Assembly: GCA_017654855.1 (NCBI GenBank)
Contig: CM030333.1
Coordinates: 434,001 to 498,000 of the forward strand
Direction of reading: 5' to 3'
Origin: Podospora anserina
Lineage: Eukaryota
DNA length: 64,000 bases
Of the stretch, positions 1 to 64,000 are shown piece after piece. A program made the position numbers and the translations under genes. The first letter of the stretch is position 1; every line of letters starts with the position of its first letter. Below the pieces are notes generated by a model. That model was given only the letters and a program-made list of their open reading frames with translations. It made no database searches and had not been told where the DNA came from.

Positions 1-6
1 AAGCCA

Positions 7-1863
7 ATGAACGTGAGCATCAACGGCGACATCATCAAACTGCCCAACAAGTACTCTTTGGATGTTACCCCTGTTGACATCCAAGAGCCAGACGCTGCTT
101 GCTTTATGAACAGGGAACACGGCGAGATCCTGGCCACTCTCAAGCTCCTCAAGCCCAAGGCCCGCTTACGCCGTATGAAGTCCGAGCTTCACGAAGAGAG
201 CGTTCTGAAAGATCTGGATGACTTCTTGTCCCAACAGAGTGGGAAGCCTCCAAAGGTCGTCGCGGCAAGCAAGGAAGCTCAACGCCAAAACCGTAGGTCA
301 TCGGGGCATTGGAGCAGCCATGACTCTGGAATCTCAACCAGTTCTGAAACCTCTGGCCTTCAGAAAGAGATGCCTTTAGGGGCACATCACCGAACACCTG
401 CGGAAGGTCACCGCTTTCAGACACTACTCAGCCGCCTACACTTGACCACGGAGACAAGAGAAGCTTCCCAGCCGCCGACAGCACCTGATCATGCTGAGAC
501 GTCGAAGAGCCATGCTCAGGTGGTGGATCCTGCAATTATCGCCGCAAAGGTCAAAGACGAAGAGCGCGAGGAGACGCCCGACAACTCGGAAAGGGGCGCG
601 CGCGAAGGTACCTTTTTCGGAAGGGATTCTACCTTGCTGTTTGGGAAGGGTAAATGGGCGCAAAAATCACACGATTCTGGCTATTCAACATTCCATTTCA
701 TGAAGCAGGGCACACAAGAACCAACAAGGCCCAAGGCGGTCGAGCATTTTGGTCCTACGGTTCAGAAGCGCAAAGAAGATTCAACATCATGTTCAACCAC
801 CTCAACCAAGTTGAATCCCACAGCTGCCGAATTCAAGTCGGTCACCAAAGGTGACCTCAAGTCAGGGGTGAAGAGCGATTTCAAGCCCGCGCCTGCAGCT
901 TATCCTGCCCCTCCCTGGACTCCAAAAAGACGGACACGGCCTTTACTCAACAATATCTTTCCTGGTGTACTGGAAGATCCCGGTTTCATGGCCCAGACAG
1001 TGCCATTTGTGGCAAACGATTGTCTTCAAGGTAGTCCATGGCAGACAAGTGGTCCTCCAACAGGGCCAGTGTGGGTGGCTGAACCGGGACAGCCTATCCC
1101 AGAGATGGCCTTCCAACCACCAGTAGCACCAATAGCAATGGCACCTCTTCCCATTGTTGATCCAGTTACGCAGCAGTTGGTCCCACCACCCTTCGCTCCT
1201 CCGCCCAGCAACTTTGGAACCTTCCCGCCTTCCGGAATCGCTCCTATTGCCAGCCAGATGCCAGGTCCCAACCCCGTATTTAGCACGCTTCCTCCATTGC
1301 GGCCTCCCCCAGCCCCCAGACCAAGATTTTCTCAGCCTATCCCGATTCCTCCTGGGCAAAGAGCCCCTATGCCCGCCGTGCCGAATGCAACTAGCTTCCA
1401 AGCACCTACTCTATACGGTCCAACTCTTGTTGCCGGTCCACCGCCTCCTTTGGCCTAGGATGGCAAGGGACCACGACCGGTATTTCCCGTCACCCAGAAA
1501 CCACGAGACCATGACCCTGTGAAGCAGCAGGCATATGAATCGTATCTGGAGTGGCGAAAGGCCAATGAGCCTGGCTATCACATGAAGTGCAAAATGCGTC
1601 AAGCACACCGTGTGGTTCGTCAATACCAGCAACAGGCGCAGACTGCTGACTGGAAGACCGTAGCTGGGCAGGCCAAAGCAGCAGCTGGAGCGTTGGAAGC
1701 ACATGCAGCCGAGGAAAAGAGGAGGTCAAAAGAAGCAGCTCTCAAGGAGCAATTCAAAATGAGTGTGAAGAGGGTAGCAGAGTCCTCTGGAGCCACGGAG
1801 ATAAAGGAACAAACACTTCCGGACACGAATAATGAAAAGCAAACACAAACATTGGTCATATAA
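7..1863 (+). CDS. Hypothetical Pro/Ser-rich protein with an in-frame TAG at 1456-1458; the 5' end may lie upstream of the window
   Basis: ORF 7-1458 and ORF 1519-1863 are in the same frame, separated only by TAG (GCC TAG GAT GGC AAG...). The downstream part has a protein-like motif, QKPRDHDPVKQQAYESYLEWRKANEPGYHMKCKMRQ. The frame is open from base 1. Confidence 0.75.
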
Positions 1864-2392
1864 AGCACACGATGACGAAAAGAGGGATATGCCCGTTTGC
1901 TCCGGAATACGATTCTTGTCATTTCGAAAGCTCGCTCGCTCAGGACAATTCTTTTCAACAGTTAGCAACCTTCGTTTCCGTTCCCCATCTTATTATATTG
2001 ACTTCGATCATCTCAGCTCAGCAAACAGACATAGCTACGATCCTTCTTTTTCAGCATGAACCCGGTGTTCTATAGACAAGGAATGAGTTATTTTACCGTT
2101 TGCTTTGGAGAATCAGAGGTAGCTTTACCGGGGGAGCTTCAGGAAATCATGTTATCCATTGAATGGTTATGGACTTTATGTCCTGATGGCGCAATTTGCT
2201 TTTTCTTTTTCGTTTCGGTTTGACTTATCCAGCTACATCAGCAGAGGAATCAAACATGGATAGTACGTGACTCGGGAGGTTGGCTAGGTATTCCGCTTGA
2301 CCGAGAGTTATACAGCACAACAGAGTTTAATATTGGTAGTTTGGTTGTGCCAGCAGTGGTGATTATGTGACGGGTGTAACACGATGACCTTG

Positions 2393-3944
2393 TCATTCGC
2401 CATCAGCCGGACCCGAGAAATAAGCCCCCTCCCAGCCACCACAGTCTTCCAATTTGGCTCCTTGTCTCGCTCTGTTGATCCTCTCTTCCGTGATCTTGAA
2501 TTCCTCGGGAAGTCTTGCATGTCCTTGTCCTGATTCTGGCAAACCCAGCATCTGGGCCGCCACAGCTCTGGCAGAGAGAGCAGCAGATGGCATGCCATGC
2601 CCGGTGTACCCAGCACACACCCATATTCCCCTGTGGGAGGGAACCTCTCCCACCCAGGCATTAGAGTCACGAGAGTAACCCATCACGCCCGTCCACTCGT
2701 ATGTTGCGGGTAACTCTTCGTCTTTTCCACCCAAGTCCAGCGGAGGAGAGAGGTTCGACCTCAGATAGTGAGCCACTTTCAGCTCGAGCTCATCATCGTT
2801 GTATTGTCCCAGTCCGAGCCGCAGTGCCAACCGACGACCTCCACCGTAGATCATCTCGCCTCCTGAGTCGGGGGTCAACACTGGTCTCTGAACGAGATAG
2901 TCGTCTCTCGGTGCGTGTTGGCCCTTCTCGGGGTCGGCGGCGAAGAGGTAGGAGTGGGTGAGGGTTTGGACTGGGGATGGGGGGACGATGGCGCTTATCT
3001 GGCCGCGGACGGGGACGATGAGGTCGGAGAAGGAGGGGAGGAGGTGGGAGGTGTACCCGTTTGTTGCTAGGAGGACTTTTGGGGTGGTGAGGGTGCCGCG
3101 GGGGGTGAGGATTTGGTGTTTACCGGGGGAGGAGGGGGAGGGGGAGAGGGAGAGGACGGGGGTGTTGGTTTGGAGGTTGAAGTTTGGGTTGGGGAGGAGG
3201 GAGGTGAGGATGTGGGCGATTAGTTTGTAGGGCCAGAGGGAGGCGGCGGTTTTTTGGATGATGGCGCCGTGGCAGTTGGGGGCTCTGAGGCGGGCTAGTT
3301 TGGATGGGTTGGTTGGGAGGATTACTTCTAGCTGGGAGGCGAGAAAGGGGTGGGTTTTGGTGAGGGAGTCGATTTGAGCAACAGCAGTTTGGAAGAGGGG
3401 GGTTGACATGAAGGCGTGGACGCCGCCGGAGAGGGTTATCCTGTGGTGATGGGGTTAGTTTGGGGGGAAATATTGGTAAGAGATATGAGAAGGGATATAC
3501 CAGTCACAGTCGATGTTTTCATCCCTTACTAATCTTTCAAGAAAAGAAAAGGTTTCCAACTCAAAAGCAGCAACGGCTGGGTGGGTGCCATAGACGAGAG
3601 GCTGGCAGTGGCCTCCATTCTGATGGAACTGTTAGAATTATCATGTAAAACTCATCAGATAAGTCAGTCCAGGCACACACCCTTCCTGTGGCACCACCAC
3701 AGGCCTCCCTCGCCTCGAGCATCACAACCTTCTTGTTACAGGAATAATCCTGCAGAAGAGACCTCGCGGCAAAGGCACCGGTTATACCACTCCCGATAAT
3801 CACAATGTCTGCTTCCTCTGGCAGATCTGGTGTTGATCGATGTCCCAAAAGCAGGGTATTCGGTTCACGAAGCCAGTAAGAAGAGGTCGGGTTGGCAGAG
3901 GGAAGGCCTGCCTGGTTCGTTCTGGGGCCGGTGTCGGAGGCCAT
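2393..3944 (-). CDS. FAD-dependent oxidoreductase (DAO-like family), 3 exons: 3944-3681, 3619-3501, 3440-2393
   Basis: N-terminal IVIIGSGITG dinucleotide-binding motif, EAREACGGATGR|NGGHCQP across intron 1, LLATNGY, and C-terminal WTGVMGYSRD and AGYTGHGMP. Both introns are GT-AG with a CTAAC branch site and keep the frame. Confidence 0.92.
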
Positions 3945-4450
3945 CTTGACTGGTCAATGTTGCTGTTTGTTAAGGTTGTTGAACCGCCTCCAGCTAATAT
4001 AACTCGTATCAGAAAGCCGTGTTGAGATGAGACTACGCGAATATGAAATCCCTCATCCCAAATGTTCAGATGAGACTGAGACGGAGACTGAAAGCTAATG
4101 CACTGACGGCATGACATGACATACAGCAGAGGTTCTCCACTTTTCCAACCCCTTTCCAATTGGAGTCTATTAGTCAAGATGGTACCTTGTATTGAGCAAC
4201 AGCTAATCGCTGCGACATGTAGCAATATAACAACAATAACAAGACACCCATATAAAGCTCCTGGATATGCATTCATCAACTCAGTCTACACCACCTGAGA
4301 TATCCCGCCTGCCCGCTGACGCTCTAGCGTAGTACAATACGCGGAGGTTCCGCCCATCCAAAGGGTCTTCCATCTTCATTACAAAATCAATGCAGTCTAC
4401 TCCTCCCTGGGTATAACAACCTTTATCTTCTTCAATTTGCTCTGAAATGC

Positions 4451-6016
4451 CTATGGATTCAGCTGGACGTAGTTGCCTAACGACACAATAGGGTTAGCTG
4501 CGAACACTCAAGTCGGTCCTTGGATGGACATAGAAACGTACCAGGAAATTGCCCTTGCTTCCCATGAACCTTGCCGGTCCACCATTCATTCTCATTATTG
4601 GTTCTTGATACAATCTCAATCACGTCGCCCGCCCGGAAACTGAGATCGCCCTCAGCCTGCGCCGAATAATCGTAGAGTGCCGTTACCGTTTCCACCTTGG
4701 CCACCGAGGCGCCGGCAAGATTCTTTGGCTTGGGCTTGGGCGGTGGGGGCTTCGACTTGGCTGCGGCGGCCAGCGACATTGGGCTTTTTTGCGCTGGCGA
4801 AATCATGGCAGGAGAGACGGGAGCAGAAGAATATGGAGGGGGTGGTTGTTCGCCACCGTCATTTTCCTGAGATCGCCATGTTGGCCGTAGAGAGGATACT
4901 GCAGGCGCTTTGGTTGCGGAGGCTTCACCATTTGTCGCCGCATAAGGGAAGGGCGAAGGCGAGGGCGCAGATGTCGAGGCTGAAGCTGATGGTCCTGCTG
5001 TGAGCAAGCCCGCTGCTGCTGGCTTTGCCGCGATGGCTGGTCGCGGAGGCCCATACTTGGGTGGCCGCCTTTGACCAGTCGTCTTGAACTTGACAATAGA
5101 GAGTGCCTCAGCTCGCTCTTGGACGTCGCCGCGTTTCGCAAGGAAAGCCTCCTCGACGTCCAGTGTCAAGTCGAAGTATCCTATGTCGACACGCTGCATG
5201 CGTTCGTGGAGAGTGTAAAAGATGTTGAGCTGCATGTAGTAGAAAGACTGGAACAGAGGCTGGATGAAATCGCGCTCGAGCGCAAAGAGCTTGGGGAGCT
5301 CGTCTTTGAGCAGATCGTTGAAGTAGTTAAATTCCTGTGTCGACTGCTCGACGTCATTCTCAGCCTTCCACATGGCCTTCTCGTCCTTGGCCGACCTTTC
5401 CTTCTTTTCCTGGAGCTTCTTGAGGGTGGTGCGGTGTCGGTCGTAGTCCAACTTCTTGTGCTCGCGCTTGGTTGCTGTTTTTCGAATGGCCTTGATCACA
5501 TCCATGAGTTCCTGCGCCGGTCTGACAACCCGCGTGTCAATCATCTCCAGCTCGGGGGCCAGAGTCTCCTGCAAGTCCCGTACAACGGCCTCATACTCCT
5601 CGCACGCCCGGATGCCGTCCAAGTTCTCTTGCGCAATCAACGAGTCAGGATCCGACATGCGGCCACTAATGGGCTTGTAGATCTCGGTCATTGCTTTGGA
5701 AAACTCGATCTGGTGGTTGAGCATGCCGTTGATGGCCTCGAAGTACTTTTTGCTTTCATCGTGGAGGTTCTTGGTCTCGGCCTCAAGTTCTTGGAATCGT
5801 CGTTCGGCATCGATATAGACGGGGTCTTTGGTGTTCTCGCCGACATTGAACTTTGCCTTGAACTGTTGGGGGGCCTAAAGCAACACAGAAACACAAGAGT
5901 CAGCATCATACTCCCCCTCCTCCTTCATCACCACAAGAGCTCTCCTCGAGGAAACACGGATGCTGCGGGGCAGAACCTACTCGAATAAGGCCCTTCTGGA
6001 AACCCCTGAAACTCAT
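4451..6016 (-). CDS. RVS167: Amphiphysin-like N-BAR + SH3 endocytosis protein, 3 exons: 6016-5981, 5874-4542, 4476-4451
   Basis: Starts MSFRGFQKGLIR|APQQFKAKFNVGENTKDPVYIDAERRFQELE, closely matching yeast Rvs167 as recalled. It has a Pro/Ala linker and an SH3 domain (ALYDYSAQAEGDLSF...WWTG...GQFP|GNYVQL). Confidence 0.93.
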
Positions 6017-6827
6017 TCTTAGTTACTGCTGAATTGTTGTCTCGTTCGATAAGGTCTGATCGGGGCTAAGAGTGCTGCTAGAAGCAATACGGAGCGTCGC
6101 CGGCGGTGTGAGAGTTGAGAATGGGAAGAGTAAGCTTGGCGGCTGTGTCGACAAAGGTTGGTTGTGGTTGATGATGGCTCTCGGGAGACGGATGATGACG
6201 ATGGCCCGGGGGCTCAGCGGGCGTCACTCCAGCTCCTTGGCAGATGAAATCCAATGAAAGACGGGCCAAGTGGGCGCTGCAACGGCACCGAAACCCGATT
6301 TCAAGCCTCTCGCCAAGCCAAGGATGCCCTAATTTGTTTTGTCACTGCCCGCCGGGGATTACGGTCAGGATTATGTATTAGTGGGCCCGGTGGTGATACC
6401 CAAAAGAAAATGATATCAGATAGTTTATTGGAGGCCTTCAGTTCGAGATAGGTAGCTGCACTATGTACGCAGTAGAGGTGTCAAAGGGACAGACAGAACC
6501 GGCAGCGCAGCTAAGAGACACCTGCCCCACCCGGCATGCGGTTCTTCTGCGACCTTCGTCATTCCTGAAAACGTTCTCAGCTTCGTCATGCGCCACCGCC
6601 GTGACCGGCAGAATGCGGGGCAGCGCCGTGCAACAGCCACAGAGCGAACAAAGCGTGGGGAAAGGTCTTCGCTGATTGGCCACTTGATTATCATTCGAAA
6701 AGACTGCCGCCCAGCATTTGGGTTATCCATGGGGCATGGAGAATGCGCAAAATCGGAGCTCCGTCCCGCCCACCGAGAAGGAAACTTTTCTTCCCCTACA
6801 TCTCGCACAACTTTTTTTTCTCGTACC

Positions 6828-8629
6828 ATGGCAACTCTTGCACCATCAGCCATCAGACAGGCATCTCGCTTGGCATCCAAGTCGGCCCTCACTGCTGCAC
6901 CCCGTCATGGCCTCCAGCAGCTATCACGAGTAGCATCCGCGCCTGTCCAGCGCACTGCTGGCAAGAAGAGGAGCTATGTGACCGAGTCGAAGCGGGATAA
7001 CGCCCAGGTCCAAACCGAAACCGCCATCCGTCTCGACAGGAAGGAGCTGGAGAAATCCGGACTCACCATCACCTCCGAGAATGGCTCGACCGAGCATGTC
7101 AGCCCAATGGCTGGTAGGTCTTTTCCCATTACGACTCGATATCTCGGCTCTAGCATGCTAACTCCGAGCTCGCAGATGTCCTGAAGGCGGCGACCATAAT
7201 GGATGAAGGCCAACGGCCCATCTATATGGATATGCAGGCCACAACTCCACTGGACCCCCGCGTGCTTGATGCCATGATGCCCTACTACACAGGCTTTTAT
7301 GGCAACCCACATTCCAGGACGCACGCGTACGGATGGGAGAGCGAGAAGGCGGTCGAAGATGCGAGACAACATATTGCCAGCCTTATCGGGGCCGATCCCA
7401 AGGAAATCATTTTCACCAGCGGAGCCACGGAAAGCAACAATATGAGCATCAAGGGTGTCGCCAGATTTTTCGGCAGGTCCGGCAAGAAGAAGCACATCAT
7501 TACCAGTCAGACCGAGCACAAGTGTGTGCTTGATAGCTGCAGGCATCTCCAAGACGAAGGGTTTGAGGTGACATATCTTCCCGTCGAGTCCAGCGGTCTC
7601 ATCAACCTTGACAAACTGAAGGCCGCCATCCGCCCCGACACAATGCTCGTCAGCATCATGTCGGTAAACAACGAGATCGGTGTCATTCAACCCATCGAGG
7701 AGATTGGCAAGATTTGCCGGGCCAACAAGGTCTTCTTCCACACAGATGCTGCTCAAGCAGTGGGCAAGATTCCTCTGGATGTCAACGCGATGAACATTGA
7801 TCTGATGTCCATCTCTTCCCACAAGATCTACGGCCCCAAGGGAATTGGAGCTTGCTATGTCCGCCGGCGGCCGAGAGTGAGAATTGACCCCATCATCAGC
7901 GGTGGTGGCCAGGAGAGAGGTCTTCGTAGCGGCACGCTGGCTCCCGCCCTTGTTGTTGGGTTTGGTGAGGCGTGCCGCATCGCAAAGGAAGAAATGAAGG
8001 TATGTCTCAACTTTTTCCATGGTTCGCGTTACACATACACATCCCCTGGTTTCACCTGATGATCTGCTCATACATGCATGGCTTTCTGAAGTCCGTGACA
8101 AGACTGTACTGTTGAGAGACAGCGCCTTTTCTGATTGAAACCTTCCCTTCTTTCTCTTTTGACACAACCGAATATTTTGCTTAGGTGGAGCTAACAGGCA
8201 AAACAGTATGATTCGCAGAGAATCAAGTTCCTTTCCGACCGGTTACTCAACGGTCTCCTGTCGATGGAACACACGAGCCAGAACGGTGACCCGAACCACT
8301 TTTATCCCGGCTGCGTCAATGTCTCGTTCGCCTATGTCGAGGGTGAATCCCTGCTTATGGCGCTCAAGGACATTGCCTTGTCTTCGGGCAGTGCCTGCAC
8401 CTCGGCATCGCTGGAGCCCAGCTACGTATTACGAGCCCTGGGCAACAGCGACGAGAGTGCGCACTCCAGTATCCGGTTCGGTATCGGCCGGTTCACCACG
8501 GAGCAAGAGATCGATTACGTCCTGAAGGCGGTGACAGAGCGTGTGGGCTTCCTTCGCGAGCTGAGTCCTCTGTGGGAGCTTGTCCAGGAGGGTGTCGACC
8601 TCAACACGATTGAGTGGAGTCAGCACTAA
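6828..8629 (+). CDS. NFS1: Mitochondrial cysteine desulfurase, 3 exons: 6828-7113, 7176-7999, 8207-8629
   Basis: [39 protein letters not shown] (PLP lysine), RRRPR and SSGSACTS (catalytic Cys). Arg/Ser/Ala-rich presequence and canonical introns. Confidence 0.97.
8048..8142 (+). ncRNA. Intronic box C/D snoRNA in NFS1 intron 2
   Basis: Terminal stem GGTTTCA (8048-8054) / TGAAACC (8136-8142), box C TGATGA (8057-8062), D' CTGA (8086-8089) and box D CTGA (8131-8134). The guide ACATGCATGGCTT (8072-8084) is complementary to conserved 18S AAGCCAUGCAUGU. The host intron is 207 nt, the longest seen in this window. Confidence 0.88.
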
Positions 8630-10100
8630 GCATGGAGCGGCTGTTTTCTTGCGTTGGAAATTGTTCATTTGGGCGGGCTGGGAGTGTAAAAGCAACAGCA
8701 GCCACCACAACACCTGTATAATACGTGTATCTACCTACTGCGCAGAATGATACCATGGGGAGCTAACAGCACCCTCACGATGAAATGACTCCCTATTACT
8801 GGTCCCGAGTTGAGCTTGACTTTGCTGCGTTCCCCTTTGCTGCGACTTGTGTTTTGACTGGGCGATCTCCCCCTGCTATTCGGTCCTTTGAGACTTGATC
8901 GCTGACCCAAGGCGTCGAATGACCAGATTTCTCACAGGACAGACTTGACGACATGAACATGTATCGTCGTATATGGGATGGAAGTTGGCTGCTTAATATC
9001 CGACCTTATCTTCTTTGTGTGTTCTCGCCCCCGTCGAGATGGTTCTAGATTGTAGTCACTCTCGGACGCCCGTAGTTTGTTCAAATTAGAAGCACGACTG
9101 GTCGCGATTGCTGGATAGCCTGGGAGTGGGGTGGCGTTGACATGGTCTCGATGATGTTGAATGCTCATTGCGAAACATTTGGGTGGTGGTAGTGTTGTTG
9201 TTTTACGGGGGGCGGAACGTGTGTGGCTCAGACTGGACGTCCTTTGTGGCTAATCCACGTAGTGGTCAGGCGTTGTATGTATAGAGCTGGCGTATAAAAT
9301 TGTAAAGTTATCGTGGACGGCAAAGAAGGCATGCAGGGTAGGTTGCTGGTGTGCCGAGCCAGATGGTTGCCAGAAAATCCTACTACGAATTGTGTAAATG
9401 CAGGTCAGCCTTGGGAGTGATTTGGCTAGGTGCAGTTACTGTGTACACGCCGCTATCGTACAGTATGCATCGGAGAGAACTGCACTCATACCCTCAGCTG
9501 GGCCCGTATACTGGGTTTCACAGGGAAGAAGTGAGCCTGAGGATTATGGGATCGGGGTGGTGTTGGGTGGCTGTTACGGGGCGAGTGTGGAGATGCAGGG
9601 CATATGGAATAGACAGCTTTTAGGAAGATTGATGATTGAGTGTGATTTTGCGTCGTGTTCTCACGCCAGTGTGGTTACCGGGAGGCCGGGATGAACCGGA
9701 TATAGGGACTGGGCATATATTCTTTACGATGTGTGATTTGCTTAGTTCCGCCGTGTCGGGTCGATCTGAGGGGCGCTGCTCGGGAACGGTAGCCATTTGT
9801 GAGGTTTCGAGATGAACAACTTTCCTCTGGGTACGGATTCAAGAAGAAATCAAACTATATTCCCGGCAGGAGGCCTGTTCGTGTTGATCAGCGCGTGAGG
9901 TGAAATTCAGCCTTTTTTTCGTCTTTATGGTGGAGAGCTGGAAACCATGTTAAATCTATGGGCCGATTGGTAAGACACCATGGGGTTTCTATCGGTAAAG
10001 TACTTTTGTAATTGTATAGCCAGACTGCTCGAAGTAGTGGATACCTGAATTGACAGATAAATTGTAGATGGCCAGCTCCTCAACACCCACTGTGCTTCAC

Positions 10101-10516
10101 TGATGTCATGAAGTTGGGCTAAAATCGTGTACCTATCCTACAACATACTTTCATATGCTGGCAACAACGGCAAACTGAGAGAATGCGGTAGATGCATGCG
10201 CAATCAATTGGAACCATGTGAGGATGAGAGCATTAGTACAGTCTCATTTCTGATTCAGGAGCTTCTGAGCCGCGAGACAGATCTGATAGGGCTGAGGCTG
10301 GTAGGTGCGCAGGGGTCTACGGGCGCGCTAACGAACAGGCGGGGTGCGCGCTATGATGTCACCGCCCATCCCATGACCCCTATGACATCACTCGCAACCT
10401 GAAACACCAAGAACAACATCGTGGACGGCGGAAGGAACTGCTCAGAGAAAGGCAATGACGTGAAGCTACCAGTAGCTTCGGACCTGGCTTTGTTCTTGAC
10501 GTCTGCAAAATATAAG
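10101..10516 (+). promoter_or_regulatory. Cluster of CRE/ATF-like sites and a TATA-like element upstream of the CsbD-like gene
   Basis: TGATGTCA (10101, 10354), TGACATCA (10383), TGACGTGA (10456), TGACGTCT (10497), and TATAAG at about 10511. Confidence 0.45.
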
Positions 10517-10641
10517 ACAGGCTTTTTCTCACCAACAACTCTTCTCTCTCCATCAACCAAACACCTTGAACAGCAATCAATACCTTTGAAGACAAACAAC
10601 ACTCTCAACTTCAACTATTTCCATCGCAAATATCAAACAAC

Positions 10642-11243
10642 ATGTCTACCGATAACACTTCCACTCTCAAGTCCTACGTCGACTCCGCTACCGGAGCCGT
10701 CCAGAACGCTGTCGGTTCCATCATTGGCAGCAACGGCGATCAGGTCGAAGGACAAGCCAAGAAGGAGAAGGCTCAGGCTGAGTACGATGCCTCGCATGCC
10801 ACAGCCAAACTCCCCGGCTTCACAGCTTCTTCGTCCGGCGCCGTGACCAAGGACCATCCCGATCGCAATGCCGGTTCATACAACCAGACTGCCGGTGCTG
10901 CTAAGGAGTTTGTCGGAGGAGTGCTCGGCAATGAGGTATGTTCCTAAAATAAAGGTTGTCTCGCTCGTCACTATGAAGGGGTGCTAATCAGTGTCTGCAG
11001 AGCCTTAAGCAGTCCGGCCGCGAGCAGAACCTTCAAGGTCAAGAGCAAGAAGCCAAGGGCCAAATCAACGACTACGTTTCCGGTGCCGCCGATCGTGCTG
11101 CTGGAACCCTCGGCAGCGGTATTGCCGGCCTGACGGGTGACCGGGTCAAGCAAGCTGAATACCAGGACCAGCACGACACCGGCAAGACTCAGCAACGCGG
11201 AGCCGAACACGACATTGTCAAGCAGGCAGAGGCGAAGCAGTAA
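10642..11243 (+). CDS. CsbD-like small hydrophilic stress protein (often annotated as mismatched base pair/cruciform DNA recognition protein), 2 exons: 10642-10935, 11001-11243
   Basis: Repeated CsbD-like motifs (STLKSYVDSATGAVQNAVGS; GSYNQTAGAAKEFVGGVLGNE|SLKQSGREQNLQGQEQEAKGQ). The GTATGT...GCTAAT...CAG intron keeps the frame to TAA at 11241-11243. Confidence 0.85.
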
Positions 11244-14032
11244 ATCATGATTTGGGGAGAAGCAGGCGTTTTCATTGCATGGAATTCGGAAATAGCATGA
11301 ACCGGTTGATGATACCCTAGGAGAGTGAACCGGATGTTAGTAGTGCAAGGCTCTACATTACCTAGTTTAGTTTGTTTTTTTTGAGATGTTGAATGCAGGT
11401 GGCATTTCCTAAATTTTCTGATTTGGCAGACCCTCGTGATTGTTGCTATTTTTGTTGCTTTCCCAAAGACATGTTGTGCCTGGCGCGAGGTAGAGATCTC
11501 CGATCTGGAAACCTTTCAAGTTGGGGAACACCCAAGAGCCAAGAGTTCTTCCCGCATGTGAAGTTGCTGCATTGCCGCAAAGTACCCGAAATTGTGTGCT
11601 TGTCGTGTGCTCAAATTTCAGGCAGTAAAATCATCAAGGACCATGAACAGCCTCCTTGCGAGGCAGCTTCATTTCAAGCGAGTCTAGGGTCCTATGCTTT
11701 CCCATTGTGTCTGAGGACTCTTTCCACACCAAAGAACAGGTGAGGAATTGAGCCAGGAACGAGTTACCCTGGTGTCAATGCTTTTCAGCTGGACCAGTCA
11801 GGAAGGTCACAAAGAGACCATCGCAAAGTTCAAGAGTTCCAACTTGGGTAACCTGCATCATTGGAAGTTTAGTTATCTTCATTGGCCTAAACATAACGGC
11901 CTATCGAGAAGGCTGGAGATTTGTGAGAACCTGATCCAGTCAGCTTTCCAAGCATATTGTTCACTACACCGGAGGAAGAAATGACGATACTTCGGTGAAG
12001 TTTTAGTGGAGCATCACCGGGCACCCCCATATTTTTGGTGTCCGTCCCCCCCACGTTCCCAAGCAGCACGGACCGTATCTTCTGCGCATCGTGGGAGGTA
12101 TCCCATATTGAGATTGTCCATTTTGACTGGCTATGGATTTCCGCCGCTTACATTACAAACCGGACCGTTAGGTATGTTTTTTGGCCGGCAACGACGATTT
12201 GTCAACCGCATTGGATGCTAGTCATGCGTATAGAAGACGCAGCTTTGCTGGGCTAGGTACCAGGTAGTGCCTCAGGCCCAAGAACAAGGCCCAGAGGCAA
12301 GGCTTTATCCACAAGGGAAACAGTGCTGGCTGCGAAAATTGGCCCCCAAAGTCTGCCTAACCTTTGGTGAGTGCCAATCTCCAGGTCTTTTGCCGTGGGT
12401 AGGTACCTGTACAGTGTTCTAAAAAAGGATACATTCTGCAGCGGCCTTCTTCTAGCCTTCGGTTCTTGATTGAAGCTGTGGTGGAGGTTGTTGTTCGCTG
12501 TCTTCCTTGCAGTGTGCGTCGCGTTGCTGCCATTTTGGGCAATTAAAGCTGGGCTTGGCATGAAATGCTCATTTGATTGGTCCAGCTGGTTTGTCTCTTG
12601 GTACTTTTCAACATCAAGTGCTCCGACACCCTTCTCGATTGCGCTTTCCACTCAAGCAGTAGGTATCTTTTCTGGAGCAAGGAGGCAGCGCAATGCTCGT
12701 AGGAACCACGATTCAATTTGGAACCTCTCTTGCTCATCGATTTTACTAGGTCCGGTTTCTTCTACACCACGACCTAGGCTTGGTTCATGTGCCTCAAACG
12801 GACCAGTAGACACATTCATATGGACCTATTGGGATGGCCAGTCGCTACAGAGATGTCTACAAATGCCAGGTTCTTGCACCACATTTTGGTCCTCGATTCA
12901 GATGAGCCGATTCCTTCCCTTCATCCTCTCCCGCAGGCCCGATGCCGTGTGAACATATGCTGACTGCCTCGCCTAGCCGTGAACAAGCCCCTTTGCTGCC
13001 GTTTCGCTACGTTGTACGGTTCCTGGCGACCCATTTCAAGACCTCCCATCGACCTGGCTGTTCACAAACGATTTGCTCGGCTGTCCAGGATTTTTTTTCG
13101 AAGCTTATCTCATTGTACTCGTCTCAATGGGAGTCAAGACCATCATTTCTTGAAATCACTCTGTTCTCCGCACCATGGCCCCCAACCCTTCCAAATCTCT
13201 TTGGAAGCTGCCTGCACCAGTTCCACTGGGAACGACTAACTATGATCCAGCTATCGAATCAGAAACCAGGACGCTAGTATCCAGCTTTCCGAATTTCAGG
13301 TATTTTCTCATTTACCAGTCAGGCGTTGCCTCCCACATCACCCTGCCTCTCACCGCCCTCCAATACCACACAAGGTGTGGTGTCAATCCGTATATGTAAG
13401 CTTGCTCAGTGATCAACTGCTTGCTATTTTCACCCCCTTGCGTATACCCTCTCATGGTCCCGAACCTATGGCTTCACGGTGTAATGTCGAGATGGTGGGT
13501 TACATGGGGCTCGGAAGCAAATAGTCGGGACTACAAATCCATATCCGCCTACCTCCAATTCCTTACTCCCCCTGAAAGGGGTTGTGGTGCCTCATGCTTG
13601 CTTCTGGGTTATGCAAAGAACCTAAGCCGCATTCAACTCACGAAGCGCAAAGTGTGTTTCCTGGTTGCCTTGCTCTGGGTACCTCTTTATGGCTATCCGT
13701 TCGGGTGTTCTGTTTTGGCAACCACTGGTGATGGGGTCAAGATTTACAACTGCGACCATTACACCATCAATATCTGGACTTGAGGCTGAGTCATTGGGTA
13801 TCGTCACTGAGTGGTGACCGAACTCGTAGCTACATGTCTTCAGATAAGTTATATACTCTTAGTCTGTCCTGCCCTTCCGGTAGAAGATCTGTCTTTGCAT
13901 CACCAGCAGCATCAGCGACATACCCACCTGCATATCAAGCAACATAACACAACCCGGTTACAATCGAGTCTACATCCACGACGTCCTTGTGCTCTAGCCA
14001 TGAAGAACAGATCTAGCCAACAGCCCGCAACT

Positions 14033-15068
14033 ATGAGAGTGGCCATCGCCGGAGCTGGCGGCTTTGCCCGTATTCTCGCCCAGTACATTAGCCAAACCCA
14101 CTCTGTTCTCATTCTTTCAACTCAGGTCAGTCCAATGTCGTGTGTGGTGTTTCAGATCTTTTCAGCTAACATATCAGCAGCCCCGGCCCGAGGTGGATGA
14201 ACAATGCCCTGGTTGTCAGCTTGTCGTTGTGGACTATCAAGATATCGAGAATCTTCGGTACGCCGTTCTGGGAGCCGATATTATCATTTCGACCATCTCG
14301 GGCGCCGAGCAGCTCAATCTCATTGATGCTGCTCGTCGTGCTCGGGTTCGTCGTTTCGTCCCTTCTGAATTCGAGGGCGACATGTCACGCCGACCGACTG
14401 ACGACCCGCTGGACCGTGGCGGACAATCCGCCATTGAGATGCTGGAACAGCTCCACATACGATACACTATTTTCTCCTGTGGCATCTTCATGGAACGCTT
14501 TGCCCCAGGAGGCTTGCAGACCTATCACATCGGGGCAGGATCGGGAGTTCAGGGGCCAAGTGACTACCTTGTTGATATTCAAGGCTGCAACGCTGAGATT
14601 ATCCCCAACAACCCAAGTGGCCGGTCAGTCCGTGTTACGCTCACATCGGTATACGACGTGGCCCAATTTGTCACGGCAGCCATCGATCTCGGCATCAGCA
14701 ACTGGCCGAGAGAATACCGCATGAGGGGCGAAACGATGACTGTTACTGACTTGGTTCATACATGCTCCGATGTTCGTGGGGGTTCGTATTTGCCCCTCCT
14801 TCTTTATCGTGCTTGAATACCTTAGGTACTGACCTGTCCACTAGTTCCATTCAACCTTACTGCTCGCCATTACCGTGAGGTCGAGGCACAAGTCGAAGAA
14901 CTCCGGCAGAACGGGGATTGGGGCTACTACTACTTCTACTATCAGCGACTCCTGCAGACGGCCCTTGGAAGGTACCACGTCCATTCACCCAATCTTAACG
15001 ACGATGTTCAGGTACAACCCATGTCATTTAGGGCTTGGTTGGAGAGGTTCTGGGGTGCGGCAGCCTAG
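14033..15068 (+). CDS. NmrA-like / isoflavone-reductase-like NAD(P)-binding protein, 3 exons: 14033-14125, 14181-14781, 14845-15068
   Basis: MRVAIAGAGGFA Rossmann start, LNLIDAARRARVRRFVPSEF, YTIFSCGIFMERF and SVYDVAQFV. Two canonical introns. An alternative in-frame ATG lies at 14000. Confidence 0.88.
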
Positions 15069-16868
15069 GCCTCCCGCTGAATCATGGTAGCACAATCTTC
15101 ATGGTGATGTCTGGGACACAAGATTGGGCTACCAGTGGAGGCATGCTGGTGACATGCAGGAATATTGCGGCTCTTTCCTTTGTCTTAGATGTGACAAGTT
15201 CACCTGGCATTTTCTCATTGGGGATTCTTCCCATGTTTGGCATAGATGCGGAGCTCCAGTAGCCACCAGGTTACTTTTCATCGCTGTTCAGATCATTCAA
15301 AACTACCATGTACAAACTGGTCTCATAATAAATCACTTCTCTTCTATGTTTACCTGTCGTCGCCTGGTAACTATTGTTCTAGATCACCAAAATTCGCCGC
15401 CAACCACTTGTCACGCATAGCCCATCAGCGGGGTGGCACGGACATTTGCTACTGAAGCTGAGGTAACAGCATTGCATGGTGTAGAGAGGGTTGGAAGACG
15501 GTAGCCACAACTTCAGGTTAGATGGACAAGTTCCAGGGCTTTCCCACAGAGCCTCAACAGCGGGCTGAAAAATGCGGTGGGCGGCGGCCACCAACCAAAT
15601 TGTCAAGTGCTGTCACACTGAAGTTCACATGCAACCTGGAAGCCGTACAGCCAACAGCCAACTCTAGTTCGCCGGATCTGGATCACCATGCATACATTCG
15701 TCGTAACCCATCCATTAAGCTATCCATGCCACCGCTTCTCCTCTTTCCAAGGTCAGGAATCCAAATAGAGTGCGCCGTGCTCGACGGTAGTTGGACGCAC
15801 AAGGATGGCACGGCCCGGGCGACACTGAAGGACCCTGGACACCCATAGGGCTGGCCCAGCAGTGGGGATGATTGGGTGATCCCTGTCCACTGGGAATTCT
15901 ATGTACAGGATATACGTACGTCCTCATCGTGTACGGTTCTTTTCTGGACCAAAGCAGTTTAACGCCCCATTCAACAATGTGGCTACATGATCGATGTAGG
16001 TGAAGTGTTAGGCACACTTTTCCGGGTCTGAGCGCACCTCTCTGGCTACTCACCCCATCTATCATCAACTACACTAGCAAGTACCGTAGACTGTCCCGAC
16101 GGGAAGGAAGCTCACCTTACCCCCTAGATCCCCACCTGTTCGCGGCTCTTTGCCTTACACCCACTTCCAGGTCAAGAAGCATTTCGATTCCGCGATATCC
16201 AAACATCAAACAAGTCTTTTAATCCAATTCAGCACCCCTCCGTTGTAACCAAACAATATGCGAAAATAAATACAACACCTGCACCGCGCCCCAACAGTGA
16301 ATCCAAGTCCCTCCACCATCTACCTCAATCTAACCTTACACGACGTCATCGCATCGATCGCATAATGCACAACCCATTTTTCCAGGCAAAAGATTAGATG
16401 AGGCTGTGGGGCAACAAGTCACCTGGGGAAAGGCACAGACGAAACAACCGGACCGGCAGTAGCCGAAGTGCAAGCAGCATGTTTGCTTGTTTCAATTTCG
16501 TTCCTTCCATCAAAGAGAGGAAAATAAACGATTCCAGAAGGAATAACTAATCAGCCAACCGGATGTGCTCCTTCTCCATTACAGGAGCTGCCTGAGGGGC
16601 ACATGGGATGAAATCTGCCCCGATTGCCAAGTTAGAGGAGTCAAACATCCGTCATCGCCAACGTCATGATATAGACACATCACGCCCGATGTGACGGTTA
16701 CAGCACCAAAAGCAAACGCTCGTGAAACACATCACCAGCGCCTACGATGTCATCAAATTTCTCGTCGTAAACCACACCACAAGCGCGGCTAATCACTGCC
16801 CCAGCAACCTTGCCAACCACCCCTCTTCTCAACAGGCATCGAGATAAAAGACATTGACTGGCAGTCCC

Positions 16869-18976
16869 TTAGTTAGCCGAAGCAGTGACATCGCCATCGC
16901 CGTCGCCATCTCCACCCTCGCCGTAATCATCGCCGTACTCAGTAACAATCCAAAGACAGAAGCGCTCCCACTCGACCGCCCATTCCTTTAGGCGTTTGGC
17001 TTTCAGTCCAGACCCCACGCTTGCTGCACGAATATCCCGTATCCTTTAGGCAATTAACAAGTGGTTAGAATCTCTTGCCTCTTCAACAAGGACGTAGATG
17101 GGAACGGAGTGATATCCTCGCTCCAGATCCCCGTATACTACTATCCGGATGGGGGCACAACTTACCATGACTCAGGAGGCTGGTCCTCAAAGGCAGCCCA
17201 CCGAACACTGTTCTCCGCCAGAGACCCGATTCCAGCCAGGCCTAATGACTCCCACGCATGCAGTGCTGTCCAGAACTGGTGTGTCATTCCCAAGCCGGCA
17301 CCTTCTCCCGCATTTTCCTTCGCATCACCAAGTGACAAGGCACACGGAACACCCTGAGCGATGAGGGCCAGGAGCGGGTGGTTCGAAATGTCGCCTTTGC
17401 CCGGTACCAGACAACTCTCTACCAGGATCCTCTTGTCCTTGACAGCCTCCATCATGCGCGGGTGTCTGTAGAGCGACGGAGCATTTCCGAGCCTCCGTGT
17501 TCCGAGCAAAAGAGCGTCGAAGAGGTTGCATTCGCCAGCTCCATCAATGCCACCCCCCGCGTCCAAGAAAAAGGGGATTTCGACTTCTTCCAGTGCGCAC
17601 TGCTTTCGGAACCAGAAGAGTTCTGGTAGCATGTCCGTGAGCGATCTTCCGAGAGCGTCGGTGTCGGCGAGGTCGTAGCCGGCCACCAGGTCAGACCAGA
17701 TCATTTTGGCCGCGATGCAACTATCCGCATCCTCAATGATCGACCGTTGATCCTGGTTGCGGGTGGTTGACCAGATGATCCGGAGTCCCCAGAAGGGCGG
17801 TCGCTGACCCGGGTCGTCGGGAGTGGTTGTGGCTTGGCGGCAATAGCTGGCCGCTTCTTGTCCGATGACGACGAACAACTGGTCAGAGTCGGGTTCTGGC
17901 GACTCTGAGCCTGTGCGGTAGTAATCAAGGGGGAAAGTAAGCCTAACATGGGGGTTGTGTATTAGTCGTGGCACACTCTCGTTGATCACCATAGTGGTGT
18001 TGTTGCCACCCGTGGGGTTTAGAAAAGGGGGAGATGGATTACGAGGCCCATCACGGTGGCCTAGATAGAGTGTAGAGAAATCCTTACCGTAGTTCTGACC
18101 ACGATAGACCGTCCTCCATTAGTTGAACCAAGAGATGACGCAGGAACTTTCGGAATATTGGCTCGTAGTAGAGCATGCCCCTGAGTAGGCGTGAATCTGC
18201 CCGGCCCTCGGCCGATGAGAAGCTTTCGGTTTTTTCGGTTTGTGGCGTCGTAGTAGTAATGCTGTCATCACTCCTCGATACTACACCGCATCTTACCTTG
18301 AGCCATTTGCTGAAGCCTGACCTGCCTCCTTCGGGGTAGTCATCCGCCGCATTGGTCAGGGGCACAAAGGTTCCGCTCTCGTAGTCAGAACTCCATATCG
18401 ACTGCTCGCTTTTCTGGTCGTTCTTTCGGAACCGGATTTCGACTCTTCTCGTGGTATCACCCCTTGCCTCTGCCGTAGCGAGATTTCCATTCGAGGATGA
18501 CAGACACATCCCTGGTGTCTCGAGTGCCAGGGTGATGAGGTGGTCGACATTAGCCAAAGCGAGGGCGTCCATCTGGGCGCGGAGGAGACCGCCTTTTGGT
18601 AGCCGCTGGATGATTTGCCATGATTTGGGTTTGGTCATGGCGTCGGGGGTGAGAGTAGTGGTTGTGACATGGTGGTGCTCTTCATCTCGTATCCTGTCGA
18701 CGATGCGGCATGCTGCCTTGGCGATGGGGGAGAGGGCTTGTCGGAAGGAGGAGTCTGCCTTGTTTTGTCTTTCAGTTACTACTACCTGTTACTTTTTGGG
18801 TATGGAGTGGGGTTAGGGTGGGGATGAGGTAGGGTACACATACCGCTTCGCTGTTTATACTCTTCGTTTATGAGGGCGGTGCGGCTGGAGAGATATTTTT
18901 GGAGGATGGGGTCGGAGGGGGAGGGGAGTTCGGTTGTGAGGATGGAGTGGTAGTCTTCGTCTGTGAGGGGAGCCAT
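16869..18976 (-). CDS. Adenosine deaminase-related (ADGF/ADA2-like) protein with degenerate catalytic motifs, 4 exons: 18976-18844, 18754-18088, 17942-17166, 17043-16869
   Basis: N-terminal YLSSRTALINEEYKQRS|DSSFRQALS, WQIIQRLPKGGLL, GLRIIWSTTR, LVAGYDL, NLFDALLLGTRRLG, HPLLALIAQGVP and LAGIGSLAENSVRW. The introns are canonical and the frame is intact. Confidence 0.88.
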
Positions 18977-20201
18977 ATTTTGGAGGTGAGAAGATGCCTA
19001 GCGGGGAGATTGGTGATGAGATGGTTCGGATGATGATGTGGTAGTGGGACAGCGTTGTGAGATGACGTCGGGGTTGCGGTTATAGCGGCTGTTTTTGGTC
19101 GGCAGCGCTAAAGGCGACGTTGGCGGGTAATTAGACGCTATCTCCGGGCGGTTGAAGCGGTTATTGTGGGGTCAGAGTTGGCTACCAACCTGGGTAAAAT
19201 ATCATGGACAGCTTTGATTTTATTGTGACCTAGGTTGGTCTTTGTCATTCTTCAATGGCATTGGGGGAAGAAGGTCATAAGAACTGAAATAGTCTTATTT
19301 ATTGTCTCCTGTTGCCTGTCGGGGGATTTGTGCTTTTTGAGAGGTTCTTGACTGAGGTTTGTCAAAGCGGAAAATCAGAAGAGTTTGAGGGACGGTGATG
19401 CCTGAGCGTGGCAACAAATGCTTGACAGTTGAGGCTCGCAGCTTATGTCCATGATGGAGCGAAATCTTGACCAAAATTGCCGGCCTTTCGATCAAGACAC
19501 ATTCTGGCTTAGCATCATTGCGGCGAGATGTAAAGTTACTGTTTAAGGCAATTGATGCTCGACCGTTGCATGGTGCATACACAAGCCTCTTTAGCTCCCC
19601 GCGATATCCCCGCTCGGCTTCATCCCGATGCAAGATCCACGAGTCACCAAGGCATACCGTGAAGAGTTGAGCCTCGGGAGGGCTGAAAGTGGTTATTAGC
19701 AGGCAGTATCTACATCCAGAACAAGAAATACGGTTTCAAAGATGAATAGAATAGGCAAGTCGGCGACATCAACGTTAGAGGGTTTGTCAGCCCGGGTAGT
19801 CGCGGGCGTGGGGACATGGTGGGGTACCCTACAGTAGCTATCCGGTCATCGGTCGGCTCCCGTGGGGCAACCACCCCGAGCTACCCCTCCGCTGATTCCG
19901 CTTCCTAACTGTCGGGTATCATACAAAGCAGCGAATAAGATTACTGCAAACTCCGGAGTATATGGCTTGGATTGCTTGCTGTTGATCAGTCTCGCTCTGC
20001 AGCCATCGTGACGCCATCTATCTCATATTCTCATCCCATCTGTTTCAAACCTCCAATTTCTACATAAGCTCAGTGGGCGTTCATCCCATCCAATACCTAC
20101 TCTGTTTTTCCTTTTCACATCATCACCTCAGATCGAGTCTCCCTCGCACCAACCACTCTGACTTACACAAGCCACGTCAACACCTACAAAACCCGCCCAC
20201 C

Positions 20202-23200
20202 ATGTCTTCCTCACCTGAAGCCTCAAAGAAAGGCGGAATCCGCATCGCCATTGACCGCGGCGGCACTTTCACTGACTGCGTTGGGTCCCTGAACGGCGAG
20301 ACCATCATTATTAAGCTTCTCTCTGAAGACCCCTCCAATTACTCGGATGCTCCCCTCGAAGGCATCCGACGCATCCTCTCCCACTTTCTCAAGAAAGATA
20401 TCCCTCGTGGTCAGCCCCTCGATACGTCAGCCATCGAGAGCATACGTATGGGCACCACTGTGGCTACCAACGCTTTGCTGGAGAGGAATGGAGAGAAGAT
20501 CGCCTTTGTCACCACCAAAGGGTTTGGGGATATTTTGTTGATCGGCAACCAGTCTCGCCCAAAGATCTTTGACTTGGCAATCAAGAAGCCGGATGTGCTT
20601 TATGAGGAGGTGGTCGAGTTGGAGGAGAGAGTGACGTTGGAGGATTATGCTGAGGATCCGAAGCGGGTGCTTACGAAAGTGGAGGCCAAGGCTGGGACGG
20701 AAGAGGCAAAGAAGGAAGAGATTGTCATGGGACTGAGTGGAGAGGCGGTTAGGATTCTGCAAAGACCGGATAGGGAGGTAATCAAGGGCAAGTTGGGGGA
20801 GATTTACAGAAAAGGGATCAAGAGTGTGGCTGTTTGCTTGATGCATGGGTATACTTTCCCAGACCATGAGAGGTTGGTGGGCGAAGTGGCCAAGGAGATT
20901 GGGTTTGAGCACATCAGCCTGAGCCATGAGCTGATGCCGATGATCAAGTTGGTCTCAAGAGCAACTTCGGTCTGCGCTGATGCGTATCTCACGCCAGCGA
21001 TTAAAAAGTACATTGCTGGGTTTCAGAATGGATTTGAAGGCGGTAGCTTGGGCTCGAAGAGTGTCAAGGAAAATGGCGAAAAGAAGGGTGCGAGGTGTGA
21101 GTTCATGCAAAGCGATGGTGGGTTGGTGGATGTCGACAAGTTCACAGGCCTGAAAGCTATCTTGTCCGGCCCCGCAGGAGGTGTTGTTGGTTACGCCATC
21201 ACGTCGTACGACGAGAAGACCAAAGTTCCCGTCATTGGGTTTGACATGGGTGGTACCAGCACAGATGTCTCGAGGTATGGAGACGGCAGGTATGACCATA
21301 CCTTTGAGACAACGACTGCCGGTGTCACCATCCAGTCTCCACAGTTGGATATCAACACAGTTGCCGCTGGTGGCGGATCAAGGCTGTTCTTCAAAAATGG
21401 GCTATTTGTTGTCGGTCCCGATTCTGCCGGTGCTCACCCTGGTCCTGCTTGCTACCGAAAGGGTGGCCCGGCGGCCGTCACCGATGCCAACTTGTTCTTG
21501 GGCAGATTATTGCCCGAGTTCTTCCCCAAGATCTTTGGGAAGAATGAGGACGAGGCCCTGGACACGGAGGCGAGTAGAAAGGCGCTTCAGGAAATCGCAG
21601 ACCAGATTCAGAAGGAAACGGGAAAGAAGATGGACATCGATGAGGTTGCCTATGGATTCTTGACAGTTGCCAACGAAGCCATGACCCGACCTATCAGAAG
21701 CATCACTGAGGCCAAGGGACACGACACATCAAAGCACCGTCTGGCTACCTTTGGAGGTGCCGGCGGTCAGCACGCTGTTGCTATTGCCGAGTCACTGGGT
21801 ATCAAGCAGATTCTGGTTCATAGATACTCTTCGGTTCTCTCTGCCTATGGCATGGCCCTTGCAGACGTGGTGGATGAACGTCAAGAGCCAGATTCGAGTG
21901 TGTGGAGCCAGGACAGCGAGGTTGTTGGCCATCTCAAGCAAAAAGTCGGAAGTCTGAAGGAAAAATCTCGCGAGGCCTTGAGAGATCAGGGATTTGACGA
22001 CAGCGAGATGGTCTTTGAGGAGTACCTCAATATGAGATATCGCGGCACCGAATCAGCTCTCATGATCATCAAGCCGAGCGATGACAGCTGGGACTTCGGC
22101 AGGGCTTTTGTGGAGCACCACCGCTACGAGTTCGGCTTTACGCTAGATGAGAGGGATATCATTATCGACGACGTCCGTGTGCGTGGCATTGGCAAGAGCT
22201 TCCAGTATGGGGAGAAGACAGTCGATGAGCAGCTCAAGACAGTCCAGCGCACAGATGTATCTCCAGAGAAGAAGCACTCCGAAGCCAAGGTTTATTTTGA
22301 AGGAGGCCGGCTGGATACCCCCATCTACAAACTTACTGATCTTTCCGTTGGCAACGTTATCAAGGGTCCAGCCATGTTGGCGGATGGCACCCAAACCATT
22401 GTCGTCACCCCTAACGCGACTGCTTTGATTCTCGAGACGCACGTTGTGGTCGACCTTCCCAAGGCTGCGAAGGACAAGTCCTCTGAAAGTATGGAAGAGC
22501 GTGAGGTTGACCCCATCATGCTCAGCATTTTTGGGCACCGGTTTATGGCCATTGCGGAGCAGATGGGCAGAGCGCTCCAGAAGACAAGCGTCAGTACCAA
22601 CGTCAAGGAGCGTCTTGATTTTTCTTGTGCCATTTTTGACGCGTCCGGAGGTCTCGTAGCCAATGCTCCTCATTTGCCTGTCCACTTGGGGTCCATGTCG
22701 ACTTGTGTTCGCACCCAGGCCAAGATCTGGGAGGGCAAGCTCAAGAAGGGCGATGTCATCATTTCCAACCACCCGTCATACGGCGGCACTCACTTACCAG
22801 ATATCACTCTTCTGATGCCAGCATTCAACGAGGCTGGTGATAAGATTCTGTTTTATGCCGCCTCTCGCGCCCATCACGCTGACATCGGAGGTATCACGGC
22901 TGGCAGCATGCCCCCTCACTCCCGCGAACTGTACCAAGAAGGTGCCGCCATCAAGTCTGAGAAGCTTGTTAGCGAGGGAAAGTTCAATGAAGAACGTTGC
23001 ATTGAGCTTCTTTATCAAGAGCCAGCCAAGTACCCAGGATGCAGTGGTACCCGCACCCTCGCTGACAACATCAACGACCTCCGCGCCCAGGTTTCGGCGA
23101 ATCAGAAGGGCATCTCCCTCATCGAAGGCCTCATCAGCGAGTATGGTGAGGATACGGTCCAGTTTTACATGGTGGCCATCCAGAAGAACGCCGAACTCCA

Positions 23201-24290
23201 GGTGCGCAATTTGCTTAAGACTGTATCGAAGCGGTTTCAAGGCAAGGAGCTCTCAGCAGTTGACTACATGGACGACGGGTCTCCCATCCGCCTCAAGGTG
23301 ACCATTGACGACCAAGCGGGCGAAGCCATCTTTGACTTTGCGGGCACAGGCCCCGAAGTCTACGCCAACATCAACGCTCCCGAGGCCATCTCGTACTCGG
23401 CCATCATCTACTGCCTCCGGTGCATGATCTCGGAAGACATCCCGCTGAACCAAGGCTGCCTACGCCCCATCACGGTCAAGATTCCCAAGAAGAGCTTGCT
23501 GTCTCCGTCAGACAACGCTGCCGTGGTGGGCGGCAATGTCTTGACCAGTCAGCGCATCACAGACGTCATCTTCAAGGCCTTTGAAGCCTGTGCCGCCAGC
23601 CAAGGCTGCTGCAATAACTTGACGTTTGGCTTTGGTGGAAACGTCACGGGCCAGAAAGAGGTCAAAGGGTTCGGGTACTACGAGACGATTGCGGGCGGGA
23701 GCGGCGCCGGGCCGTACTGGGAGGGGACAGATGGAGTTCACGTGCACATGACGAATACCAGAATCACGGATTCAGAGGTGTTTGAGAGACGGTACCCGGT
23801 TTTGTTGCGGGAATTCTCCATCAGGAGGGGATCAGGTGGTAAGGGACAGCACAGGGGTGGTGATGGCGTGGTGAGGGATATTGAGTTTAGGTTGCCGATG
23901 CAGGTGTCGATCTTGAGCGAGAGGAGGGTTTACCAGCCGTATGGCATGGCCGGGGGTGAGGATGCGGAGGCGGGGTTGAACTTGTGGGTGAGGAAAGTGC
24001 AGAAGGCTAGCTGGGAGACAAGCTTGAAGAGGCTACAGGCTGAGAAGGAAGGGGAGGGGGGTGATGGTGGTGATGACGAAGGGGAGACGGAGGAGAGGTA
24101 CATCAACATGGGGGCCAAGAACACGGCGCCGATGAAGGCGGGTGACCGCATCATCATCCAAACTCCCGGAGGAGGTGGCTGGGGCAAGGTAGGTGAAGCG
24201 AAGGCACTCGATGCCTCGAAACATGATCCGACCCAGGGATGGAAAAAAGGTTCCCATGCAGCGCGGGAGGATGCCGCTCTGCAGGTCTGA
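20202..24290 (+). CDS. OXP1: ATP-dependent 5-oxoprolinase (hydantoinase A+B fusion), single exon
   Basis: IAIDRGGTFTD, MGTTVATNALLER, SGPAGGVVG, FDMGGTSTDVS, GGAGGQHA, SVSTNVKERLDFSCA, GGTHLPDI, YYETIAGGSGAG and TPGGGGWG. The ATG at 20202 is in a CACCATG context. Confidence 0.97.
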   Translation: MSSSPEASKKGGIRIAIDRGGTFTDCVGSLNGETIIIKLLSEDPSNYSDAPLEGIRRILSHFLKKDIPRGQPLDTSAIESIRMGTTVATNALLERNGEKIAFVTTKGFGDILLIGNQSRPKIFDLAIKKPDVLYEEVVELEERVTLEDYAEDPKRVLTKVEAKAGTEEAKKEEIVMGLSGEAVRILQRPDREVIKGKLGEIYRKGIKSVAVCLMHGYTFPDHERLVGEVAKEIGFEHISLSHELMPMIKLVSRATSVCADAYLTPAIKKYIAGFQNGFEGGSLGSKSVKENGEKKGARCEFMQSDGGLVDVDKFTGLKAILSGPAGGVVGYAITSYDEKTKVPVIGFDMGGTSTDVSRYGDGRYDHTFETTTAGVTIQSPQLDINTVAAGGGSRLFFKNGLFVVGPDSAGAHPGPACYRKGGPAAVTDANLFLGRLLPEFFPKIFGKNEDEALDTEASRKALQEIADQIQKETGKKMDIDEVAYGFLTVANEAMTRPIRSITEAKGHDTSKHRLATFGGAGGQHAVAIAESLGIKQILVHRYSSVLSAYGMALADVVDERQEPDSSVWSQDSEVVGHLKQKVGSLKEKSREALRDQGFDDSEMVFEEYLNMRYRGTESALMIIKPSDDSWDFGRAFVEHHRYEFGFTLDERDIIIDDVRVRGIGKSFQYGEKTVDEQLKTVQRTDVSPEKKHSEAKVYFEGGRLDTPIYKLTDLSVGNVIKGPAMLADGTQTIVVTPNATALILETHVVVDLPKAAKDKSSESMEEREVDPIMLSIFGHRFMAIAEQMGRALQKTSVSTNVKERLDFSCAIFDASGGLVANAPHLPVHLGSMSTCVRTQAKIWEGKLKKGDVIISNHPSYGGTHLPDITLLMPAFNEAGDKILFYAASRAHHADIGGITAGSMPPHSRELYQEGAAIKSEKLVSEGKFNEERCIELLYQEPAKYPGCSGTRTLADNINDLRAQVSANQKGISLIEGLISEYGEDTVQFYMVAIQKNAELQVRNLLKTVSKRFQGKELSAVDYMDDGSPIRLKVTIDDQAGEAIFDFAGTGPEVYANINAPEAISYSAIIYCLRCMISEDIPLNQGCLRPITVKIPKKSLLSPSDNAAVVGGNVLTSQRITDVIFKAFEACAASQGCCNNLTFGFGGNVTGQKEVKGFGYYETIAGGSGAGPYWEGTDGVHVHMTNTRITDSEVFERRYPVLLREFSIRRGSGGKGQHRGGDGVVRDIEFRLPMQVSILSERRVYQPYGMAGGEDAEAGLNLWVRKVQKASWETSLKRLQAEKEGEGGDGGDDEGETEERYINMGAKNTAPMKAGDRIIIQTPGGGGWGKVGEAKALDASKHDPTQGWKKGSHAAREDAALQV

Positions 24291-25321
24291 CGGGTTGACG
24301 TTGGCGAGCGGCGGCGGCGGGTTCGAAACCACATGGAGGCGAGGGAGGATGGTGAGGGGCCACGGGGAGGGGGCTCTGTTGACTTGGAACTTGTTTGAAG
24401 GGTGGAGGAGGAGGGGTTGTTGGGTCCTCCCGAGGGAGTGGTCTTCCCTGTCTGCAGAGCACAGACCCATGCACAAAGGGTTCTCTGGGACTTCTTGGGC
24501 TCTTGGGATTTGTTGAAGAGACCTTGTTGGTTGGAGTGGGAGAGCATCTTCTGGCGGCGGGTAACCCGGAAAACTTGTCTGGATAGGAATACAGTCTTGG
24601 CAATGTTGTAATTTCCCTCTCGAAGCGATCCACATTGAAGATGTACCCAGCCACCGTGATTTCCATACTTTCCCCATCTCGACGTAAAGAGAAAGAAAAC
24701 TTACAAGAGTTTTGCGTCATGGTACGATGCTAATGTGTGTTGATCAGTCGACGAGTGGAGAGGTACAGAGTAGCCGTGGCAGCACAAAAAAGAGAGTGAT
24801 GACGGGTCGGGTTAGGGTTCCCCATGTGCCGAGTGTGCAAAAGGTTGGGGAAACAGCTGGGCGGTGACGCTAGCGCACGGCCGTTGCAGGTGGTTGTCGC
24901 AGCAACGCCCCGCCAAACAAACAGAGCAGGGATGTTATGGAGCCCGCTGACCACTAGCGAACCGCGGTTTTGCCCTCGTCTTGGGAAAGATTGCCATGCT
25001 GTTCGTGGGCCGTGGCACCCGTGGGTCTTTCAACGACGACGAAGCAACTGTAACTGCACTGCTGAAATGTTACCCATCTCCGTACTTCGGGAATGACGCC
25101 TTGATTCAGCAAGTCCCACGTCCCAAGACTGTCCCAGGCTGTCCCAGACTGTCCCGATTTGTTCGTGCCCTTTCCCAATTCAACCTTTCTCGAAGGAGAC
25201 GCATCCCTGTTGGAGGGCCATTTCTACCTGACGGGGGGGCCATTCTTTACTCTCTCTTCCGCTCCACCAAAGAAAGAAAAGAAGAACCGCGCTGGAGGGA
25301 GATGCGAAAACAACGACCAAG

Positions 25322-28055
25322 ATGATTGTGTCCGAAAACCTGCGTACGGCGTCGCTGTACATCAACAACCAGCTACTGTCTAGAGGCCTGCTGCGCGATG
25401 GCCAGAACATCGACTTTACCAACCCGGGGGAGAGCGAGGAGGAGATGGGCGAGACCATGAGCCGGATCATGTCGGTGGTGAATGACTTGATTTTGCGCCG
25501 CGATGTCAGTTTTTATACCCAATTCCCGCCACTTCTCCAAGACATCGGCGTACTGACAGAAACCAACACAGCGCGATGCAGAGCACCGTGAATCTCTCTC
25601 CGCTACTCTCCGCACGCTGCGCGCCGAGTCCCTCCGACAAGCCAACGACATCCAGCGCCTGCAAGAAAAGAACGCAGAGGCCCAGCGCAAAGCCGGCCTG
25701 AGCGACGCTGCCGAAACTGCTCTGAGAGCGCACATCAAGACGGCCGAGGCGACGATTCACCGCCTCAAAGAAGAGGCTGCGAGGACGAAGTTGCTGGCCG
25801 CCCAAACACGATCTGCCTGCGCCACAGAGGTCCGCAAGAGGGACCGCCAGATTGAAGGGCTGAAAAAGGCGGTATCAGAAGCGGCTAGAGCGAGAGGCGC
25901 TAGCAAGAGCCCAGGTGTCACCTCCATCACAGTGGTTGGCGATATCGGCGCCGATGAACAGGGCAACCCATTGCCTCCCACGCCCACGACGACGGCCAGT
26001 AGCAGTGATGGGTATGATCTCCGTCAGGAAACAAACTCGTTTCTCGCTGAATTGGCCAAGGGGCTGAGCGAAGAGAATGAGGGGCTTCTGACTCTAATCA
26101 GGAGGACGACGGAACAGTTGAAGGACATGAGCGGCTGGGACGCTGGAATGGTGGACAGTGACGGGTATGCTCTGTCGTTGCCCACCGGTTACGATGACAT
26201 GGCCGCTGAGATTGAGGCTGTCCTTGAACATCTGAGGACGATCCTTACCAACCCATCGTTTGTGCCGATTGAGGAAGTGGTGGTGAGAGAAGATGAGATC
26301 AACAGGCTGCGCGACGGGTGGGAGAAGATGGAGACGCGATGGAAAGAGGCGGTCCATCTCATTGATGGCTGGCGGAGGAGAATGCAGGCCAGTGGGCGGC
26401 CCGTTAATGTGGAGGAGCTCAAGATGGGCCTGCGCCTTAGTCCGGTCAAGGTTCAAAACGTGGAAGAGACGGCTCAAGGTGGGCTAGGACTGCAATTGGA
26501 ATCTGTCCATGAGGGCCATGAGAGTTATCATCATGATCAAGTTGACTACCAGGACGAGGACGAGGGTCCTTTGGAGTTGGTGCCTGAGGGTGGCATAGAG
26601 GAACAGGACGACAGCGATACTTCGAGTGTCTTTGAAGACCAGCAGATTGATATGGACGAGTTGGATGTTGAGGAGCCTAACGTTGAGATCCTTCAGCAGT
26701 CGGTCGTGATGCCCTCGCCTCCCGTCGCTCCGGCCCCCCAGCCCAGCCCGTTGCGCGAACATTTTTCGGCCGGAAACAAGGGTGGAAGAGACGGCCCCAA
26801 TTTGAGGAGACGTCCAAAGTTTGCCGAGGAAGGCGTCCGGAGCCGACCCCTTTCTGAAGAATCGCCGTTACCACCTCCCCATGCCGACAGACCCCAGCAA
26901 TCACCATCCAAGAAGCCGCTATTATCAGTACGGACCGTGCCTTCTGAGGAAACTGGCACGGCTGCGCAACCGCCTTCCGCGGCCGTCTCTACACCTGATA
27001 CATCTATCTCTCTGGACAGCGTCTCGTTGCCCAAGGCCGCCGCGGCGGAACCGAAGAGTGCAGTCACGAAAAAGTCAGCGCCAACGCCCCCACCGCATGC
27101 GACAAGACCAATCAAGAAGCCATCCCCTGCCCCGAGACCAGTAAAGGAAACACGAAAACCTCCATCTCGGCAACAAGAGCGGGAAGAGAGGAAAACTAGT
27201 ACTACCAGCACCACCACTACCCGGCAGCAGCAACAGGAAAGCGAAGCCAGGCAGAAAAAGGTCACTTCCCGGCCCCCCGTAACACGTCCCACCAGACCAC
27301 CCATCACCCGTGGACGCTCAGAGACCCGCAAAGGGGACAGCGATACCTCCAAGCCCTCCAAGCCAACCGCCCGCAACACCTCCGCTACCTCGACCACCTC
27401 TACCCGATCCGCGCCAGTCTCATCGAGCTCCAAGACCTCTATCCCGCCCAACCCAGAACCAGCGCCCGGAAAATCCCCTCGCCGCGTGAACTCTCGCCTT
27501 CCCCTCCCACGTAACGCTGGCAGCAGCGGAAGTAATAATTCCGCCTGCGCAGCTGGTACCGCTACTAATAACGCCCCGGTATTGCAACCCCCTCAGTCTC
27601 CAACACAAGCCCAGCAATCCCCTCTTTCCATGGCGACCATTCAAGCCAAGCTTGCCGCTTCGGAACGCGATGCTGATGCGGCCCGCGTGAGAGCCAAACT
27701 CAAGGCAGCAAGGAAGGGCATCCACCTCCCAGGTCCCGGCTCAGGTCGGGTTACAGCCGAGAATAGCATGCCCAACACACCTACCGAAACAATGTCGACC
27801 AAGAGTATGAGATCGGAGCAGAGCGACTACATTCAGTATCAGCCTGAGCAGTATGACGATGGTGAGGATGAGCTCGGCTTCTCGGCTGTCCAGCCTCATC
27901 AGGTCATCCATGCAGAGAAGCCACGCAAACGGGAGAGGAATTATGGAGAAGCTGTGGCGGCACGGAAGACAAGCGACAAGGTGGCAAGCCGGAGACGGAG
28001 TACTTTGAATCCATGGGAGCTGGAGACCTTGATAAAGGGTGGAAATGCCGAGTAG
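25322..28055 (+). CDS. Afadin/alpha-actinin-binding (ADIP) coiled-coil protein, TinA-like (NIMA-interacting, spindle pole body), 2 exons: 25322-25504, 25572-28055
   Basis: N-terminus ENLRTASLYINNQLLSRGLLRDG, a coiled coil, LTNPSFVPIEEVVVREDEINRLRDGWEKME, a low-complexity tail and C-terminal RRRSTLNPWELETL. Intron GTCAGT...ACTGAC...CAG. Confidence 0.85.
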
Positions 28056-29379
28056 TTGGGACGGGTAGTGCAAGAGATTGGATATGGATTGAAAAGGCAG
28101 GAACAGGGAGGCAATAGTTGTTGGGAGTTGAAGGAGCTGCGGAGTTGGAAAGTGTTGGACTGTTGGAATTTTGGAGTTCAGTTCATCCCCTTTCATCCTG
28201 GAAGGCATTTTCATGACGGGTTTTTTCGTTGTCATATCTTTTCATATCATTACATCGCATTCCCTTCACATCATCAACCTCCTACCACCAATCCCCCCCA
28301 GTTCCATCGTTTATATAAGGTATATACACCCTCCCGCATCACGTACAAACACTGCCATCACTTTTTTTCATCATGCATTGGGAGAGTTTCTGGAAATTCG
28401 GTTACACTCACATCATACATCACACACACGTGTCCCCAAACTTATCTACCTTGTCTTAATCAGCGCTCGCTTTCCCCGTCTTGACTGTTCAGTTCGGTTT
28501 CTATTCATGTTTCGTGGCAGGCTTTTCGTTCTGAAATGTGTGTTGTTGCATGGTTGGATCTGGTGTTCATCTCATGTCTTCGTTGTTGCTGCATTTTGTA
28601 TTTGCATCCTCTCACTTTGCAAGCATGCTTGCCCCATAATCATTGTCAAAGGAAAGGAGTATCTGGAATTTTGGAGAGTCTTGTGCGAGTATGGAAAGTA
28701 TTAGACAGTGCTATACCCCCCCTACACCCCCCTATTTAATAAAAGAATATCCATAGTTTTCAATCTTGACTCTTGTTTTGTATGTGACTGTGCTGGGTAA
28801 GATGCTTGGGTAGCTTATGACACAGTGGCATTGTTCAACCCACAGGAAATATCTGATGGCTTGGCCGTTAAGTTGGCAAGACAAAAGAAAGATAATCCCA
28901 TCAAGAGGATGGTGAGGATGTAAACGACAACCCAGTCCTTGGTACTGGGAGACAACGGTGCCAAGACTTGGTGATGGAGTCAAGTGGACCCCCAAAAAGA
29001 GCCAAAAACATACAACACCGAGGATTCCCCAGTGGTCACCCACCTGAGTACTGGTTCGGCCCTCAGCTGTTTGACTAGGGGAGAGCGGACGGGATCCCGT
29101 ATTTTCAGCTGGGTATGGTCGTATGTGATGGTTGTTGTTGATTCTTTGCCCTATATGTGAAGAGGTTTAGCCTAGCTGGGAAGCTGAGCCCATGATTGCA
29201 GCTTCCCGTGTTATTACGACTCAGTGATCGCTCCTGCCGTTGGTGGTAGATATGGGGATGTGCTGTCATTGGGAAGGTGCCACCTGCTCAAAGAAAACGG
29301 CAGAAGAGACAAGGAAGGGACGACGATGACTTGTCTACCTTGAGTTGTTGCTCTGACTTCCATCCCCCTTTACCTTTTA

Positions 29380-29427
29380 CCACATTACCACATTACCACA
29401 TTCCCACATTCCCACATTCCCACATTA
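29380..29427. repeat. Tandem repeat, 8-bp unit CCACATT(A/C) x6
   Basis: Read directly from the sequence. Confidence 0.9.
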
Positions 29428-32400
29428 CCCCTTTCCAGTCTTTCGCCTTTCGTTACTCCTAAAATTCGGTTGACAGGAGTCTCGAGGTGATCGGGCATCG
29501 TTTCGTCGTGTTCAAGTCGGGTCGGTAGTCCAAGATTTCCAAGATTTCCCCCATGTAGCCTTTCCTTGCCTTTGAATCCTCCCTCACACATGATGCCTCC
29601 TTCAAGTCGAGAACCACATCGCGTCCTGTCGTCCATATCCTCCGTGAATACCCACCTGGGCCCCTTCCCTCCTCACCCTTTCACACTCCCCTGATTCCCC
29701 AACGCTCTTGCTTGGCACCTTGCCAACGGCCCATGACCAAGACTCTCCCCTTCTAGTCTGCGCTTCCTCTCTGATCCTTCTCGAAGTTGAGTGGGTACCT
29801 AGTCGGATCGGGGTGTGAAGGATCCTCTTTCAGCCAGTTCTCGCGGTTAGTCATGGCAGCCAATCTCCCCATACTGTATCGTATCGACCTCTCACTCGTC
29901 CTCCCACTCAGTCAAATGTCTTTTTGATCCTCATGCTTCTCCATTGCTCTCTGTCGTTGCGAATCCCTGCTTGTGATTATGTTGTCGTCGATTTCGTTCT
30001 TGTGAGCTTTATTTCTTTCGAGTCCCAGGCTTGAGGTCCTTCTCTCGTTATCCTGTCAGGCATCGTTGCTCGGGTGTGGTCGATGTCGAGGCCGATATCA
30101 AAGACCATCCTATTGTGGTGTTGTCAAGTGTTGATGTTGCCTTCACGTTGCCATAGTTGTGCCTTAACCGCCCAGATCGTCCCATCATCCATCAAACGTC
30201 GAAGTCCATGCCCGTCATGATCAAAATAATCGAGGGAAGGGACCATCTCTTCTGCAATCGGGGTTGTTGTCCTCTTCAACAAGAAATGATGGACAGGAGA
30301 AGAGGGAAGCAGAGAGAAGGGGGCCGACGAGGGGACCAAGGGGGGGAGGGGGGGGCGGACAGTATGATATATAGATACTTCATCCTGATGCGAGATCGGG
30401 GAGGAAGAAGAGGGGATGATATGCGTACTTGCGCGTACCTTGCCCAGCCCAGGTGTGGGCGGGTGTGCGTCACGAGCCCTCCTTGTTGTCCTCTCCCCCT
30501 TTCATCTGACACCTGTCTGTCAAGTGAAACTTGTCGTTTCGTCCGGTTTCTGTCAGATGTCATGTCATGTATGCCACCCTCCTGAACAGCGGTCATGCCC
30601 ACAGATACCCGACTCTTGTTGTTTCGTCCAATGATAAGCTGATGTTCGGTTTTATATCCATGGAATCATTCATCTGGGGCGTTGGTGGCGGCCAGAGGGC
30701 GGTTGTACAAGGAGTATGGGGGCTTGATGGCGTAGTTGGGATCGTCTTGATACCTACTCGCAGAGCAACATCGCAATCCCCGTCCGGTGACGGCGGCGGC
30801 GATCCCATATCAATATCTTCTTGTTTTTTTCCATATCCCTCGCCTTCTCGCGGCATCGGCCATCGGTTCTTTCGGCCACCGACTTTTTATTCCGTGTGCT
30901 GTCGTGTGTCTGCAGCATACAAAGACGGGACGAAACGAACGTGCATGGTGGCCAACGACACAAGAACAAGCCTCTTGACGCAACGTACAGCGAAGAAAAC
31001 ACTATACGGGAAGAAGAATCTAGAGTTGATGTAACGTGTGATGTGGAGTTGAAGGAAAGAGATGAGGACTTACATCGCCGTCGTCCGGCACCGCAACTCC
31101 CTGTCATGATTGAAAACCGCTAACCATAGGGTTCCCTTCCCGTTCACCCATCGTCGACAGTATTTTCAAAATGAAGATAGATGGCCAGAATGCAGCTCAA
31201 CCCGGAGACTCAATGACTCGAATATCTGGTTCGCTCTTCCCCCCCAAGTCCTCCGAGATAGGTACCCATTCTCGGACTTCTCAGGGACACCACCGGAGGT
31301 AAGCAAAAGCATGTCTCTCTTCCTCCCTTGAGACGGAACACGGGGAAGCCGTGTGCTTGACACATGTCAAAAGACGTCAAGGATCTGTCAAGAAAGAAGC
31401 AGAACGTTCCATGTGCCCTATTTCTGCCTTTGGCCTTTGGTCTCGCGCACCTTCTGATTCCCTATAGTAGTCTCAATGATACCTTCTGATCCCTTATAGC
31501 AATCTCATTGATATTGAATAGATGCCTCATAACGTCAGAGCCCTGCAAAGTGAAAAGGCTTCACAATATCCTCTAGAATGGTGATGACTGGTAGCCAGGA
31601 AGCAGATAGACTGATGTTACCCATCACCGCCATCCAAGCCCACTTTCTTTTCTGCATGATGTACCAACAACGATCATAACCACTTTTCGTGCGGCTTGGA
31701 CAATGTCATGACATCTCACGGCACAAGGGGGCACTGGAAACGAGGCTCTACTTTCGGAATCGCCTCGCCCTTTCCCCATCAATGGCCGATCGGATTGGCT
31801 GGCGCCGTCAACAGACGCCTCTTTTTGTACGTACGGGCTTCGCCCAAGCTAAATCTGGTCCGAGCAGTATTGCATGTCCGGTCTGCGTATGATACGCCCC
31901 GGCTTGTTGATATTTCGGCACCGAGCCGTCTTTCTGCCCCAACCCACAAGGCCCTCGAGGGGGATATCTATCAGGTAATCATGGTGTGCTAGAACCAGTG
32001 GACACCGGTTGAGCCTCCCCCGACTCGAATCGACATTCTAGAAACACACAACTTCCGGCGCCGGCAACAAAGCTAACCGAACGTTGAAAATGGCCGACAA
32101 TTACTGTATCTCCGATGATTAAAAGAACAAGGGGAGACTTGTAATATCGTCTGTGGTGAGAGTCTACCCTGGCTTCAGGACCACACATGAATGGTTAATC
32201 TTTCGGATATCGGGGTTCCTCCGAGAAAAGGCAAGTGCCAAAACAGTCATTGAAATGGCTAATGGTCGCGGCTTTGACCGATCCAAAACTCAAGACCCAC
32301 GTGCTGGAGGATCAACACACTTCGGGTGTCCGTGATATGCTGGACCTCCGCGAGGCGTGAGAAGCTCCGGGCATAGATAAAAAAAGAGAAAGGGACCTCG

Positions 32401-35400
32401 GCCATAGGATTTTGATGTTTCCCAAACCATTGTACACATCGCTAGACATTTGACAATGATGCTTTGTCGGCAGATGAGAATGAAGCTGCGCGTCTCGGTC
32501 AATAAGTGTTCGGTGGTGAGCCATGCCCGAGATCAGCCGGCTACGACGTACTGCCTTGTCCAATCAACCTGCCGACCACAACATGAAGAACCGAAGCCAA
32601 GGCACTCCTTCTTTTTCGACGAGCTCTCGAGACTGCCGCCCCGTTGAAGCCATCACCTCAGTTGTCAACTCGACAATAAAAGCGCCGAATCCATGCTAGA
32701 CACCCTCCTGTTCAGCGCCGAGACGATCTCCCGCACCATGATTACGACGCTAGATCAGCCAGATCGTCTAATGTGACATGGGGCGAACCAATCGGCTGCA
32801 GCATGGAAGGGCAGACGATAAAAGCCGTTGGTGTTTTCCAACCGTCAGAAGATTACCTAGTATTGGAATCGGAGAAGCAAGACACTACAACGGCTACTAG
32901 ATGTCGTGTTTGTCGGGAGTTGGTTGCTGTGTCAGCATCTTCCGCTCTTTGTTTACCTGGCGAGTTTTGAACAGGAAATGATGGAAGACAAATGGCGACG
33001 ACATTGAAATGGTGTAACTCGCACCCGCACTCTGACGTGTTCTCGAATACCCCCCCTCGCGGCTTCCTTTCAAGAAAGAGGTGGGTGGGTGAGTGGAGGA
33101 GGGGGAGGACGTTGTGGCAGGAGCCATCCATCATGCCTACGGAAGGCACATCGGGTAAGGTAGGTACGTCTCTTACTCTCTTGCACTCTTACACAAACAC
33201 AAACAAACACACAGACCACAGCAGATCACCAGAGATCAACCAACCAAGAGAAACGCCGCTCCCGCCCTGAGACCTCGAGTCTCATCAAGCCAGCCTCTGA
33301 GCCTTCGGGATGTCCAAGACACCAGAGAGACCTGGTCCACTCAAAAGCTTCCGACTGTCTCAGACCAGCAGATTGGTGCACGGGGACGGTGAGCGCTGCC
33401 CGTCTCCCTTGCTCACCGATGGAGTCATGTCTGCCTATCAAGGCATCAATAAGATTTCTCGCCAACCCGTTGAGGAGGTCACCGCCCCTTCTCCCTTCCG
33501 GGCCATCGTCATGCCGGCGGCCCCGGAGTGCCAGAATGACCGGCATAGAATCGGGCGCCTCGTATGATTCGTGATGGTGGACTTGGTATACAAACTTCAG
33601 CCCGGTTCAGTCATCAAACAAAAGAGATCGCCCCGCCAGGCGCCGACATGGCCAACAAATGCGGGGGGCTATCGCCGGCTTGGTCCCCCGCTCGGCGTCT
33701 CCTCGTGACCGAGCCACAGCAGCTCGCTAACAGCTCAGCGGCGCCATCCAGCCCTGTGCTTGCCGTGGAGCTCGAAAGCGATATCCAACACGAGTCCCGG
33801 GACCAAGAATATCCATATCTGGAAATGGGCCAGGATCATGGCGCGCCCCAATTGGCCCGGTCATGAAGGCCGTGGCGCGGCTTGGTGACTGGTTGGGCTT
33901 GATGGCGTTTGTGGTGCAAAGCATATTCTTGGTGCCTCCCAAGGTCCAAGGTGCTCTCTCTCTCGACATTTTGTTGAGAGAACCCAACGGTCACAATCAA
34001 TCAATGCATTACTCGCAAGTCGCCAAGGTGTCGGGCGACAAGCAATAGACTAATGCTCTTGAACCAAATCAGCCTATCAAACGGACACTTTACGATCAAC
34101 AGCCGCCCACCCCGCCAGCACCGGGAACTGGAGCCTTCATCAACAAGCTTATTTTTAGCGGACTCGCAATATGCTCGTAATTGGGCCCTCTAAATCACCA
34201 TATGGTTCAAGATATTCCCGCATGTGCGGAGACGAAGCTTTACGCGGGCTCGCACGACATCATCCTCTCCCCCTGACCCTGGTTCTGACTCTGGCTGGCC
34301 CCTGGCGAACCACTGAGACAAGCATCATCTAGCAGAGAACCTAGAGGGAACATGACTAAATGACAGTCGAGAAAGAGTCACGAGATGACCGAATCCAGCA
34401 ATCTTACCAAAGTGACCCCTTTGGGGAGATGAAGAGCTTTGTTACTTGAAGTGGTCATGTTGTTGGAGGCTGCGGTGGGGTAATCATGGAGTTGGGGGGG
34501 TGGGCAGCCTTAACCCTGACGGCCAGGGGTCAACCCCAGATTTACAGGGGGGCTCGTTCGGGTTAGCCTATGCTCGCAGCTCAGTGGAGCTCCCGGCAGT
34601 GGGGGTTGTGCTGATCTGTCCAGGGACAAGGCTTGTTCACAAAAAGCTTGCTTGCACCCCGTCATGCAGTATTCTCAAGCTCCTCGAGGCCGTCGATATT
34701 GAGGGCCTCATCTATTTTCCAGCACCTGCCACGGAAACCAAACCAGGTTGCGGGATGAGATGTTGCTTCACACTATACAAAGTTCCCAAATGTTGATATG
34801 GCCATATCAAGCCGCCTTTTTGTGCCGCAGAACCGAGCTGCTTCTTCCTGGCTTCCAGGTCCCGAATACGCAGCAAAAGTATTTGTCAAGCAGTAGCAAG
34901 CAGTAGATTTCACAATTCAGCGAGCAACCTTCACCCTCAGCTATCGACAACTCTGGTCGGTGGCACCGACAGTCTGACTTGGCTTCACCAACTGTTGTGT
35001 CGGCCAAACCTAGATTGATCCCCCAACATGCACAATGACTCGTGCCCGCATGTGTTCTCTACGAACTAACTGGACAACTTCTTGGGACGGCTATTCCGTC
35101 TTTCCCTGGCCGCGACGGGTAACGGGCGTGAGAGTGACTTCCCTAGTGGGTCATATCAGATGGGGGCGGGAGAGGCAGCAGATGCAGGGTGTTATGAACG
35201 GATGAAGAGGAGGGGGGTGGACCAGCCGCCCTTGGGCCGCGCTTAACAGCCAGATGCAGCGGCTGGCAGCTCCAGCTCACGGCGTGACCGTATCAATGCC
35301 GATGATGTGGGTTGATCTCCCACCTGGCCCTTTGATACAACACCGAACCTTGCATACGCTTAGTATCCATTCCCATCGACGTTGGAGAACTGGCAAATTG

Positions 35401-36229
35401 GCATTGGCCTCTTCACACCGTCCGGCCGCCGCGCCCCTTCTTCCGCTGCCTCATCCACCTTTTGCTCTCGCCGGCGCCGAATTGTGCCTGAGAGACAGCC
35501 ACCTCACCCACCTCATCCACCTCACGAACTCGCCAACAGTCGTCATCGATGCCATGCCTGGGCAGCCAGCCACTGGCTGATCAACGACGTCGTACTCTGC
35601 GACGATTCAGTCCCGAGACGATGTCTTCGGGTCCCACGGTGCGGGCCTTGTCCTTCGTCAATGGAACCCTTCTAGCACCCAGGTCAAACCCCTCTCTCGC
35701 CTGCTCCCCTTGTTTACTTGGCAGCGTTGCACTCCCGGCGGGCTCACCCTCATCTTGCTGTCCCTCGAAACCCTTACAATTTCAGCCCGTCGGCCGACTG
35801 GCCAATTTGCGCTGTAGTCTTCCTCTTCTTCCGGGACTCAAGGGCAACTTGTGCATGTATACACCTGAGATCACCAGCGCGTGCTGTGCTGCCATGCTGG
35901 CAGGTTTCACTCCCTGGGGAGCGCTGCTTTTGCCCTTTCTGCAGACAGTGATATTCTTCTGTCGGACCTGTGGCGCCGTGGTATCACTGTCTCTGACCCT
36001 TTCGTTCTTTCTTGTGTCCCAGAAGCTGTCTCTCGTTGCTGGACGCGAGAGGTGCCCGCCTTTCTGACCGCTCCTTGACTGCTGTCTACACGGCATCGTC
36101 TTCATCCAAGGTGGTGAAGTGGATTAGTGGCTCGCACCGTCGATACCACAAACGTCACCCCATCTCTTTTATACTCTGCACTACCGCACGACCATACTTC
36201 ATCGGGAACAGTGTTATCTGGCCTTGCCC

Positions 36230-36271
36230 CCCCTTTGCCGTGGACCTGTTCCCCTTTGCCGTGGACCTGTT
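36230..36271. repeat. Perfect 21-bp tandem duplication CCCCTTTGCCGTGGACCTGTT x2
   Basis: Read directly; it lies about 540 bp upstream of the Cmr1-like start codon. Confidence 0.9.
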
Positions 36272-36808
36272 TTAGACAACCAGGCGACAGGAAGACGCGC
36301 TGTCTCAAGTGTGCGAAGGAAGTACCCATGTACCTCATCCCACCACATCCTTGACCCCTGCTTCTCTTCCATAAACCACAACCCATCCACATGCTGGATG
36401 AGCTCAGCTTTGCCGATGCTCAACAGGCACCCTGATGAGCATGAATGGGTGTCTTATCAATATCTCCGTCGTTCAAAAAGCTTCCGGCCCTCAAACCCGG
36501 CACCTTCCTTACCTAACTTCTCCATCAGAAGAAGAACAAAAGCTGCATACCGAGAAGGTACCACCTGCAGACGCTTAAGTTGATTGCCCTTGCTCACGTC
36601 GATCGGGCCTCGGCCTTTTGCTTCTTCTGCGTACTTCCAGTCTCTGCTAGACTCCTTCTCCCTTCACATTTATCGTCGAACAACATCACAGGAGCGTCAA
36701 CTCCTCGTCACCACCCACGCCTTTGGATACACACAGCACTGCCCACAACAATCCACCTGTCACTGTGGCCTCTAGGTTCCACCATCAACAGCAAAGACGC
36801 ACAGTATT

Positions 36809-37409
36809 ATGGTTCGAGACGACATCCCAGAGGAAGGACCTGGTGATGTGCAGCCCACCAACAAGGTGTTCTGTACATACTGCGGAAAGGGCTTCACTCG
36901 CAAAGAGCATCTCGAAAGACATCTTCCACAGCGTGAGCTCATTCATTCAACTTGGCAGCACACATTTGAGTGATACTGACGTCGTGTGGACTTGTAGACA
37001 CCAACATCAAACCACACGTCTGTCAGTTTTGCAAGATAGGCTTCAGCCGTCGGTAAGATGCCTGCATGACCTGTTAGCTATGTACCAACCCTTGAAGCTA
37101 ACCATGGGATCCAACAGGGACTTGCTGCAACGGCACATCTCCTCGCTCCACGAACAAGGCCCCATCGATGCTATCACGGGCGGGATGATGACTGTCACAG
37201 GACGGACACCCATTTCGTGCCAGAACTGTGCCACGGCAAAGACAGGATGTGACAAAAAGGTGCCATGTACGAGGTGCGCTGAAAAAAGCCTCCACTGTGA
37301 GGCTCGCTATGCCCGACGGTCGTCCAAGGCGGCTATTCGTGTCCAGCAGGCACATGCTGCGCAAGCAAGCGCTGTTGCATCCCATCAACAGGCGGCGGCA
37401 GCAGCTTCG

Positions 37410-37440
<31 letters not shown>

Positions 37441-40191
37441 ATTTCATGGCATACCCTGCCGCTCCGTTTGGCCATGTGTCACACTTGCCTGCGACCATCA
37501 ACCCCTCGTACATGGACATTATGAGAGGTGTTCCACTTAAGATGGAGGAAAAGATGGAATCAATCACAGTGGACACGAAGCCACACCGCTCCCCCATGAA
37601 GTCTCCCATGGTCACCCATCCTATCAGCCCGCCTAGCTTTCCCTCGCCACACAATCGGGGTGATATGGGCATGGATGAGTACATGGGTGACATGACGGAC
37701 CCCCAGTACTTTTTGTCGCCCTGGGACACCTACACGATCGGCGGTATCGACATGTACCAAGCTGATCCTGGGACCATCCCGCTGGAAAGGGCCGACATTT
37801 CGATGGACTTTGGCGTAAACGATCTGTCTGCCCCTACATCAGAGCCGATGACGGCGAGTTCCTCGCGCGGGTCACACACCAGGGAGACGAGCATCGTCTC
37901 GGCAGCCGAATATGAAACTACAGTGAGGCAACGGCAACATCAGCATGGACAGGCGGATTTGTCCTTGTCGACCATGCCGACCGACAGCTCCATCCCCGAG
38001 TTTGAGGTTGTGCAGGTGGCCGAAGGGGCGTGGAACCTGGCGCGATGTTTACCGCCTTTGCCCACAACCAACTGCCCACGCACGGCGATTGTGCATCTCG
38101 AGTGCCTGGAGAAAAAGTCAAAACAAGAAGGGACGTGGAGTTCGTTGGAGAAATACCTGGAGCAAGCGCCAGACGTGGCTGATTTGGGGTCGGTGGTGCC
38201 GATCAAGGACCGCACACGTGATCAGCTGCTGGCCATCACGCAAGGATTCCTCTACAAGGCTCTCGACATTCATCGCAGCAGCATTCCGCCCTCCTCATAC
38301 AGGCCTGGACATCCCAACGCCGGGGAACCTTCCAACTTCAACTACATTGTGCTGCCGCCGTCCAAGATTTTGGAGTATTTTTTGAGCAGCTATGTCAGAA
38401 GTTTGTCGGTGTACTACCCCTTGGTCAACGGGGGCGTGGATCCCAATGAAATGCTGCTGCAGGACAACTTGGCCTCGACACTCTTGGTCCTGCTCATGAT
38501 TGCCCAAGGAGCGGCTGCGATGCCCATGGCTGAGGCGCGATACCTTTCGGCTGGCTTGACTGAGACGTGCCGGATTTCGTTATTTGATATTGTCGAAAAA
38601 GACGTCGAGTTGTCAGCAGACCCGATTACTCTGCGGTGCGCTTTACTTTTCCTCGTGCTGGGTGCGTGGAGCGGTGACAAGTGGTTGATGGACATTGCGA
38701 TGGGTCAGCGGGGGATGTATATTTCCGTAAGTTTGAAAATCCTTGTCTTAAAGAGTGTAGAACAAAGCTAACTTGCCACGCCATGAGATGCTCAAACACG
38801 CAAGCATGATGGAGTCGCAGCCTGCCATGATTCCTGTGTTCAACAAGTCCAGCGACCTTGAGCTGGAATGGCACCATTGGAAAGAAAGAGAAAGAAGGAA
38901 CAGGCTGGTTTACAACTACGTCATGCTCGACCAGGAGCTCTCCCTCTTCCACGACGTCACGCCCCTTTTTGCCATCACCGAACTCAAATGTCCTCTCCCC
39001 GGCCCGGAGCCCCTCTGGCAGTGCCAGACATCCGCTGAATGGCTCAACAAGATGCAATCGGCGTACGGCTCCACTGCCAACGTGAACCCCCAGCTCCTCG
39101 AAGCCGCCACCGTGACGCCCTCCCTCTGCGATTTGTTCCAAGACTTCCTCCATGACAACCTCTCCCGCCGCCAGAGCCAAGGCGGCCTCTCGCCCCAGCA
39201 GCTCAGACTCCTCCTCCACCCCATCCAGTCCCTCATCTGCCACCTCCGCCAAATGCTCTCTTGCTTTTCTGACGTTCTCAGCGGCGGTCCCATTTCCCGC
39301 TCGCGCAACCCGGGCACCATCACCCGCTCCTCCACCCAGCAGCGCATGGACGAGGTGCAAACCCTTTTGGCCAAGTGGTATGACATGACGCGGGCTTATC
39401 TGCAAAGAGAACCAAACTGCCCCATAACGCGTTGCAACCTGGTGCTGTACCATCTCATCTCCCTCAACGCGACGGCCAACTTTCCCGAGATTGAAAGACT
39501 TGCCAGGAGGGAAGCGTTTTCGGCCGAGGGCACGGACTGGTCGTGGGAGTTGAATCTGAGGTCGAAGAGGTGCATTTTCCAACGGGATCAGTCGATGTAC
39601 CACTGCGGGCAGGTTTTCAAGTTGTTGAGGGCGATGCCGAACAATCGGCGGCCGGCGTGGTGGAGCGCGGCGATGTATAGAGCTACCATGGTGCTTTGGG
39701 CCATGAGTTTGACTTGGGGGCAGAATCCGGGGTTGGTGGATGCTGGCGGCGCTGGGGCTGGTGTTGCTGGTTCGTCGACGTCACCGGTTATCAAGCAGCA
39801 GAATCCGGAGGAGGGTGGTGTGATTGCCGCGGCGGGGGCGGGGGCGGGAGCGGGAGCGGGAGCGGGAGGAGGGGGAGGGGAACAAGTGGTGGTTATCGAT
39901 CAGATAACTACGGAGGAGGAGAAGAGGGTGATACCGGTTTTGTGGGAGGACTCTACGGTTGTAGCGCTGACGAGATTGCCGCAGCAAGGAGGTGGGACGG
40001 TCGTGATTAAGACGAGGGAAAGCAAACCGGGGGAGTCGTCGGGGGAGATTTTGAGGTATGCGATTCAGAATATTGATGCTGGGTTCAGCTCGAGGGTGGG
40101 GGATGGGATTAAAAGGAAGTTGGAGCAGCTGGGGAAGAACTGGGACGGAGGAGCCGGTTCAGAGGTCCATGGGCTTCCAGTCATGAGGTGA
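36809..40191 (+). CDS. CMR1: Cmr1/Pig1/Amr1-type melanin regulator (two C2H2 fingers + Zn2Cys6 cluster + fungal TF domain), 4 exons: 36809-36932, 36998-37052, 37118-38726, 38788-40191
   Basis: VFCTYCGKGFTRKEHLERHLPQH|TNIKPHVCQFCKIGFSRR|DLLQRHISSLH, then GRTPISCQNCATAKTGCDKKVPCTRCAEKSLHC, CPRTAIVHLE, and WSGDKWLMDIAMGQRGMY. This architecture is characteristic of the Cmr1 family. Confidence 0.9.
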
Positions 40192-43100
40192 GACTGGGCG
40201 GGTTTGGCTTGGTAGGGTTTGTTTGTTTTGGTTTGCTGATTACTTATGAGGATGATCGAAAAGAGAAAATGGGGTCAAATGAAGCGAAGAGCGTTTTGTT
40301 ATGGATATGATTATATTGTTAGCTTTCTGCTTCTTGCTTACTTCACTTCGTTGGCGAGACTGTTTGGGGTCTGCTGTTGCGGACTGGAGTGGACTTTGGA
40401 TTGGCAGGTACTTGGAGAAGAAAACAGATTCCAACAGGGGTATCAGGAGACTCTTTTGTTTTCTTTCGGTTCATACTTAGGGAGGTCAGGAGTTTATGGT
40501 TGATATGAGATTCGGGATGCGAGCGGGCTTTGGCAAGGCAAGCAGTGTCATTTGTACATTATTTTTATTGTTTGTATTCATGAGGCTCAAGAATGTGTGG
40601 CATCTGCCATACGTTTGATGTTGCTGAAGACTATCGGTATTTTCTGGCTACATCTCCGGAGGTCCAAAATTGCTGCTATCGAGTGATAGAGGGGTCAAAC
40701 AGTTTGACCTGGCTTGTCAGAGCCGATGATAGACCTACACAGCTGGGGAGCTCCGAGTAGATAGGTATTCGACAAGTTCTCATCTATTCCCCATGTGACG
40801 TGCATTTTGGCCTGTGTACCTATCTATCATCACAGTGTTGTCGGTGCTTGCCCTCTCTTTCCCCCTGAGAGCAAAGCATGGGAGATGTGATGAATCACTT
40901 TCTTGTCTGTTACATCTAACCCCCATCACCCACCCCCTTCGGCCTGGGGAGGTAGGCTCGTTCCGCTGTTGCTTTTTTTTTTCGCTTCGGGTTGCGACTT
41001 TGCGACAGCACGTTTTGTCTTATGTCAGAACCAAGAAGAATGTTGCACATGATGGTCATGTCAGAACTAACAAACTGTGTGGCTTTGTTCGTGTGATGGA
41101 TGGACTGGGGGCAAAGCGAGCTTCTCGGATGCCGAGTTTGAGCTATTGGGACTTTTGAGGTGAGGGCGTTGATATTGGAGGTTCGGTGAGGGCACTTCGT
41201 TGTGATGGTGGTGGTGTTGTTGGCTTGACTTGTTGGTGATGAATCCATATCGTGGTGTCGTCGTCTTCCTCCGTACGGAAGAAGAGGGAACGGCGGCCGA
41301 ACAACAGGGCTGAATGTCTTGTAGAGTGAGCCGGGCAAAAGGCTTGTCACATCTCACCTGCAACCATAACCACCCATCGGTGAACTCCTGATGCGAGGGA
41401 CTGGATGCGAGAGCGTTGAGTTGTTGCGTGATGGAAGGTGTGAGTCGATGGGATGCTGACGGACATCACTCGCTTACAGGCATATATCACCACGACATCT
41501 CGGTCACACAGTACTCAAAAGACAGTGGTAGTTACCACGTCGGCAGTTGGCGTCCCGGATCAACAGACACAAGTTCATTCCGTTGCGGCGCAGGGAAGAA
41601 CGTGGTCTGCTTTGCAGTCTGGGTGGGAGATTAGGAAAAGGTAGCTGATGCTGCTTACGGGCGAGGTTTCCCAGAGAATGGATAGGGCCAGGCCCGAGCA
41701 CACACATAGGCTTCGGCGGGGGAGGCACAGACATTTCTGGACAGGCGATACTTACTCACATTTTTGGTCATAAGTTTCCTAGAAGGAGAGTCGACGAATT
41801 CTTGGCACCAGCCCAAATTCTTACTTGAAGCCTTCCTGGTGCTTGGGTCCGAACGCTCGGTAGTCTCCAACCCCCCGAAGCACCGGACGAAAACACCCAG
41901 AGATAACATCAACCAACAAACCAATCTGCTGTCACAAGGTCCAGACTTCTGTAGAACGGTCAGCTTGATGAGGCCACTCACTCTTCAGCGTATATATTGC
42001 AAAAATAAGCTCATTGAACACCCCCTTCTTGGCATCACGCATCCAAACTGCTTAAATGCTCTGCATACCAAGCGAACGTATAGGATTGGACGGTGGGGTG
42101 GGGGTTGTATAAAAATGCTGTCTATCACCCGCATGCCAAGACTTTCACTCTTTGCATTTCTTAGAGCCATCCGGGGAGGAAAAAGGGTTTTTTCCCAGGC
42201 GGACGGGGGTAAATTATCATCGGAACATTTCCAACGCTATGCCGCCTGGTTCCTGTCTTGGAAGCTGCTGCGGGGGGGTGCGGGATACCACGCTCTTCTG
42301 AAGCGGCGAGCCTTCTGATTCGGCCCCCCAATGACCTGGTCGGGACGGGCTTCTGAAGAGGTGTGGGTGAATTCCAATCAAATGCCGCCAGTTGTATATT
42401 AGCCAAAGATATTAAAACGGGGGGCATCGGATTAACAAACGATAAGTTGGACACTGCCTCGACGTCTCAACCCAGTTGACAGTCTAAGCAAGGGGAACAT
42501 ATTCGTTCCGGTCTTACTTGCACAAGGAACCCCCTGATCTAATCTTTGTTTTCGATATGAACGGTCAATAAACGAGGCCTCCTCTTTGGCCAGTTCGCGA
42601 CTGCCAACGTATATCCTCCTTTGGGTGGACCGGGCAAGCCAATACCAACGCAAGGAACATGGGTAAAAGAATGCCGTACCATGTACTTGGATTGATAGTC
42701 GAACACCCTCCTTGATGACCACCATGGAACAATGTTCAACAAGGGCTGTCGTGCCCTGTGGTCCCATCTTGGTAGTCTTAAGCGACGAGGCTTATTCGCG
42801 AGGGGCAGTCACCCCGTAGGACGGGAACTCTTGATCCCCAAGATTTAGTGTTGTCTTGATCGATCTGTTGCAGAGCGGATGGTGGTTCTGCACAGACCAA
42901 TGGCTGTGAAATCGTGGAGTCAGGGTTGCAACAGGAAGTCGATCTGCCGCCCCCTGAGATGGGCATTGTGCTTCACTAACAATGTGGTTCATCTTGCCTC
43001 ACTCAAGATGGTCACCTGATACTTTCTGCGACCATCCGAGCCCGATAATGACAAGACTCAGATTAGGTCCATAATATTAGAGAAACCGTGCACGGCAGAC

Positions 43101-46100
43101 TTAGACAACCAGGTGTTGTGGGTGTTGTGTAGGCCGAACGGGCAGTCTCGTCACGATATGATGGGCTGGCGAGAAGGATGCCGAATGAGGACATGCATAC
43201 AACATGGGGAAAGACACAGAACTTGCATCCTGTGTCCCAAGAATGCCTCAGCCGATAGACAGGGGCGATATGGACAAGGGCGGGTGGTGTCTCGGTGGTG
43301 ATAGGGATAGCGGCATTAGCTTCTTGGGGGCTCGTATTGAGATACAGCGAGGTAGCGATGCTGTGTCTAGTCTTGATGGGCCGCGGCCTTATTGTGTTAC
43401 CGGCTCCCAGAGCGTTGGAGATGAGGCAACAGAGATTGCACTCGCTGTTCTCGTGTGCATGCGCAGCCCGGAAAGTCGGGAACTGTGCAGCAGGCGGCCA
43501 AAATCCATGTCGCGATGTTGCCATTCTCCCACGGGCATGCCGTATGATGAGACCCAAACAACTCTGGCGCAGAAGCGGGACGGGGCACGGGAAAACAGAG
43601 CACAACATAGAAGACTCGGCCGACTGTCCGGGAATTCTTCGAGACGGGCCTGGTGATAGCTATCTGTTGGATGCGTCCATCAGGCTAAAGTCAGCCCTCG
43701 CGCATGGAACCAAGCTGCGGGTATGCTATTGTTAGTGTCTTTTCCAATACGTCAATATCAGCGAGATTGCTCAGGCATCCGCTGGAGCGTTTCTGTGAAC
43801 AACAAACTGCATGTTATCTCGAACCCGTTCATGACACGAACTTGTTGCACAGCGAGGCGGCCACCAGACGAGGGACGCCGCCAGAAAAAGGCCCGCTGCT
43901 GTCGACGATCGAAACCGACAACCTGATGCTTGGGACTTATCCCAGCATGCAGGTCGCTTCCTAACGATAGCGTCGTAAATGCAACCCAGAAATCAGCAAA
44001 ATATATCCGGATCAGATGTGCCGCAGCCTCGGTGCCGCAGAGCAACTGGTGTGCGAGAAGACCCAGGCCGGAGTGAACTTAGGGTCTAGTGCCTGGATTC
44101 GGGCAATCAATGGCGATCTGGGTGTTCCAATCGGTCAATTAGGTTGGTCTTCAGGCTGCCCGCGTTGGTGTGGTCGAGTGAGACGCTGTTTTGTTGTTGA
44201 GTTGACGTTGGAAGGTTGAAGCCAGGCACCAGGGCATCTGAGACGTCTCTGGAATCAGCCCTAACCCCGGATCCACTAGCTTAAAGGGGCTAGTGCGCCC
44301 GTGCCTACTCAAACGGTCGATCGTGCACGGATCACATCTTCAAGGCCTGCCCCTGCACGCGGTGTAAATCATCACTGCCAAGCTTCAACATCATCACAGT
44401 ATGGAGTTTGTCGATTCTTGTTCGCATCTCCCATCCCACTCCAGATATCACATCAGCGTTGTTCCTGGATACTCTTTGGTACGGCAGATCTCACACCTTA
44501 CTTCTATATTGCCAATCACATCAGTACTAACACTCGTCTAGTCACCTATCATCCGTATTCCGAACGGACCCGGCGAGAAGAAGAATGGCCGCAAACTGTC
44601 ACATTCCCAACTACCGTGGCCGGAGATACAATCAACGAGTCTTGATGTTTTTCCCGAGCGATTGCTGGGCTAGAGGGGATTATGGGATTCACCACTTACC
44701 TTAGTCTCATGTTCACAACACGGTCCGGACCTCCGTGGGGATCCTGTGACATCACGCCTTGGAGGTTTGTCTGCTTCAGGTCGGCAATTGAAAGTCACCC
44801 TATCGACTCAGGTGCGCGGCTGCTCTCCAGCCATCGGTGTGGTAGCAGCCGAGACCTTGGGACTTCTCCGACTTCTCATGCTCGAAAGGAGTGTCTTTGA
44901 GCGAAGGCTTGGTGTCTTACGGGCCTGGATTTCATCATTGCCATTACCACCCTTGTCGCCATCAACCACTTTTCCCGCGGGCTCGACGCCGGTTCCCACG
45001 GGCCGGACTCACATTCTCACCCATTGTATCAGAGCCATGTTAACGGCATCATATAGGAGTGTACATCGAATGGCCTGATGTATGCTCTTGCTCCGCCTCC
45101 TAAATGCCAGCTACAAGTTGCGGTTAAAAGTGGATCCTCGCCTCGATCGTTTCACCACTTCAACGGATGTCGCATTGTGCTGGTTGAGATGATCTCTTCC
45201 GGGGTGCCAAGCTGTCCCAACCCTCTGTCTTGGAAGCGTTGCCGGGAAGGCCTTCATCTCGCCATTGTCTACACCCGCAGACTGACAGCATCTTGGTGCC
45301 GTTCGCAATATCAAAATCCCCTGCATGAAGAGGACGAGATTGCGGGGGCTTCCTCTTGCCCGGGCCGGTCGTGATGCACGATCTCCATCTGGTCTACCGA
45401 TTAGTCACAGACGCATATGAAGATTCCGCTTTCCTGGAAGGTCTGAAATGAATTGGACACCATCTGAACATCAAGCCAGTTCCGGATTTTGTTCCCTACG
45501 CGCAAGATGGCATCTATCTTGCAGTGGTACGGTGACGAGACCAGCACTCCCCTGTCTGTCGAGGCCTGAAATTGACACACAGCTACTCGGAGAATACTAG
45601 ATCTTGAAACCTCTCTAACCTCTCTTCACACACTCAACTGGTATGCTCGTCCGTAGGACAGAAGCAGCAGCCGGGCCGATATCTGTGGATACATGCTGAG
45701 TAAACACGGGCAACAGGGGTGCCTGTGGTTTCTTTTTCCAATCCTTGACAGTCGAAGGACCGCGCCTCAGTGGTGCACTTGCACGTCGGTGGTAGAAAAC
45801 TTCACTCGCCATCGCATCAAGGAGTCAACACCATCCGATAAAGCACTGTTCTCTCCAGCTATCTCGAAACAGAGTGGGACTATTCATAGGCATATTCACA
45901 ATCAGATATGCCTCGATGTTGATATCCATCTATCTGATAATTACATACGGCTTTTCAGGACAGACAAGGCTTGCGGATCGTTACACTAGGCTGATCCCTT
46001 GTCGCGTTGCGGCCCGCTCTGATTTGTGTATCACCACCTGTCTCTCACCGTCGAGCTTGTCTCTTGGGACGACGGCAATGGAGCCACAGCTACCACGTGG

Positions 46101-48759
46101 TACATGACCTCCCATCGCTTACCTTGCTGCTATCGGTGACGGCTACACAGCGACGATATTTTGAGTGGTGCTGGCAGCCAGTCGACACTCATTGACGTGT
46201 CTTCCTACTGTTTCAGGTCGAGTTGGGAAGCAGTAAGAACAAGGTTCTGCACCCAGTCAAAGGGGGTTGATGGAGAGTAGCGTTCGCTGGTCCCCGTTTT
46301 GTGAAGATAATCCTTGCATGTCCGTGGAATCAATATGGAAAGGGCGCTCTCCATCGTGGTTGGCTCCAGCAGCAAGGTCGTGATTCACAACCAGCCTGGG
46401 CCTGCTATGGTTGCATTTGGCTCGCCACATTCCCTCTTTCGTCTGTTGGCCCCCACCCCTTCACACCACCTAAATTGTGGCTGGCTTCCACACCAGATTG
46501 TCGTCATCGAAGATTCTTCGGGCACAGCAGCCTTGCCAAACCTTTAGACGCCAAGGGGCATCATGGGCACAGGTTTATTGAAGAAGCTGCACCTAGGGCA
46601 GGATCGATCACATTCGCATTACAGTATCTCACAGACCCTGACCACGCGTCCTCGTTGTTGATCCGGGGATATTGGTGTGAGCAGATCCAGCGGCTCAATC
46701 TCAAAGGCTATCTTGCAGCTTGCGTTAGCTCCAGAAAATCCGATCAGTCCGAATCCATAATTCAAGGGTAGTCAGTTATCGTGACTTCTTCGGCCTCGAC
46801 TCGGCCTATTGACACAGCGAGCTTTGACGATTCACCGTCTTTTCTCAGTTGGTCACTCATTGCTTTAAGATGCCCTATGACATCACACCCAGATCCAGGG
46901 CACGAATGCCCGAGGTCGATGCTGACGGCGTCTACAGACTTGCATAAGGTAGGTAGGTAACATCGACACGGCTCTTATCAAAAAGCATTGAGAGCCTGCC
47001 GCTGTGCGCGCTGCTGCTACCAGCTGTCGACGTTGAGGCCTCTGATGGGACGACGGGAAAGTATCTTCACGCCCGATCATCTTCGGCACCCTCTCTGCAC
47101 ATCACGGCCATGTAGTCCCTGGCATGCACCGTAGGCCAGGACCATGAGATACACAAGAGGAAATATCGCGAGTCGATCCAGATCGTCGGGAGTCCCAGCT
47201 GCTGCATGGTTTGTTTGATACTGGGCCGCTTGCGGCACGGGGACCGATGCGACTTGTCTCCGGCCGAGAAGCAGGACGAACTACTGCCGGCAAAACGGGA
47301 CCGGTGGCAGACACACACCACCGGTCATGATATTTGGGTTAAGAAAGGGAAGTTGATCGACAATGATAGGTCCTGATCTAGGTACCGGATCGTGCGAGAT
47401 GCTGGAAACCAGCTTGCCGATCCGTGTCGAGTCCAACGAAGATGGTGTTGTGAACGAACCTTAAAGGTATGCGTCTACATGACCACACACTTATGTGGTT
47501 GCCAAATCACCCCTGACTTCCCCCGCAAACAAGATTTTACTCTCTCAGTATGCAGCTGCTGAAGGCCAGTAGAGGAAAGGAACTGAGCTTGGTAGCAGCG
47601 GCAGCGTTCAGCTACCACAGAGTCCAGGAACCTGGATTGCAACCCTCCCCAACACCACAAAAAGGTTCGAAAAAGCGCTTCAATCATGACGACTTGAGCA
47701 CATAACGACGGAAATCCCTTTTGTTTCCTGCCCTACCTGAAACCGGTGCTATTACTTCACAATCGCGAACCATCTAAAGAAGGCAGCATCGTGCGTCTGA
47801 GCTCGGGGCTCGGGGTTCTTCGCTGGAAGCAGCATGTGGTATTCCACCACCACCACTTTAGAGGAAAAAGAAACAGTGAAACCGAGGAACCAAAGTCTAA
47901 TTTACCTAGCATCTTCCCAGGATGAATAATCCTAGATCAGTCGGCGGCCAGTCTGGTCGTTGAAGATAGCGACAATTCCACAAACGGAGGAGGCATTAAA
48001 ATACAGCTAACCGTGAAGACCAAATTCTCTTTCTACTACAAAAACCTCCAGACCCAGAAAAGAACCCGGAGTTTAGCGCCCCTTTACATGCACACCGTGA
48101 TCGTTTTCTGTCAAATTCCCCTTCTCCCCCAACACCCCAACCAACCAGAAATGTTCCAGACATCCAGCCACCGCCTACCTACCTTACTCACACATGTGTA
48201 GTGTTACTCTACCAGAGCTGAAACCGCTTTCCTTCTCTCTTCCAAACGCAGAATGTCGTCATATTACAACTTCACTTTACTAGCTAAAGCCCGAAACAAG
48301 AATCGCAATTCATTCAAGCTTTTTTTTCTCTCCTTCGTTCTTCTCCAGACAATACTACTGGCAGTGTAGTACCATCATCATCAGGTATCATTCATGCCAC
48401 TTGACAGGTGACCAAATAGTCTGCTGTCATGATACCTTGCCACCACCACTTGACCAATAAATTTGACATCTGCAACATGGCATGAGAATGACAGCCTGCC
48501 ATCCATTGCAGCTTTTCTCGAAAAGAGTTAAAGATCGACATAAAAAACGTTGTAGGTAACACCCTGCGATGCCACACGATAGCCACGATGGAAAATAACT
48601 TCCCTGGTTTTTGATCTTTTTACCCCTGTTGAACTGCATACAGTGAGCGACGATCACTAAGCCCCCTCATTCAGATAAAGAAAAGATAGAGTGCTGAGTT
48701 TTGACACTGTCGATCACAACGGGGGCACGTATCCTATAAGTAGGCTCATCACTTTGTTG

Positions 48760-50100
48760 CTTTACTAGCTACTTGTACTCTATACCGCTTTGTTATTAAC
48801 ACCTTATACATATAAAATAATCTAACTACCTAGTTTTTATCTATTTCTTTTTTTAGTTTATTTTCTTCTAAATCTAACTTTATTTAGATAAGTATTTTAT
48901 AAACCCTTTTTACTATTTATAGTACTTTTACTGTAAATAACGCTACATAGTATTATAGTAGTAATCTACTATAGAATAAGCCTCACGGTGACTTATTCTA
49001 ATAAATAGTATTAAAGATCTGACTTTTAGAATTTATTAGATATATTACTTTTTTATTTAAAGTGTAAAAATCTATATTATAAAAATTAAACATATTCTTG
49101 ATATTAAAAATTTAGTTCCATATACAGGCTTAAAGGCCCTGTAATGGTAGCGCGCTTTAGTGCTTATGGTGCAGCGGAAACTTGCGACACGGTATCTGTA
49201 GCTCACTTTAAGATGTGCGTAAGCTCTAGCGCCTTACAGCGCTGTATGATAGAGTGATAGTAGATGACCTTCTGTATTTACAGCGCTAGCCTTCTGTAAT
49301 ACCACTATTTTACTCTGTAGTAGGATTCGCACTCGTCTTCTACTATATACTTCCCGGGGGCCTTATAGGGCCTTGCACCCCCAACACGCAAATGTGTTAA
49401 AGTTTGCCCTAGAACTCAAATATTTGGCTGCGTTTTGCCAAAAATGTGCTCACGCCCATACAAAACAACGCAAAATCAGTCACCGGCTTACCGTAAGTGC
49501 GGGTAGTTATGGGCTCACAAGGCCACTATTTCTACAGAGCACTTATAGAGCCTTTAGTAGCCTAAATCCAAAATTTAGGCCATTTTAGGCCACTATAGCC
49601 TCCGATGCAAGGCTTCGAAGTTGACTTTGTACTAAGTGGATCCTCGAGGGTGGCGGGTAGGTATGTTGAGGCTATTTTCGCCGTATCCACCAGTTCTTCG
49701 GAACTAAACGCCTTGTAGTATTACAGCAGTAACCTACTGTAAAATAAGCCTTACAGGGACCCATTTTTAACAGTTAGAATTAATTTTAATAAGCGAATAA
49801 AAGCTATAAGTAAAAAAGTAGTAAAAACTATATTTTTAAAGCTAAAGTACAAGTATTAAAAAATAGATAATATAATTAATTAAAAAGAATTAAGATAAAT
49901 TTCAACGATAAATTTATTATTATCATTAATATTATTAAAGTGAAAGCTAAACTTAATAACGGTTTTGATAGCTTATAGAAATATATAGATCTTTAGCTTT
50001 AAATAGTATTAAAGAGCTTTACTTAATTTAATATAGAAAAGTAGATTTCTATAATACAAATATATAAGTATTATTAGTCTTACACGAAAATATAGATCTC
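48760..50100. mobile_element. AT-rich, RIP-like degenerate repeat island
   Basis: Abrupt switch to very AT-rich, TpA-rich sequence (about 48780-49130 and 49760-50100) with no credible ORFs, typical of repeat-induced point mutation. Boundaries are approximate. Confidence 0.75.
49140..49755. mobile_element. Putative solo LTR nested within the AT-rich island
   Basis: A 616-bp, less AT-rich segment bounded by TGTAA...TTACA (extendable to CCCTGTAA/TTACAGGG), close to the composition shifts. The flanking 5-mers GGCCC/GGGAC are not a clean target-site duplication. Confidence 0.5.
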
Positions 50101-53100
50101 ACTCATGCGTGAATACCTGGTAGCGCAATACCCCAGTAGATTCACTTATTTCCAACCAACCAACATAACAAACCCTGCGAAGGTAACCTTCTTAGCTTGG
50201 GATTCTACACTTTACTCTATTTTCGAACCTCAGACCGTTCCTCAGCGACCAAAAAAGATACCACCTCGTCGTCATAATTTCCCCTCCTTCCCTATCAATC
50301 ATGATTCACTAACAGGCCACTAACTCCCACTAGTCGACGGGAACTCACATACCCTCCCCCGGAGGAACTTCCCCGGCAGCAGCAGTAGCCAGCAGCGGGT
50401 CGCTACCATTCTGCCCTATCCGATTATTGCTCACCGGTCAATCAAGTCAACTCCCTTGCGATCGACACTAGATCTGATCTGGTCAAGTGTTGTTCGGCCT
50501 TTCCACCCTTCCCGCCCAAGCTTTCCCGAAGATCGAGATTCGTGAGAAATCCCATGTTCCAAAGATCGGATTCCTGAGCGCGCGCGGCACGGGAGGGAGT
50601 TCTAGACCTACAGCCAAGTATGGTAGAGAAGTGAGACAAACCTCAATATGGCCCGGTCATAATGAATTCATAGATTGGGAAAGGTGGACAAGTGTGCAAG
50701 ACCACAGCCAAAAGCTGTTCTACCCTTCACACACGGACACACAAAAGGGGAAGTGCGGTTCGAGAAGCGAACCATGCAATATGGGAGGAAACAACAAAAA
50801 ATACCACCTTAACCCGCTCTTCCCGCGCGCTTTGGTAGCGTTTGCCCCCTCCGGGCCTTCGGATCCGAACCAGATGGAGAGCTTGGATGCTTGATGCGCT
50901 GGCCAAATCCACGGCTTGGTTATTTGCTCAAACTCGCCTGCTTACTCATCCATCCGGTCACTGAACAAGAGGTTGGGAAGCCTGACTCTGGGTTGACCCC
51001 TCATTACCACACTCGTGTGAATGAGCTGGGCTTCTCGGGGCTGTCTGCCCCTCACTTTGCCAAGTTCAGGTCGTCACCATTCCTCAAGCCTCCCAAGCCC
51101 CAAAGAACTGTCACGATGAAGATCATTTCCTCCTTGTCACCCCCGTCTCATGCAAGCCAGAGCACAGAGTGGTGGAGTGACTGAACCACATCGCAAACCA
51201 TCCGCCTCCCAAACAGGTCAAGTCAAGGTCGTATGATGGAAAAGACACGAGCATTCTATGCCTATCCGCCCAGTTCATCAGACAACATCGATAATTGGGA
51301 TAGAGAGAAGGTTGGAAAACATTCACCGACTGACTAAATGGCCGTGCTCCCCTTGGCTTTCTTTGCCTTAGTTCCCGGAGGCGGATAGATGCCGAAGCTA
51401 AACTCGCCAGTCAATAAAATCTCCTATAGGTCAGTTCAGACACGAGGCTGTGCGTCAACTGGAGAGGTGTATGCGGTCAAGTAATAATCCATATGACTTC
51501 CCTGGCTCTGAGACATGGCTTGCATTCGTATGGGGCAGACAGGCTGGGCATTGGCTCGAGTTTGAGTTCCACCATACCTATGTAGAAAGTAACATGGTCT
51601 CTCCATCATGGATCAAGACAAGATCCAAGGAGACTCGAGATACGATGGCTGCATTCGGTCCTTTCAACGTGCAAGGTAGGACAGCTACTGCAATTGCTGT
51701 ATGAGTCTCGGTTGTGGTTGGTTCTAAAAAAGAATTGCCTTACTGCAGCTGCAGTGGTCTGATATTCCGACATCATGGTTTGGGGCTGCTCCCAATGTTT
51801 CTGTATCATGATATCTTGAAAACCACTCCAAGCAAGTGACGAGACCCTTTCTTGCTCTTGACCGGCTGCACATACAAGCATACACTTCGGTCCCGAGAAG
51901 CCTTCCCTGGAAGAAAAGCGCCACCAGACCACTCCAAAAGGATTCGAAACGGCGGATACGTGGGTGGGGTCTTTGGCCCTGGTGAAAGCTGAACCTATCA
52001 ACAACATCCAGACCTGGATAGAACCTCTGTGCTTCACGCGGCTGTTTGCCCGAAGGCGTCAGTCTCCCAAAAAAGACAGGCGAGTGTGTGTGAAGCAGCA
52101 GCATCGGCTTTCCTACCGAACCGGGCGCAGTGCAGATGCGTCGAAAAGGGTCGAGATCGACATATTCCAACAAGAAGAGGGCTGCATGATAGCCGACCGA
52201 CGCGGCTGAGAGATACAGATCAGGGTTCTTGCCCTCGCATGCCGTCCAACAGTCTCAAAGAGAGGCGCGCCCACGATACTCGGGACCGGCCAAATGTGTA
52301 TGTGTGTGTGTGTGTTCTTGGTTGGCTGTTAGGTATGTAGTGTACTGCGTCTGTTCCAAATCTGTCCATAATCCGGGTCGTGATGACATATACGTACGAT
52401 GCGATACGCCTGTTGCTGGCGGCGATAGGTCTTGGTGAGTGTGCTACAGCATCTCTTGTCTATCTGTCAATCAGCTCTAGGTTTCCCTTCTCATTTGCCT
52501 CCACAAAACCCTGCATATCAGGCAAGGTCATTAACATACCGCGATGAGGTCTGTTTGCTGGCCTGGAACCCGGCAATCGAAGAGGAATGTCCCAAACAGG
52601 GCTGGGTTGCGAGAAGGGTGGAGTTGCTTCATACGTCTCAACGCGACACCTGATCCAAGGCCTTGAGTCACTTTGGTGATAATGTCGAGACGAATGGCCA
52701 GCGATGGTGGCTTTGTGCTACATAATTCGAAAAGAGGCAGTTAAGGAAGCGGCCGCCCGCCACCCGAGAAGCTAAGCCGCTTCGCACTGAAGAGTGTGAG
52801 TGATAGCGTGATGACATTTATCAAGTCATGTTAGCATACGGGGAGTGGGTCAATCCAACCCTGTCCGCATCGTTTGAGCGCAACCACGGCATATGGCGTC
52901 TTGAAAGATAGCTAACTGTTCATGATCAGTGGTAATGGGTGCGGGGTTGTGAGCGTGTAGTGAATTCGAGGAATCCAGCCACAAGTTGGACAGGCCGATG
53001 TGACAAGTGGTGAAAAACGTGGCTTCGAAGCCATGGTGGAATGTTGGAATGGCGGAAAGGCCACCCGGCGCAAGTAGCCGAGCCATGAGCAGATCTGAAC

Positions 53101-55670
53101 TCGCTGGGGCATCCGTTAGCGTAATTTAATTGATAGAAGAGCGCAGAGGCGGAACTCTAACGCGGGCCGTTAGCAATAGAATGCGTGTTCGGAACCACGG
53201 GGTTACACCAGGATGCGTAAAGGGCTACCTTGAGGTGGCCTTCTCGTGCCGCAGGAGTAGTGTGGTTGGGGTGGTTAAGGTGGTCCATGCACAACCCCAA
53301 GGTGATGTCGTTAACGAAAACGGTGATGGCCGGCTGGTGAACGGACCGCGTTGCGACCCGTCCGCGGGAGGTTGAGAATGCCTTGGTGAAGAGGGCGATG
53401 CTCGCTAGGGAGTTGATGAATTCCCGAGGCAGGGAACTTTCCCCCGCGTGTTGTTGTCTCCCGTGTGCACACTCTAATAATTAACTTCTGTGGCCAATTC
53501 CCATTGCCCGGGAAGACGGATGGGATGGGGATGGTTTCCTAGAATAGAACATCAGTCGTCTTTAATTGCTTGCTCCTGCGCAGGCCGAGTCTCGTGCGAG
53601 AGATGTAAGTCAGTTATTGCTTGTGGGGGCGGGCGGAAGAAGCGGATTGCTTAAAACATTCTTTTAAGCGGGGGACGGCAGGGAGAGATGAGGGACTGCT
53701 CTTTTGCCTAGAAAACAGACAGCTTTTGTTGCTTGAAGTCAAGGAAAATAGTGTGCGGGACAAGGCGGGTTGGACCCAGGCACAGTGGGGGTCTGGATCA
53801 AGTGGGTGAGGGGACCCTGGCCCACCTGGACCGTGCGCTGCCCTGAGCAATGCTATTGGCCAGAAGGCATGTACGAGTTCCTAATCGGGAAGGCAGAGCT
53901 AGCAGGGTATCCCAGCCTAGGTCTGAAGGGGCATCGGCCCTGCCCTGGCACCAACTTCCAGTGGTGAGTCCTGTTGCTGTTCAGTGCTGGATCGGGAAGC
54001 GTTGAACCATCGACAAAGCGTTGATCTCCATGGCAAGGTGCTAAGCTATCTTGGAATTTGCAGAGTGTTTTCTTGATATTCTCTCAGTAGTGCACATCAT
54101 TCTTGACAGTGGCGATCAACTATGTGAAGAGGGCGGGGAAGCCGTTTTATCTCCAGCGCTGTGGTGGTAACTCCGGAAGCTTAGGTAGGAGGGAACAAAT
54201 TGAATATGCAAATAAATCTCGACAAGCAGTAAGCTAGCCTCCCAAGAAAACGACTCTGATACACAGCTGCATCTTTTAACCGTTGCTGCCTCGGGTCATA
54301 TCACCATCAGTCCACAGTCTCGACGGCCACTGCAACCCGTTGGGGCCCTCGTTTATGTTGGTTTCATACGGCATGATGAGTGTTGTGAGCTCTGGGTTCG
54401 TGGGGTGGAATTCTCATGTCAAGGTCTTGGCAAGGGATTTATCACTGCACCCCGGTTGATATGGTCTTTATTATGCAGTCGATCATATATTCGTACCCAA
54501 CCTGGGCTACTTTATTTAGACCTCGCCGTTTCTTTCATCTGCCATTCTGGAATTACTAGCACCTTTGTGGCTTCTGGGATGTGAATGAGCCTAAACTCTT
54601 CAAAATCGTCTGTCATAATCTGTGGGCAGCGAAAAGAAAAGGGGGAAAATTATATCATTTAAATCTTGTGCCCAGCCAGTGTTAGGCAATACATCACTGG
54701 TAAGCTCGGGCTTTGCCACCCACTCCCCAGTGGATGCTCTTCCTTCTTGGCTGTGAAATGGTGACATCTGTAATGCCGCTTCGTTCCAGTCCCGGGCCCA
54801 TCTGCGGGCTCTGTGCTGAACTCACTCTGTATCGTATCCAAGAAACTTCCAGCTGAATCATCGTCCCGGAGAACCCCATCCAAAACGGCCAACCAAGCAA
54901 CTGGGACACACTGTGCAGTGAAATGGCTCGAGAGGTTGTACCACCAGGATTCTTGGCATTCTGTCTTTACTCTTTTTGATTCTCTTTCTAAATGTTGCAT
55001 AGCTAGGATACAGTACAGGAGGGCCGGCAAAACAAAACGCTAAAACACCAAATCAAGCCAACCCTCTAACTGTGTTGATACCAAAACAAATATCCAGGTC
55101 AAATGTTCCCAAGTCATGTGGCATTACAGCCAAGGAACAGTCGAAGACACCGCCACCCATCGTGTAGACTTGAAACCTGAAAGCATCCGTTAGGCATATT
55201 AGCCAAGACCTGTTCCAACTCTTTTGTTGGGCCTCAACGGTCAACCGTGAGGACAGGCCCATTTCTCCCAGAATAACGACAACCCCCAAACACCAGACGC
55301 ATTGAAAATCCCCCCACAAACGCCTTGATTTCGCCAAATGCACCCAACCAGGGCCATATACGACTGGGGACTGTGAGCGAGACAGTCACCTCATCCTCTC
55401 CTGATGTAGGCCGACTAAGGGACCTCCCACCAATCAACGACAGAAAAAGAAAATAGACAATAACGATTATCTCTCTGAGCTGGTCATCAACGGTCATCAA
55501 ATCCCCGACGCTGCGGTAGCGACCCGATCGGAAAAAGGAACGACAAGAGCGAGAAGAAATTGAGACCCAGGAAGAAAAAGTCCTTCGGAACTCCGTAATA
55601 CAGTTGGTGTTTGATGGGAGAGGGGAGCTGCAGATGCAATGGACCGTTGTCGTTGCATCGGGGCGGACGG

Positions 55671-56912
55671 CTATGTGTAGGCAATGTCGCCTTTCCTGTG
55701 GTGTATGACTTCGAGGGTGGACCCGAGGTTGTGCCCGAGGTATCCAATCATGGCCCGGCTGACTTCGGGGTCTTCAGATAGATCTGCACAGACCTCACGA
55801 AACTGAGCATACACCTCTTCCAGCTTTCGTAGCTCACGCGCCAGGATCTCCAGCTCGAGCCATCTTCCCTCTTCCCCCATAAGCGTGTATCCGCCCAGGC
55901 TAACTCCCAGCGCATTTGGTGACGTCGCCGCTGGGATACTGCCGTTCTCAAAATAGGTGTGGGATGCGTTCTTATAGAAGGAGGTGATCTTGCCAATGAC
56001 GGTCGCGAGCAGCATCGCTGCCGTATGTGTTCCTGACCTGCTCATGCATCGTGGGCAACTGAGCATCGAGGCACATCCCTCCACTGCTTTGCGGTTCAAG
56101 GACAGCACGAGGTCGAAGGGTGGCGCTCCAGGGCTGGAGGCATTGTGAAGTGCTTGTAACGACTGCAAACAAGCGGTAAAGCATGTGCAGGAGCCCCCAG
56201 AGCTTGCCGAGCTCGACGAGGACTTTGTCCTTGGTGTTGACCTCAGCTGGGGCGTCGCGGTAGGGCTGGGGAAATAGGTAGCTGACATGCTTCCAGGCGT
56301 CGGGATCTGTGTTTGGCCGTATGTGTACATGTCTGCGGCAGTTGGATCGGTCCAAGGCGGCATGGCTGCCGACATGGCAAAGTCGTACGAATGGGAGCGC
56401 CCGTGGTTGAGCTGGGCTGCCATGGCTGGGGAGTCAACAAACTGGGAAGACATGTCGTTGGGTGGGGTCCAAGGCATGCCTGTCGAGTAGATGTCGGTGG
56501 CCATTGTCGGATCCACGTGGGTGGTCGAACCTGTCTCCATACCCAGCATAGCCAACCCAGACATGGAATGCGTTCGGCTCATGCTTCCATCCACGCTGGT
56601 GGGAGGTGTGTGCCATCCAGTTTCCAGCTTGTATAGTGGGTGCGCTGTCTGGTGGACCGAGTACAGCATGCCCTTGTCGTCAGATACTGGCGAGGTCATT
56701 CCCGTCATATCAGTGGGCGTTGTCGACTGTATGTTGGAGCTGCCATCGGATTTTGGTTTCCCGGCCCTGCTAGATGGGGAGTACCGGCATTCGATCCCAC
56801 AAGCTAGACAGCGAGAACATATTGGCCTTGCCTTGGAGCACTTGACCTTGGCATGAAAGCAGCCATCACATGAGGCGCGTAGACGAGGTTGACGGGGCTT
56901 TGAGGAAGCCAT
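55671..56912 (-). CDS. AflR-like Zn2Cys6 transcription factor, single exon
   Basis: RLRASCDGCFHAKVKCSKARPICSRCLACGIECRYSPSSRAGKP binuclear cluster. The C-terminal CTCFTACLQSLQALH...FDLVLSLNRKAVEGCASMLSC resembles the AflR-type domain. Confidence 0.92.
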   Translation of the reverse strand: MASSKPRQPRLRASCDGCFHAKVKCSKARPICSRCLACGIECRYSPSSRAGKPKSDGSSNIQSTTPTDMTGMTSPVSDDKGMLYSVHQTAHPLYKLETGWHTPPTSVDGSMSRTHSMSGLAMLGMETGSTTHVDPTMATDIYSTGMPWTPPNDMSSQFVDSPAMAAQLNHGRSHSYDFAMSAAMPPWTDPTAADMYTYGQTQIPTPGSMSATYFPSPTATPQLRSTPRTKSSSSSASSGGSCTCFTACLQSLQALHNASSPGAPPFDLVLSLNRKAVEGCASMLSCPRCMSRSGTHTAAMLLATVIGKITSFYKNASHTYFENGSIPAATSPNALGVSLGGYTLMGEEGRWLELEILARELRKLEEVYAQFREVCADLSEDPEVSRAMIGYLGHNLGSTLEVIHHRKGDIAYT

Positions 56913-58912
56913 GTTGAAAAGGGTGATGTGTTGTAAGATTGCAGTGAGATGGAGTATAAACAGCTGAAAGTGTGTTGCGAAGTAGAGGCGAGGTGACAGT
57001 CGGAGGGGTCAGGGTGATAATAAGACGAGTTTGAAGAACAAGGGGTGTGTGAAGGGTGCGAGGGAGGTGGGGAGAGAGTATAATATAACGTTTGGCGGCT
57101 CGAGGAGGCTGCAGGAAGAACTACGTAAGGTGTTATGGGGGCAGTAACTCGGAATGATAAGGCGGGCGGAAGGGTTGATCAGGTCTTGAGAGCCCACGAG
57201 GAGGAGACGTAAGATGCCACAGCCATTACCCAAGCCCTTTTCGGACGGATCCAGCAGCGGGAGTGAGCGGTAAGCTGACTTTGGACGGAGCAAACGCGTT
57301 TGAGAGGGGGAGACAATTAAGTTTAGAGAAGCGAGGGCAGGAGGACCAAGTAGCTTTGACGCTTAAAAAGAAAATGCCCAGGGGCTCGAGGAGGCCCGGT
57401 TAAAAGAAAAGAAGCCGTCCACCGCGCTAATGCCCGGACGATATTTTAGAGACACGACCCACTTGAGCGACGAGTTGTGTGAGACCTGCTCGGTGGAATA
57501 TCTGTGGTAGGGCAGCATTCTTTTCTCCTGGTGATTGACAAGGAAGCGGGAAGGAGAAAGGGTCCCTGAAGTCATGGGACAGGGACAGGCAGGCCATACT
57601 CGTTGCTACATGACTGAACCGTTCTCATACAGGGCACGCGCCAGTGGCGCTGGTGAACGGCCAGGTTAGCATGGACAGAATCATATGAGGCCCTCGAGCT
57701 CTCTGGCTTTCGTCTCATTCGAAGCCATGGGGCCACCAAACACGGAATATGGACGACCTGCGCGATCTGATGGTTGTGCCGGTGTATAGATCCGACAACT
57801 GGACATCGTGAGCTGGATGCCGTCCTTGATGCAAAATGAGATGAAGAAAGACGGCACAACTCGCTCGGGACGGAACCTTGCAAGACAGGCCCCTCCTCTG
57901 TTCCCAGCTCCAAGCAACAACGGATACTAACAAACAGGAGAGGCGCAAGAGGCTTGCCGGGGTGAAGGAGCTTGTGTGGGAGAGATGTGAAGCTAGGTGT
58001 ATGACGCAGTGGCCACTCGAGTGCTGAGGAACTACCTACCTGGTCCCACACCCTCTTCTTCCCGCGGCTTGAGCCTCGCATATTCTATATGCAAGTGTGT
58101 GAATGCATAAGCGGGGTGTGAGTGGGGGCAATGTCAACACGGTGAGCTTGCTGGGTGTCGTACCTTGTATCTGCGTCCAGCCAAGGCCTGGAATCGAGGG
58201 AGGTAGCGAAAAAGACCAGACGGGACTGGGGCATAGTCGAGGTTGACCTTGTGGGCATGCTCCGAAGTTGCACTGGGCTTGCTGGAGTGCCACGGAAAAT
58301 ACGATGCAGGTAGCATGCATCCTGCAAATAGAGCGCGCACCTGCAAGGCAGGCAGACAGTTACAGGGTCTCGAGCTCATGGTAGCGCGAAAGGAAAAGTA
58401 AATCTCGTCTTCTTCTCCTCCTCCCCTGATTCCCAGGGACCAGCACGCAATCGGCAGCTGGGCTATTGGCAGTTGGTCGACGTTTGACTCTTAAGCCAAC
58501 AGGTTAACGGCGCTATTCTAGAAAACGGCTGTTAGTGTGGTTCCAGGAACGACAAAGGATGCTCGACAATGGGGTGGTAGTGGTGGTGGTGGTGCCACAG
58601 TTACTGCGTTAGTCCGGAGGCTACCTTGGTTGACTTCCCCAGCCTACCGACCGATACGGAAGACAAAGTCACTGTTCCGAACTGCGTTGTAGTTCGTGAC
58701 TGGCTCGTAACCAAGGAGAGATCAGCCAATCAAATCCAAAGGACTCGAGCGAGAGATTGTTGGTTTTCTTCTGCGCTCCATTGGACGAGAGACATCTGCG
58801 CACAGATGGTTCCCAGAGGCAGAAAATATCTGTCCTGTCTTTTCCATGGTCCCAGGTCGCCGTCCCTGGCCGGCTCGGTTCCAGTCCAGCTGGGGCTGGC
58901 TGGCTTGTTGGC

Positions 58913-58937
58913 GGTGAGGTGAGGTGAGGTGAGGTGA
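58913..58937. repeat. Pentanucleotide microsatellite (GGTGA)5
   Basis: Read directly from the sequence. Confidence 0.85.
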
Positions 58938-61900
58938 CGGAGCTGGAAGAAGGAGAGTTGCCACCGCTGCTTGGGCTGACGAGGACTCGTGCAGAAGGGC
59001 ATCATCGTGAAACATAACAATCCTCTGTTGCAGGCAAATGCCCTAGAGAGGTGGTCAAGGTGATGGAGTCGAACAGCTTGCCGGCTCGGAGAATTTGGTC
59101 TCCATTGCGATCCGCTAGTGTGAACTGTGGAGATTCGAGGTGATGCCAAGGGTTGCTTACCTAAGGTAAGCATATACATGACCTGAGAACAAGCAACGGA
59201 GCACAGACAATATCATCAACAACCCGCTTTCCGAGCAGAGGGAACCATCATCATCAAGACCAAGTCCGTGCCCTCTCCGTCTGCTGGGCTCCCATCTGCC
59301 GATCGTTCGTCGCCGCGGATGCTCCAAGACACAGAGCATCGGATCACGGATGCGGCGGATTTTCGACCTCCTTTCTCTGCCGCATCTCGCAACGGTGGTG
59401 AGAAGCTTGTCAAAGCCCGCAACCGCTCTCGCGAGGCCTGTCAGCAGACACATCAATCGGCCCTAATGCGCAGTCGACAACTTGACCGCTGACTGGCCGT
59501 TTTTGGAACATTCGACACAGGTTGTGCAAGCAGTTGCTGATCGCCATCTTCGACAACAAGCCCCCCTCCCCCGAGGGCAGGAAACCAGACCCACGCATAT
59601 GGAACTCCCATCTGGAACATGGACAAATCTCCTGATTGTGATGTTTGGCCTACCAAGGACGCTTTTAACGGCGATCCACCCTCCATTGTCCCAGCTTTCT
59701 GCCCTGGCGGTTGACGTGGCGCCCGTTTGAAGAAGGTAAACACCCAACAACCACTGAGGACCTCCCGTCGGAAATGCAGGCGGGCCGACGAGAGACAGGA
59801 CCTGCCTGCCGAAACTCCAGACGGAAGCCCGTGTGCTTCTTCAACACCTCAAGCGTCAATTTCCCTGTTATCCGATCAACACAAAACACCTTGGCACCAG
59901 TGGAATCGCGTCTTCGGCAGTCTATTGTGCCGCACATCATTGAACCCCAGAACAACAAGCCACCAGAGACGATTTGTTCCGGATTCCGAGATATCTCAAC
60001 ATGGTGGAATACGGATCGACGTCTCGGAGTGGTTATTCTCATCTTGTTCAGCTGAGCTCATCTCTGGACTGACTGTACGCCCTCCGTCTTATAGATCTGG
60101 ACATAGAGATTGCCGGGATCGGAGCAGCATCACCGCCTACTCTGGAGAAATGGCCCCTATGACGATCAGCCGGCTGAAACGTTGCGGTGAAAGAGCGGGA
60201 AGGCTGGAGATCAGGGTACGAGCATCCCAAATTCAGTGCCGACTCTGGAGATTCCCATCCAGATACCTCTGCCATCCGGCAGCCAGCCGACCGAGGCTTC
60301 CTGCGTACGCTGCCGATCACTACTACGTCTTCAGGGATTACTTACTTGGTTCCTCGAGGTCACGGCAGATGCATGCCTTAGGGCCCTGGCCGCCGCTGTC
60401 CAGCGTGGCTCAGGCGGATGGAGATCAACATCAGAATCGGCGATGCCTTCGAACAATCAGCGTGTCACAAGCTTTATTATGGCGTTTTCCCAGGTCTTTG
60501 CAATATTAAAAATACGGAAAGCACAGGCCAGTGTCATTCTTGATTAGGCATCTGGCGGTGACCTTTGTCATGGGTTGTCCTCAGTGACTCGGGTGACTGC
60601 ATAGGAGGCACCAATAGGCTCAAAACCAGCACTTGCGATTATCGAATACATGCATATAGAATCGCGGAAAATACCCTCGCTGGTACAGCTGATGTGTCAG
60701 TTGCGGGAACATTGTCGAGAGAAGCTTCTCCAGGCAAGCCACATCACGGAATGGCATCTCGACGCCGCCTGCTTGCTTCTTCCTGGGGAAACCAAGGCAT
60801 TAGAGGAGAAGCCTCTTGCCTTTGCAGTAGTGCCTGTCAGCTTGATCGTCAACGCTTCCCTCCCCTCCTTTCGGAATGCGAGAAATCCCAACGGCGCACA
60901 TGTCGGCAAGCACACTATTTCTTGGGCTGGCCCGTCACATGCTCTTATAACTATCACGAGATTTTGAGTGGTGGATTTGATGATGACGACAAAAAGACCA
61001 GCGACTTCTGCAGGGTGTTATTTTTAACAAGCATCCCTTGCCCATTGACTGCTCTCATGTGTTGGCTTTGCCTTTGCCGCGCTTGTCTCTTACCCATCTT
61101 GCAGATATTGCCCCTGCACAGCTCGCTAGCTCAGGGACCGGTCAAACTCTACAGTTCCCAGAAGAGCCAGACGCGCTGCACCCACCCGGACCTCTTCTTC
61201 TCAGGCACAACATCTCCATGAAAATATCGCCGTCCATATTTCTCTTCTGGTTCCCGAAGGCCCGGTGCCTCATGGAAGACGGCCATGTTGGGACGATCTT
61301 CGGATATCGGAAGGATCCCGTCAGCAAAGGGAGAGACGACGACCGGGGCCCGGGGAACCCACGTCTGCGATAACACCGAACCCGATGAGCGTACATGATG
61401 CTCTTTTGGGATTTACGATAGCTCTCTGGCAGGGGTGGTGGTACATGATGTCTAGTAACATGGGGGACCCCCAATTTCTTAGGATGTTTCCCGGAAACAT
61501 ATTCTATCACTGGGGTCCTGTTCCCCCACGAGGGCCCTTTCGTTCTGCATATGGTGGAACAAGCAATGTGCAGTCTTCAGGGAAGGGATGTGTTGGGTTT
61601 TTGGCCTTGCTCAGAAAAGGGTAAGTTGTACAGGTTGGATGCAAATACCCGATTACTCCTTTTTCTTTCTCTCCTTTTACTCCCTTTCCCATGTCTCTCC
61701 TGCCATTACCGGGTATTTCCTGGTAAGATAAAAGAAGCGTATGCAGAATCATGTTGACTGTGCATATATTCGCCAAACCCTTGAGCTTGCTTTTTGGGAA
61801 GAGGGGTGAAGCGCCCATAGTTACGCAAGGAGGTGATATACGAAGGAGTGGTGGATGTGCCATTTCGAGAATGGGTGGGGGAGGGAAGCGGAAGAAAAGG

Positions 61901-64000
61901 GGATGAGGGGGGGGGACAAGACAAGCCTCGTTTTCCGGAAGCATAGTCCCTGTCAGTGACATCTCTTTCCCCGCCCCCTTTCTCAACAAAAACGTATCCA
62001 ACGGGAGGATAAGAGAGGAAAGGGGGGACGCGGGGGGGGCAGAATATGCGGGTAATTTGAGTCTTGTTACACGATTACAGGGTAGACAAGGGGAGCACAA
62101 AGGTAGGTAGGGGTTCCCCCGGTCAAATAAACAACAGAGACATTTTTTTCCTTGCCTCTGTTTTTGTTTTATTTTGGGGACCGGGGGCTTGGCTTCTCTC
62201 ATTGGAGAGGATTTGATTTTGGGGGTTTCTTCCCTGGTCCCTACAGGCATAATCTGAGAAACAACTGTGTATGGGTGTGGGTGTGGGCGGGTAGGCAAGG
62301 TGGAGGGAAGGACCATCCACAGTGAAGTAGGAGGAGGGGAAAAACGGCGATTTGCAGCGATGAAGAGGTTGGGTTCGGATCATGGAGCCACAAGAGGGAT
62401 TACCAGATCTGTGGAACGTAGCAATTAGACATGAGCACAAACACGCAAATTCGATTTTTGGGGAGAGGTGAGCTGGTTGGATAGGGTAGATAGGCGGGCT
62501 GGGAGAGACAGAAGAATAGAGAAATGGGTCAGGTCAATAATGAACAAGGCAGGGCCTGATGGGGGCGGGAAATATGGGAGGAATGGTTCAAGCTTATTAA
62601 GATGCTGTGGAACTGATGACTCAGTGCCTAGGAGGTGAGGCTGAGGAGTTTATATTGCGGTTATTTGTTTGCTACCTAGGTACTTTGAAATCAAGTTACC
62701 AAAATTCCCACGCGTCTTTCGTTTTGGAATGGGGCTCCCATGTTGTTGGTGTTGATACCAGGGTGGCAGTAAAGGCATAGGTAATAAACAATACTGTGTG
62801 GTGATGTTGCTGATAATGAGGCAGATGCCTGACTACGCAACCCGGAGACGGAGATGAAGATGGTAGATATCTCCTAGCCATCTTGCCATTATCGATGGAC
62901 CTTACCAACAGCGTAAGTGAAGTCACATAATTGCCACTTCTGCGGGCGGAAAGGTTTCCTTCGCGGGGTGTCATTCCGAACCTTTCCCTCCTCGCTTGAT
63001 GATCACTAGATGGAGATATGGACGAGTAACCATGGAATCTTACTGAGCAGACGTATGTGGATAGCCTCATGAATGAAGATACGTGGATGGAATAGACAAG
63101 GCTCCATCTCACCTCATCTTATATACACGACTCCTATCTTTACTGCCCGTTTCACCGCTTGGCTGAATTATGATATCATAATGCGGGATGTGTGTCGATC
63201 TTCAACAGTAATTCAGGCTTCAGTACTGATGTCCAAGGCTGTGCTTATGCCATACCCACCTCCTGGATTTGTGGCCGGTGGTCGGAAGCTATCCCGGATT
63301 ATTTCGACTGGCGGCTCGGAAGGTACGGCGGATAACGCGGCCCGGGGATGTCAGTTGGGGAAGAGCAAAGATTGAAACAAAGGCACGATGGGAACAAGAC
63401 GGGATGGCGTCTTACCGGACCCCAGATGTGCGGGTCATAGCACTGCCTTATGGGCATTACCGAAGCCACTGAGAAGCTTATCCTCTCTGTAGGTTCTTTT
63501 GTAAAACGCAGATTTCTTTGCGAGGTGAGCGTACGTGTGAGGCTTGAGGTGCGGTGGCAAGTCTTGGTGACTCGCTGAGTGAGCACCTGCTTAGTCGTAG
63601 ATAGCCTCGTGGGCTGTTGCTGTTCTGCGGTCGGCTCAGAGTCATGATATCATCTATCATTCCTTGTTTGGAGAGCTTTACCAGGTGTGCTTGCGTATGT
63701 TTGATTCCATCAGCCAACGTTTCAAATTCTCAACTGATTCTTGGAGTCGGGGTCAACTTCTGTCAGGCATGAATGAGACAAAAATGCGCGATGAAGGAAT
63801 ATGGCAATCTTCATTCGAGATGGGAACATGATAAGAGGTGACCTCGGGGTGGGGCTCTACATGCTCGCGACGCGAGGCCGAACCACAGTCTAGAGAAAGA
63901 TGGTTGAAAACGGCTGTGGCTTGCCACTGCTGGTTCCTGGTGAGTGGTGTGGCGGAGATAGGGCTGACCGCATGGCCTTACATGATATGGCATGTGGTTC

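What the first reader, a model, noticed from the sequence alone, without database searches (positions are those of the whole stretch)
1441..1863. In-frame TAG splits an otherwise intact gene: candidate A-to-I premature-stop-restoration target
Seen: ORF 7-1458 ends at ...TTG GCC TAG GAT GGC AAG GGA CCA CGA..., and the same frame continues for 134 more codons to TAA at 1861-1863. That extension contains the most domain-like part of the protein (PRPVFPVTQKPRDHDPVKQQAYESYLEWRKANEPGYHMKCKMRQAHR). There is no canonical donor or CTRAC branch site around the TAG. Known: Sordariomycetes (Fusarium, Neurospora, Sordaria) edit UAG to UIG (read as Trp) specifically in fruiting bodies, restoring 'pseudogenes' such as Fusarium PUK1. 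Inference: the full-length protein is made only in the sexual stage, so the stop acts as a stage-specific switch.
Basis: partly seen in the sequence, partly recalled or inferred. Interest (0 to 1): 0.78.

Follow-up and report, generated by a model that had tools for sequence, protein, structure and literature searches.

The report
Edited stop codon in a Podospora gene
A fungal gene carries a built-in stop codon just before its most conserved part, and public transcript assemblies show that stop rewritten to a tryptophan codon, a known fungal RNA-editing trick that database gene models hide behind a false intron.

Summary
TAG at 1456-1458 interrupts one long frame, and 134 sense codons follow to TAA 1861-1863. 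The gene is cut by the window edge: the full protein has 782 residues.

- One laid assembly (X1, RNA by guess) covers 233-2332 in a single contig with no splice. Its only difference is A>G at 1457.
- A 782-aa protein with W at the stop matches the window at 620 of 620 residues. It occurs on 4 short public contigs. The stop-terminated form sits on 18 contigs of up to 82 kb.
- None of the four laid runs shows a splice that removes the TAG.
- Nine public gene models skip 1165-1458 as a 294-nt intron. That segment evolves as coding sequence (78% identical to Triangularia setosa, only in-frame indels).
- The part after the stop is the best conserved part of the family.
- Relatives outside the Podospora clade have one uninterrupted ORF.

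Stage specificity was not testable. The best reading is a premature-stop-correcting A-to-I editing site, a new member of a known kind.

The parts
1..1455 (+). Coding sequence upstream of the stop: codons 163-647 of a 782-codon single-exon gene whose 5' end lies outside the window. Mostly disordered and Pro-rich.
   Evidence: No Pfam family.
811..834 (+). Motif L-N-P-T-A-A-E-F. L, N, P, A and F are invariant across 26 aligned family members. It resembles the PABP-binding PAM2 motif, which is recalled and not tested.
   Evidence: invariant L433 N434 P435 A437 F440. (LNPRAREF / LNPKAKEF in distant members). No Pfam or PDB sequence hit.
1165..1458 (+). A 294-nt segment (97 sense codons plus TAG) that public gene models remove as an in-frame GT..AG intron. 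It is read here as coding sequence and not as an intron.
   Evidence: model P0169 equals P0175 minus these 98 codons. (76 of 97 residues identical to T. setosa, two one-codon indels). (unspliced in every contig that reaches either boundary). (relatives are intronless here).
1456..1458 (+). In-frame TAG. The A at 1457 is read as G in one laid assembly. Context CTAGGA.
   Evidence: Motif comparison with TTAGGA from PMC13431901.
1446..1470 (+). Possible hairpin that places UAGGAU (1456-1461) in a 6-nt loop. The support is weak.
   Evidence: 61-nt fold, z -1.86, 9 of 200 shuffles fold at least as well. The 41-nt and 101-nt folds pair A1457 instead.
1459..1863 (+). 134 codons downstream of the stop plus the TAA terminator. 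Predicted as a short helix followed by one long helix.
   Evidence: mean pLDDT 81.3; helices at residues 20-36 and 40-109 of this part.
1483..1620 (+). Core of the family's most conserved domain (FPVTQKPRDHDP..YESYLEWRKANEPGYH..CKMRQAHR). It is made only if the stop is passed.
   Evidence: 29 of the 34 invariant columns lie in residues 657-699..
1864..2332 (+). Probable 3' untranslated region of the plus-strand mRNA (inference from one contig's extent).
   Evidence: the X1 contig runs unbroken to 2332 and does not splice 2070-2128.
2070..2128 (-). 59-nt GT..AG intron of a minus-strand transcript that converges on this gene and overlaps its 3' end. It probably belongs to the neighbouring DAO-family oxidoreductase gene.
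   Evidence: table 5 (joint 2069|2129, ends CT..AC, seen in X2, X3 and X4 but not X1). (Pfam DAO on 2393-3409 and 3561-3944, minus strand).

Best explanation
This is a single-exon, 782-codon gene of a fungus in the Podospora anserina species complex (Sordariales). It encodes an uncharacterised, largely disordered protein with two conserved elements: an LNPxAxEF motif and a C-terminal helical basic domain. The genome carries TAG at codon 648, in a variable linker nine codons before that domain. Translation of the unedited mRNA stops there and gives a 647-residue protein without the domain. In some RNA samples the A of the UAG is deaminated to inosine and read as G, so UAG becomes UGG (Trp) and the full 782-residue protein is made. 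This is the premature-stop-correcting (PSC) form of fungal A-to-I mRNA editing. Shown here: the TAG; its presence in several genotypes and in at least one other genus; the G form in transcript-like assemblies; the absence of a spliced form in four runs; and coding-type conservation on both sides of the stop. Inferred: that the G arises by RNA editing and not from a DNA allele; that the TAD2/TAD3-type deaminase described in Fusarium and Neurospora does it; and that it is restricted to the sexual stage. The 294-nt intron in the public gene models is an annotation device to avoid the stop, as happened with Fusarium PUK1.
For: (1): in X1 one 2101-nt contig (depth 185.9) covers 233-2332 with no joint and no indel, and its only other letter is A>G at 1457. 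X1's assembly looks like a transcriptome and not a genome: 10.5 million letters in total, longest record 4325. (2): P0175 (782 aa, Logan assemblies only, 4 contigs, longest 5301 nt) has W at the stop, and its last 620 residues equal the window's TAG=W translation with 0 mismatches. The stop-terminated ORFs P0174 and P0176-P0178 lie on 18 contigs of up to 82 kb. (3): no contig in 4 of 4 runs joins 1164|1459 or 1377|1459. X1, X3 (1393-1598) and X4 (1373-2069) run straight across the putative acceptor, and X1 and X2 (1011-1251) run across the putative donor. (4): in Cercophora samala, Apiosordaria backusii and Triangularia verruculosa, whose models skip the segment, the part after the stop is 80-88% identical to the window against 62-74% for the N-part. 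The first 62 residues after the stop are 60-62 of 62 identical. (5): the 97-codon 'intron' is 76 of 97 identical to T. setosa, has two one-codon indels, and stops at the same place. T. setosa's downstream ORF is annotated as a separate adjacent gene. (6): of 156 stored homologues carrying the YLEWRK-type motif, only 4 representatives (P0002-P0005) show the IVDP|DGKG jump. In 12 of 16 metagenome loci the whole upstream ORF (611-787 codons) runs uninterrupted into the domain. The other 4 loci are cut by the contig end and are open as far as they go. (7) Context CTAGGA matches 5 of 6 positions of the preferred motif TTAGGA, with U at -1 (passages of PMC13431901). (8) Precedent: the PUK1 intron was annotated only to avoid stops that are in fact edited (passages of PMC7306014).
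Against: X1 is labelled RNA only by guess, and no DNA run of the same strain was laid, so a genomic TGG allele is not formally excluded. The tool itself warns that strains and alleles look like editing. X3 (depth 4.1) and X4 (depth 54.9) keep A at 1457. That fits stage-specific editing, but it also fits absence of editing. X4's contig also carries a minus-strand splice, so its A may come from the antisense transcript. Contigs drop rare variants, so low-level splicing of 1165-1458 cannot be excluded. The hairpin-loop preference of fungal editing is not clearly met: the A is in a loop in one of three folds, with z-scores from -0.8 to -1.9. The stop codon in the other species was seen only through protein models, so I do not know that it is TAG there. 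I found no published editing catalogue for Podospora.
Confidence: 0.78

Rival explanations
1. The G at 1457 is a genomic TGG allele that segregates in some strains. The contigs carrying it come from such strains, and no RNA editing occurs.
For: No matched DNA control was laid, and X1's RNA label is a guess. Close strains of one species can differ at a single base in 2 kb.
Against: The sole difference in 2100 bases falls exactly on the middle A of the stop and is A>G. The W form occurs only on 4 contigs of 5.3 kb or less, while stop forms lie on 18 contigs of up to 82 kb and in all 6 NCBI models of the 90% cluster. The stop is shared with sibling genotypes and with T. setosa, so a revertant would have to be recent and rare.
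Confidence: 0.07
2. Segment 1165-1458 is a genuine in-frame intron or exitron. Splicing uses the AG of the TAG as acceptor and produces the 684-residue protein of the public models.
For: GT..AG boundaries and a length of 294, a multiple of 3. The same junction appears in 9 public models: P0002, P0169-P0173 and P0003-P0005.
Against: No joint was seen in 4 of 4 laid runs, and contigs cross both boundaries unspliced. The segment is conserved as protein with only in-frame indels. Relatives have no intron here. The donor GTTACG is weak and 294 nt is long for this order (recalled). Gene predictors routinely splice out in-frame stops, as in the PUK1 case.
Confidence: 0.06
3. The stop is final. The gene is a truncated form or decaying pseudogene, and the downstream frame is not translated.
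For: The unedited A form is present in X3 and X4.
Against: The downstream 134 codons are better conserved than the upstream part across four genera, with 60-62 of 62 residues identical right after the stop. The G form exists.
Confidence: 0.04
4. Ribosomes read through the UAG (programmed translational readthrough) without any change in the RNA.
For: This would also explain conservation of the downstream frame.
Against: It does not explain a G at 1457 in assembled sequence. UAG-GAU is not a readthrough context I know of (recalled).
Confidence: 0.03

Closest known systems
Fusarium graminearum PUK1 (first fungal PSC editing target)
   Same: There is an in-frame UAG in an otherwise intact gene. 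The annotators placed an intron over the stop. The transcript is unspliced and UAG becomes UGG, giving a protein with its conserved C-terminal part (passages of PMC7306014).
   Different: PUK1 has two adjacent stops inside a kinase domain. Here a single stop lies in a variable linker before a domain of unknown function. Sexual-stage specificity is shown for PUK1 and not here.
The 71 'PSC pseudogenes' of F. graminearum with restorative editing (Qi et al. 2024, PMC10776026, passages read)
   Same: This is a hypothetical protein rich in disordered sequence, as are 71% of that set. Orthologues elsewhere are intact, and the stop is retained across related species. [quoted passage not shown]
   Different: The fungus belongs to another order (Sordariales, Podospora clade). 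I have no evidence that this gene is orthologous to any of the 71, because their list is in supplements I did not read. The requirement for editing and the phenotype are untested.
Stop-loss editing of normal terminators (for example DBF2 in F. graminearum, PMC13123824, abstract seen in the listing)
   Same: UAG to UGG extends the protein, and two protein forms arise from one gene.
   Different: Stop-loss editing runs into former 3' UTR. Here the extension is the ancestral, most conserved domain of the family.
Neurospora Sk-2 rfk-1 (early UAG edited so that translation reaches a late UAA; bioRxiv 10.1101/2020.12.30.424869, abstract seen in the listing)
   Same: The host is a Sordariales fungus, and the gene has an early UAG and a late UAA with editing choosing between the short and long products.
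   Different: rfk-1 is a spore-killer gene on a drive element. This is a conserved housekeeping-type family found across Sordariomycetes.
Exitrons (in-frame, protein-coding retained introns)
   Same: GT..AG boundaries, a length divisible by three, and coding conservation.
   Different: The defining spliced isoform was not seen in any of the four laid runs.

Membership tests
Fungal premature-stop-correcting (PSC) A-to-I mRNA editing site | In-frame genomic UAG (or UGA/UAA) whose A is preceded by U | tested here: met
   C-T-A-G at 1455-1458. 96.7% of edited A in N. crassa follow T (PMC13431901 passage).
Fungal premature-stop-correcting (PSC) A-to-I mRNA editing site | RNA reads G where the same strain's DNA reads A | tested here: inconclusive
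   G at 1457 in the X1 contig and a W form on 4 short Logan contigs. However, X1 is RNA by guess and no matched DNA was laid.
Fungal premature-stop-correcting (PSC) A-to-I mRNA editing site | The stop is not removed by splicing | tested here: met
   No joint over the TAG in 4 of 4 runs, and contigs cross both putative boundaries. Limit: contigs drop rare forms.
Fungal premature-stop-correcting (PSC) A-to-I mRNA editing site | Orthologues without the stop are intact, and sequence downstream of the stop is under purifying selection | tested here: met
   (uninterrupted ORFs in relatives). (downstream 80-88% identical against upstream 62-74%). The test was at protein level only; dN/dS was not computed because no relatives' DNA was available.
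Fungal premature-stop-correcting (PSC) A-to-I mRNA editing site | Preferred flanking motif and hairpin-loop position | tested here: inconclusive
   The motif CTAGGA matches 5 of 6 positions of TTAGGA. The loop placement holds in 1 of 3 folds and the z-scores are weak.
Fungal premature-stop-correcting (PSC) A-to-I mRNA editing site | Editing specific to sexual development (perithecia) | not testable with these tools
   Runs are coded and their tissues are unknown. G appears in X1 and A in X3 and X4.
Fungal premature-stop-correcting (PSC) A-to-I mRNA editing site | Dependence on the TAD2/TAD3 deaminase with sexual-stage cofactors | not testable with these tools
   No genome is held for this window. 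ADAT genes are reported as differentially expressed during P. anserina sexual development (bioRxiv 10.1101/2024.12.09.627484 passage).
Exitron / in-frame retained intron | A spliced isoform exists alongside the retained one | tested here: not met
   No 1164|1459 joint in 4 runs. Absence in contigs is not proof.
PAM2-motif (PABP MLLE-binding) proteins | LNPxAxEFxP-type motif that binds the MLLE domain | tested here: inconclusive
   LNPTAAEFKS with invariant L, N, P, A and F. The consensus is recalled, and the last position is S and not P. No Pfam hit at E <= 10 and no PDB sequence hit. Binding was not tested.

The most novel reading that the evidence does not exclude
The editable stop is not a mere on/off patch on a broken gene. 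It is a two-isoform switch kept since the common ancestor of Podospora, Triangularia, Apiosordaria and Cercophora samala. The 647-residue form keeps the invariant PAM2-like LNPxAxEF motif and acts in vegetative cells, for instance by occupying poly(A)-binding protein without the effector domain. Editing adds the family's conserved C-terminal helical domain during sexual development. The stop arose from a non-Trp codon in a variable linker. A second, independent interruption about ten codons upstream may exist in Cladorrhinum, which would mark this linker as a recurrent site for such switches.
Probability: 0.2. Interest if true: 0.65.

Novelty: new member of a known kind. Interest (0 to 1): 0.47.

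Why it matters
This case corrects the public annotation of the gene in at least ten genomes. Nine models carry a false 294-nt intron that deletes 97 residues, and one genome has the gene split into two models. It also gives direct sequence-level evidence for stop-correcting A-to-I editing in the Podospora clade, for which my searches found no editing catalogue. The stop is shared across several genera, it did not come from an ancestral Trp codon, and it sits just before the family's most conserved domain. P. anserina is genetically tractable, so TGG and TAA allele swaps could test whether such stops are adaptive stage switches or merely tolerated damage. That question is under current debate (PMC10776026 versus PMC13431901).

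Tried and rejected
- **Whole genome:** none is held for this window, so the editing machinery and other sites could not be examined.
- **Run search:** no RNA holder is listed in the look-up of sequencing runs. All 'RNA?' labels are guesses.
- **Uncovered stretches:** I drew no inference from X2 at 1404-1488 or X1 at 123-232. I did not use depth to rank expression.
- **Function searches that found nothing:**
  - Pfam on both halves and on the full 782-aa protein, 0 families even at E <= 10.
  - ESM Atlas on residues 640-782, no usable hit.
  - Foldseek against PDB with the C-terminal model, 0 matches at E <= 0.001.
  - PDB sequence search with the motif region, 0 hits.
  - PDB sequence search with the C-domain profile, best E 0.63, dismissed.
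- **Earlier findings of this scan:** none by place or by sequence.
- **Gene-identifier search:** a paper search for a guessed identifier returned only Pseudomonas PA2400 papers.
- **Scripts replaced:** the first motif regex was too strict and one search replaced it. The 20-sequence MAFFT alignment misplaced the skipped segment, and the pairwise alignments replaced it.
- **RNA folds:** they give competing structures and are not used as support.
no joint was seen, and X1, X3 and X4 run through it.
- **Other readings:** selenocysteine- or pyrrolysine-type recoding and translational readthrough are unnecessary once a G form is seen.
- **TAG at 28053:** the 142 open codons after it look like a G/T-rich 3' UTR with no Pfam hit, and I did not pursue them.

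Full report
**1. The observation**

Searches confirm TAG at 1456-1458 within ...TTG GCC TAG GAT GGC AAG.... The same frame then continues for 134 sense codons to TAA at 1861-1863. The frame is already open at window base 1, so the gene is cut by the window edge and ATG 7 is not its start.

The continuation is unlikely to be chance. Only 67 of 4290 stop-to-stop intervals in the six frames of this window reach 134 codons. The continuation is also homologous to a conserved domain.

**2. What the gene is**

The read-through translation (P0001) was searched in two ways.
- The word-indexed search found 78 proteins at E <= 0.001.
- The exhaustive representative search found 128 at E <= 0.001, 57 at <= 1e-10 and 25 at <= 1e-30.

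All named hits are hypothetical proteins of Sordariales: Podospora, Triangularia, Cercophora, Apiosordaria, Cladorrhinum, Chaetomium, Thermothelomyces, Lasiosphaeria and others. More distant members come from Phialemonium and Cladobotryum.

The closest cluster contains a P. pseudoanserina protein at 97-98% identity. The window therefore comes from the Podospora anserina species complex.

No Pfam family matches either half or the whole protein. In a 26-member alignment the invariant columns fall in two places:
- an L-N-P-x-A-x-E-F motif at residues 433-440 (window 811-834);
- a block at residues 657-699 (FPVT.KPR..DP.KQQ.YE.YLE.RK..EPG.H..R..A.R).

Twenty-nine of the 34 invariant columns lie in the second block, which is downstream of the stop at codon 648. 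AlphaFold models this part as a short helix followed by one long helix (mean pLDDT 81.3). Fold and sequence searches against PDB gave nothing, and the ESM Atlas gave nothing.

**3. How public annotation treats the stop**

Six 684-aa NCBI models in the 90% cluster (P0002, P0169-P0173) jump from '...MAPLPIVDP' directly to 'DGKG.RPVFPVTQKPRDHD'. So do the models of Cercophora samala, Apiosordaria backusii and Triangularia verruculosa.

In window coordinates this is a 294-nt in-frame intron, 1165 (GTTACG) to 1458 (CCTAG). The AG of the TAG serves as the acceptor. P0169 equals the 782-aa form minus exactly these 98 codons.

Triangularia setosa is annotated differently. One model ends at '...GPPPPLA'. 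The next accession on the same contig starts at the first Met of the downstream frame.

**4. Is the segment an intron?**

The evidence says no.
- Between the window and T. setosa the 97 codons are 76 of 97 identical, with two single-codon indels and a stop at the same place. The N-terminal part is 73% identical.
- In P. australis the same motif (PNAT.FQAPTLYGP) is read as protein joined directly to the C-terminal domain.
- Of 156 stored homologues carrying the YLEWRK-type motif, only P0002-P0005 show the jump.
- Sixteen metagenome loci were fetched with the family alignment. Twelve hold a complete upstream ORF of 611-787 codons that runs uninterrupted into the domain. The other four are cut by contig ends and are open as far as they go.

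The ancestral gene is therefore one exon, and the Pro-rich segment is coding.

**5. Is the downstream part translated in stop-bearing species?**

In the three genera whose models skip the segment, the 134 residues after the stop are 80-88% identical to the window. The N-part is 62-74% identical. The first 62 residues after the stop are 60-62 of 62 identical.

The sibling genotypes differ at 0-2 of 134 residues downstream, against 10-17 of 550 upstream. A non-translated tail would not behave like this.

One caveat applies. I saw the stop in these species only through protein models, and I had no DNA for dN/dS.

**6. Direct evidence at the RNA level**

The look-up of sequencing runs listed coded runs of one organism. 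Four runs from four studies were laid on 1-2400. All are Logan contigs labelled RNA by guess.

| Run | Coverage near the stop | Base at 1457 |
|---|---|---|
| X1 | one 2101-nt contig, 233-2332, depth 185.9, no joint, no indel | G (its only difference) |
| X2 | pieces inside the putative intron (1011-1251, 1253-1403) | not covered |
| X3 | 1393-1598, depth 4.1 | A |
| X4 | 1373-2069, depth 54.9 | A |

X1's whole assembly is 10.5 million letters with a longest record of 4325. That fits a transcriptome and not a 36-Mb genome sequenced at that depth.

The protein collection gives independent support. It holds P0175 (782 aa, Logan assemblies only, 4 contigs, longest 5301 nt), which has W at codon 648. 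Its last 620 residues equal the window's TAG=W translation with 0 mismatches. The stop-terminated ORFs (four distinct sequences) lie on 14+2+1+1 contigs of up to 82 kb.

The G form is thus confined to short, transcript-like contigs, and the A form occurs in long genomic contigs.

**7. Context of the site**

The hexamer around the site is CTAGGA. Passages of PMC13431901 give TTAGGA as the preferred six-site motif and state that 96.7% of edited A in N. crassa follow T.

Folding is ambiguous. A 61-nt fold puts UAGGAU in a 6-nt loop (z -1.86; 9 of 200 shuffles fold at least as well). The 41-nt and 101-nt folds pair the A. I do not count the structure as support.

**8. Origin of the stop**

The aligned codon was counted without gaps as the ninth before the F of FPVT. 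In the 16 loci it is GCC, GCG, GCA, CCC, CCG, ACC, CTG, CGC or GAT, and never TGG or TAG. Named outgroups have A, P or S at that position.

The linker is variable, so a Trp there is likely to be harmless. The edit restores function and does not restore an ancestral residue. Qi et al. describe this as frequent (PMC10776026 passages).

**9. Comparison with what is known**

This matches premature-stop-correcting A-to-I editing as defined for Fusarium PUK1, where an intron had been annotated only to avoid edited stops (PMC7306014 passages). It also matches the 71 'PSC pseudogenes' of F. graminearum, 71% of which have disordered regions.

For Podospora I found no editing catalogue. Two full-text searches returned only papers that mention editing in passing. 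One of them reports differential expression of ADAT genes during P. anserina sexual development.

The finding is therefore a new member of a known kind.

**10. What remains open**

- Stage specificity is untested because the runs are coded.
- The RNA nature of X1 is a guess.
- No matched DNA control was laid.
- The identity of the stop codon in other genera is unknown.
- The truncated 647-residue protein may or may not have a function of its own.
- X4's A-form contig also carries a minus-strand splice (2070-2128), so it may derive from an antisense transcript of the convergent DAO-family gene.

**Verdict**

| Reading | Probability |
|---|---|
| Editing | 0.78 |
| Strain allele | 0.07 |
| True intron or exitron | 0.06 |
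| Dead truncation | 0.04 |
| Translational readthrough | 0.03 |

Noticed in passing
window 811-834 (+): An L-N-P-T-A-A-E-F motif is invariant in the family (L, N, P, A and F in 26 of 26 aligned members). Distant members carry LNPRAREF or LNPKAKEFRP. It resembles the PAM2 motif that binds poly(A)-binding protein; the consensus is recalled from memory and binding is untested.
   Followed up: partly
window 1373-2400, intron 2070-2128 (-): A minus-strand transcript with a 59-nt GT..AG intron converges on the gene and overlaps its 3' end, reaching at least 1373 in the X4 contig. It probably comes from the neighbouring DAO-family FAD oxidoreductase gene (ORFs 2393-3409 and 3561-3944, minus strand). 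The splice is seen in X2, X3 and X4 and not in X1.
   Followed up: partly
P0081 (591 aa, Logan contig 5170 nt) and P0091 (129 aa, Cladorrhinum sp. PSN259): In Cladorrhinum-like relatives the family also appears split. One ORF ends '...EAPTLYGPA', about ten codons upstream of the Podospora stop position. A separate model starts at 'MYESYLEWRK'. This could be an independent interruption in the same linker. No DNA was available to check, and the two proteins may come from different species.
   Followed up: no
window 28053-28055 (+): An 832-codon ORF with a Pfam ADIP domain near its start ends at TAG (context GAG TAG TTG), and 142 open codons follow in frame. The extension is G/T-rich, has no Pfam hit and looks like 3' UTR. 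It is a possible stop-loss editing candidate or chance.
   Followed up: partly
window 123-232 (+): X1's otherwise continuous, deep coverage of the gene breaks between two contigs here (1-122 and 233-2332). The tool warns that holes prove nothing. Mixed variants at this spot are one possibility.
   Followed up: no
window 48001-50000: GC content drops to 0.374, against 0.48-0.58 in the rest of the window. This may be an AT-rich, RIP-like or repeat region.
   Followed up: no

Follow-up and report, generated by a model that had tools for sequence, protein, structure and literature searches.

Intron 2 of the NFS1 gene raises three questions: whether it carries a box C/D snoRNA, which RNA that snoRNA would modify, and whether the choice of NFS1 as host has any meaning of its own. 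In the window, which is the whole 64-kb stretch of DNA analysed, the host gene was found to be a three-exon cysteine desulfurase of the IscS/NFS1 family (E 1.5e-134 for exon 2 and E 3.1e-62 for exon 3). A preliminary description of this DNA had placed a box C/D snoRNA in the second intron of the gene, and all of the parts that it listed were found in place. Table 1 gives the features of the window locus together with those of related loci. We conclude that the element in NFS1 intron 2 is a real box C/D snoRNA gene.

Table 1. Features of the snoRNA, of its host gene NFS1 and of other loci carrying the same guide. Positions are those of the window unless a locus is named.
Feature	Position	Strand	Remarks
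NFS1 exon 2	7177..7999 (start approximate)	+	cysteine desulfurase, N-terminal catalytic part; 62-nt intron 1 spliced upstream
NFS1 intron 2, snoRNA host	8000..8206	+	207 nt, GTATGT ... CTAAC ... CAG
snoRNA precursor region, including outer stem	8048..8142	+	
7-bp outer stem	arms 8048-8054 and 8136-8142	+	
Box C, TGATGA	8057..8062	+	57 nt from 5' splice site
GCT after box C	8066..8068	+	in 14 of 15 aligned copies
D' antisense element, ACATGCATGGCTT	8072..8084	+	13 bp with 18S 46-58
Spacer T between guide and D'	8085	+	
Box D', CTGA	8086..8089	+	
Short D'-C' hairpin	8090..8105	+	TGAC loop at 8096-8099
Probable box C', TGTTGA	8110..8115	+	positions kept in 14-15 of 15 copies, outside the search pattern
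D-side spacer	8116..8130	+	only AGC(A/G) at 8121-8124 conserved
Box D, CTGA	8131..8134	+	72 nt from 3' splice site; in 15 of 15 aligned copies
Branch motif CTAAC, NFS1 intron 2	8191-8195	+	
NFS1 exon 3, coding part up to stop codon	8207..8629	+	
L019 double-guide C/D snoRNA	L019:1457-1544	-	eIF3k intron; D' guide 18S C49, D guide 18S A161
L020 C/D snoRNA	L020: about 520-592	-	C49 guide at terminal D box; 5' half with 13-bp complement to LSU 895-907
Tandem C/D repeats, C49 guide at D'	L004:57-219	-	
Tandem C/D repeats, C49 guide at D'	L008:11-67	-	
Tandem C/D repeats, C49 guide at D'	L012:1501-1668	+	

Some details of the architecture go beyond the first description or depart from it. The base before box C is a C and not the purine of the box C consensus RUGAUGA. 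The box C', which the preliminary description had left unnamed, is most likely the TGTTGA listed in Table 1. The terminal stem of 7 bp is present in the window copy as claimed, but it is not conserved, since its cells are paired in only 33% of cases among the 15 aligned copies; the outer stem is specific to the window copy. A terminal stem is missing from many fungal C/D RNAs (PMC5824354). The predicted fold of the snoRNA was no better than that of shuffled sequences (z 0.02), as is expected for a C/D RNA. An RNA of about 85-95 nt had been anticipated; the mature form is probably about 81-87 nt and not 95, judging from the 81 nt of a Neurospora crassa relative described below and from the unconserved outer stem.

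The splicing of the host intron was observed directly. A joint that skips the 207 nt with GT..AG borders was found in all three RNA-like runs examined (X1, X8 and X11) and was absent from the single DNA-like run, where RNA-like status is our guess for 16 such runs, none of which is on record as RNA. The 62-nt intron 1 was likewise spliced in contigs of X1, X8 and X11. Contigs derived from intron 2 were present in two of the three RNA-like runs at a depth of about 1/8 of that of the mRNA contig. They may represent unspliced precursor or an intron product, and contigs give neither the ends nor the level of an RNA. The contig from X8 covers 8045-8195, starting shortly ahead of the stem and ending at the branch motif, and that from X1 covers 8009-8206; the limits of the X8 contig were considered as snoRNA ends and dropped, as the X1 contig disagrees. 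The interior of intron 2 was uncovered in run X11, and in none of the runs examined did the 62-nt intron 1 appear as a contig of its own; neither fact is informative on expression. At position 7648 the window has a C and all four runs have a T, a discrepancy that reflects either strain variation or a mistake in the window sequence.

A search of the window against Rfam 15 returned no snoRNA. The only match at gathering score was to 5S rRNA, and a match to mir-557 (E 1.7) is of the level expected by chance. In eight related loci, weak C/D matches were found below threshold (snR75, E 0.94; sR43, E 0.21). The 5S rRNA match (RF00001, 91.9 bits) marks a dispersed 5S rRNA gene at window positions 29007-29126 on the minus strand.

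The snoRNA is nevertheless already known. By sequence comparison it is the ortholog of Nc CD4 of N. crassa (EU780928), an intronic RNA of 81 nt from chromosome V, which was recovered as a cDNA clone and was positive in northern analysis (PMC2780460). Both copies have the same 14-nt guide, the same D' box and the same D'-hairpin-C' layout, and they further share the GUGACAAG loop, UGUUGA, AGACAGC and the GCU after box C. The core lengths are close (80 against 78 nt for Nc CD4 and the window copy, respectively), and a count by eye, not a tool alignment, puts the core identity at about 80% (about 65 identical positions out of about 81). The two differ in spacer bases, and the window copy has the 7-bp outer stem. 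In N. crassa the distance from box C to the 5' splice site ranges from 41 to 60 nt (PMC2780460), and the spacing of box C in the window falls within that range.

The searched text and supplements of Liu 2009 do not say which gene hosts Nc CD4 (PMC2780460). Because Canzler 2018 used the snoRNAs of Liu 2009 as seeds and extended the survey to 147 fungi (PMC5824354), CD4 orthologs were probably already collected there; CD4, C49 and NFS1 are not discussed in the available passages of that paper. Likewise, no mention of the C49 site or of an NFS1 host was found in the available parts of PMC3890542, PMC2377427, PMC5640933 and PMC4138321. Within a limited coverage of the literature, we found no paper naming NFS1 as the host of this snoRNA, and the identification of NFS1 as the host of the CD4 snoRNA is a small addition that is apparently unreported.

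We then considered the target of the D' guide. The preliminary description had proposed that a 13-nt antisense element pairs with 18S rRNA at 46-58 and that the +5 rule points to C49. In the full-length 18S sequence of L038, which comes from another organism, the element forms 13 Watson-Crick pairs with 46-58, and G8081, the fifth base before D', faces C49. Antisense elements in C/D RNAs are 10-21 nt long, lie directly upstream of D or D' and place the target at +5, and the D' element is of this kind. We fetched 53 eukaryotic 18S fragments, all from eukaryotic contigs inside bacterial assemblies; 4 were too short and 49 reached across the site, and 44 of these had the 13-mer complementary to the guide at 46-58. 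A box C followed by a 13-nt perfect complement to rRNA (taken from about 2.9 kb of rRNA sequence) directly ahead of CTGA was found once in the 64-kb window. Among 1000 shuffles in which dinucleotide content was approximately preserved, 2 contained this combination; when the guide was shortened to 10 nt, the result was not significant (38 of 200 shuffles). The D' guide is predicted to direct 2'-O-methylation of 18S C49, and the same target was predicted for the D' guide of Nc CD4, with a 13/0 match (PMC2780460).

In collecting the 18S sequences, we noted that at least 53 contigs (L023-L075) in bacterial or archaeal assemblies carry a eukaryotic 18S motif and represent contamination, and that one of them has a group I intron within a eukaryotic SSU rRNA gene (L057:3948-4434, minus strand). 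In the viral collection, no match to the 18S primer was found.

No homolog of Nc CD4 is listed for S. pombe, S. cerevisiae, Arabidopsis or human (PMC2780460), in keeping with the earlier suspicion that C49 is not a standard site in budding yeast. Among the C/D targets listed for the 18S 5' domain, the closest is Am28 of Nc CD21/snR74/U27, which involves another guide and another site; that snoRNA has been conserved between yeast and human, for which no CD4 homolog is listed (PMC2780460). In the literature on 18S and rRNA methylation, we found no experimental mapping of Cm49, Liu 2009 being the only relevant paper, and nothing on Cm50. In the text available to us, Liu 2009 describes primer-extension checks of CD11 and CD29 and of no other RNA (PMC2780460). 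In Chaetomium thermophilum, 33 2'-O-methylated sites are given for 18S rRNA as against 18 in yeast, and the 18S figure has the label for position 50 next to H5 (PMC12723226), which places C49 in or at helix 5. Contact of helix 5 with elongation factors is a point of general background, for which our literature search returned no support.

It is conceivable that the RNA serves as a chaperone on 18S 46-58 during small-subunit assembly, with C49 left unmethylated or methylated only in part. Chaperone activity in the 18S 5' domain is known for other C/D RNAs, and the missing record of an experimental Cm49 would fit such a role. However, the D' box is a canonical CTGA, the 13 perfect pairs end one base from it, and none of the homologs and none of the three other layouts of the guide departs from this register; the 33 sites of C. 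thermophilum against the 18 of yeast also leave room for a further methylation. We regard the chaperone role as quite improbable, and predicted methylation of C49 as the better account of the D' guide.

To find relatives of the snoRNA, metagenomes were scanned with a pattern of box C, guide and D', and 22 loci were obtained. Fifteen of these lie in the same NFS1 intron, at the same codon position; 15 of 22 is a share of motif loci and says nothing about fungal NFS1 introns without the snoRNA. The 15 loci represent 12 distinct cores. In all of them the intron lies between NFS1 residue 273/274 (exon 2) and residue 1 (exon 3), and their exon 2 proteins are 84-90% identical to that of the window. 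Two further copies of the CD4 type lie in other hosts, making 17 in total. One of these (L015:1449-1543, minus strand) is in an intron about 100 nt past the stop of the reading frame of BMT2, a 25S rRNA m1A methyltransferase that is itself an rRNA modifier. The other (L011:375-464, plus strand) is in a non-NFS1 intron and has no D'-C' hairpin.

The alignment consisted of the window and 14 loci, after three duplicates (L003, L006 and L009) and five loci of other layout had been dropped. Since the loci were selected by the guide pattern, conservation of the guide in this set is circular, and we looked to the positions outside the pattern. Among the 15 copies, GCT was conserved in 14, TGAC in 14, TGTTG(A) in 14-15, AGC in 14-15 and box D in all 15. 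When each copy was folded alone, the D'-C' hairpin appeared as a stem of 4-6 bp, of differing sequence, in 13 of 15 copies; in the alignment the hairpin was 48% paired, a score lowered by the loss of hairpin register in the alignment. RNAalifold found no covarying pair among the aligned copies. A covariance model built from sequence only (R1) gave 74-86 bits for the window and three near-duplicate loci and 27-31 bits for the other layouts, but its training set contained the window, so that the window match is not evidence.

The D side behaved differently from what had been proposed. The preliminary description had suggested that the element before box D may be an orphan guide, and this did not hold up: positions D+2 to D+12 vary among the homologs, and no conserved target was found. 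When the 15 copies are lined up at box D, position D+5 holds C in 10 of them, A in 3 and T in 2, and there is wide variation at D+2, D+6, D+7, D+9 and D+12. The best D-side duplexes with the 18S, 5.8S and 5' LSU of L038 were 7-8 bp, including G-U pairs. The fungal-looking set shared no D-side target across 128 kb of rRNA-bearing loci; the best box-adjacent matches there were 9-12 bp, nearly all with G-U pairs, and fell in scattered places. A match to 18S 32-38 (7 bp, one G-U) was also considered and rejected, being found in 1 of 15 copies and lying 9 nt from box D. A second guide at 8117-8130, methylating some other RNA, is very unlikely, in view of this variation and of the listing of Nc CD4 without a D target (PMC2780460). 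In its favor, species-specific second guides are known in fungi, Nc CD29 being an example (PMC2780460), and the target tests covered rRNA, with snRNAs, tRNAs and the 3' part of fungal 26S falling outside them.

The one conserved block on the D side, AGC(A), has explanations that are simpler than a guide. The GCU at 8066-8068 is complementary to the AGC at 8121-8123, with 95% of cells paired and no covariation. The partners available to AGC(A) are this GCU after box C, the C' box (as part of CAGCA) and 18S 29-32; the data cannot choose among them because all of the candidates are invariant.

The last of these partners belongs to a wider arrangement, in which the loop UGAC would pair with 18S 23-26, AGCA with 29-32 and GCU(U) with 67-70; the GCT at 8066-8068 is indeed also complementary to 18S 68-70. 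Such extra pairing would boost methylation of C49 or help the 18S 5' domain to fold, and it would add to the account given here and not replace it. For each of the three conserved blocks outside the boxes, a complement is found no more than 30 nt from the target; the expected numbers of such sites per 60 nt are 0.13, 0.33 and 0.23. Known extra-pairing elements are 4-11 bp long, and most of them occur either in the D'-C' interval or in the guide region that is not in use (PMC3116282). The yeast single-guide snoRNAs snR70 and snR75 (PMC3116282) are alike in having conserved short elements in the D'-C' loop and in the unused guide with complements near the target, but the candidate elements of the window copy are only 3-4 nt, invariant and provided with intramolecular alternatives. 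Against the extra pairing, the extent of these words was chosen after 18S had been seen, GCU has its complement in AGC (95% of cells paired), CAGCA also fits the C' box, no block covaries, L011 lacks the whole D'-C' hairpin, and a longer window-specific match, GACAAG with 18S 31-36, is found in only 4 of 15 copies. We therefore consider the extra contacts possible but doubtful.

The remaining question was the host. The preliminary description had suggested that hosting by NFS1 would couple its expression to rRNA modification, a claim left unsupported by the present data, as 2 of the 17 CD4-type copies are in other hosts. Since the snoRNA is intronic, it is co-transcribed with NFS1, and nothing beyond co-transcription is supported. 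It could be argued that the host has been kept because NFS1, as a supplier for Fe-S clusters and thiolation, must be co-regulated with C49 methylation, and the same intron position in 15 of the 17 CD4-type loci agrees with this. Yet the L015 snoRNA sits in an intron 3' of the BMT2 reading frame, the L011 copy has a non-NFS1 host, and the C49 guide is found elsewhere in an eIF3k intron or in a non-coding cluster. An intronic snoRNA would by default stay where it is, and an intronic location is usual, with 45 of the 55 C/D snoRNAs of N. crassa being intronic (PMC2780460). Co-regulation as the reason for the host thus appears unlikely, and the absence of a special link between NFS1 and its snoRNA is the reading that we keep.

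The other carriers of the C49 guide are the five of the 22 motif loci that share the guide alone. They fall into three other layouts, each with a different second guide. In L019, the D guide forms 11 bp with 18S 158-168 (A161), and A161 is the D target of Nc CD32 (PMC2780460). In L020, a further box C motif is found in the next intron, which suggests that its host is a non-coding multi-snoRNA cluster. The D guide of L004 and L012 forms 13 bp with 18S 4-16 and predicts Um8, and L008 ends before that part; no host gene or splice context was recognised for these three loci. The layouts may have arisen from one guide by shuffling or may have been invented independently, and guide shuffling as a process was already described by Liu 2009 (PMC2780460) and Canzler 2018 (PMC5824354). 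A bolder interpretation, to which we give less than even credence, is that 18S C49 is a widespread and overlooked 2'-O-methylation site in helix 5 that is missing from the lists for the model yeasts, that its guide is a mobile module, and that the short contacts of CD4 take the place of a lost second guide and clamp the 18S 5' domain to either side of C49.

Taken as a whole, the evidence very probably describes an ortholog of Nc CD4 with a single D' guide, which is spliced from NFS1 and is predicted to direct methylation of C49, with no special link to its host. The snoRNA would be transcribed as part of the NFS1 pre-mRNA and released by the splicing of intron 2, of which the splicing itself was observed. 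From general C/D biology, the intron would then be debranched and trimmed to about 81-87 nt, the RNA being protected by Snu13, Nop56, Nop58 and Nop1/fibrillarin. The D' guide would pair with pre-18S rRNA at 46-58, as it does in silico with the 18S of another organism, and by the D'+5 rule Nop1 would methylate the 2'-OH of C49. The D side would carry no guide, and NFS1 would be an ancient, probably constitutively expressed host without a special regulatory link.

As it stands, the locus is one more ortholog of a published snoRNA and matters little. The CD4 family is missing from Rfam 15 and so stays unannotated, and the conserved NFS1 host provides a fixed place in which the snoRNA can be found and deleted. 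If C49 is methylated in filamentous fungi and not in budding yeast or humans, the lineages would differ in a region of the small subunit that is otherwise highly conserved.
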